35,459 nucleotides of DNA, from positions 1 to 35,459 of IMG/VR virus record IMGVR_UViG_3300025888_000007; one strand, 5' to 3'. The position numbers were made by a program, and so were the translations under genes. Numbering within the stretch: the stretch's first letter is position 1; each line of letters begins with the position of its first letter. The stretch is from a virus. Lineage: Duplodnaviria > Caudoviricetes. Positions 1 to 35,459 of this stretch are shown here, in pieces. The notes beneath the pieces are model-generated. The model searched no databases. It saw only the letters and a program-made list of their open reading frames with translations, and was not told the origin of the DNA.

Positions 1-127
1 ACGTGATACCGCTTCTCAGGTTGACCCCCATTTTCATGAGGATCGTTCCGGACAGGTACTTCTTTGCAATGCCCCGGATTGCCTGCGCCTTTGAAGCGTC
101 AGTGATTCCGGCACTGTTGAAAGTACC
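1..127. repeat. Terminal direct repeat, copy 1 (circular assembly overlap)
   Basis: 1-127 is identical to 35333-35459, and a CDS reads in frame across the junction. Confidence 0.95.
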
Positions 128-442
128 GGATTGACCATCGTTTGAGTACGATGTCAGCAAGCCGCCCAATGCCTGATTGAATGTCTTTTCGTAGGTGTAC
201 AGATATTCTGCAATCTCGCAAAGACATCCTTTCAGATCAGCCAAAGTCAGCGTGTAAGTCTGGTTCAGAACGATGATCGAGGCGACCGTTGACGCAACCG
301 TAACAGATGGAAGAAGACCGCCGGTCTGACGGCCTAGTTCCCACTCTGCCTGTTTCTCGTAAAACGGAAATTCGGTGTCCGTCATGACCTTCGTTGAACC
401 GGATCGGTAAGCGGTGTAATCCGCCAATATTGCAAAAGCCAT
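1..442 (-). CDS. Head-tail connector/adaptor protein, 5' part (continues at 35295-35332)
   Basis: Not in the ORF track. Manual translation after a GGAGG RBS gives MAFAILADYTAY...KGCLCEIAEYLY...SYSNDGQSGTF...IAKKYLSGTILMKMGV. It has the typical adaptor S-S-DG-S and YL-TGLL-like motifs and follows the capsid gene. Confidence 0.75.
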   Translation of the reverse strand, partial: MAFAILADYTAYRSGSTKVMTDTEFPFYEKQAEWELGRQTGGLLPSVTVASTVASIIVLNQTYTLTLADLKGCLCEIAEYLYTYEKTFNQALGGLLTSYSNDGQSGTFNSAGITDASKAQAIRGIAKKYLSGTILMKMGVNLRSGIT

Positions 443-453
443 GATAGACCTCC

Positions 454-579
454 TTAAACTTCGTGATGTACTCCGACCACGATTGTTTCACCGTCAATCT
501 TCTTTACCGGGATCTTCTTTACCGGGATCTTTACGATCTTCTCTGTAGATTCACCAGGTATTAGTCCAACTCGTCTCAT
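454..579 (-). CDS. Small 41-aa protein downstream of the major capsid gene
   Basis: Manual ORF MRRVGLIPGESTEKIVKIPVKKIPVKKIDGETIVVGVHHEV with an AAGGAG RBS; its stop abuts the RBS of the next gene. Confidence 0.65.
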   Translation of the reverse strand: MRRVGLIPGESTEKIVKIPVKKIPVKKIDGETIVVGVHHEV

Positions 580-596
580 AATATCTCCTTTCGATT

Positions 597-626
597 AAAC
601 GGCCGGGAGCCTTTCGACCCCCGGTC
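597..626 (-). terminator. GC-rich GAAA-tetraloop hairpin after the capsid gene (weak terminator or stabiliser)
   Basis: Minus strand CCGGGGGTC-GAAA-GGCTCCCGG followed by only a short U run. Confidence 0.6.
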
Positions 627-639
627 ACTCATTGATTGA

Positions 640-1512
640 TCAGGTTGCCTTGTTGTTCAGGTAGATGCCGGCGACCTTGTTGGTGTAAGCATCACACAGA
701 GCATACAGACGATAGCGATATGTCAGAGCATCCGCGTCGAAGTTCTGGTCAGCGCCGGCAACAAGGGAAACCTTGTGCTTTGTGTACTGCAGAACGGACT
801 TCGGATGGATGACCATGAAATTGATATCTTTTCCCGCAACGTCTTTGGCATAACCGCCATCTTCTTCGCCGGCAGTTTTGCCGTCAAGCTGGTCAATGGC
901 CGTGTAAAAACGATCCTGCGGTACAGCGACGATCTTCGAGAAGTTTTTCAAGACCTCTCTGGATTTGGTTGAGTCAAGATCTTCCCATAAGCCAGACAGG
1001 GAATCCTCAATATAAAGGATTCTTCCGGATTTCGGAATCTTGTTCGCGTTCATCTGCGTTGTAGCAACGCGAAGCGCAGCGATAACAGCAGCGCCGTCAG
1101 CAAGGGTAACATCCGCCGGCCCAAGACCGTGAAGAGATGCATACTTTGCAAAACGGAAAGCGTCAACTTCGGGTACAACTTCTGTTCTCTCGAATTCTCC
1201 TGCGAGCATTCCAAAAGCAATCCCCTGTGTCTCTTCATCGTCCATAGCATCAACGGAGAATTTGCCGCCACGATCAAAGTTGTATGTGACAGTGTTGTAC
1301 TCAAACGTCATGGTTCTGTCGACATATCCGGTATTGCGTCCGTAGTCAGCAAGCCCCTGCAGTGTCATTGTCGGGATAGCGATCTCGTTTGCGTTTGCGC
1401 CCGCTTTAGCAAAGGCCATATCGCTGTCAAGATCCGTGGTAAGGGCCTCGACTTCATAAACTTCGTCGATCATTCCGGTATATTTGGTGATCAGATCAAT
1501 TGTATTAGCCAT
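640..1512 (-). CDS. Major capsid protein
   Basis: 290 aa directly after the scaffold. The G-DY-R-GY, DRG-F-VD-MD-EET and V-PE-DA-RF motifs are typical of Firmicutes siphophage capsids. Confidence 0.88.
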   Translation of the reverse strand: MANTIDLITKYTGMIDEVYEVEALTTDLDSDMAFAKAGANANEIAIPTMTLQGLADYGRNTGYVDRTMTFEYNTVTYNFDRGGKFSVDAMDDEETQGIAFGMLAGEFERTEVVPEVDAFRFAKYASLHGLGPADVTLADGAAVIAALRVATTQMNANKIPKSGRILYIEDSLSGLWEDLDSTKSREVLKNFSKIVAVPQDRFYTAIDQLDGKTAGEEDGGYAKDVAGKDINFMVIHPKSVLQYTKHKVSLVAGADQNFDADALTYRYRLYALCDAYTNKVAGIYLNNKAT

Positions 1513-1523
1513 TTCTTAAATCC

Positions 1524-2186
1524 TCATTTCTCTTTTTTGGTTGCGGGCAAGCCGAACGCTTTTCGCATTCTTGCATCGTCCGTACCTAACGCGCCGCCGC
1601 CATTCGTAGACGCGACGCCTTTCGTAAATGCTGGTTCTTTGGCTTTCAAGCTTGGCATGGCTTTCAGGGCAGCCTCGAGAACGGCTTTGATGTCGTCCTT
1701 TTTGGGCTTGCCTGCGTCATCCTTGCCTACCTTTGAAAAGTCCAGTTTGATGTAGGGTAGTTGTGCCAGATCAATTCCAAGATCCTTAGCAACAGATTCA
1801 GAACGAGCTTCGATCAAGTCATTGAACCGCTCTGCCTTGACCTTTTCGGTCTCCACTTTGGCGTCCTCTGCCTTTTTCTGCATAGCTGTCAGGTTGCCCT
1901 TGTCAGCTTCGTCCTGAGTTGCTTTTTTGGTTTTGTAGTCCTCGAAAGCTTTCTTTGCTTCGTCCTCGGTCATGCCGTTCTGCTGGTACACAGATAGCCG
2001 GATAGCATCAGCCTTTTTGGTTGATTTTTCCTCAACCAGTTTGTCGATCTCTGCTTCCGTGTAATTTTTCCCGACCGCTGCCGGTTCTGCTCCGGCTGTT
2101 TTTGCCGCCGTGGCTGCTTCCGTTCCGGTACCCGAATTCGCGGCACCGGCTTCTTCTGCAAATAGCTGTAATTTCATCTTGATCAT
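1524..2186 (-). CDS. Capsid scaffolding protein
   Basis: N-terminal LQLFAE motif (Prp-type cleavage motif of Firmicutes phage scaffolds), charged helical composition, and position before the capsid gene. Confidence 0.85.
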   Translation of the reverse strand: MIKMKLQLFAEEAGAANSGTGTEAATAAKTAGAEPAAVGKNYTEAEIDKLVEEKSTKKADAIRLSVYQQNGMTEDEAKKAFEDYKTKKATQDEADKGNLTAMQKKAEDAKVETEKVKAERFNDLIEARSESVAKDLGIDLAQLPYIKLDFSKVGKDDAGKPKKDDIKAVLEAALKAMPSLKAKEPAFTKGVASTNGGGALGTDDARMRKAFGLPATKKEK

Positions 2187-2284
2187 GTAAATACCTCCGT
2201 TTTATGGCCGTCGCCTTATTCCGTGAATTAAAGGCCCACGTTACCTTGTTGCCAGATCAAACCTTTAGGGTTCTATCGGGCATG

Positions 2285-2313
2285 AAAAAAGCAGACCCTT
2301 TCGAATCTGCTTT
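2285..2313 (-). terminator. Intrinsic terminator after the MuF locus
   Basis: AAAGCAGATTC-GAAA-GGGTCTGC-TTTTTT on the minus strand. Confidence 0.8.
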
Positions 2314-2345
2314 CTGTTCCGGTCTTATGGTACCGGCTTTCCTTG

Positions 2346-2423
2346 TCAGGCTGGTTTGTCGACCTCTTTCATTATTTGTTCAAGTATCCAGTCAGTCGCT
2401 ATTCCGATTCCGTCCTCAATCAT
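2346..2423 (-). CDS. Putative 25-aa acidic peptide coupled to the MuF-peptidase gene
   Basis: Manual ORF MIEDGIGIATDWILEQIMKEVDKPA with an ATGA overlap on the upstream stop and an AGGGGG RBS-like sequence. Confidence 0.4.
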   Translation of the reverse strand: MIEDGIGIATDWILEQIMKEVDKPA

Positions 2424-3541
2424 TTTTCGATCCCCCTAAAATATTTCAGCAAGTCAGGATCAATTCTGCTTCCCTCTCCCTTGATGTATGCCGAAAAACT
2501 TTCAGCAACATATTCCAGTTCATTCTTGCAGGCATACCCCGAGATGTTGATATCATAAAGTCCTCTTGACTCGTAGGCTTTCATCATGAGACCACGATCA
2601 ATCTTAGCGAGCGAGGTAACATGGACATGATGCCCCAGTTCGTGCGTTATGATTCCGTCTACTGATTTACCGTCGACGAGAGATCGACCCGCCTTGATGT
2701 ACTTCTCTACCGTCTTGAGACTGTCTCCGCTTAATAGACCCACCTTTGACATGACATAATCCCATGATTCGTCTCCTTGTTTTATCAGTGCATCAAGTGT
2801 CTTTGCGTCTTTCAACGCGTTGGTGTTGAGGTACAGTCCATTGTATGATGTGTCGTAACTTGCCATACCTCCATTCTTGAATACCGCTTTCCCGAGTTTT
2901 GAAGAGTGGGAAACGGCTTGTATCTTTTCGAGTTTTTGCATTTCAAGTGTAGAAAACTTGCTGTTCAGCGATTCGTTTATTTTGTTCGCTATGTCAATGT
3001 CTACACCCTTGAATGATATTTCTGATGTTCTACAAAATTGCCTTGCATAATCCTCTGCTTCTTGCAGTGTTTTCGCAGGAACGAACAAAGGTTTTTCAAT
3101 TTTGGCGATTGTCGACGCGCTTTTTCCCGTAACCCTTCCGAGTCCGTCAATCGTGACCCGTTCCCTCTGCTGTGGCAATCCCATAGCCTTTGATAATCCC
3201 GTGTATTCAGCAGATGTTCCTCTGTACCTTGACATGGTGTTTTGAATGTCCAGTGGATTACCTCCCCCTAGCTTAAGCAAGCTGATCTCTTGTCTTTGGG
3301 CTCTTAAATTCGTTTCTAATTGACGTTGGCGCTGTAATGCCTCGTATTTGGTATACTCTTTCCCGTTATAGGTCTGCGGCTTCAGTTCGTCAGCGTTCAT
3401 CTTGTCGAGTTGTTCGTCGGTATATGTTCGAACGGAAGCGCCGTCAACAAAAGGTATCATGTCGTGATAGCATGAAGCCCCCTTTAGTCCGGTCACTGTG
3501 CCGTACCCCGTGCTTTCAACAAGGTCTGGATAAAACGCCAC
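2420..3541 (-). CDS. Minor capsid (MuF/Phage_min_cap2) C-terminal half fused to a zincin-like metallopeptidase
   Basis: Starts with YPDLVESTGYG...GL-G--C-H---PF and Y-A-QRQR-LE (Phage_min_cap2 C-terminal motifs), then HELGHHVH and SGYA--N--E--AE-F. It has its own AGGAGG RBS and a GTG start. Confidence 0.85.
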   Translation of the reverse strand: MAFYPDLVESTGYGTVTGLKGASCYHDMIPFVDGASVRTYTDEQLDKMNADELKPQTYNGKEYTKYEALQRQRQLETNLRAQRQEISLLKLGGGNPLDIQNTMSRYRGTSAEYTGLSKAMGLPQQRERVTIDGLGRVTGKSASTIAKIEKPLFVPAKTLQEAEDYARQFCRTSEISFKGVDIDIANKINESLNSKFSTLEMQKLEKIQAVSHSSKLGKAVFKNGGMASYDTSYNGLYLNTNALKDAKTLDALIKQGDESWDYVMSKVGLLSGDSLKTVEKYIKAGRSLVDGKSVDGIITHELGHHVHVTSLAKIDRGLMMKAYESRGLYDINISGYACKNELEYVAESFSAYIKGEGSRIDPDLLKYFRGIEK

Positions 3542-3553
3542 GATGTCAACCTC

Positions 3554-4228
3554 CTATTTCGTTAATGAAAATCCCCACTGTTCAAGTTCTGCCTGCTTTC
3601 GCGCTTCCGCCGCCGCCGTAATTGTCGTAAAGCTGCCTAAGTTGGTGACTTTGCCAGAAGTACAGATTGAAGCCCGATATGAATCAACCGTCCGATCATT
3701 TCTTTTTTGGACTCCCGTAACTCCCGTTTTGTTTGTGTTTCTCGTGCGTCGATTTCTTGCCTGCATCTTCTTGTCTTCCCACCGGCAATTTGAAGGCTCG
3801 TAAATTCCGTTGTTGTCAATTTGATCAATGGTCAGCCCTTTTTTATACCCGTTATTTATCGCCCACTGATAAAACGGAACGAAGTCTTTATCCCATTCTT
3901 CACAAAGTACAATTCCTCTGCCGCCGTACCATTTATAATGGTAGTCGCTGACGATTTTGCATCTGGTTCTTATGCTTCTCCACACATTGTGAAGAGGAGT
4001 TCCGGTCATTCCGTGTGTTGAGTTTGATTCTTTAACTCTTTCGGAGTGTAGGCATCCACATGACAGTGCGTCACCGTGCCTTAATGAAGATATTGCGGTT
4101 GTCTTTTCTTTCCCGCAATCACACAGGCACAGCGCCTTTTTTCTTTTTTCTCCGTCCTCTTGAACAAGGGCAGTTACAATTAATCTTCCAAACCTTTTCC
4201 CAATTATTTCACCCATTCTACGCGGCAT
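3554..4228 (-). CDS. HNH-type homing endonuclease with C-terminal AP2 domain
   Basis: GKRFGRL-V, CLCDCG, SCGC, YGGRGI, ID-IDNNG-YEPSNCRW, then the AP2 motif N-TGVTGV...LGSF...A--ARK-AE. Start moved to ATG 4228, which follows a GGAGG. Confidence 0.88.
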   Translation of the reverse strand: MPRRMGEIIGKRFGRLIVTALVQEDGEKRKKALCLCDCGKEKTTAISSLRHGDALSCGCLHSERVKESNSTHGMTGTPLHNVWRSIRTRCKIVSDYHYKWYGGRGIVLCEEWDKDFVPFYQWAINNGYKKGLTIDQIDNNGIYEPSNCRWEDKKMQARNRRTRNTNKTGVTGVQKRNDRTVDSYRASICTSGKVTNLGSFTTITAAAEARKQAELEQWGFSLTK

Positions 4229-4252
4229 TTTCTTTCCTCCGTTTTTACTTCT

Positions 4253-4263
4253 ATTATACCACA
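4253..4263 (-). promoter_or_regulatory. Extended -10 sigma-A promoter of the endonuclease gene
   Basis: TGTGGTATAAT is a perfect TRTGnTATAAT match just upstream of the RBS. Confidence 0.75.
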
Positions 4264-4291
4264 AAACGAAAGATAATAATGCTTTTGTTAT

Positions 4292-5053
4292 TTACCCTTT
4301 CCACCTAAATACCCTACCTTGCCACGGAATATGTTCAGGGCGAGCGCCTGAATGCCATGTGGTTTCCCATAGATCGGTTTCAAGATCGTTGGCAACTTGT
4401 TTGTTAATCTGTGTCATAACCTGTGAAAATCCGGTCATTACACTTTTTCTAGCAGCTACAGCAACGCGACTGTGATATCCAGACTCATAATCGATCATCC
4501 GTAACCCTGAATTGGTCATCTGCTTAACCGTACGACGCAGGACACTATTATAATCAAATGCACCCGATGTGATGTCCCCGATAGCGTGGTCAAGTGTCTG
4601 CTGGTAGAATTTTGTCAGGTCAAGCGCCTTGAGTTGATTGCCTTGCTGTGTAATAAATCCCATGCTTCGCGTGATGTTGATCAGTTCGCCTTTGGTCTGC
4701 GTTTTGACCGCGCTCATAAGTGACTGTAGTTCGGTGTTGTCAGCAAAGGGTATCGGTACATTGCCCGTTTTGGTATACAGATCAGCACTTTGGATGTACT
4801 CCGCTTTTGCCGCTGTTGCATAGATGTCATCGATTGCCTTGTCGGATAGCTTGAGCGTGTCCTGTATGGCTGTCTTGATCGTTTGGTTGCTCTCTCCTAA
4901 TTGCCGGAGCCTTGTTATTTGCCAGTCCGCAGAGGAGGTTATAGAGCCATTGATTCTAATGCGGTAAATTATGTTTTCCATAATTCTAGCTTGCAAGTCT
5001 CCAAACGCCTGCTCAACATCCAATGGAATAGACTCAAGATCACCCTGATTCAT
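4292..5053 (-). CDS. Minor capsid (MuF/Phage_min_cap2) N-terminal half
   Basis: Follows the portal. Contains SADWQI-RL, SGAFDYN, IDY-SG...V-VAAR--V-TG and H-GARP-H--WQG-VF, and ends at TAA right after that last motif. Confidence 0.88.
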   Translation of the reverse strand: MNQGDLESIPLDVEQAFGDLQARIMENIIYRIRINGSITSSADWQITRLRQLGESNQTIKTAIQDTLKLSDKAIDDIYATAAKAEYIQSADLYTKTGNVPIPFADNTELQSLMSAVKTQTKGELINITRSMGFITQQGNQLKALDLTKFYQQTLDHAIGDITSGAFDYNSVLRRTVKQMTNSGLRMIDYESGYHSRVAVAARKSVMTGFSQVMTQINKQVANDLETDLWETTWHSGARPEHIPWQGRVFRWKG

Positions 5054-5054
5054 A

Positions 5055-5264
5055 CTATCTCCTTATACAGCGCCCATCCTGATAGGCTCCACATTCGCCC
5101 ATGATGCAGTCGTGCTGATAAAATGTAGTTGTATTAATCGAATCGTGATGCCACATATGCATCACTTCGGGGCACCCGCTTGCGTCTTCACATAAATGTT
5201 CTTCGTATTCCAGCGGCTTGTCATGGTTTATCGTGACTTGATTGCTGTTGTATGGACATTTCAT
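5055..5264 (-). CDS. Small Cys/His-rich hypothetical protein
   Basis: 69 aa, MKCPY...C---CGAY--G-C, overlapping the portal stop (ATGA). Confidence 0.7.
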   Translation of the reverse strand: MKCPYNSNQVTINHDKPLEYEEHLCEDASGCPEVMHMWHHDSINTTTFYQHDCIMGECGAYQDGRCIRR

Positions 5265-6667
5265 ACTGAACCCCCGAAAGGCATTGTCTGCTTTGCTGGG
5301 AAAGTATCAGGCATAACATTAACGGAGGCGGGAACGCGTGATCTTGCTGTTGCTTCGTCCTCTCCAAAAGTTCTCATTCTGTACTCATATAGCTCCATCG
5401 CACCCATAGCCACGTCAGCACGATCAGAAGTCTTGTTTGCTTCTGTGTCGGTCAAGATGCTGTCAGAGAACGTGCATTCGAATTCATATCCGGAGATGTC
5501 CAATTGACTGTAAAATGCTAAGGCATCCACCAAATCAGACAAACAGTCTTTCAAATTATCTTCTATGGCGATTACCCTATTAAATTTGGTCTGCTTTGCC
5601 GCCTTAATCTCAATGCCTGTTTTCTCGATGGTGACCTCTTTTGATAGATCGCCATAAGCTAAACCTACGTTCTTTTCGATTCTTCTCAGGTATTCATCAA
5701 GCCCTGCGATGTACCCCTCTCCGCGAAGCACGGGAGAGAAGTCCATATACGGCATATCCTTGTCGCCGTTGCCGCCCATACCCAGCGTTCTTATGAGGCG
5801 CTCTTTGGGTCTGGTTGCATAACCCGGACTGCCCGGCTGCGGAATAGCATCGGGATCAGCAAGGATTGCTCTTTCTCCTGATTCGTATTCCCACTTCAAT
5901 CTTCCGAATTGCTTGTCTGCTTCTTTGATCAGTTCAACAGCAGATTCATAAACCGACACGCCATTGAATGACTTATCAACCCGGTTCTTTAATGGGTTCT
6001 TGAAGTACCCAAAGTCCGGCTGTGTCCAGTCTGCATAGAAGATCTCCGGAGGAAGTTTCGCCCAGTCCTCGAACGCTTCAAGGCCTATTTCGTGACCAAG
6101 ATCATCTTTGCCGGATGACTTATAGGCTTTATTGGTTATGGTAAGCCCCTTGTCTGTGACTGTGTGCCGCTCAAGACGATGATAAAACGTTGTATCGCCT
6201 TTTCTGCGCAGTTCCGTGAAGATAACATCGGTCAGTCTGCCCCGCGAATCGTAGGCAATCGGCAGGAAGTCGTCTTGAGAGACGTATTCGACCTGTCCTG
6301 CTACGCCTAAGGGCTTGATACAGAACGACCCTAAAGCAATGCCCTCTTGCAGATTTTCGTTCAGATCCCGAATAGCTTGCTTGTAGATGACATCCAATTG
6401 ATCATTGTTGGTCTTGCTCTCCATCTCGTTCAGGCAGACATCGGCAAACTCACGGGCAATAGATCCCTCTAATCCAAGAGAGCAGATACCTAGTTTGTCA
6501 GACATCCACGGAGCCTTACCGTCATACATCTGTCTCCATAAAGTAATCCGGAGCGCCATTTCGGAGGATAGAGCGGCATTGTCTCCTACGATAGATTTAA
6601 GGTCAGTTCCAGTAATCATGCTTTTCACCCCGCTGAAAAATGCCTTGATAGATGTGATTAAAGACAT
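5261..6667 (-). CDS. Portal protein (A118/SPP1-like)
   Basis: 468 aa after terL, with NP--N------GVS-Y, L-WEY--G-R-I and IE---GL-YG-LS motifs. Confidence 0.9.
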   Translation of the reverse strand: MSLITSIKAFFSGVKSMITGTDLKSIVGDNAALSSEMALRITLWRQMYDGKAPWMSDKLGICSLGLEGSIAREFADVCLNEMESKTNNDQLDVIYKQAIRDLNENLQEGIALGSFCIKPLGVAGQVEYVSQDDFLPIAYDSRGRLTDVIFTELRRKGDTTFYHRLERHTVTDKGLTITNKAYKSSGKDDLGHEIGLEAFEDWAKLPPEIFYADWTQPDFGYFKNPLKNRVDKSFNGVSVYESAVELIKEADKQFGRLKWEYESGERAILADPDAIPQPGSPGYATRPKERLIRTLGMGGNGDKDMPYMDFSPVLRGEGYIAGLDEYLRRIEKNVGLAYGDLSKEVTIEKTGIEIKAAKQTKFNRVIAIEDNLKDCLSDLVDALAFYSQLDISGYEFECTFSDSILTDTEANKTSDRADVAMGAMELYEYRMRTFGEDEATARSRVPASVNVMPDTFPAKQTMPFGGSV

Positions 6668-6691
6668 TTCTCATTCCTCCTTATTTGCCAT

Positions 6692-7129
6692 TTATTTTAT
6701 TCCACCGTTTGAAATAGTTGGATCGCTGTCGTGTGGCCCGCCGCTTTTAGCCGGACACGCAGGATATCCCTGACGTGACGGGCCGTATTTGCGCCGATAT
6801 CTTTCCGTATATAATTCAGGGTCAATGTTAAAAGATAATCTGTATTCCTCGTAATCGCTGTCTTCGTGCGCTGATTCGCAAAATCTTTGAAGAGCGGCAG
6901 ATTCATACTCAATCTTAGTTTGAACATCTTCCGGATAAAGCCCGTTTTCAATTACTTCCAACGTTCCCTCATCAAAGTATTTCCCGTCCGGACATTTACC
7001 ATCTTTGTCAACCGAGGGCGTCAAGTAGTATCTATCACACCCTGTTATATAAGACGTTTTCGCTGTAGCCATTCCAACAAAGCCAGTAATCTTGTCTCGT
7101 ACAATTGCACCTATTTCTAATCTTCTCAT
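6692..7129 (-). CDS. Hypothetical protein between terL and portal
   Basis: Probable start MRRLEIG at 7129 after an AAGGAGG RBS. The G--V-D-ITGF-G......Y-TGC segment suggests a small beta-barrel. Confidence 0.65.
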   Translation of the reverse strand: MRRLEIGAIVRDKITGFVGMATAKTSYITGCDRYYLTPSVDKDGKCPDGKYFDEGTLEVIENGLYPEDVQTKIEYESAALQRFCESAHEDSDYEEYRLSFNIDPELYTERYRRKYGPSRQGYPACPAKSGGPHDSDPTISNGGIK

Positions 7130-7172
7130 TTGTTCACCCTCCTTGTTTTTTCTGCTAAATATACCCACTTGC

Positions 7173-8528
7173 TCAATCCTCCTCTTTATCGTCAAACGGC
7201 AGAAACCGTCTGATTTGTTTCCACAGCCCCATAATAAGATACCGGCTGCCGTCACATGCGTGATCTGACTCTTTAACCGGTTGTTCTGTGCCTCTCTCAA
7301 TTGACTTCTTGTCATATGAGTACAGCCCCATTTCCTTGACCAGTTCCGGCTGCTCCCAAAATGTCAGCACCCCGAATGTCAAACACTTCTGTACCCGTGA
7401 TATCCCTAAAGCAACCCCGTTCTGTGCATCTCTAATAATGACTCGAGGAATAGCCCGTTTGATTTCTTCTGCCAATCCTTTTGCCGAAGGATCAATAAAC
7501 GCGTATCGAACGATACAATCATAGGTGGATTCGATTCTCTCAACGAAAGCAACAAAGTCTTTTGCGTACTGAGACGGGCTTCGCTGATGTCCGCTAAGTT
7601 TTCCCGAATGATAATATTCACCAATTCCACCCACTTTCTTTAATGACGTCCATAAGCCGAATGCCTCAAAGGTTGTCGCGTTCATTTGTCCGTAATCAAT
7701 GCCAATGCCGACAGTGTCCGGAGATATCGGATTGTTGCGCTCATCTGTCGGAGGCTGTTTGATGTGAATGTTCTTGTCGAACATGTAATAGATCAATTCA
7801 TCGATGCCGATACAAAAGCCCAGCCAGAGCCAGTTATACAGTTTCGGGTCCGATATCTTGAGTTGGTCAGCGGATTCGATTGACTTCCTGCCAACCCATT
7901 CCTGCGGACCGTCTCGATAGTCTGTGTGCGTGACTCTACAGTCAGGACGCTTTTCCATCTTTTCGAGCCACTTCATGACAGGCGCGTTCGGGTTCTTTGG
8001 AGGGTTGAACTTATAGAGCATCTGGAATATTCCGTTGTTTCCTCTGGAAAAAGTCGCCTCTATGTTGAGTAGTTCGTCCTCGCCCTCTCCCCTGTCAAAA
8101 AACTCATTCACTTCGTCGATGTCAACATATTTGATCGGCTTGGTATCATCAATCATTCCTTTGGTATCATCAAGCGAGTCATTGCCTGTAAAGTATATTG
8201 TGTTCCCGTTCGGCAGATAGGTTATCTGCATCGGTGATACGGTAATCTTAAAGTCATCTAAGGGCAGACACAATATCCGTATTGCCCTCAAAACTTCTTT
8301 GTAGACCGTCTTATGTAGCTTGTTGTGAAACTTGCGGATAACTACTATCGAACAATCATCATCAGCAATAATGTCAAACACATCTCTTATCGCGGTAAAG
8401 GACGATTTGAACCCGATTCTCCCAGACTTCATGATCTCGTGCGTTCTTGAACGATCTTTGAATACTGGTCTTAGTTTCGGGATGATGTTATCTTTCAGAC
8501 TGACAACGACCTCTGTTTCATATTCCAT
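7173..8528 (-). CDS. terL: Terminase large subunit (PBSX/Terminase_3 type)
   Basis: Walker A-like GRIGFKSS, Walker B IDEVNE, FNPP, nuclease motifs GIDYG, IDPSA and DHACDGSRY. Start trimmed to ATG 8528. Confidence 0.93.
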   Translation of the reverse strand: MEYETEVVVSLKDNIIPKLRPVFKDRSRTHEIMKSGRIGFKSSFTAIRDVFDIIADDDCSIVVIRKFHNKLHKTVYKEVLRAIRILCLPLDDFKITVSPMQITYLPNGNTIYFTGNDSLDDTKGMIDDTKPIKYVDIDEVNEFFDRGEGEDELLNIEATFSRGNNGIFQMLYKFNPPKNPNAPVMKWLEKMEKRPDCRVTHTDYRDGPQEWVGRKSIESADQLKISDPKLYNWLWLGFCIGIDELIYYMFDKNIHIKQPPTDERNNPISPDTVGIGIDYGQMNATTFEAFGLWTSLKKVGGIGEYYHSGKLSGHQRSPSQYAKDFVAFVERIESTYDCIVRYAFIDPSAKGLAEEIKRAIPRVIIRDAQNGVALGISRVQKCLTFGVLTFWEQPELVKEMGLYSYDKKSIERGTEQPVKESDHACDGSRYLIMGLWKQIRRFLPFDDKEED

Positions 8529-8533
8529 AATTA

Positions 8534-9010
8534 TCAGCTCATTCCCCGTGATGCCTCCTTGAAAAATACAAGGAATTGCGTCTTGCTTCTCTTTTGGCCA
8601 AACAGCGGCTTGTAAGGAATCGCGTTCAATATTTCCGGCAATGATATTTGTTCCTCGTTCCACTTAAACACAAGCGTTCCGTTTGGCTTGAGCACTCTCA
8701 TACACTCAGAAAATCCCTTTGAAATGTCGGATTTCCAGTCATCGCTTAGAATTCCGTATTTCTTGGCCAACCACGATTCTTTCCCTGCGTGCCGCAAGTG
8801 TGGAGGATCAAAGACAACCAAGTAAAATGATTCGTCTTGAAATGGCATTTCCCGAAAGTCTGCTATTACATCGGGATTTACTTCAAGGGTTCTTCCGTCA
8901 CACAACGTATCTTCGAATTTTCGATTGTCTGCAAATACCGCAATCGGACTATGCTTGTCGAACCAAAACATTCTACTGCCACAACACGCGTCCAATACCT
9001 TAGCGTCCAT
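8534..9010 (-). CDS. Small SAM-dependent (probably DNA amino-) methyltransferase
   Basis: LDACCGSRMFWF (SAM-binding), VVFDPPH (catalytic) and EC-RVLKPNG-L-FKW. Start at 9010 after GGAGG. Confidence 0.85.
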   Translation of the reverse strand: MDAKVLDACCGSRMFWFDKHSPIAVFADNRKFEDTLCDGRTLEVNPDVIADFREMPFQDESFYLVVFDPPHLRHAGKESWLAKKYGILSDDWKSDISKGFSECMRVLKPNGTLVFKWNEEQISLPEILNAIPYKPLFGQKRSKTQFLVFFKEASRGMS

Positions 9011-9030
9011 AGCTTTTGCTCCCTCCATTT

Positions 9031-9816
9031 TCATATGTCATACTTGATCACTGTCCTTCTGTTCTGAGACGGTTCAGCAAGTGACTTCGTTGATGCTCTT
9101 ATTTGAGCTATCTTCGCGGCTTGTTCCTCTGTAGCCATGTTCATATGCTCTGTGAGCCAGTCTAAGGCTTTCATGCGGTCAGACAGTTTAATAGATGCGC
9201 CGTCCTTGCCTTGCTTGACTTCGGACAGGATAGAGCCGTCTACGTTGCCGGATTCATGGAAGCTGACCATATTGACGATCTTCATAACGGGCAGTTTGAT
9301 TTCTTCGCCCGTTCGTGGGTCTGTTGCCTTTTCGTATATCGGACCGAATGCGCCCATTGCCTGTACTTCTTGCTGTCCCCATGATAGGTAGTCAGCGATG
9401 TCAGCAAAGGCAATGTCCATGTACTTCTGAAAGATATCTTCGGGCTTGAGAATGGATTGAGAATACCGCATTGCCTTGAGCTTCATGATTTCGTCTCGGA
9501 CTATAGGATTTCCAAGTAATTCAGGACCGTTGGCAAGGGCGGTCGTATATGCGCACTCGTAAGCCTTTTGATAACTCTTTGTTGCATTGAATGACTTGCT
9601 GTAATGTAAGCAAAATAATTGTTGCTTCGGATTCAGTCCCGTATTTGATAGAACGCTCTGAATCGCTATAGCATCTTTAGAACGTTTTGGCGTTCCAGCG
9701 TTCCAACGTTCCTTACACTTCCACCCTCTGATCGTTCCCTGTGGTTTATTTAGCTTTGCGGCGATATCGGCAAGCGACATGCCAGATAGATATAACGCTC
9801 TTGCTTCTTCATGCAT
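9031..9816 (-). CDS. terS: Terminase small subunit with N-terminal HTH
   Basis: A--LY--G--L--IA-KL----TIR-WK----W HTH, then L--KQ--FC--Y----NAT--Y--AY and C-terminal IKL-DRMKAL. Start trimmed to 9816. Confidence 0.88.
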   Translation of the reverse strand: MHEEARALYLSGMSLADIAAKLNKPQGTIRGWKCKERWNAGTPKRSKDAIAIQSVLSNTGLNPKQQLFCLHYSKSFNATKSYQKAYECAYTTALANGPELLGNPIVRDEIMKLKAMRYSQSILKPEDIFQKYMDIAFADIADYLSWGQQEVQAMGAFGPIYEKATDPRTGEEIKLPVMKIVNMVSFHESGNVDGSILSEVKQGKDGASIKLSDRMKALDWLTEHMNMATEEQAAKIAQIRASTKSLAEPSQNRRTVIKYDI

Positions 9817-9961
9817 ATCACTCACCTTTCTCTCTTTCTGCGTTTCCCCGAAGGGACACCGATAGTTTCCAGCGTCGGTATAAGCACACGAAGTTTTTAT
9901 CGAGGTTATCGGATCCTCTTGTGGCTCACGGACAGGAGGGATGTCCAATCGCGAGCGTGTT

Positions 9962-10020
9962 ATGCCGTATCACGGACTCGAACCGCACCGAGGTTCATAT
10001 CGGCCTACCCTTTACGGCAT
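9962..10020 (-). ncRNA. tRNA-like three-way-junction element (T-arm present, D-arm absent)
   Basis: Closing stem ATGCCGTA/TACGGCAT, hairpin GCCGA-N8-TCGGT, and T-arm GCGG-TTCGAGT-CCGT, in non-coding DNA before terS. Confidence 0.45.
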
Positions 10021-10030
10021 GTGTCGACAT

Positions 10031-10060
10031 AGAAAGAGCGCCCCTTTCGGAAACGCTCTC
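10031..10060 (-). terminator. Terminator-like hairpin after the late activator gene
   Basis: GAGAGCGTTTCC-GAAA-GGGGCGCTCT-TTCT. Confidence 0.65.
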
Positions 10061-10081
10061 GATGCATCTACAAATTACATT

Positions 10082-10576
10082 TTAATTGACTTCGGGTGGG
10101 CAAAGGTGGGCATAATTTTCTACTATGATTGCTATGCCCTTTCTTACGTGCCGGTGAGCGCAGTCCTCACCCAGATATAGCTTCCTCTCCGTCTCGGCAT
10201 TGGTCAGCCCGTCATAGAACCGAGCGATGATAGTTTTCTGTAGCATAGCCGGTAAAGAAAACACTTGCGCATCAAGCCATTCAATTTCGGATTCCTTGCC
10301 GTCCAGGATTGCATTGAGCTTTGTCATGTCATATCTTTGCTTTGATCGCTCGATATGCAGCCTGTCCAGAATGTTGATTACCACATCGCTCGCTCCGTCC
10401 GTCTGCACTGCGTCTCTGTCGTATGCGACCGCTGGTAAGCAAATTGCTTCAATGATCTCTTTGTCGGTCTCTAAGACGATCCTGCGGGCTTTCTGGATGT
10501 TTGTAATCGTTAGGCGACGTTCTTCCAACAGGTTCCGAATGTATGCCGCGTTGAATAGCGTTTCTGCGTCGGTCAT
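10082..10576 (-). CDS. Late transcriptional activator (ArpU/RinA-like, sigma-region-4-like HTH)
   Basis: Last early gene before terS, with C-terminal LP----II-ARF-DGLT--E----L-L------R----GI. Confidence 0.7.
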   Translation of the reverse strand: MTDAETLFNAAYIRNLLEERRLTITNIQKARRIVLETDKEIIEAICLPAVAYDRDAVQTDGASDVVINILDRLHIERSKQRYDMTKLNAILDGKESEIEWLDAQVFSLPAMLQKTIIARFYDGLTNAETERKLYLGEDCAHRHVRKGIAIIVENYAHLCPPEVN

Positions 10577-10698
10577 TTCTTATACCCCCTGCAAATCATT
10601 TTTACGATCTTCTCGCATAGCCTCCAGACAAAACCAGTCTTGAAAGCTTTTTTGGAATCCTCAACCGCGTTTCCAAATCTTTCGAAATCGCTCACCAT
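10573..10698 (-). CDS. Small hypothetical protein (41 aa)
   Basis: Manual ORF MVSDFERFGNAVEDSKK..., overlapping both neighbours. Confidence 0.45.
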   Translation of the reverse strand: MVSDFERFGNAVEDSKKAFKTGFVWRLCEKIVKMICRGYKK

Positions 10699-10955
10699 AA
10701 TCCGTCCATCCCCTTTTCCCATATTCCAGCAAAGATGATTTCAAGGTTTTCTTGTGGATATCTTTCCTGATACGCCTTTAGCGTGGCTTTCATCGTCTTT
10801 GTTGCCTGTCTTCCCGTAGCGGAATCTACGTAGAACGTATTCCCTCTTTTGTATTCCTCGACGTCAAACAGCATAATCTTGAACCATGTCATCTTCTTGC
10901 CCTTGTACCGGAATCCGTTTTTGAGGATCTTTGCGGTTTGCTCTTCTCTAGTCAT
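10692..10955 (-). CDS. Hypothetical protein
   Basis: 87-aa ORF with a GAGGT RBS, translationally coupled in the early operon. Confidence 0.65.
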   Translation of the reverse strand: MTREEQTAKILKNGFRYKGKKMTWFKIMLFDVEEYKRGNTFYVDSATGRQATKTMKATLKAYQERYPQENLEIIFAGIWEKGMDGLW

Positions 10956-11350
10956 GGCGTTACCTCGGGCGCGGCAGAAAGCTTACGTCCGCAGTTCGGA
11001 CAGAAGTTGATAATAAACACACTTCTTGCCGGAATTCCTCTCATACAACAATCCGCATATGGAGGGCAAGGATTGCACTCAGTGACAAGGGTATGCGCTT
11101 CTCCAAATGTATTGAGGCCGATCTTTGTTGTGTGAGTGTGTTCCACTTCCAAATTATTACCGTCGCACCATTCACACTTCGCCGTTTCGCGCGGGATTGT
11201 GGCGGATAATTCTTTGATGATCGAATTCCAAAAATCATCCTCTTTCGAATATCCGCACACCCCGTAGCCGTGCGGAGCCATTGATTCCATAAATCTTTTG
11301 GTGTCGTCTAACTGTTTCTGTGCAAATGCAATAATCTCATTTGTATTCAT
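10952..11350 (-). CDS. Hypothetical protein with C-terminal zinc ribbon
   Basis: CEWC ... INFCPNCGRKL; GGAGG RBS. Confidence 0.7.
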   Translation of the reverse strand: MNTNEIIAFAQKQLDDTKRFMESMAPHGYGVCGYSKEDDFWNSIIKELSATIPRETAKCEWCDGNNLEVEHTHTTKIGLNTFGEAHTLVTECNPCPPYADCCMRGIPARSVFIINFCPNCGRKLSAAPEVTP

Positions 11351-11362
11351 CGTGGTTCCTCC

Positions 11363-11533
11363 CTACTTACAACTGACGCAGTAGTGTAAAAATTCTCCGT
11401 CAACCTTTGCCGTGCGCCATTCTTCTTCTTTGATCTTTTCAAGTGCTTCGCCGAATGATTCCATTCCTCCGATTTCTTCCGTGCAACTGTCGCAGACGAT
11501 TGAGTATTTACCGTATTCTTTAACGATGCTCAT
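11363..11533 (-). CDS. Small zinc-binding protein (56 aa)
   Basis: Manual ORF MSIVKEYGKYSIVCDSC...HYCVSCK with an ATGA overlap. Confidence 0.65.
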   Translation of the reverse strand: MSIVKEYGKYSIVCDSCTEEIGGMESFGEALEKIKEEEWRTAKVDGEFLHYCVSCK

Positions 11534-11850
11534 ACCTGCTTGCCCTCCAAAATCTCAAGAATCCTCTGATATGCTCTGCACCTTGACATTATGCTAGGTG
11601 CTTCTGTGCCAAGAGAGTCTTTATGTATTCCCTCTAGCGACTTAATACAATCCTTGCACTCAGCTATCGCCGCTTCGTTTCGCTTTATGGCGGTGATGGC
11701 AAGTGAATCTCTGTAGATAAACTTTTGCAAATAATCGTAGTATTCTTCGTCTGGTCTATGAAAACCTACCTTTGGTACTTCGATTCTGTCGCGATTCGCC
11801 TTAATGTCTTTTTCAAAGGATTCAATCGCCCTTTTAGATTCTTCGCTCAT
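11530..11850 (-). CDS. Hypothetical protein
   Basis: 106-aa ORF with an AAAGGTGG RBS. Confidence 0.65.
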   Translation of the reverse strand: MSEESKRAIESFEKDIKANRDRIEVPKVGFHRPDEEYYDYLQKFIYRDSLAITAIKRNEAAIAECKDCIKSLEGIHKDSLGTEAPSIMSRCRAYQRILEILEGKQV

Positions 11851-11865
11851 TGTTCGCCACCTTTC

Positions 11866-12345
11866 TTAATCCAAACCGTACATTGAATTTTTAGGACAAA
11901 TCTTGCACTGTTCAATCGGTTCATCATCTCCGTCGTTGTAACCATATCCCGTACATTTACCGCCCTGTTTTTCGGCTTTTGAACAATCGACGGTATGTTT
12001 AATGGGTTCCGCGTACAGCATTGATCGGACTGCAATTAAATCATCGGATGCTCTTTGCAATTCTTGTTTTGATATGATGTTTCCCAATTTTCTTTTGTTA
12101 CGTTGATACTCTGAATTCGCCCCGGTTACCGCATTGTCCATTATTCTTTCAAGCGCCTCCCTCTCTGCCTCGCTGAATCGGGGCTGTAGGGTGTTCCATG
12201 CTTTAATTTCCTCTATGGCGTTCTCAAAATATTTTGTACGGAAGACGGTATTTCCCACTCCCAACAATTCAAACTCAACTTGATCGTGCTTTTCGAACAT
12301 CTCGATTAGTTTTTCAACCGTTCCGCAATTCTTCAATTCACTCAT
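11866..12345 (-). CDS. Hypothetical protein (Cys-rich C-terminus)
   Basis: Probable start MSELKNC at 12345 after GAGGAG. Contains an A---WN motif seen in Lar-like phage proteins. Confidence 0.6.
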   Translation of the reverse strand: MSELKNCGTVEKLIEMFEKHDQVEFELLGVGNTVFRTKYFENAIEEIKAWNTLQPRFSEAEREALERIMDNAVTGANSEYQRNKRKLGNIISKQELQRASDDLIAVRSMLYAEPIKHTVDCSKAEKQGGKCTGYGYNDGDDEPIEQCKICPKNSMYGLD

Positions 12346-12355
12346 GTCTTCTCCT

Positions 12356-12493
12356 CTACCCATACCGCCTGCCGTCAATCTCCGGACGCAGCATTTCCCT
12401 TAGTTTTTTCGTTATGTCCGATTCCGGAGCGATTTTATTTTCTTTGATTTCTTCGGACCGTGACAGCTTTTTAATTGCTTGTTCAAGGCTCAT
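12356..12493 (-). CDS. Small hypothetical protein (45 aa)
   Basis: Manual ORF MSLEQAIKKLSRSEE... with an ATGA overlap. Confidence 0.5.
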   Translation of the reverse strand: MSLEQAIKKLSRSEEIKENKIAPESDITKKLREMLRPEIDGRRYG

Positions 12494-12861
12494 TTGATCA
12501 CCCTCAATTCCATATCTGGATATTCATCCTTCCAGAGCCTAAGTTTTAGCGAAAATTCTTTTGTGCGTACTCCCTTGCTGTCCTCTACCCACGGGATCCC
12601 GTCGAGCCCCCAAGCGATAAAGTCCGGTCTGTACCGGATGCCACTCTCAAACAAAAACGATGGCTGCCGCTTAAATGACTTGATCTGACCGGCCTTTAGC
12701 AATAGCTTCAACTCTCCATACCGCTTTGCCTCTAACTTGCTGTCGAACTCAATTCCATCGCAAGTTGTTTTGATGTTGTGATACTTAGTGACAGCATCAG
12801 GCTTATTTGCAGATATACCTACCTCTTTGCGGTAGTCGGCCATGCTCATATGCTCGCTCAC
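12490..12861 (-). CDS. DUF1064-family PD-(D/E)xK endonuclease (possible resolvase)
   Basis: KY-N-KT--DGI-FDSK-EA-RY-EL, QP-F, Y-PDF, VED-KG--T. Confidence 0.85.
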   Translation of the reverse strand: MSEHMSMADYRKEVGISANKPDAVTKYHNIKTTCDGIEFDSKLEAKRYGELKLLLKAGQIKSFKRQPSFLFESGIRYRPDFIAWGLDGIPWVEDSKGVRTKEFSLKLRLWKDEYPDMELRVIK

Positions 12862-12959
12862 AATGTACCCTGCCTTTCTGGTATCTTGTCGCCGTAATTA
12901 CAATATTCGCATAGACTATTCCCTGCTCCGTTATAGGGACAACTATCACAGTAATTCAT
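12858..12959 (-). CDS. Small Cys-rich protein (33 aa)
   Basis: Manual ORF MNYCDSCPYNGAGNSLCEYCNYG..., overlapping both neighbours by 4 nt. Confidence 0.5.
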   Translation of the reverse strand: MNYCDSCPYNGAGNSLCEYCNYGDKIPERQGTL

Positions 12960-13246
12960 CCAATCCACCTAACCCCTTGTGACCCCGCAGGAACCTCTTT
13001 GTATTGCCCGCAGGCTTGTTGTTTGAGTTTTATGTCGGTTGCCGTGCTATGACTCAATCTCCACAATTCGCATTTATAAAAATTCTTTCCGTGATAGTCA
13101 ATAGGGCAAAGATGCGAACATGTTTTACATCTCTTTCCCTCTGGCGCGGATCCGTGAAGCTGAATCATTGTCGCAAATTTACTTCTCCCAACCTGTGGCG
13201 GTTCCGGCTCAAAGGTGTAACCATCAATAAATGATTGCTGTTCCAT
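12956..13246 (-). CDS. Hypothetical Cys-rich protein
   Basis: CKTC-HL...YKCEL...ACG-Y; GAGGTG RBS. Confidence 0.7.
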   Translation of the reverse strand: MEQQSFIDGYTFEPEPPQVGRSKFATMIQLHGSAPEGKRCKTCSHLCPIDYHGKNFYKCELWRLSHSTATDIKLKQQACGQYKEVPAGSQGVRWIG

Positions 13247-13254
13247 AATTCACC

Positions 13255-13653
13255 TCAAAGATCAAACGGCTCGTTGTCGTCTCCAATTTCAGGATAAAAG
13301 CCCTCTGATGTTGTCGGTTTCGGTGCTGACTGCTCTTTTGCTTTTCCGTTGCAAAACTCAAAACTCTCAACAATCAAGTCTGTCACGAAAACTTTCTTTC
13401 CGTTTGCATCATCGTACGTCCTGACCTGCAAATCTCCCTCGACCATAATCTTGTCGCCCTTTGCAAAGTACTGCGCGATCAGTTCGGCGGTTTTTCTCCA
13501 TGCAGTGCAGGTAAACCAGTCTGTAACCTTTTCGCCGCTTGCATCCTTGAATTTGCGGGTACAGGCAATGTTAAACGAGCAAAACGGTATTTGTGACTGT
13601 GTTGTCTTGAGTTCGATATCTTTCCCAATTGTGCCTATTCCGTAAAATTTCAT
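13255..13653 (-). CDS. ssb: Single-stranded DNA-binding protein
   Basis: G----D-ELK-T, TDWF-C-AW-KTAE-I--YF-KG, VEG-LQ-R-Y and an acidic PF tail. Confidence 0.95.
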   Translation of the reverse strand: MKFYGIGTIGKDIELKTTQSQIPFCSFNIACTRKFKDASGEKVTDWFTCTAWRKTAELIAQYFAKGDKIMVEGDLQVRTYDDANGKKVFVTDLIVESFEFCNGKAKEQSAPKPTTSEGFYPEIGDDNEPFDL

Positions 13654-13665
13654 GATGTTCCTCCT

Positions 13666-13881
13666 TTAGTAATCTGCCGCTGTTCCAATTCTTCCGATTT
13701 CATCCAAATAATCTTTTGTCTCCTGCTTCTTTACGTCTTCCGTAAATCTTGACTTGTCACTACTTCGGTTTGGTCTGTCGATGCAGTCGGCGCATTTCGT
13801 GTATTGCGTGTCTTCTAAAATAAAATAGTGACTTTCCATGCACTTTTCGCATTTTGTTCCCTTTAGCCTGTTATCAATCAT
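13666..13881 (-). CDS. Small zinc-binding hypothetical protein
   Basis: CEKC...CADC; probable start MIDNRL at 13881. Confidence 0.6.
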   Translation of the reverse strand: MIDNRLKGTKCEKCMESHYFILEDTQYTKCADCIDRPNRSSDKSRFTEDVKKQETKDYLDEIGRIGTAADY

Positions 13882-14776
13882 TTCGCCACCCGTAACATAT
13901 TTCCTTTCCGTCGCATGACATTTGTTTTGACGCCAGATCAAAGTACATCCCTATCCAGTCGTCAACTCTGCCTAAGTCCCTGTTTTTTGCTATCTCAATC
14001 ACGTTGTCATATTGAAGTATCGGTTCTTCATCGCTCCACCTAAACAAGGCTTTTGCATTTCTTTTGAAGTCAAAGGTTGTCCGATGAAGCAAAAATACAT
14101 TGTCTGCAGCATTGGTCAAATCTGCGGTACCGGATATGTCGTCTATCCTCAATACTCCTGATACCGTCTTTTTGGGATGAGCAACAAGAACGATGTGTAC
14201 GTTGTTCGCTTTTGCAAAGTTCTTAATTTTCCAGATGAAGTCTTTTTGCTTAGCGTTTTTATTCGTATCATTCCCTCCTATGTCGATACTCATGAGGTTA
14301 TCCAGAATGATTATGTCAACGCCCTTTTTCATGACGTCATTCAGCATGAAAAACAATGTTTCTTCTTCGTTGCCGTAATTGTTGTTATACAGAAATACCT
14401 TTTGTGCCAGCCAGTCTCGCATCATTTCAATGTTTCTTGGATCGATCTCAAACCAATTCTCGTAACTTGTCGGTATTGTATATGTTCTTCCGGCACAGAT
14501 AAGGTATGTCCATTCAAACACTCGATCTTCTTCAAGCTCTCCCGAAAACAACGCAACCTTTCTCCCGTCATGAGCACTCTGTAATGCTAATTGTGTAAGT
14601 ATCGTTGACTTGCCCGCCGACCGGAATCCAGAGAATACAGAAACGTCTTTCTTGTTCAGCCCCATGATCCTTTTATCGATTTCCGTGATGCCAGTTCTCA
14701 TGGATACAATATTGCGCCTGTCTCGGGGCTTGACTGTCCTACTGGTAAACCACCAGTCACCTAAATCCATTCTCAT
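13874..14776 (-). CDS. DnaB-like (SF4) replicative helicase, C-terminal motor domain only
   Basis: TG---ID----G, Walker A GFRSAGKST, FSGEL, IILDNL, LVAHP-K, DISG-ADL-N-ADNV, IAKNR--G. Confidence 0.88.
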   Translation of the reverse strand: MRMDLGDWWFTSRTVKPRDRRNIVSMRTGITEIDKRIMGLNKKDVSVFSGFRSAGKSTILTQLALQSAHDGRKVALFSGELEEDRVFEWTYLICAGRTYTIPTSYENWFEIDPRNIEMMRDWLAQKVFLYNNNYGNEEETLFFMLNDVMKKGVDIIILDNLMSIDIGGNDTNKNAKQKDFIWKIKNFAKANNVHIVLVAHPKKTVSGVLRIDDISGTADLTNAADNVFLLHRTTFDFKRNAKALFRWSDEEPILQYDNVIEIAKNRDLGRVDDWIGMYFDLASKQMSCDGKEICYGWRND

Positions 14777-14800
14777 AATTTATAGCCTCGCCCTTATCTG

Positions 14801-15520
14801 TTAGCCCATTTTATAACTTGATCCTCCCATATACTTTGGACTACACGTTTTCGTCGCGGACTCTCCTCCCCCTGGTATATCATCATTCCAACACTGCCCA
14901 TTTAACCACGATGCCGGATTAGGAACAAACGCACCGCCTTGTTTTGTCCACTGCTCGGAAGCCGAAAACTTCGGAATAGAAGAAAATATTTTATTGTATT
15001 CAGGGGGCTTAATCTTCTTCCACGCTCTTATTGCATCTGGTTTTTTTGCTTTCTTCGGATACACCTTCCAAAATACAGCAAAGGCAAGCTCGCTGGTAGT
15101 TACGGTTGTTTCTGTACCTGTGTTTGTATCTGGTTGTGTATCTGTATCTAATGAATTGACTTTATCGTCGCTTCCATTTGCCGTTTTAGTCAAATGGAGC
15201 TGACTTTTTTGTAAAATGGATATGGCAGAATCAGTAAGAGCATACCAGAGCGTTCTATCATACGAATTTGTGTTGAAATTTCCTGTTAAAATCAACCCTT
15301 TTGACCTGAGACTTTCAATTGTTGTTCGTATTTTTCGATCTGTCATATATGGGAATAATTCAGCAAATGCCTTTGCCCCGTTATATGTCCAGTATCTTCC
15401 GTCGTGAATATTTGCCTTGTTTGCCTTGTTTTTAGCGATCCAAAACTCGAAGTGGTTGATAAGTATAGCTTCTTCTATTCCATATTCTGTAGCAAAATCA
15501 ACATCAAATGAGTGGTTCAT
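14801..15520 (-). CDS. Replication initiator / replisome organiser
   Basis: N-terminal winged helix (A--YG--EAI...W---N...DGR-WTYN...DRT-WY), low-complexity linker, and C-terminal F--FW--YPKK--K--A---W...P-PA-WLN---W-D. Confidence 0.85.
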   Translation of the reverse strand: MNHSFDVDFATEYGIEEAILINHFEFWIAKNKANKANIHDGRYWTYNGAKAFAELFPYMTDRKIRTTIESLRSKGLILTGNFNTNSYDRTLWYALTDSAISILQKSQLHLTKTANGSDDKVNSLDTDTQPDTNTGTETTVTTSELAFAVFWKVYPKKAKKPDAIRAWKKIKPPEYNKIFSSIPKFSASEQWTKQGGAFVPNPASWLNGQCWNDDIPGGGESATKTCSPKYMGGSSYKMG

Positions 15521-15526
15521 CTTTAT

Positions 15527-15682
15527 TCACCCTTTCAGAAATCTTTCAATTTCAGTTTCTTCATACCGGACAATGGTATCGCCCATCTTAATCCGCTTGA
15601 TCTTGCCTTTTCTTTCCCAGTTCGCAAGCGTCCATCTGGTAATCTGTAATTTCTGACATACCTGTTTAACCGTCAAAAGCAT
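15527..15682 (-). CDS. Excisionase/MerR-like small HTH protein (51 aa)
   Basis: Manual ORF MLLTVKQVCQKLQITRWTLANWERKGKIKRIKMGDTIVRYEETEIERFLKG with a GGGAGTG RBS; HTH_17 pattern. Confidence 0.8.
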   Translation of the reverse strand: MLLTVKQVCQKLQITRWTLANWERKGKIKRIKMGDTIVRYEETEIERFLKG

Positions 15683-15694
15683 AATGTCACTCCC

Positions 15695-15883
15695 TTATCT
15701 TTCCGGATTGGTCACCCAATTATCATAGCTTCTTTTCTCTCGTCGGATTCTAGGCTCTAGTTCGTTTTCGATCTTGAATCTTGCTGAATCATACTTTTCT
15801 CGCCAAACGTTAACGTCTTCTTTCAGTTCTTCGTTTTCTCGTCTTAGCTTTCTATTCTCATAGAGCAATTCATCAACGTCCAT
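15695..15883 (-). CDS. Small coiled-coil hypothetical protein
   Basis: 62 aa with an AAAGGGG RBS. Confidence 0.65.
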   Translation of the reverse strand: MDVDELLYENRKLRRENEELKEDVNVWREKYDSARFKIENELEPRIRREKRSYDNWVTNPER

Positions 15884-15954
15884 AATCTGCCCCCTTTCCT
15901 CACATAATACTACATCATTCCACGGAAATCACTATTTATTTTATTACGTTCTCA

Positions 15955-16479
15955 TTACCGCCACTGCGATTTCATCAATTCTATCTCACTTTTTGTTGGG
16001 GTTTCCACCCCAATTTCGTGAGCTTCTTGCATAACCCCGTCTAAAAGCTGTGACATTTGCAGGGTGTTGTAGTCGCTTGAACCAAAGTAGCAAAGCAACT
16101 GCGTTCCCTCTCCGCTTTTGGTTTTACCGACTTCCTCTGTCAACCGGTACATGGTTGTAAACATTTCAACGGCTTCCGTTTTTACAATCACATAGGTAAA
16201 TTGTCCGTATCGCTTGAGCATGATCAAATACAATTCATCTTTTGTTGTGTGAAGTACGGCCGCCATATCCGTCAATGTTTTCCAGAGTCGAGCGTTTGCA
16301 TCCAAGGAACGATGCTCCCTATGTGCCTTGATCTCGCAGTCAAGCAGCTTGCCCTTGTCCGTTGCTGTCTTGAGATCATTGAGCGATTCAAGGCCGTCTC
16401 GAGACTTGAGCGTGATGATGATTTCGGGCTTCATGTCGCTGTTGAATTGTAGGCGGATTTGGCTTGCCTGTGTTTTCAT
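15955..16479 (-). CDS. NinB/Orf-like recombination accessory protein
   Basis: RSLDANA-LW, Y--ML-RYG, GSS-Y-T-QMS-L-DG---EA---G-ET. Confidence 0.78.
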   Translation of the reverse strand: MKTQASQIRLQFNSDMKPEIIITLKSRDGLESLNDLKTATDKGKLLDCEIKAHREHRSLDANARLWKTLTDMAAVLHTTKDELYLIMLKRYGQFTYVIVKTEAVEMFTTMYRLTEEVGKTKSGEGTQLLCYFGSSDYNTLQMSQLLDGVMQEAHEIGVETPTKSEIELMKSQWR

Positions 16480-17126
16480 AAAATCATCTGCTCCCGTTCT
16501 TCTTGTGCCATTTCCTCGAGTTTCGGCTGTCTCATAAAGTCATCTAGCCTCTGCGTAGATTTGTCAAAGTAATCCTTGTCGAGCTCGAATCCCGTTGCAT
16601 CAAAACCCATGTCGTGACAGGCAATCAAAGAAGATGCAGAACCAACGTGCGTGTCAAGTATTTTGTCATTTGGTTTGGCATAGTTCTGCAATAGCCATTT
16701 ATATAAGGCAACGGGCTTTTGTGTTGGAGCTATTCTGTTTAAATCGGTTGACACGCGCTGAAATATCTTTGAAGGCTTGTCAAAACTAGTCCATCCCATT
16801 TCCCACGCCGAAAGCGTAGGCATCGTTTGTTTTTTATCCCAGCAAATCATGCATCTACTTGGAGGAAGGTTAAAGTAATTCCCCCCCCAAATGATTTGAT
16901 TTTTACTTACTCTGAACAACTCAACAAAATATGAATCATTTGGAACGATATCCCACTGTGATCCGTTTCTGTACAATACGGACATCGGTGTATTTTTTAG
17001 TTTTCCCCCGCCGTCGCTAAGCCGATTCCCTAGTCCATACGGCGGGTCAACAATAGCCAGATCGAAGTATTTGTCAGGGAACCGCCCCATTCCCACCATG
17101 CAATCTTCGTTTGTGTAAGTTATCAA
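16476..17126 (-). CDS. DNA methyltransferase (N6-adenine/N4-cytosine, beta class)
   Basis: DLAIVDPPYG, IIWGGNYF, PTQKPV-LY-W and ILD-H-GS-SS. Confidence 0.92.
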   Translation of the reverse strand: MITYTNEDCMVGMGRFPDKYFDLAIVDPPYGLGNRLSDGGGKLKNTPMSVLYRNGSQWDIVPNDSYFVELFRVSKNQIIWGGNYFNLPPSRCMICWDKKQTMPTLSAWEMGWTSFDKPSKIFQRVSTDLNRIAPTQKPVALYKWLLQNYAKPNDKILDTHVGSASSLIACHDMGFDATGFELDKDYFDKSTQRLDDFMRQPKLEEMAQEEREQMIL

Positions 17127-17389
17127 AGGTAATTCCTCCCAAAAGCGCGAACAAATTCTTCTCTCGCGTGCGTTCCCTCAAATCTTCTTTGGTATTCTTC
17201 CTTCAAGGCTCTATCAACTTCAATGCAGTTGTGAATAGCTCGCTTCCCGTTTAGGTGACAGTCCGGACAAACACGAATTGTCATGTCGTACTTTTCGGAT
17301 ATCTTGCGATTAGCAGTGCCGTAGAACACATGATGGTCAGAAAGATAATCCCATCTGTGGCACATCATGCATTCTTCGCGCTCTTTCAC
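17123..17389 (-). CDS. Zinc-binding HNH-like nuclease (Ref/NinG-like)
   Basis: CxxC...HHVF-G--NR--SE-Y...CxxCH...H...F---FGRNYL. Confidence 0.72.
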   Translation of the reverse strand: MKEREECMMCHRWDYLSDHHVFYGTANRKISEKYDMTIRVCPDCHLNGKRAIHNCIEVDRALKEEYQRRFEGTHAREEFVRAFGRNYL

Positions 17390-18126
17390 CTCAAGACCGG
17401 CGGCGCTTCCATTTTCTGCGCCATGTCCTTGAGCTGGTCGATGTTCAAATCAGTGAGTTTTTTGACTTTTGCATCGAGCTTGTTGTATGCCACCATTGCG
17501 GTTGAGTAGATCTCGTAGCGGAACCCGTCAGCGTTGCCCTTGTCTTTGCCTACAGCATCCGGATAGAGTAGGTGACCAATATGATTGATAATCCTTTGCT
17601 TATCGTCTGTGGGCGCTGTGGGCTGTTGTGGCGGCACTATAGGCGCAGTCTGCGGCTTAGGCGTAACCTTTGGTTTGGTTTCTTCCGGCGTTCCTGCGTC
17701 CGGGTCCGGCATTTCTTCGGTCGGTATACAAAAGACCTGGAATAGCGCATATTTAAATGCTATTGCCATTGCCTTGTTACTGCCCTTGTCTCCGGTGTCG
17801 TCCGATTCTCCAACCGTTACCGCCTCAACGGAAGATCCATCATCCGCGTAAAACGTGTACTTGACCTTGAATATTGACAGGTGTGAAATGCCGCCGTTCT
17901 TTGTCTCTCTGTCGCTTCTGTTCTGTTCTAAAACGGACGGAACAACAAAGACGTGATACTTTGCCAACATCGGCTGCAGAGCGTTCATGACATCGTCAAT
18001 GCCCCTGTACATAAACCCTTGCTGGACGTTTTTCTTTCCCTTTGCGACTGCTCCGATGTCACCAATGATCGAGCAGATAGCCGCGTAGATTTTTGGCTCA
18101 TAAACTTTCAATGTTTCGGCACTCAT
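17386..18126 (-). CDS. erf: ERF-family single-strand annealing recombinase
   Basis: K--KN--QGF-YRGIDDV-NAL-P, DGS, GE--D-GDK--NKAM--A-KY-L---F-IPT---DPD. Confidence 0.88.
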   Translation of the reverse strand: MSAETLKVYEPKIYAAICSIIGDIGAVAKGKKNVQQGFMYRGIDDVMNALQPMLAKYHVFVVPSVLEQNRSDRETKNGGISHLSIFKVKYTFYADDGSSVEAVTVGESDDTGDKGSNKAMAIAFKYALFQVFCIPTEEMPDPDAGTPEETKPKVTPKPQTAPIVPPQQPTAPTDDKQRIINHIGHLLYPDAVGKDKGNADGFRYEIYSTAMVAYNKLDAKVKKLTDLNIDQLKDMAQKMEAPPVLR

Positions 18127-18128
18127 TT

Positions 18129-18407
18129 TCAGCCCTCCTTAATCTTTGCTTCCGATACCGCGATTCTGTCCAAATACCACTGAATATTCAGCTTTATGTT
18201 TTTCTGTTGAATCTCCATTTGAAAATTGGGATCATCTGTTTTTTGGCGTTCTTCTTCAAGTTGTCTTTTGTCTGTTGCTAATCTGCACTCATACATTGTT
18301 GCCTTATCAAACCGCCCGCAGCAGTTGCAATGCACGCAAATCATGCTGTAGCTGTCATATGGGTTGTAACAATCGTCATTGGAGGTAAAAGAAACATGTC
18401 CATCCAT
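18129..18407 (-). CDS. Hypothetical Cys-rich protein
   Basis: CYN...ICVHCNCCGR; GGAGGGG RBS. Confidence 0.65.
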   Translation of the reverse strand: MDGHVSFTSNDDCYNPYDSYSMICVHCNCCGRFDKATMYECRLATDKRQLEEERQKTDDPNFQMEIQQKNIKLNIQWYLDRIAVSEAKIKEG

Positions 18408-18408
18408 G

Positions 18409-19836
18409 TCACCCCTCCTTGATTTCGCGATAGCTGTACCCCAGCTGGTTCAACATTTCGAGCAGTGCATCGATGCGTTCGATTGTGTCCACAACCGCAA
18501 TTTTGATAGTCGCTGTTTTGGGTTCCGCCCGTTCGTTGACTTCTTCCGGTCCCGGTTCAAATGCCGGAAACTCGAAATCATCAGGAGAGAAATCAGGAAT
18601 GGCGAAATCATCAATGAACTTTGATTTAGGAAGATACTTGAGATATGGGATGAATCGTTCTGGAACATCTTCAACTGTTCCAAACCCGGATATTTGTGCA
18701 TCCGTTTTTCCCCGCTTTGTGCTTACTTCCCAAATTTCGCCGACGCGATATTCCGAACCTTCGGGAAGCAAATAAGAATATTCTTGCCCTCTAAATTCTC
18801 CCTCTTCGTTTGGAAAGCGCACTCGCGCTATTTTTTGTAAGGCGGATTCAACAATGGCTTCCGGTACCGGTTCGGGATTCGGCATTTCTTCCGGTATTGG
18901 TTCGGGTGCCAGCATCGGCGCGGGTCTGTATGCCGCCCTCTGTGCCTCTATAGCTGCTTTCTGTGCCGCTATGACCTTGTGTCTTGCCGCGACGGTTGTA
19001 ATGGCTTGTGCCGCGTTGAGAGTGGGTATGTACTCAACAAGGATTTCCGCTTGATCCGGCTGTAGAGAGATCATTTCCAAATCGTCAGATACACGGTCAA
19101 CAAAGTCGGCACACTGCTTTTTGAGAGCCTCTGTGTTGGCTGTCTTCGTGACATTCAAGCCAACTCTTTCAAATGTGAGGAAATCGATATTTGAGTAGTT
19201 TAAAAGATAATCGGCAAAGTATTCTCTGATCTCTGCTTCCTTGACACCCTTGATTGCGTCCTCATATTCGTCAACTATCTTCTTGAGACGGCTTTCTGCA
19301 TCAATAAGCGGAGCAGATATGTTTTTCTTGTAAGGCACAAGGAAATCATCGTATTGCTTGTCGAGCGCCTTGTTTAATCTAATGCGCTGACCTTCAAATT
19401 CTTTGAACATGTTGTTCAGTTCTGCCCTGCCTGCCTTAATCGACTGAATGCCTTCCTTTGTGGGAATTATTGAAAGATAATTTGCAATCTTCTCAGCTAT
19501 CAACGCATTCTCCGCTTCGAGTCTTGCCTCTATTGTCGGAAGAGCGTCGACGCAGATAAGCTCACTAGGTTCTTTGGTTTTCATGTTTGTACTCCCTCCT
19601 ATAAATGCTATAGATTCCAGCGACTTTATCTTGCTCGCCGAAAGATAGCTAGTCCATGTTAGATCGACAATAATCGCTGATACGTAAGTCTCTTTCAACG
19701 GGACGCAGACCATTACGCCGCCCTCGCACTTTTCCTCAAGGTGTTTCGGGATAAGATACGGAAAATCGTGACCCGTGGGTTTTCCGTTGTCATCCAAGAA
19801 ATGTACCATTGCAACCGGCTTTTTCTCGACCGTCAT
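18409..19836 (-). CDS. DUF1351-family coiled-coil protein with N- and C-terminal extra beta-barrel domains
   Basis: Central K--RAELN---K-FE-QR helical region sits upstream of erf, the usual DUF1351 position. Related V-F-----G----Y--P domains flank it. Confidence 0.72.
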   Translation of the reverse strand: MTVEKKPVAMVHFLDDNGKPTGHDFPYLIPKHLEEKCEGGVMVCVPLKETYVSAIIVDLTWTSYLSASKIKSLESIAFIGGSTNMKTKEPSELICVDALPTIEARLEAENALIAEKIANYLSIIPTKEGIQSIKAGRAELNNMFKEFEGQRIRLNKALDKQYDDFLVPYKKNISAPLIDAESRLKKIVDEYEDAIKGVKEAEIREYFADYLLNYSNIDFLTFERVGLNVTKTANTEALKKQCADFVDRVSDDLEMISLQPDQAEILVEYIPTLNAAQAITTVAARHKVIAAQKAAIEAQRAAYRPAPMLAPEPIPEEMPNPEPVPEAIVESALQKIARVRFPNEEGEFRGQEYSYLLPEGSEYRVGEIWEVSTKRGKTDAQISGFGTVEDVPERFIPYLKYLPKSKFIDDFAIPDFSPDDFEFPAFEPGPEEVNERAEPKTATIKIAVVDTIERIDALLEMLNQLGYSYREIKEG

Positions 19837-19837
19837 A

Positions 19838-20029
19838 TTAGTTTCCCTCCACTTTCATATTGTCGATGCAGTCAGCGCAGAACACGTTTCCGCAAATCTC
19901 GTATCTGGTTTCGCCGGTAATATCTTCGCTGCACTCGTCACATAAAATCTTTGGGTCCTCATATTCTGGAGCAGAGAGATATTTGTCCTCTGCTCGGTTC
20001 ATAGCGGCTTGTTGTGCGTAATCGTTCAT
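19838..20029 (-). CDS. Small zinc-finger protein
   Basis: CDEC-EDI...Y-I-G--FC-DCI. Confidence 0.72.
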   Translation of the reverse strand: MNDYAQQAAMNRAEDKYLSAPEYEDPKILCDECSEDITGETRYEICGNVFCADCIDNMKVEGN

Positions 20030-20223
20030 ACGACCTCAACCTCCGTTCCTTCGTAAAAAGCAAGAGTGGTGATCGAGTTTGAAACGTGTCCCGCCCTTGC
20101 CAGTTCAGCGCCGGAAATCATGATAAGATTTCCCTCTACCTCGTATCTCTTGGCCTTGACAATCTTTCCGATGCACTCATTTGGCAGACAATACCCCGTT
20201 TCGTTCAAAATCTTAACTTTCAT
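20026..20223 (-). CDS. Hypothetical protein
   Basis: 65 aa with an AGGAGG RBS. Confidence 0.7.
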   Translation of the reverse strand: MKVKILNETGYCLPNECIGKIVKAKRYEVEGNLIMISGAELARAGHVSNSITTLAFYEGTEVEVV

Positions 20224-20243
20224 TGATTTCCCTCCTGTGCCTG

Positions 20244-20498
20244 TCAGCCCTTTGCGGCTCTTTCCCTTTCGGCTTCTTCTAATTTGAAAATTCGCGTAAT
20301 GTCGTTTGCTCTTCGTTGAAATCGGTCAATCGAAGACTGAATGCGCGCGATTCTGTTGTCGATATCGGGGAAGTCTTTCTTCGTGGGATTGGGAGCATCG
20401 CAGCATTTCTTCAAGTCTTGTGTGCGACCCCGTGCTTCGTTTAGAAAAATCAAGGCGATGTTCAGATCGTCCAGTTCGGATTTGAGTGCTTCGTTCAT
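20244..20498 (-). CDS. Hypothetical helical protein
   Basis: Probable start MNEALK at 20498 after GAGGGAG. Confidence 0.62.
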   Translation of the reverse strand: MNEALKSELDDLNIALIFLNEARGRTQDLKKCCDAPNPTKKDFPDIDNRIARIQSSIDRFQRRANDITRIFKLEEAERERAAKG

Positions 20499-20632
20499 TT
20501 GTTCTCCCTCTCGAACGTTTTCCCGCACGTTTCAGCGGATTCAATGCATCGCTTGTCGCAATATCCCGTGCACTCACGGCAGCAGATACGCGGGCAAAGT
20601 GCTTCTTCTGATTTTCTGTGACAAAATTTCAT
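20495..20632 (-). CDS. Small Cys-rich protein (45 aa)
   Basis: Manual ORF MKFCHRK...CPRICCRECTGYCDKRC...CG with an AAGGAG RBS and ATGA overlaps. Confidence 0.6.
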   Translation of the reverse strand: MKFCHRKSEEALCPRICCRECTGYCDKRCIESAETCGKTFERENK

Positions 20633-20760
20633 TTCTCAGTTCTCCTTATGTGTTCTTCTTTGGCGTCCTGCTCTGCGCTGAACTGGTTCCAAGTGATACA
20701 GACAATGGCAGCCAGACCGAGAAAAACAAACATTCCTATTGCCAATCCTGCGTTATTCAT
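20629..20760 (-). CDS. Small membrane protein (43 aa)
   Basis: Manual ORF MNNAGLAIGMFVFLGLAAIVCITW... with ATGA overlaps. Confidence 0.55.
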   Translation of the reverse strand: MNNAGLAIGMFVFLGLAAIVCITWNQFSAEQDAKEEHIRRTEK

Positions 20761-21134
20761 AGCAGTGTACGGAGGTCAATAGGTTTGGAATTATTGTCAC
20801 TTACAAATAGTTCGCAAAGAGGCTTAATATTCGGGATGTCGCAAATCGGATATACAGGTGACATTTTGTCAAGTTCGCTTATATATGTGATGAGCTGTGT
20901 TTTTCTTATCCACGGCAACCCGATTGCGACGGCCAGCACCGCCGCCTTGCGTTCTGCAACATTCAAGATGATCGGTTCGATGTGGGGCGATGCAAGCCAA
21001 GCAAGGAAATCCCTGGTATCCTGATAAGATGACGTTTCTCTTCTCGCCAAAAACTCTTCGCGTTTTTCTCTTTGTCTCATGTCTGATTCGGCGGTTTTCA
21101 GTGCCAGCAACCATTCAAAATTTGTCTGTTTCAT
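20757..21134 (-). CDS. Hypothetical protein
   Basis: 125 aa with an AAGGAG RBS and ATGA overlap. Confidence 0.6.
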   Translation of the reverse strand: MKQTNFEWLLALKTAESDMRQREKREEFLARRETSSYQDTRDFLAWLASPHIEPIILNVAERKAAVLAVAIGLPWIRKTQLITYISELDKMSPVYPICDIPNIKPLCELFVSDNNSKPIDLRTLL

Positions 21135-21325
21135 CTTCTGCTCCTTCTGGGTTCGTATGCCTCGCCCTCAACATCGAATGGACTGACATCAAAAGTACCC
21201 ATGTGCCGATATTTCTTCCGGTCTTTCTTTTGGAGATAGTCATTGATTGCAAAGGTCAAAACGAATATGATCGTACAAAGTGTCGAGATAATACCGATTG
21301 CGGCAAATACGAAAATAACTCCCAT
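21131..21325 (-). CDS. Small membrane protein
   Basis: Hydrophobic N-terminal helix followed by basic residues; AGGAGG RBS. Confidence 0.65.
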   Translation of the reverse strand: MGVIFVFAAIGIISTLCTIIFVLTFAINDYLQKKDRKKYRHMGTFDVSPFDVEGEAYEPRRSRR

Positions 21326-21337
21326 TTCATCCTCCTT

Positions 21338-21514
21338 TCACATAAGCTGACTGACGTTCACTTTCAATCCATCAGCTATTTTGTATAGTATCTTGATTGT
21401 CGGAGACCGTTCCCCTCGTTCGTATCTCTGGATTGATCGTATCCCGATACCGGCTTTTTCGGCAAGTTCTTTCTGTGTCATTTTCTTAGATTTTCGAATC
21501 TGCTCTATTTTCAT
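21338..21514 (-). CDS. Cro-like XRE/HTH_3 regulator (58 aa)
   Basis: IRK-K-MTQ-ELAEKAGI----I-RYE-G-R-P-I--L-KIA--L-V. Start at 21514 after AAGGGGG; first gene of the early operon. Confidence 0.9.
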   Translation of the reverse strand: MKIEQIRKSKKMTQKELAEKAGIGIRSIQRYERGERSPTIKILYKIADGLKVNVSQLM

Positions 21515-21545
21515 TTTCTGCCCCCTTCCTTGTTTTGCTAATACA

Positions 21546-21574
21546 ACAATAGCACCGTTCGGGCGTATCTGCAA
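21546..21574 (-). promoter_or_regulatory. Leftward early sigma-A promoter
   Basis: TTGCAG-17 bp-TATTGT with an extended TG. Confidence 0.6.
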
Positions 21575-21677
21575 TGACCAAACGGGCAACAATATGCACA
21601 AAAATTCAATCAAAAACTTGTATAATATCACAAACAAATGGGCGTATGCGACTATTGACGCTATGACCAAACGGACA
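21552..21677. promoter_or_regulatory. Operator-like 14-bp sites, consensus TGNCC-N4-GGNCA
   Basis: TGACCAAACGGGCA (21575-21588), TGACCAAACGGACA (21664-21677) and degenerate CGCCCGAACGGTGC (21552-21565, minus strand). Two of them lie in promoter spacers. Confidence 0.65.
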
Positions 21678-21683
21678 TATAAT
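21655..21683 (+). promoter_or_regulatory. Rightward near-consensus sigma-A promoter
   Basis: TTGACG-17 bp-TATAAT upstream of AGGAGG. Confidence 0.85.
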
Positions 21684-21718
21684 AGAGATATAAAAAAATA
21701 AAACAGGAGGAAAAGGAA

Positions 21719-22192
21719 ATGAGAGAGATTTTATTTAGAGGATGGGATGCGGAAAAGAAAATAATGCTTAATTGTGATACCTTGTGTTTTTGTCAGGGCG
21801 GCATTAAGTATAGCGATGGTTGCACGACCGATAAGTGGGCATATCGGAACAAAGGATTTGACAACATAAGGCAAGCAACAATTATCTTAGAACAATTTAC
21901 CGGACTTTTAGACAAGAACGGCACAAAGATTTTTGAGGGTGATATCTGTAAGTCACAATCAGGAATGACCCATCTTGATGGGAGGCGTGCCAAAGGAGAA
22001 TCTATTGTAACGTATCAAATTGGTTTTTGCGACGGGCATTTTTCAGAATTTAAGCTGTCGGATAACAATTGGAAAAATTATAAGTCAGAAGATTTTGCCC
22101 CTAGCACGATGTATAAAAGCGTCGTTGGAAAATACTTTGAAGTTATCGGCAACATTCACGAAAATCCGGAACTTTTGGAGGTGGAAACATGA
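21719..22192 (+). CDS. yopX: YopX-family protein
   Basis: MREI-FR-WD, Q-TGL-DKNG-KIFEGDI, EVIGNIHENPELL. Confidence 0.93.
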   Translation: MREILFRGWDAEKKIMLNCDTLCFCQGGIKYSDGCTTDKWAYRNKGFDNIRQATIILEQFTGLLDKNGTKIFEGDICKSQSGMTHLDGRRAKGESIVTYQIGFCDGHFSEFKLSDNNWKNYKSEDFAPSTMYKSVVGKYFEVIGNIHENPELLEVET

Positions 22193-22359
22193 AATGGTTT
22201 CTTCGAATATCGTTTACTATTCTCACCGTGTTGGCTGTCTTGATTGCAATCACAACATGGCGCATCTTTAACCCGCCGCACGTATCGGATTTAGCTATTT
22301 CTGATCTAACAATCACCGAACCGGCAACGATGGATTGGGTTAGAACTACCCTGTGCTGA
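22189..22359 (+). CDS. Small membrane-anchored protein (56 aa)
   Basis: Manual ORF MKWFLRISFTILTVLAVLIAITTWRIFNPP... with a GGAGGTG RBS and ATGA overlap. Confidence 0.65.
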   Translation: MKWFLRISFTILTVLAVLIAITTWRIFNPPHVSDLAISDLTITEPATMDWVRTTLC

Positions 22360-22387
22360 CCTCGCGCGTTACAATACCGATAAATAG

Positions 22388-22429
22388 AAAAAAGCCGCCT
22401 CAATCCCCGAAAGGAAAGAGACGGCTTTT
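22388..22429. terminator. Bidirectional terminator between convergent operons
   Basis: AAAAAAGCCGCCTC...GAGACGGCTTTT, flanked by an A-tract and a T-tract. Confidence 0.8.
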
Positions 22430-22431
22430 AC

Positions 22432-22530
22432 TTATGTCTTTTTGGTTCGATGTTTTTTCCCACAGTTCGGGCAATACGTCCAAGTAGAGAAGTCATTACA
22501 GTGCCGGCATTTCTTCTTTCTGAAAAACAT
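22432..22530 (-). CDS. Tiny basic zinc-ribbon protein (32 aa)
   Basis: MFFRKKKCRHC...YCPNCGKK after AGGAGGG. Confidence 0.55.
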   Translation of the reverse strand: MFFRKKKCRHCNDFSTWTYCPNCGKKHRTKKT

Positions 22531-22544
22531 ATGCCACCCTCCTG

Positions 22545-23336
22545 CTATTTGATTGCTGATGCAGGGAACCAAGCGGTAACATACCCCGCGCCCTTTAGAT
22601 CCATCCCATAAGGATACATTGTTCCCGCTGAAATCTTGAGGCACTTTCCGGGCATTGACATAGCGATGTAAGGTACCCCCTTGCCGTCAGACGAAGTATT
22701 ACCCACGACAGCAACGGAATATGTGCCACCGACGACAATTCCCGTTGCCGGAGCTGAAGGAGTTGGCAGGATAACAGCAGGTGGTACTACTGGCGGTACT
22801 ACCGCTGCAGCATATGCAATGCCAAAGTACGCAAGATGTCCCTTTGCCTGTACAATCCCGATATCCTCAATATGCGCAAGAATCCACTTGCAGTCCTCAA
22901 GGTTGTCATGAAATCCCCACTCAAAATAGACGCAAGGTGCATTCGTCTTGGTGACCTCGTGAAATGTGTACGTAACGATCTTTACAATTCTTTCCGGGAA
23001 CGCTTTTCTGACTTCTGCCGCACAAATGTTTGCCAGTTTGGTAGATTTCAAAGATGCATTTGCCGCATTGAAGCACCCTATGTACGTGATGCCCTTTGTC
23101 AGCCTGTTGTTCGCGTTTGTGTGCGAGCAGGAGTGAATATCTGCACCCCATGCGTTAGATCGGTCTGTACGCTGTGTGAACGTGTCACCTGGTACGTTGC
23201 GCATGGTCTCGACACCGTGACGCTTGAGTTCGCGCTCCGATACATCATCTATTCTTTTATTGACAGCGGATTCGACGTATCCGGAAACCGCGCCAATATT
23301 ACCGTCTTGACTTGAGGCTGATAAAAATACTTTCAT
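22545..23336 (-). CDS. Endolysin, N-acetylmuramoyl-L-alanine amidase (Amidase_3) with Pro-rich linker and C-terminal binding domain
   Basis: R---SN-WGADIH---HTNA, E---T-AP-VY-E-GFHDN--D; lies downstream of the holin. Confidence 0.9.
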   Translation of the reverse strand: MKVFLSASSQDGNIGAVSGYVESAVNKRIDDVSERELKRHGVETMRNVPGDTFTQRTDRSNAWGADIHSCSHTNANNRLTKGITYIGCFNAANASLKSTKLANICAAEVRKAFPERIVKIVTYTFHEVTKTNAPCVYFEWGFHDNLEDCKWILAHIEDIGIVQAKGHLAYFGIAYAAAVVPPVVPPAVILPTPSAPATGIVVGGTYSVAVVGNTSSDGKGVPYIAMSMPGKCLKISAGTMYPYGMDLKGAGYVTAWFPASAIK

Positions 23337-23629
23337 GATGTTCCTGCTTTCTTCGCTTCGTCCGATTTGGCAAATGTGACCGTGTAGATACCCATTGCAG
23401 ACGAAGCAACAATAACCGCATTAACAATAGCTATGGCGTATGCGTCAATTGCCCCGCCTGAGAAATACGTTGCCGCAACCATGATAGCCAAAGCCACAAT
23501 ATAGGCAAACACCCGCGTGTCAAGCTTTGCCATAAACGAAACCGTCTTGAAAAACTGTACGATAAGAAGCACTACGGGAACCGCGCCCGCCATTGTTAAA
23601 AGACCCGCCCATGTTACTAATGCATCCAT
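23333..23629 (-). CDS. Holin
   Basis: 98 aa with three hydrophobic segments and a charged C-terminus, overlapping the endolysin start. Confidence 0.82.
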   Translation of the reverse strand: MDALVTWAGLLTMAGAVPVVLLIVQFFKTVSFMAKLDTRVFAYIVALAIMVAATYFSGGAIDAYAIAIVNAVIVASSAMGIYTVTFAKSDEAKKAGTS

Positions 23630-23641
23630 AATAATTTCCTC

Positions 23642-24106
23642 CTATAAAACATTTAATCTTGCGTAGACTCCGAAGAATGATTCGGCCCATACGTTGTAAA
23701 TCCACGCCGCGTCTCGTTCCGATCCATAGCGTCCAAGATAATATCTCTTTCCGCCTATTCTTATTTGTGGCGCCCACTTGCTTGTCGCTTTGTTCCAATA
23801 CACGCCCTTATAGATTGAAGTTCCTCGCGGAGACATCTGATTCTGCTGGTTTTGTCTTTTTGTTACGTGCCGAAGATTTTCGCGCCGGTTATCAAGGCGA
23901 TCTCCGGTTATATGGTCAACCTCTAAACCCCCATTCTTACCCATAATGACAGCGTGCATAAGCACTTTCTCCTGCTCCCCGCCGTCTAGGGCAATCGATC
24001 TAACGGCATACCCCTGATTGTAGTACCACTTGTGCTTAGACAATTCTTCAAAATCCCCGTCGTCTACAATCGTGACAAATCCTTGCGTCAGCTTAATTTC
24101 TCTCAT
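23642..24106 (-). CDS. HNH_3-AP2 homing endonuclease
   Basis: I-LTQG---IVD--D, MH--IMG, VDHI-GD-LDNRR-NLR-----QN, AP2 motif S-YKGV-W-----KW...YLG-Y-----AA--YN. Start MREIK at 24106. Confidence 0.92.
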   Translation of the reverse strand: MREIKLTQGFVTIVDDGDFEELSKHKWYYNQGYAVRSIALDGGEQEKVLMHAVIMGKNGGLEVDHITGDRLDNRRENLRHVTKRQNQQNQMSPRGTSIYKGVYWNKATSKWAPQIRIGGKRYYLGRYGSERDAAWIYNVWAESFFGVYARLNVL

Positions 24107-24251
24107 GTTCGCCCACCCACGCATCAATTTTATCTTTGTCAAAAAATAAAAGGCCGCCTATGCGAACGTGAGGCATTCCCTCTTGCATCCACTTGTAAAC
24201 CGTCACCCTGCTAACTCCAAATAGTTGTACAATATCTTTCATTCTCAACAT
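24093..24251 (-). CDS. AlpA/excisionase-like small HTH protein (52 aa)
   Basis: Manual ORF MLRMKDIVQLFGVSRVTVYKWMQEGMPHVRIGGLLFFDKDKIDAWVGEHERN with a GGAGGTG RBS; overlaps the HNH start. Confidence 0.8.
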   Translation of the reverse strand: MLRMKDIVQLFGVSRVTVYKWMQEGMPHVRIGGLLFFDKDKIDAWVGEHERN

Positions 24252-24270
24252 GTGTATCACCTCCACCAAC

Positions 24271-24299
24271 ATTGTACAACTATTCAGAGAATATTACAA
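24271..24299 (-). promoter_or_regulatory. Sigma-A promoter of the HTH-HNH cassette
   Basis: TTGTAA-17 bp-TACAAT just upstream of the RBS. Confidence 0.6.
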
Positions 24300-24329
24300 C
24301 ATGTTACTAATCCACTTTCTTTTATTTGC

Positions 24330-24839
24330 TTATTTATATAAAAATGAAACAACAGCAATAATAAGAATTACTCCGGCTGACACCCAGCCCCACATATCGC
24401 GACTGCCCTTGCTCGTTCCTGCCGACTCGTACTGTTTTTGCTCTACAACCTTAATTCGACTATCAAGCGTGTTCGTTACCTGTTGCAACTGCAAGGCAAG
24501 GGTTTCTGCTGTTTTAGCCATTGAAGCACGCAATGTCTCTGCGTTCTCTGCCATCTGATTGGCAAGAACTTCCGCCTGTTTTACGGCCATTTGATTTGCT
24601 ACTTTTACCGCTTCAACGTCAACAGCGCGAAGAGAATTAATTCGTTCTGATTCTGCGGCCCTCTCTCTTTGCGAGGCTTCTACTGCCAGCTGCAATTTTT
24701 GATTTAGAAACTCTTGCGACTGCCTGTGCAGTTCCTCTAGGTATTTTGTAGCATTGCCCACCAACTGCAACACATTTGCCGATGGATCCCGTCTGTCCTC
24801 TCCGTTCTCTGCCATTGGTTTAACCCGCCTTTCTTCCAT
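24330..24839 (-). CDS. Coiled-coil protein with C-terminal membrane anchor (lysis-associated, XhlA/holin-like)
   Basis: Heptad-rich body and C-terminal WGWVSAGVILIIAVVSFLY; lies between the tail and holin genes. Confidence 0.65.
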   Translation of the reverse strand: MEERRVKPMAENGEDRRDPSANVLQLVGNATKYLEELHRQSQEFLNQKLQLAVEASQRERAAESERINSLRAVDVEAVKVANQMAVKQAEVLANQMAENAETLRASMAKTAETLALQLQQVTNTLDSRIKVVEQKQYESAGTSKGSRDMWGWVSAGVILIIAVVSFLYK

Positions 24840-24861
24840 TTTTCACCTTCTTTTTTGCTAT

Positions 24862-24880
24862 AAAAAAGCGCCTAAGCGCT
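24862..24880 (-). terminator. Intrinsic terminator ahead of the lysis cassette
   Basis: AGCGC-TTAG-GCGCT-TTTTT. Confidence 0.7.
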
Positions 24881-24886
24881 GCGTGA

Positions 24887-24916
24887 TTACTTGGGGCCTG
24901 CTCGGATTCTGATCAT
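24887..24916 (-). CDS. 9-aa leader ORF MIRIRAGPK (candidate arrest peptide)
   Basis: AAGGAGG-6 nt-ATG ATC AGA ATC CGA GCA GGC CCC AAG TAA, immediately after the tail-protein stop. Confidence 0.6.
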   Translation of the reverse strand: MIRIRAGPK

Positions 24917-24929
24917 ATGTAGCCTCCTT

Positions 24930-27900
24930 TTACGACACGGCCAAGGAAATATCACATGCTTTGTTACCGATCTCGTTTAGTAATGTTGCATTACCACATT
25001 GCAGCACAATTCCCGTTTGTTTTTTTATCACTGTGAATAGTGCAAGTTCTCCCGATGTAAAATATCTGATATTAAATATTGATCCTTCTATTAGCGTGAC
25101 TGTTTTTCCCGATGCTCCAGCGACGGGTATTTCGCTAGATTGAGCGGTTCCAGATGATGTACTACTGAAAATTAATGAACCGTTAATTGTTGGGGGGCAA
25201 GCGATCTCGTCAGCACGTAAGCCGTTCAGTGTACGTGCATCTGTGTGGGCTGCTCTGGAAATTAGCGTCAGGTCCGAAGAGCTTAAGGTTCCACTTCGGT
25301 TAACATCCATTTTTGGGTACAGCGCTAACCCTGCGGCCTGTTCTGAGGGGTGCAGTACATAATAGGCTACAAGATCCAGATCCGCCTCATCAACGTACCC
25401 ATCTTCATTCACGTCATAAATGCTCGTGACAAGGATTCCGTTTTTGACATAAATTTGAGGACGTCCATCAATTGATAGCTCAAAAGGCTTTGCCGCAGAG
25501 ATTTCAACCGTGATCGTTTTCCCTCCGATAACTGCGGTTTCTAGTATTTTCGAATTGTCTAGATCAAAATAGGTTCCCCCATCTACACTTTGCATTTTTC
25601 CGGTGGTGACATTGTTTGCCGTCAGCAAGGAAGTGATGATGTGTCCCCCGCTGATAATCGTCGATCCCATTGCGGCGATCTCTGCCAGCGTATATGCGTT
25701 CGCCCAATCAGCCGCAGTATAGGCACCCGTGAGCCTCGTGACCGTGCATTTTACTATGTCGGTTACGTCAACCGGCACTTGCTGTTTCTGCCAGACATCC
25801 CCGATGTAGTAAGGCGGTGCAGGCTGCGTATAAAACGTCTTGTTCTTTGCGGCTGCCACTGTTGCTGCATTTGTTGCGGCAGTTTGCGCTGTAGCCGCAT
25901 TAGTGGTGGCTGTATTCGCTTGAGTCTGTGCAGTTGCCGCATTCGTTACTCCTGTGTTTGCAGTGGTCTGTGCTGTGTCTGCATCTGTTTGAGCGGCCGC
26001 TGCGGCTAGACGCGCGACTTCAGCGGCGGATGCTGCCTCAGATGGGTCGTACCCGGAAGCGTAAGTAGATGATCCACTGATCGATACTCTTGATGCATTA
26101 ACTACTCCTGCATTAATCCAGTCTGCATTTATGCCGATAGTATTCAGGACCCTTGCAAGGATGTTGCCGGTTGCGTCGTAACCAAGCCATGTAACGCCTC
26201 CGTCTGCGGAGTATGTGAATGTTGTGGCTGTCTGCCGCCAAATAAAGATACTGTCTGCCCGCAAAGGATGATCATGCTGATAGTAAATAACAGACCCGTC
26301 CGGCAGTGTTTCGGATGACGGGTAAAGCCCTGTTGATTGCGCGGAAAACTCGTTCAGTTGAAGCATTGCCAGCTGGTACGTAGTTAATTTTTGAACCGCG
26401 ATTTGTTCTTGCTGCGCAATAGCCGATAGCTGTTTTTCGGCAGCCGGTTTATACTTCGCCAGAGCAACCGCCCTGCCCTCTGCCGACAAAATGGAATGAC
26501 CGCGATATGAATAATTATGTGTCATGATAATCGTGTTGATTGATGTCGTATCCGGTAACACAACCGTAATACAGTCGGTTGCCAGAAAAGACGGATCGCC
26601 CTGCATATCACAATCGAAAATGTAATAGCTGGACGCCCCGATGTCCGCCCATATCCCGTCAAGTATTGCCTGCACGGGTTGACCCAACATAAACGGATTC
26701 TCCGCAAGAGATAAGCAGTAATCGTTTGTTCCGGCCCTATACGTTGTCTGGACATTATTGGAGTCCACCGCAACATATTCGACACCGGTAAGACTGATCT
26801 GTACGGGATCGACTTTCAAGACATCTCGAAGTGCAGGCGTGATTGTCACAGTTGGCGTTGTGCCATACCAGACAAACTCCAAAACCCCCGCGCGAGAGAA
26901 CCTTGCTACCTTGCCGCAGAGCATAGCCAAATATCCGATCGCATCCCTGCAAGTCATTCTTGAACTTTCGGGAATCCCTGCGAGTGTGATTGTACTGTTT
27001 GTGCCGGATAATCCGGTCGTTGTAATGCTACACGCTAGGCAAATGTCGCTAAGAGCAGAACTAATCGAACAGGGGAACGTGACCCCCGCTAAGTAGAACG
27101 GGCGCTCCGTTAATACCATGCGGTCGTATGCCTTGATCGGTATTGTCTTTATTCCGCGAGGAGCCTCGACAATAATAAAATAGCCAAGGTTGACCCATTC
27201 ACGGGAAGCAGGATAATCATCAGATGGCGTGCTTGTCAGGAACGTCATGGGCACTTCTGTTGCGGCAGACGATGCTACCTTTGTAAACACAAGTGCGGCT
27301 GTTGTTGGTGTAACAAGCTGATAGACTACTTCTGCGCCCGTCGTCAATGCTCCTGTTGTGGAGAGGTATGGCGTTGTGATGGATTCGCCGTTGTACGAAG
27401 CTATCCTCGCGTTCCTTTTCTCTAATACTCCGTTATGGCTTACCCTGTCAAAAACTACTTTGTCTAATGCTGTACCTATTCCGCGCAGTGCATCGGAAAG
27501 AGTAAACTCATAGATACCATCAGTAGAAGTGTACTTGTAAGTTCCTGCGGCAAGGTTGGAAGTGATGGGACTAGGGTATGTAACGGAAGGAGAATTTTGC
27601 GTGTAAGTGATGATGTCTGTAGTCATTTGAGCAGTAGTGTTAAACCATGAATTAGGGTACTGTTCCATCATGGTATCCATTTGTGCGGCAGTAGGTTCAT
27701 TTCCTGCACCAAATGTCGCAGTAAGATCAATTAGACTAATGTTTTTTGCTTTCACAACCTTGTCAAAGGCAGTTGCGGCATCTGCGTATTCGCTCCTAAA
27801 GTAAAACACATTAGATGCAGTCGCAGGAATAACTATTCCCGACATGTCGTACCAAGTGTTTGCAGTTGGTCCATACACAAGTCTCGAATATTGGTAGTCA

Positions 27901-28478
27901 TATAACAATGCTATATTTATACAAGCAGAATCAGTAACCAGTATTTTGGCACTACAGTAATATTTATGTCCGATTGTTCCTGCGGGCACAAGTTGATATG
28001 CATCTTTTGCTAAACCATCGCCATTTCCGGTTAATATAAGGGTATTATCACTTACACTTCCTGCTGCATTCTCAATTCCCCATATTCCCCGCCAAGCATC
28101 CGGTGGTACATCACTAAAATTACCATTTGTAATAAGGTTTGTCGCCCAAACGCTTTGTGCCTGACTGCTCAATCCATCTTTAGCGTAGTAGTCAACGTCT
28201 AGCATTAATCCCACCTGATCCAATAACGCGCTGTTCTGAAGAGCAACACCATCCAGCTCCCCGGCGAGATTCAACAATGTAAGATTCAATTCCGACATGA
28301 CTGTTGTTCCGATGGATATCTCTCTCCCGGAGGCCGTTGATTCGGAATATTTCATCGACCCCAAAAGAATGTTGTCATCGTCCAGTACGGTATTCGGGGA
28401 TCCGTAAATCGTGACAGATGCAGCATAGTCTCTCGCTATTGTCGGATCGGCTAAGATTGCCAAATATCCAGCTGTCAT
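24930..28478 (-). CDS. Large tail tip/adhesin protein (baseplate hub, inserted CBM-like module, Ala/Thr coiled coil, dockerin)
   Basis: 1182 aa after the distal-tail gene. Hub motifs EW--LG-F, I-AYD-M, TCR-AIGY-A; SADGG-TW, IGINADWINAG; PPY-IGD-W; two DVN-DG-type loops near the C-terminus. Confidence 0.85.
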   Translation of the reverse strand: MTAGYLAILADPTIARDYAASVTIYGSPNTVLDDDNILLGSMKYSESTASGREISIGTTVMSELNLTLLNLAGELDGVALQNSALLDQVGLMLDVDYYAKDGLSSQAQSVWATNLITNGNFSDVPPDAWRGIWGIENAAGSVSDNTLILTGNGDGLAKDAYQLVPAGTIGHKYYCSAKILVTDSACINIALLYDYQYSRLVYGPTANTWYDMSGIVIPATASNVFYFRSEYADAATAFDKVVKAKNISLIDLTATFGAGNEPTAAQMDTMMEQYPNSWFNTTAQMTTDIITYTQNSPSVTYPSPITSNLAAGTYKYTSTDGIYEFTLSDALRGIGTALDKVVFDRVSHNGVLEKRNARIASYNGESITTPYLSTTGALTTGAEVVYQLVTPTTAALVFTKVASSAATEVPMTFLTSTPSDDYPASREWVNLGYFIIVEAPRGIKTIPIKAYDRMVLTERPFYLAGVTFPCSISSALSDICLACSITTTGLSGTNSTITLAGIPESSRMTCRDAIGYLAMLCGKVARFSRAGVLEFVWYGTTPTVTITPALRDVLKVDPVQISLTGVEYVAVDSNNVQTTYRAGTNDYCLSLAENPFMLGQPVQAILDGIWADIGASSYYIFDCDMQGDPSFLATDCITVVLPDTTSINTIIMTHNYSYRGHSILSAEGRAVALAKYKPAAEKQLSAIAQQEQIAVQKLTTYQLAMLQLNEFSAQSTGLYPSSETLPDGSVIYYQHDHPLRADSIFIWRQTATTFTYSADGGVTWLGYDATGNILARVLNTIGINADWINAGVVNASRVSISGSSTYASGYDPSEAASAAEVARLAAAAAQTDADTAQTTANTGVTNAATAQTQANTATTNAATAQTAATNAATVAAAKNKTFYTQPAPPYYIGDVWQKQQVPVDVTDIVKCTVTRLTGAYTAADWANAYTLAEIAAMGSTIISGGHIITSLLTANNVTTGKMQSVDGGTYFDLDNSKILETAVIGGKTITVEISAAKPFELSIDGRPQIYVKNGILVTSIYDVNEDGYVDEADLDLVAYYVLHPSEQAAGLALYPKMDVNRSGTLSSSDLTLISRAAHTDARTLNGLRADEIACPPTINGSLIFSSTSSGTAQSSEIPVAGASGKTVTLIEGSIFNIRYFTSGELALFTVIKKQTGIVLQCGNATLLNEIGNKACDISLAVS

Positions 28479-28480
28479 AA

Positions 28481-28816
28481 TTACAACTCCTCAAAGTTAA
28501 TCGTGCACTCATTAAGATCATCGCCTAGCATGTTTTCGTCGCTTGCCCTGACCTTGAACGTGCCCGTTACCTGACTACCCCTGCAAAGATATGTCATGCT
28601 AAACGTGGGATTAGCAATCAAGACCCCAAAAGCCGCCATTTCGGTATCGTTAAATGTAAACTCGACCGATATCGTTACCTTGCCCGCCCGAATACGCTGA
28701 TCCCAACTTACACCGGTTTCAGATTCTCCCGATTCCGCGATAACGTCTTTTTTGCGCACAGAATATGAATTGATGTTGTCGTCCAGAGTTGTTGATCCGA
28801 TCGTTAAAATTGACAT
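28481..28816 (-). CDS. Distal tail-like protein
   Basis: About 111-aa beta-rich protein right after the tape measure, ending NFEEL; start MSILTIG at 28816. Confidence 0.65.
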   Translation of the reverse strand: MSILTIGSTTLDDNINSYSVRKKDVIAESGESETGVSWDQRIRAGKVTISVEFTFNDTEMAAFGVLIANPTFSMTYLCRGSQVTGTFKVRASDENMLGDDLNECTINFEEL

Positions 28817-28820
28817 CTCT

Positions 28821-31604
28821 TCACCTGTTTTTCTTAATGGCGTAATTGTCCGCCGCTTTGACAACGATTTCCTCGATCTGGTTACCGCCTACAGAAACCG
28901 GAATGATAATAACCTCCGGACCCTTTTTCAATGTATCGGATGCACCGGAAGAACCGGACGACATTGAACGAAGTGCCGTTGACTCGCTAGGAACAGAGCG
29001 GCTATAGGCCTGCCCTTGCATCTGGCTGATCGGGTTAGCATAGGGATTTTGAGCCTCTGGTATGATTGCCTCACCCTTGTGAGCCAGAATAACCATGTCT
29101 CGCGGAAGATACTTTGTGCCTTCTGCAAACTTCGGAATATTGAGGTAACCCGTTGTTGACAGTGGAGTACTGATTTTTCCGTTCGAGTCCAAAACCACTT
29201 TGACATGGATGTCTGGAAGCTTCGTAGCAGCAATGCCCAGCCTAAGCCCTCTATCAAACTCAAATCCCGTGCTCTTTCCGGCTTCGTATGCCGCTCCTGG
29301 TGCTTTGCCCATTTCTTCTATTGCCGCTTGAGCCGCTTCTTTTGCGGGCGCACGCCACGATTCTACCCATGCCGCTACTTGTTCCGGTGTCATTTTTGCA
29401 AGGTCGTCAATGATCTGATCGTATGTAGGACCTAGTTTTTCCAATTCGGCAAGCACGTCCCCGGGTACTTGTTCGGCAATCACTTTCAGTCCAGCACGCC
29501 AGTCTTGATAGTCCTTAACCTGCTGATCACGGTTCTTTTTCAGTTCGGCAGCAGTTAATTTGCTTCTCTCAATTCCCAACGTCTCAAGGCTGCCCATTTC
29601 GGAAAGATGATTCTCAAACGATTTTTGCAGATCATCGTAATATTTTTTTGTGGCGTCTTCCTGTTCTTTGAGTTTTGCCTTTGTTTCCTCTGCAGTTAAT
29701 GTTACCGATGCAACCATATCTTTGTTTGTGTCTATGACAACTTTCCCTGTTTTCAAGATCGAGTCTGTGTATGGGATGGTAGCCGCTCCGCTTTGACCGA
29801 TTGCGTCCTCTTGCGTCTTTGCCATTGCGGCATTTTCACTAAGGGAAGTGGTCAGCAGATCAACGGCCTTTTTGGCGTTCATGATCGCGTCCCAATCGTC
29901 GGAATACATGTGTTTGTTCTTTTCGTCTTTTGCCTTTGCGTCCGTCAACGATTTTTGTGCAGCAGTCATAGCGTCGGTTAGTTCTAGTTCTTCTTTGTAT
30001 ATGCCGAGTAGCCGATCTTCGTTTGCCTGCAATTTGATTTCAGCCAATTTTGACTTAATCAGCCTGTCGACCGCGTCTTTGTTCTCGCTCAATAATCCGG
30101 TCTGTTTGTCAATCGTCAAATTCAGATCAGGCATCAGCCCGTTCAATTGTGAGACAAGCGAAGTCATTTCTTTCTTTTCGGCGTTGGTTTTTCTTTGCTT
30201 GTCGGAAAGAGCGAATAATTTATCAGACAACTTCTGTGTCACGGCTGCATTTATGTCGGCTTCACCGCTTTGCTCTGCAAAAGCTTCTGCTGAATCCTTA
30301 CAGGATGTAATAAGATTTTTTGATTCGTCTAAAAGCTTCTGCGTGGCTTGAGTTGCAACATCCGTATGTCCCCCAAAAAGCACAAGGGCGGTACCGAGAG
30401 CCGCTATGAGTCCGATTAAGAGTCCGGCAGGGTTTGCATCCATTGCCAAATTCAACAGCCATTGTGCCGCCGTAGCGCCTGTAGTTGCCGCCGTTTCTGC
30501 CCCGATGATTCCAGTCAAGACAAGCTTTGCCGCCGCCATGCCACCCGTTTTGAGAGCACTGATAACCGCAAGGGCATTGCTTATCTCAAGTGCCGTATTT
30601 TGAATAAGCAGAACGGTATTGTATGCGAGCATTGCGCCCGTAACGACCCCGATAACCTTTGCCAGCGTCTCCGCGTTTTCGATAATCCATGTAAACAGAT
30701 CGATTACAGGAGACAGAACGGGAGCGATTTCTTTGACAGCTTTAATAAGCCCGGGAACCCCGTCCTTTGTGAATGCTTTTGTTAGTTTGTCGATAGCAGT
30801 AAGAGCAGTAGGAATCAATTTATCTTTGATTGCCGCCGAAATCGGTTCCATGACCTGACCAAGGAAAGCGTTTGCGTTATCTTTGAGAGTGGAAATCATG
30901 CCGTCCGTAGTCTTTGAAGCAATTTCCATGCCCTTGTAAAACTGCCCGCCCTCTGATGTCGCCTTTTTGAATGCGGCTGTCATTTCATCTGCAGAGATTC
31001 CACCTTTGGACATTCTGTCGGTCAGTTCGAGCATGGTCTCGCCGGTTGTTTCAGAGATAACTTTTAAGGGATTGAATCCGGCCTCTATCATCATCTGCAC
31101 AGATTCGCCGGTAAGTTTACCTTGTGAGGACGCCTTACCGAATGCTATTGTCAGACGGTCAAGTTTGTCAACCGAACCAAGAGATATATCTCCGAGCATG
31201 GTCAAATCTTCTGTAGATTTTTCGTTTGCAATACCAAAAGCCAAAAGGGTGGTAGTTGCCTTTGCCAGATCTCCCATTTCGTAGGGAGTTGCGGCAGCCA
31301 GTTTCTTGAGCTCCTCAACCTTTGCAAGCGCCGTAGCTTCGTCTCCAAGCATCGTGGTAAACGACGCCATGTAGTTCTCCATTTGCTTGTTGTAATTAAA
31401 GCCTGCGACCACGGCAGCGCCCATAGAGGTACCCACGGCAGCAATGGCGCCCACAGCGACCCCGCCCATGACCTGCGCGGCCTTACCAATTACCCCGAAT
31501 CCTTTTTGAGCGTACCCGCCTAAGCCGTCCAGACCCTTTTTCATACCGGTCTGGTCTAGTTCGGTTCCTATCTTGATAGTACCGTCGTTCAATGCGCTCA
31601 CCAC
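28821..31604 (-). CDS. Tape measure protein
   Basis: DG-I-I-TELD start, tape_meas motif (F-TMLG...A-TP-E...AGFNPL...T--GG-FY-GM---SKT--G--STLKDN), Ala-rich and hydrophobic segments. The start may be TTG 31592. Confidence 0.93.
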   Translation of the reverse strand: MVSALNDGTIKIGTELDQTGMKKGLDGLGGYAQKGFGVIGKAAQVMGGVAVGAIAAVGTSMGAAVVAGFNYNKQMENYMASFTTMLGDEATALAKVEELKKLAAATPYEMGDLAKATTTLLAFGIANEKSTEDLTMLGDISLGSVDKLDRLTIAFGKASSQGKLTGESVQMMIEAGFNPLKVISETTGETMLELTDRMSKGGISADEMTAAFKKATSEGGQFYKGMEIASKTTDGMISTLKDNANAFLGQVMEPISAAIKDKLIPTALTAIDKLTKAFTKDGVPGLIKAVKEIAPVLSPVIDLFTWIIENAETLAKVIGVVTGAMLAYNTVLLIQNTALEISNALAVISALKTGGMAAAKLVLTGIIGAETAATTGATAAQWLLNLAMDANPAGLLIGLIAALGTALVLFGGHTDVATQATQKLLDESKNLITSCKDSAEAFAEQSGEADINAAVTQKLSDKLFALSDKQRKTNAEKKEMTSLVSQLNGLMPDLNLTIDKQTGLLSENKDAVDRLIKSKLAEIKLQANEDRLLGIYKEELELTDAMTAAQKSLTDAKAKDEKNKHMYSDDWDAIMNAKKAVDLLTTSLSENAAMAKTQEDAIGQSGAATIPYTDSILKTGKVVIDTNKDMVASVTLTAEETKAKLKEQEDATKKYYDDLQKSFENHLSEMGSLETLGIERSKLTAAELKKNRDQQVKDYQDWRAGLKVIAEQVPGDVLAELEKLGPTYDQIIDDLAKMTPEQVAAWVESWRAPAKEAAQAAIEEMGKAPGAAYEAGKSTGFEFDRGLRLGIAATKLPDIHVKVVLDSNGKISTPLSTTGYLNIPKFAEGTKYLPRDMVILAHKGEAIIPEAQNPYANPISQMQGQAYSRSVPSESTALRSMSSGSSGASDTLKKGPEVIIIPVSVGGNQIEEIVVKAADNYAIKKNR

Positions 31605-31637
31605 CTTTTATGTGATAAAATCATCGGCACAACGGCA

Positions 31638-31886
31638 CTACTTGATTTTGATTTCGAATTCCTTTTTGCACTTCTTCCCTTTGCATCGGACAAAAAGCCC
31701 TTTGCTCTGACCTGTATCGTCATACCATATCGGCATATCATACCCACAGTGCGGACACTTAACCCTGTGACCGTGCCCGTATTCCATGAGTTGAGACGCA
31801 CAGTCTTTTATGTCATCCATTTCAATTCCAACAGACCCAGAGAGGATATCAAGTTCTTCCGGTGTAATTGCTCTATATTTGTCCAC
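31638..31886 (-). CDS. Zinc-finger protein, Mu Com-like
   Basis: VKCPHCG...V-CK---CK--FEI; GTG start at 31886 after GAGGT. Confidence 0.6.
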   Translation of the reverse strand: MDKYRAITPEELDILSGSVGIEMDDIKDCASQLMEYGHGHRVKCPHCGYDMPIWYDDTGQSKGLFVRCKGKKCKKEFEIKIK

Positions 31887-32490
31887 TGTTGACCTCGCTT
31901 GCTCTTCTGCTGACATATTTCTGCATATCCGCGTTTCGTTTTGCCAATGCCATTTTACTGTCGACGTTCGTTTCAACATCCAACGCATACTGACTTTTCA
32001 TTTCGTTGTAAAACTTCTTTTGACCTTTATCCATGCCGGTTGTGTTCGTGAGTCGATAGCCCATGATCTTTGACATTTTCAATTCATCATCAAGGGATTC
32101 GAACAAGGCTTTAAATTTCCACCAATGCAGGTCCTTGCTGAACAGTTCATTCAGATCAAGATTGTACTGCGTTTTGAATGCTGAATAGATATAAGCCGCG
32201 TCCTGCTCAAAACAATAGCAACGCTTTGCATTCAACCCCTTACTCTTTGTTTTCTTTTCCTCGACTCCGCCGCGATAAAACCACATCATTTTTTCGAATG
32301 CCTGTGAGGGATCCGGAGGAACGTCGACATAAAAGTAATTCATTGCGGTTGCAAGCCGTACATTGTCGGATATCTTTGTGTCAAATATGCAGATCTCAAT
32401 AAGAATAAATGTTCGATACCCCCAATTGACAGGGTAGTCAGCACCGTCTATCTCGACCGATTCCGGAAGTGCATCAAGCAGAATGTTCAT
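31873..32490 (-). CDS. A118 Gp15-family tail assembly protein
   Basis: N-L-D-LP--V, FEQDA-YIYSAF--QY--DL, LHWWKF-ALF--L, KIMGYR. Confidence 0.88.
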   Translation of the reverse strand: MNILLDALPESVEIDGADYPVNWGYRTFILIEICIFDTKISDNVRLATAMNYFYVDVPPDPSQAFEKMMWFYRGGVEEKKTKSKGLNAKRCYCFEQDAAYIYSAFKTQYNLDLNELFSKDLHWWKFKALFESLDDELKMSKIMGYRLTNTTGMDKGQKKFYNEMKSQYALDVETNVDSKMALAKRNADMQKYVSRRASEVNSGQI

Positions 32491-32814
32491 TTATCTCACC
32501 CGTTTAGGATCATACTTCTCCACGACATATGATTTCTGTTTTCCGACCGCTGTAATAAAGTCGTAATATGCCTCTGATGCGGCATTGGAGTTTTTGCAAG
32601 TAGCCAAAACGTCAACCCCTGTAGCTGTCTTGAAGAACGTACGGAACATGCTGATCATGAAGCGATTCATTGCGGACATCTTTTCCGTTGCCTTTGCTTC
32701 AATAAGTGCCTTTTCTTCCAGATCGAAATTCTCAATAGCTTTTTCATATGCTTCAGACTGGTCAATGTCGAAAATATCAAATTCAAAGTCAACTTCGTTA
32801 ATTTTCATAGTCAT
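32491..32814 (-). CDS. Tail assembly chaperone
   Basis: MKIN-V--EFD-FD-D--E-YE-A; position just before the gp15-like gene and tape measure. Confidence 0.75.
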   Translation of the reverse strand: MTMKINEVDFEFDIFDIDQSEAYEKAIENFDLEEKALIEAKATEKMSAMNRFMISMFRTFFKTATGVDVLATCKNSNAASEAYYDFITAVGKQKSYVVEKYDPKRVR

Positions 32815-33191
32815 AAAAATTTTCTCCTTATTTTAAGTTTCATGTAATATTTATTTGTATCTTCCTCTGAAACGATAAATCCATATTTATCATAAACATG
32901 CTTTGCTACTTCATTATCTTTGTTTACGGCTAAAAATTTACAGCCTATTGTTTTTGTTGCATAATCTAATATCTGATAAGATAATCCTTGTTTCTTATAG
33001 TTATCATTCACTCTGAGATTCTCTATATTTTTTCCATCCCACCAGTCAAAGCTTGTAAATTCAGCTACTGGTTTATTTTGATTGTCCATCCATTTATATT
33101 GAATTCCTGGTGTTCCCGATAAATCTACTTTTGCAATAGACATTTTGAAATTATCCAATTTAATATTCTCTTTATACGCTCCCGATTTCAT
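32811..33191 (-). CDS. GNAT-family acetyltransferase (AT-rich insert)
   Basis: L-V---YKKQGL---L (acetyl-CoA loop) and L-V---N--A---Y-KYGF motifs. Confidence 0.8.
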   Translation of the reverse strand: MKSGAYKENIKLDNFKMSIAKVDLSGTPGIQYKWMDNQNKPVAEFTSFDWWDGKNIENLRVNDNYKKQGLSYQILDYATKTIGCKFLAVNKDNEVAKHVYDKYGFIVSEEDTNKYYMKLKIRRKFL

Positions 33192-33210
33192 GACCGTTAC
33201 TCCTTAAAGG

Positions 33211-33235
33211 AAAGCGGGGCCTTTCGACCCCGCCC
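33211..33235 (-). terminator. GAAA-tetraloop hairpin/terminator after the major tail gene
   Basis: GGGCGGGGTC-GAAA-GGCCCCGCTTT. Confidence 0.65.
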
Positions 33236-33252
33236 GTTTTGATCGTCCTGGA

Positions 33253-34062
33253 TTAAGCGGTAGTGAAGTTCTTTCCGACCGTAGCAAGAGCCTGACCGTA
33301 CACGTCAACGACTCCGGCAACCGATACGATATAAGATGTTGCGGCAGTCAGATCAGCAGCGGGTGTAATGGTGATGATCTTCTTCGTTGCATCCCATGCG
33401 GCAGTGCAAGCAACAACATTCCCAGTTGTACCGTCAAACAGGGCGATCGCATTTTCAGCAATGGCATTGTTGAACGTGATGACAATGGAAGCATCAATAG
33501 CAATGGACGGAGCACCGTCGGCAGGAACGATTGTCGAAAGAGCAACTGCGGAATACGCACCGGCAACATACGAATATGTAGCAGGAGAAGAACCGACCTT
33601 TTTCAGATCGATATCAAATGCAGAACTCTCTCCGGCAGCGCCGCCGCCCTCGGAGTTGACAACAATAGACACCTGTCCAGTTTCGCCCACGCCCGTAAGC
33701 ATGTTGAAATAGACATAGTTTGTGATACAGGCGTTCCCCTTACCCTGTGCGCGCAAGAAGTTGAGCATGTAGTCCTGTGCCGCGTCGCCGATGTAGCGAT
33801 CTCCTGCGGGCTTGAACGTCCGCTGGTTGCCCGTCTTGATAGACGACTGACCGGCGCGGATGTAATTCTTCTCCGACATAATGGGATTGAGCTGTGCATC
33901 CAGTCCGCTGATACCGATTTCGACCACAGCATAAGCCGTGACCGCTGTCGGGATGACCGCTGTCGGGTCCAGATCAATAGCAAGCACCATATCGTCATTG
34001 GTTGACCATCCGGTGAATGCGGGATTCGGCGTAATGCCGGTCATGAGTGTGGATAAAAGCAT
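33253..34062 (-). CDS. Major tail protein with C-terminal Ig-like (Big_5-type) domain
   Basis: Q-NP-----YIR-G-S--KTG-QRTF---GDR--GD--QD, followed by P-DGA--I-----I-ITFN...ITP---L-----Y---V-GV-D-YG--L. Confidence 0.85.
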   Translation of the reverse strand: MLLSTLMTGITPNPAFTGWSTNDDMVLAIDLDPTAVIPTAVTAYAVVEIGISGLDAQLNPIMSEKNYIRAGQSSIKTGNQRTFKPAGDRYIGDAAQDYMLNFLRAQGKGNACITNYVYFNMLTGVGETGQVSIVVNSEGGGAAGESSAFDIDLKKVGSSPATYSYVAGAYSAVALSTIVPADGAPSIAIDASIVITFNNAIAENAIALFDGTTGNVVACTAAWDATKKIITITPAADLTAATSYIVSVAGVVDVYGQALATVGKNFTTA

Positions 34063-34063
34063 G

Positions 34064-34498
34064 TTATACCTCCTCGTAGTATGTGACTTTGCACTGCAAC
34101 ATGTATCTCGCGGTGCAGGTTTCGAGATTTACTTCTGCTAAGTTCGCCATGTTCTGTAGACTTTCGATTTTTCTGGCCTGACATTTCACGCCGAAATCAG
34201 GGAATATCTTCGCGGTGTTCTGCGCGTCGATCCATGCCCCGAAAGCATCGGCCATATTCATAGCCAGTAGATTTAGGTCATCCGTAGCAGACGAATGTGT
34301 TTTTGTGATGATGATTGCAAAACCGTACTCTTTCACACCTGCATTTCTGGTGTACCTCTTGACCCATTTGTCAGCGTACTGCGTAACAAAAGCCATTGTG
34401 TCAGGGATGTCGGTTGTGGCGTTGAAGTTCAGGACGTTGGTTGATACGGTCAAAACTTGAGGCTCCAAATAAGCCTTCATGATGTCATGCTTGCTCAT
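34064..34498 (-). CDS. Tail terminator / tail completion protein
   Basis: Directly upstream of the major tail gene; W---QN----FP-F and ARY--Q----Y motifs. Confidence 0.7.
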   Translation of the reverse strand: MSKHDIMKAYLEPQVLTVSTNVLNFNATTDIPDTMAFVTQYADKWVKRYTRNAGVKEYGFAIIITKTHSSATDDLNLLAMNMADAFGAWIDAQNTAKIFPDFGVKCQARKIESLQNMANLAEVNLETCTARYMLQCKVTYYEEV

Positions 34499-34500
34499 AA

Positions 34501-34884
34501 TCAGCCCCCTCTCAATTTGATGTAGTTCTGTACCGCCTTTGTCAGATCAGCCTTGCGAGCGACCAGCATTGCCCTGTCCCAGTGTGATGTGGCTGTCGGT
34601 TTGGAATAGTGCAGGTTTCTGTCCGTCACCGATTTAGGCGCATTACCAACCATGACTTTACCGCCAAACTGATACCGCGCATAAGGTGATTTGTACTCAA
34701 TGATCCCTTGACCCTTTTCAACATATGTAGAAACGTTTTTGACAAGGATGTGATTAAGTTCCGGCACATACGGCTGCATCAACTTTCGCGCTTCATTTGC
34801 CATGAATAGCAGCGTTTTGTCGCCGCCCGTCGTTTCTTCAATGATCGTCTTTTCCAATTTGTTAAACTTGAAATCGATCTTCAT
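34501..34884 (-). CDS. Neck protein (A118 'minor capsid 2'-like)
   Basis: M-PYVP, I-Y-SPYARYQ--G, A--HWD; start MKIDF at 34884. Confidence 0.75.
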   Translation of the reverse strand: MKIDFKFNKLEKTIIEETTGGDKTLLFMANEARKLMQPYVPELNHILVKNVSTYVEKGQGIIEYKSPYARYQFGGKVMVGNAPKSVTDRNLHYSKPTATSHWDRAMLVARKADLTKAVQNYIKLRGG

Positions 34885-34885
34885 G

Positions 34886-35323
34886 TCAGCCACCCAACCT
34901 GTAATGCGGATCAATCCCTCTTGAATTGTCTGCACAAGCTGTTACCTTAAAAGCGTTTGGCTTGTTTTTTGCAAGGATTTGTGCCGAAGTATTCGGGGAT
35001 GCGTTTGTTATGGTGTCCGTAGAGCTGTCTAAAATCACAATATCGTCATTGTGCATTGTAAAGAAGTTCGCCCGCACATTTGCGGCTTTTGCCACCCACT
35101 TTGCATAAGAAAGATACAAGACCGAGGCAGGGATTCTACACGTGTACGCGCCCGCCATTTGCGAATTAAACCCACTGTTGACCTGTTGCGTTACACACTT
35201 AAAAAAACACTTTTCTATTTCGCGCTTGTACCACACGTCGCCCGTACCCGCTGGATTGTCCGCGCCCTTGAGGCAGTTCCAGATAGTGATTGTGTCAACA
35301 TAGTTCGGATTCACAACAGTCAC
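34886..35323 (-). CDS. Head closure / head-tail joining protein
   Basis: TITIWN, W----I--C, D-V, V----DN-----HY--G; position after the adaptor gene. Confidence 0.7.
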   Translation of the reverse strand: MTVVNPNYVDTITIWNCLKGADNPAGTGDVWYKREIEKCFFKCVTQQVNSGFNSQMAGAYTCRIPASVLYLSYAKWVAKAANVRANFFTMHNDDIVILDSSTDTITNASPNTSAQILAKNKPNAFKVTACADNSRGIDPHYRLGG

Positions 35324-35459
35324 CTCCGATGTACGTGATACCGCTTCTCAGGTTGACCCCCATTTTCATGAGGATCGTTCCGGACAGGTACTTCTTTGCA
35401 ATGCCCCGGATTGCCTGCGCCTTTGAAGCGTCAGTGATTCCGGCACTGTTGAAAGTACC
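35295..35459 (-). CDS. Head-tail connector, 3' part (joined to 1-442 across the circular junction)
   Basis: The frame from 442 continues ...RSGITYIGGDCCESELC to TGA at 35295. Confidence 0.7.
   Translation of the reverse strand, partial: GTFNSAGITDASKAQAIRGIAKKYLSGTILMKMGVNLRSGITYIGGDCCESELC
35333..35459. repeat. Terminal direct repeat, copy 2
   Basis: Identical to 1-127. Confidence 0.95.

Follow-up and report, generated by a model that had tools for sequence, protein, structure and literature searches.

From our sequence comparisons, we conclude that the window, meaning the whole 35,459-nt stretch of phage DNA analysed here, carries one member of a widespread phage element, in which a micro-gene led by a ribosome-binding site (RBS) and encoding I-R-x-x-P lies beside a weak predicted terminator. 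The comparisons show its layout, its conservation at the amino-acid level and its fixed place before unrelated lysis cassettes. More than 100 distinct phage sequences, cultured gut phages included, have such an unannotated micro-ORF between their tail and lysis genes.

In the window, the minus strand reads, in order, tail-gene stop, AAGGAGG, the ORF MIRIRAGPK, 6 nt, a weak hairpin with T5, and the next gene (Table 1). This layout had been described in an earlier note, and every part of it was confirmed at the sequence level, all on the minus strand. The note had also named the next gene as the first of the lysis module. Its position and shape (coiled coil, C-terminal membrane segment) fit this and suggest that the 169-aa protein is the first lysis-cassette gene, although it has no PHROG or curated Pfam match (Pfam sub-threshold only); none of its 139 homologues is informatively named. 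The internal promoter at 24299-24271, which by that note could also feed the holin and endolysin, matches at only 9/12 positions and is not above chance, the region holding 8 such sites against 9.5 expected.

Table 1. Features of the window around the tail-to-lysis junction
Feature	Position	Strand	Basis
Tail protein, 1182 aa, last structural gene	24930..28478	-	phrog_6616 tail protein, E 1e-69
Tail-protein stop TAA, directly adjoining the micro-ORF Shine-Dalgarno	24932-24930	-	
Shine-Dalgarno AAGGAGG of the micro-ORF (24929-24923; 6-nt spacer to ATG 24916)	24923..24929	-	sequence
Micro-ORF M-I-R-I-R-A-G-P-K-stop	24916-24887	-	ORF listing and relatives
I-R-A-G-P codons, conserved I-R-x-x-P core	24893..24907	-	family codon analysis
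Spacer from micro-ORF stop to hairpin, 6 nt	24881..24886	-	
Weak predicted intrinsic terminator: 5-bp stem, 4-nt loop (24880-24867), T5 (24866-24862)	24862..24880	-	
RBS of first downstream gene	24844..24852	-	sequence
First downstream gene: 169-aa coiled-coil protein with C-terminal hydrophobic segment, XhlA-like slot	24330..24839 (ATG 24839)	-	
Weak sigma70-like promoter match that may serve the HTH-HNH insert	24271..24299	-	9/12 match
Small HTH/excisionase-like gene inserted in cassette	24093..24272	-	phrog_66, E 8e-9
HNH endonuclease inserted in cassette	23642..24142	-	phrog_99, E 9e-34
Holin, weak match	23333..23629	-	phrog_1299, E 7.5e-4
Endolysin, Amidase_3	22545..23336	-	phrog_435; PF01520, E 1.6e-11

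Taken singly, the parts seen in the window are weak, and the strong case against chance comes from the relatives. The window hairpin has a folding energy of -7.9 kcal/mol (z 0.26 relative to shuffled sequences), and the region from 22 to 28 kb holds 8 terminator-like sites against 5.4 +/- 2.2 expected. The micro-ORF is the shortest strong-RBS-led ORF on the coding strand. An RBS-led ORF of <=15 aa with I-R-x-x-P arose in 0/400 crude window shuffles, a weak result since the motif was picked post hoc.

A peptide-blind scan, in which IMG/VR terminators were chosen by their hairpin nucleotides alone, gave 113 distinct terminators. An RBS-led start lay in the motif frame in 53 of them, compared with 3 and 7 for the other frames, and Arg stood at the same place in 52 of these 53. 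The consensus is M-x(1-2)-I-R-[A/D/E/G]-[R/G/D/E]-P, mostly RARP or RAGP, with 2-4 residues before Arg in most members. Of the RAGP arrest motif proposed earlier, the Arg and Pro core is kept, but the family motif is I-R-x-x-P, and RARP is commoner than RAGP (89/138 vs 38/138 pooled members). Three relatives share the window's own form, MI[RK]IRDGP, and its hairpin (MIRIRDGPE, MIRIRDGPN and MIKIRDGPSA), and the peptide-blind scan gave a further relative peptide, MIRIRERP. Within this subfamily AGGAGG is invariant in 4/4 members though the upstream flank differs, and the hairpin stem is identical in 4/4 with a single loop change; relative L703 is 12 nt shorter in the stretch around the spacer before the hairpin. 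Family members are related to each other, and their counts overstate independent events.

The exact-peptide scan matched only a copy of the same phage, cultured phages searched by BLAST with the window element returned chance matches only, and Rfam gave 0 matches at the gathering score in 16 family loci. A 400-genome sample of the class, with many genomes incomplete, yielded no further member linked to lysis genes, either in the 30 loci that were read or in the listed matches. Our literature searches found no description of such a phage lysis element. An Anaerostipes phage match was checked and is not the element; four M-[T/S]-G-P matches of the peptide-blind scan are coding sequence, which we take to be a T4-like capsid motif, and were used as controls.

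The micro-ORF is conserved as a peptide. Among the 49 members with an ATG five codons up, entropy is 1.09-1.45 bits at third positions and 0-0.59 at first and second positions, and Ile and Arg each occur in 49/49. Arg is written as AGA (40), AGG (11), CGT (4), CGA (3) and CGC (1) among 59 codons, with 0 Ser codons, and lengths change by whole codons only. When the two residues after M-E-I-[R/S]-A were left unconstrained, terminator-bearing matches read R-A-[R/G]-P in 42/42 cases, compared with an Arg to Ser ratio of 37 : 29 in terminator-less matches; a two-codon scan likewise gave Arg in 29/29 terminator-bearing matches. Pro is kept where the hairpin has changed (L240, RADP with the hairpin in another frame; L814, RAEP with the hairpin compensated) and in the window subfamily, where G-P lies outside the hairpin, and is missing in 2/34 family matches. 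The reading frame is held up to Pro and lost beyond it (loops of 4-8 nt), and a stop directly follows Pro in 30/68 cases against 7/45 controls (p 0.002).

This pattern makes it very improbable that the terminator, or an RNA/DNA site, is what is selected and that the peptide is a by-product of nucleotides travelling with the lysis module. Such an origin would suit the related sequences, the many holin loci without the element and the fact that the last two motif codons are a hairpin arm in most members. Against it stand the three-base periodicity upstream of the hairpin, the five Arg codons with no Ser, the whole-codon length changes, the Pro retained through hairpin changes, and 45 control terminators with the same hairpin that have no such codon pattern. 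Even less tenable is a deletion remnant, the leftover start of a longer gene. Tail-to-lysis junctions recombine often, and a strong RBS with an ATG immediately behind the tail gene is compatible with a remnant; however, in-frame RBS-ATG-IRAGP matches open a protein of >30 aa in 0/20 cases, compared with one of >60 aa in 7/8 in-frame ISAGP controls. Longer ORFs met in further scans either read through the terminator, in frames that vary, or are fused to the next gene, and synonymous-only change is not expected of a remnant. Raw IRAGP counts are not frame-enriched (Arg 20 in frame, 37 out of frame), the signal lying in ORF length and context. Judged from these comparisons, chance or deletion is very unlikely to have produced the micro-ORF, and the remnant origin is largely refuted. 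The earlier note's interpretation is supported in part. The computational check that it suggested turned out in its favour: homologous RBS-led micro-ORFs exist, they keep a fixed terminator register, their conservation extends beyond the nucleotides to the amino acids, and they do not behave as remnants.

The element always occupies the tail-to-lysis junction, with varied tail and tail-fibre genes upstream and unrelated holin or XhlA-like genes downstream (phrog_199 holin, 937 hemolysin, 1863, 4105, 1009, 918 and 13712). Lachnospiraceae prophages commonly carry it, and cultured Ruminococcus gnavus, Blautia and Dorea phages have it too, without annotation. It is also optional, as 8/74 distinct holin-anchored loci carry it under a strict filter and 10/74 by eye. 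The nearest IMG/VR relatives of the window's downstream gene (L003 and L004) are without it, as are 15 of the 17 metagenome loci inspected for this gene, the other two being copies of the same phage (25 loci were returned, and 8 short or weak matches were left out). The constant place at the lysis junction points to a role in cis and speaks against trans action late in infection, by which the micro-gene would drain ribosomes or peptidyl-tRNA, or the peptide would bind a target. Such a drain would be like that of the lambda bar minigene, and a strong RBS on an abundant late transcript, the amino-acid-level conservation and a stop right after Pro in 73/138 pooled members would agree with it. The stop is not fixed, however: in 65/138 the frame continues past Pro for 1 to >30 unrelated residues, in some cases into the downstream gene; we regard trans action as improbable.

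We propose, with about even confidence, that the element is a ribosome-gated weak terminator that sets read-through into the lysis genes. The micro-ORF would be translated, the predicted hairpin would terminate transcription, and RNA polymerase would pause at the U-tract for ribosome loading (a NusG-type pause, as in vmlR and msrD), so that the lysis genes would be transcribed onward only if a ribosome has loaded on the micro-gene early enough to cover the hairpin. I-R-x-x-P may slow this ribosome in the SecM register, with the third residue in the P site and Pro in the A site; going by the register given in PMC10951299, Gly codon 24898-24896 would occupy the P site in the window.

The hairpin begins at -1 relative to the start of the would-be P-site codon in 127/138 members and at +6, +18 or +31 in 5, a register partly built into the search patterns. 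It starts within the motif codons in the majority and 18 nt downstream of where the Gly codon begins in the window. Because of this difference (+18 vs -1), the effect of a stall cannot be of the same sign in the two geometries. Ribosome and polymerase footprints are about 15 and 14 nt, from which the ribosome in the majority geometry would get to the stall site only after the polymerase passes the U-tract; the stall therefore could not make the termination decision there. In most members, initiation and a few codons would already block the hairpin, and the stall would then hold it open. In the window, the hairpin would lie just outside a ribosome stalled at Gly; termination could then proceed, whereas a ribosome that ran on to the stop codon would block the hairpin. 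Both geometries would obey one rule, under which read-through occurs only with a ribosome sitting on the hairpin. What is sensed would most likely be the general capacity for translation, through ribosome loading or re-initiation behind the tail gene, and not any particular metabolite; EF-P sensing, raised earlier, is weakened by reports that RAPP-type arrest is refractory to EF-P.

The pause motif TTNTTT matches in 126/138 members, a count to be read with the patterns having selected T-rich tails and any T6 run matching. RNA contigs on locus L254 bridge the terminator in 3/4 runs, and one contig, in one run only, ends at the 3' arm; as contigs cannot show ends or levels, we give this observation no weight. 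The L254 element sequence is identical to that of phage Montmirail.

The micro-ORF is kept without a callable terminator at L377, L547, L565 and L624. These members, like either geometry, fit a post-transcriptional roadblock, in which a stalled ribosome shields the lysis mRNA from 5'-to-3' decay or from tail-gene ribosome traffic and the terminator is an independent fixed dimmer. The distance from motif to next start, confined to 38-69 nt (n = 56), is consistent with this, as are the stabilisation of downstream mRNA by stalled ribosomes in B. subtilis described in PMC3997798 and the Rae1 cleavage behind stalled ribosomes described in 10.64898/2026.10.09.757949. According to the former source a strong RBS alone can stabilise mRNA, and the peptide would therefore be unnecessary; a roadblock also leaves unexplained the one-nucleotide hairpin-motif register in 127/138, itself partly pattern-built, and we consider it rather unlikely. 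SecM-like translational control, in which ribosome stalling would expose the RBS of the first lysis gene, would draw on a motif and register that match SecM and on a window U-tract able, in the predicted fold, to pair with A-rich sequence ahead of the next RBS. Predicted RBS accessibility is nevertheless unchanged (0.57 vs 0.59 with and without the stalled ribosome, n = 56, p 0.46), which renders this control quite improbable.

Beyond the ribosome-gated terminator, it is possible, if doubtful, that a minimal arrest peptide of 6-8 residues without a tunnel-spanning segment ties lysis-gene transcription in Clostridia phages to the host translation state. Phage lysis timing is usually put down to late promoters, antiterminator proteins and holin/antiholin ratios. 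That a conserved micro-gene and terminator precede many unrelated lysis cassettes points to a layer of control, so far unrecognised, in which host ribosomes are read, and the cultured Ruminococcus gnavus, Blautia and Dorea phages make it testable now. The element offers a natural test of whether an R-x-x-P core must, as the rule has it, be preceded by a tunnel segment in order to stall, and of how ribosome-dependent attenuation operates in Bacillota, which largely uncouple transcription from translation. If the minimal arrest peptide is real, gut phages would have a lysis-timing control of a new kind, and the peptide would be the shortest to stall in the SecM register without a ligand. Starvation or antibiotics that target ribosomes might then affect it; if these shift read-through, gut prophage lysis after induction would change.

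Among known systems, SecM, ApcA, ApdA, ApdP and YwcI share with the phage peptides an invariant Arg, a small second residue and Pro in fourth place, with Ile before Arg as in SecM, in the accounts of PMC12992588, PMC10987492 and PMC10951299. Both sets include RAGP, RDGP and RADP, the latter two being among the RAPP-like motifs listed in PMC10987492, and the ORF lies upstream of a co-oriented gene. The family shows two sequence traits of the RAPP class, an Arg that tolerates no replacement, within an R-x-x-P core close to where the ORF ends, and a permissive second residue; besides A, the family has D, E or G in second place, within the set permitted besides Ala in ApdA/ApdP mutagenesis (G, S, D, P and E; PMC12992588). 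The same mutagenesis found no arrest with Arg in third place. RAPP-like peptides have Pro or Gly as third core residue; it is Gly in the window and one of these two in 43/138 pooled members, and the RARP majority (89/138) has neither. The known arrest proteins differ in being roughly 100-170 aa, mostly secreted or membrane-bound, and in needing an N-terminal tunnel segment, a RAPP-like core alone being insufficient according to PMC12992588; most RAPP-like sequences tried in E. coli and B. subtilis gave no stall. The phage micro-peptides have 6-9 residues, no targeting signal and mostly Arg in third place, and the 9-residue window peptide has neither an N-terminal tunnel segment nor a signal or membrane segment through which pulling would release arrest. 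As described in these sources, SecM controls a downstream RBS, whereas the phage micro-ORF adjoins a terminator.

In RNA phages MS2/fr, lysis-gene expression is likewise tied to ribosomes finishing an upstream structural gene, but the coupling of coat and lysis genes described in PMC12548453 is purely translational, with no micro-ORF, terminator or conserved peptide motif. The phage element has the sequence traits of an attenuator, namely a conserved leader ORF with its own RBS and a predicted terminator within ribosome reach, which overlaps the motif in most members, lies shortly behind the stop in the window's subfamily and is absent in some members. In the Bacillus subtilis vmlR leader, a ribosome on a tiny uORF decides termination and pausing is NusG-dependent; unlike the phage element, as far as PMC9226507 describes it, vmlR is triggered by antibiotics, relies on antiterminator and anti-antiterminator hairpins and is driven from its own promoter, and we see none of these here. 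MsrDL of msrD (10.1101/2021.11.29.470318), also from Bacillota, is a six-codon in-operon leader with a weak terminator (-7.9 kcal/mol) directly after it, and no alternative structure is involved when its stalled ribosome blocks the hairpin, a feature that our proposal would share. By that account MsrDL stalls only with bound macrolide and controls a resistance gene, whereas the phage element has an I-R-x-x-P peptide, a hairpin usually overlapping the ORF and lysis genes as its targets.

In the tailed-phage contig of 35,459 bases, the minus strand encodes the structural and lysis genes. At the tail-to-lysis junction the earlier note had described an RBS, a micro-ORF, a hairpin with T5 and a following RBS, and all of these parts were confirmed in the window. 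The predicted hairpin is weak (-7.9 kcal/mol, z 0.26). The HTH and HNH genes (23642-24299) interrupt the lysis cassette and separate the 169-aa gene from the holin, an insert that is missing in the three subfamily relatives. In this otherwise minus-strand genome, a plus-strand ORF block (20341-22359) that includes phrog_98 (21719-22192) is convergent with the lysis cassette.

Features at the tail-to-lysis junction of the window
Feature	Position	Strand	Remark
Tail protein	end at 24930	minus	
AAGGAGG (Shine-Dalgarno)	24929-24923	minus	immediately 3' of tail-protein stop
Micro-ORF MIRIRAGPK-stop	ATG 24916 to 24887	minus	
Spacer, 6 bases	between micro-ORF stop and hairpin	minus	
Hairpin, 5-bp stem	24880-24867, then T5	minus	
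169-aa gene, own RBS	start 24839	minus	3' of T5
HTH gene, HNH nuclease, weakly matched holin, Amidase_3 endolysin			3' of 169-aa gene, in this order

We conclude that this phage element is real and widespread. Scanning IMG/VR with AGGAGG-ATG-(0 to 24 nt)-I[R/S]AGP, a pattern that selects the peptide, returned 72 loci. All 20 in-frame IRAGP matches were ORFs of 7–30 aa (one a copy of the window phage, several near-identical), whereas 7 of the 8 in-frame ISAGP controls exceeded 60 aa. Nearly all of the 20 are accompanied by a hairpin and T-run and precede holin-like genes; homologous RBS-led micro-ORFs near terminators before such genes, for which the earlier note had proposed a search, are present in IMG/VR. 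In further scans other positions were left free. A scan that fixed the 3' arm and left four residues free after M-[E/Q]-I gave 34 family members among 120 matches (RARP 26, RAGP 3, RDRP 3, RARQ 1, RART 1). When two residues were left free after M-E-I-[R/S]-A (108 distinct matches), R-A-[R/G]-P was found in all 42 terminator-bearing matches, and the remaining 66, without terminator, had Arg (37) or Ser (29). For two codons before Ile, Arg was found in 29/29 terminator-bearing matches (of 92). Pro was retained despite changes in the hairpin, namely in locus L240 (RADP, hairpin in another frame) and in loci L814 and L815 (RAEP with a compensated stem, and RGRP). The pooled distinct sequences (n = 138, from pattern-biased scans, two probably chance) comprised RARP (89), RAGP (38), RDGP (4) and other motifs found singly.

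Because the first scan chose the peptide, a test blind to it was also run, in which selection of terminators by hairpin nucleotides alone yielded 121 loci of an estimated 1,300 stretches (113 distinct). Among the loci listed, an RBS-led start in the frame reading the hairpin arm as [R/G]-P was present in 53 of 113, versus 3 and 7 in the other frames. Arg stood two codons before [R/G]-P in 52 of these 53, and a further 8 loci of this set had Arg with an RBS or start missed by the filter. This Arg was encoded by AGA (40), AGG (11), CGT (4), CGA (3) and CGC (1), and Ser never occurred. Where the ATG lay exactly five codons up (n = 49), Ile and Arg were invariant, with an entropy of 1.09–1.45 bits at third codon positions and 0–0.59 at first and second positions, which bears out the conservation as amino acids with synonymous variation for which the earlier note had proposed to look. 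The start-to-hairpin distance changed in whole-codon steps only. Beyond Pro the frame was lost, with a loop of 4–8 nt, and a stop directly followed Pro in 30 of 68 cases versus 7 of 45 control terminators (p 0.002); as the sequences are related, such counts are non-independent events, and the evidence is the pattern rather than the p value.

Three loci of the window's own subfamily encode MIRIRDGPE (L783), MIRIRDGPN (L780) and MIKIRDGPSA (L703), with a variable residue after Pro; their RBS and hairpin are the same as those of the window, and both flanks differ. Each is preceded by a tail protein and followed by genes for a coiled-coil membrane protein, a holin (phrog_13712 in those scanned) and an endolysin-like product. 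The G-P codons lie outside the hairpin in this subfamily, although the search pattern fixed G-P. Locus L211 (MIRIRERP on the common hairpin) links the window-type and common forms.

The downstream gene families are unrelated (phrog_199 holin, 937 hemolysin, 1863, 4105, 1009 and 918), and the upstream neighbours are mostly tail or tail-fibre genes. Named genomes with terminator-bearing members are Lachnospiraceae (Blautia, Anaerostipes, Mediterraneibacter and Bariatricus). Cultured carriers are Ruminococcus phage phiRgPS_6 (MT980839), Dorea phage DO134P1 (OP172779) and Blautia phage Montmirail (ON453898), in which the element carries no annotation; six additional R. gnavus phages match by BLAST alone. 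The element is optional. Among 74 distinct holin-anchored loci, obtained with a query that favoured carriers, a strict filter found it in 8 and inspection by eye in 10; of the 17 relatives of the window's downstream gene that were inspected, 15 lack it. Four loci have no callable terminator beside the micro-ORF, and in another (L453) the motif is fused onto the end of the upstream ORF.

Several further arrangements were observed at these junctions. In five loci a small non-holin gene comes first after the element, so that an extra gene is possible before the lysis cassette. In four others, where an extra gene separates tail and lysis genes, a second, stronger terminator lies directly 5' of the element RBS. 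Another recurring terminator type precedes holins in four loci, which share bases 5' of the stem and show no micro-ORF. In six loci, short perfect TTGCG...CGCAA-type palindromes, possibly a binding site of a late regulator, lie just 5' of the micro-ORF or first lysis-gene RBS.

In Blautia and Ruminococcus genomes (L576, L616), RBS-led M-x-I-R-D-G-P micro-ORFs precede a gene for a secreted surface protein; these are of the same kind and lie outside phage lysis. An ORF of 15–22 aa starting MHRIRDSP precedes a lipoprotein-like gene in two genomes and two viral contigs. An RBS-led MKYIRDEP start is identical in 5 of 401 genomes; in one of these loci, L860, the ORF has 10 aa, precedes a 107-aa gene and is probably on a mobile element.

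The element is apparently undescribed so far. Phage small-protein surveys may list longer read-through forms without an attenuator interpretation. Rfam gave no matches for 16 family loci, and no description of the element was found in literature, mostly non-subscription main texts, on arrest peptides, phage holin leaders, lysis uORFs and R. gnavus phages. The word 'phage' is missing from the main text of PMC12992588, PMC10987492 and the LudP preprint, and lysis genes are not among the downstream gene classes named in section 13 of PMC12992588.

The sequences show the layout, the constraint on amino acids and the position; beyond these, we infer that the element, with its SecM-like motif, would work as ribosome-mediated attenuators do. 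Relative to the codon that would occupy the P site, the hairpin begins 1 nt upstream in 127 of 138 sequences and 18 nt downstream in the window. A ribosome extends roughly 15 nt beyond the P-site base, with roughly 14 nt for the polymerase. In the common form, a ribosome that had initiated and read a few codons would already block the hairpin before it could reach the stall site; in the window, a ribosome stalled at Gly would leave the hairpin free by 2–3 nt, and only run-through would cover it. Because the two geometries, with these footprints, place the stall differently, we adopted a gating rule in which read-through requires a ribosome on the hairpin, to which we give an even chance, and treat the stall as a probable, though separable, step. 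NusG pausing buys ribosomes time in Bacillus (PMC9226507, in part). The main rival explanation is that the stalled ribosome acts as an mRNA roadblock, which would agree with the stabilization of downstream mRNA by stalled ribosomes in B. subtilis (PMC3997798, in part) and with Rae1 cleavage behind stalled ribosomes (10.64898/2026.10.09.757949, in part). Predicted RBS accessibility lent no support to RBS unmasking by a stalled ribosome. RNA contigs, which bridged the terminator in 3 of 4 runs, gave no information on the mechanism.

With regard to known arrest peptides, the motif fits the SecM register, in which Gly occupies the P site and Pro the A site (PMC10951299, in part), and its natural Ala-position variants fall within the set of substitutes tolerated there by ApdA and ApdP (PMC12992588, section 7). 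Both RDGP and RADP appear among the RAPP-like motifs given in PMC10987492 (section 24). Against stalling, Arg at the third place of R-x-x-P abolishes arrest in ApdA and ApdP (PMC12992588, section 7), the RAPP-like core alone is reported in the same paper to be insufficient, and the majority of RAPP-like sequences tested did not stall (PMC10987492, in part). The element peptides differ from the RAPP family in missing the required N-terminal segment, and are therefore not classed as RAPP-family arrest peptides. As for ribosome-mediated attenuation, the layout matches the leader and weak-terminator arrangement of MsrDL, in which a six-codon leader is followed within the operon by a -7.9 kcal/mol terminator whose hairpin is blocked by the stalled ribosome (10.1101/2021.11.29.470318, in part).
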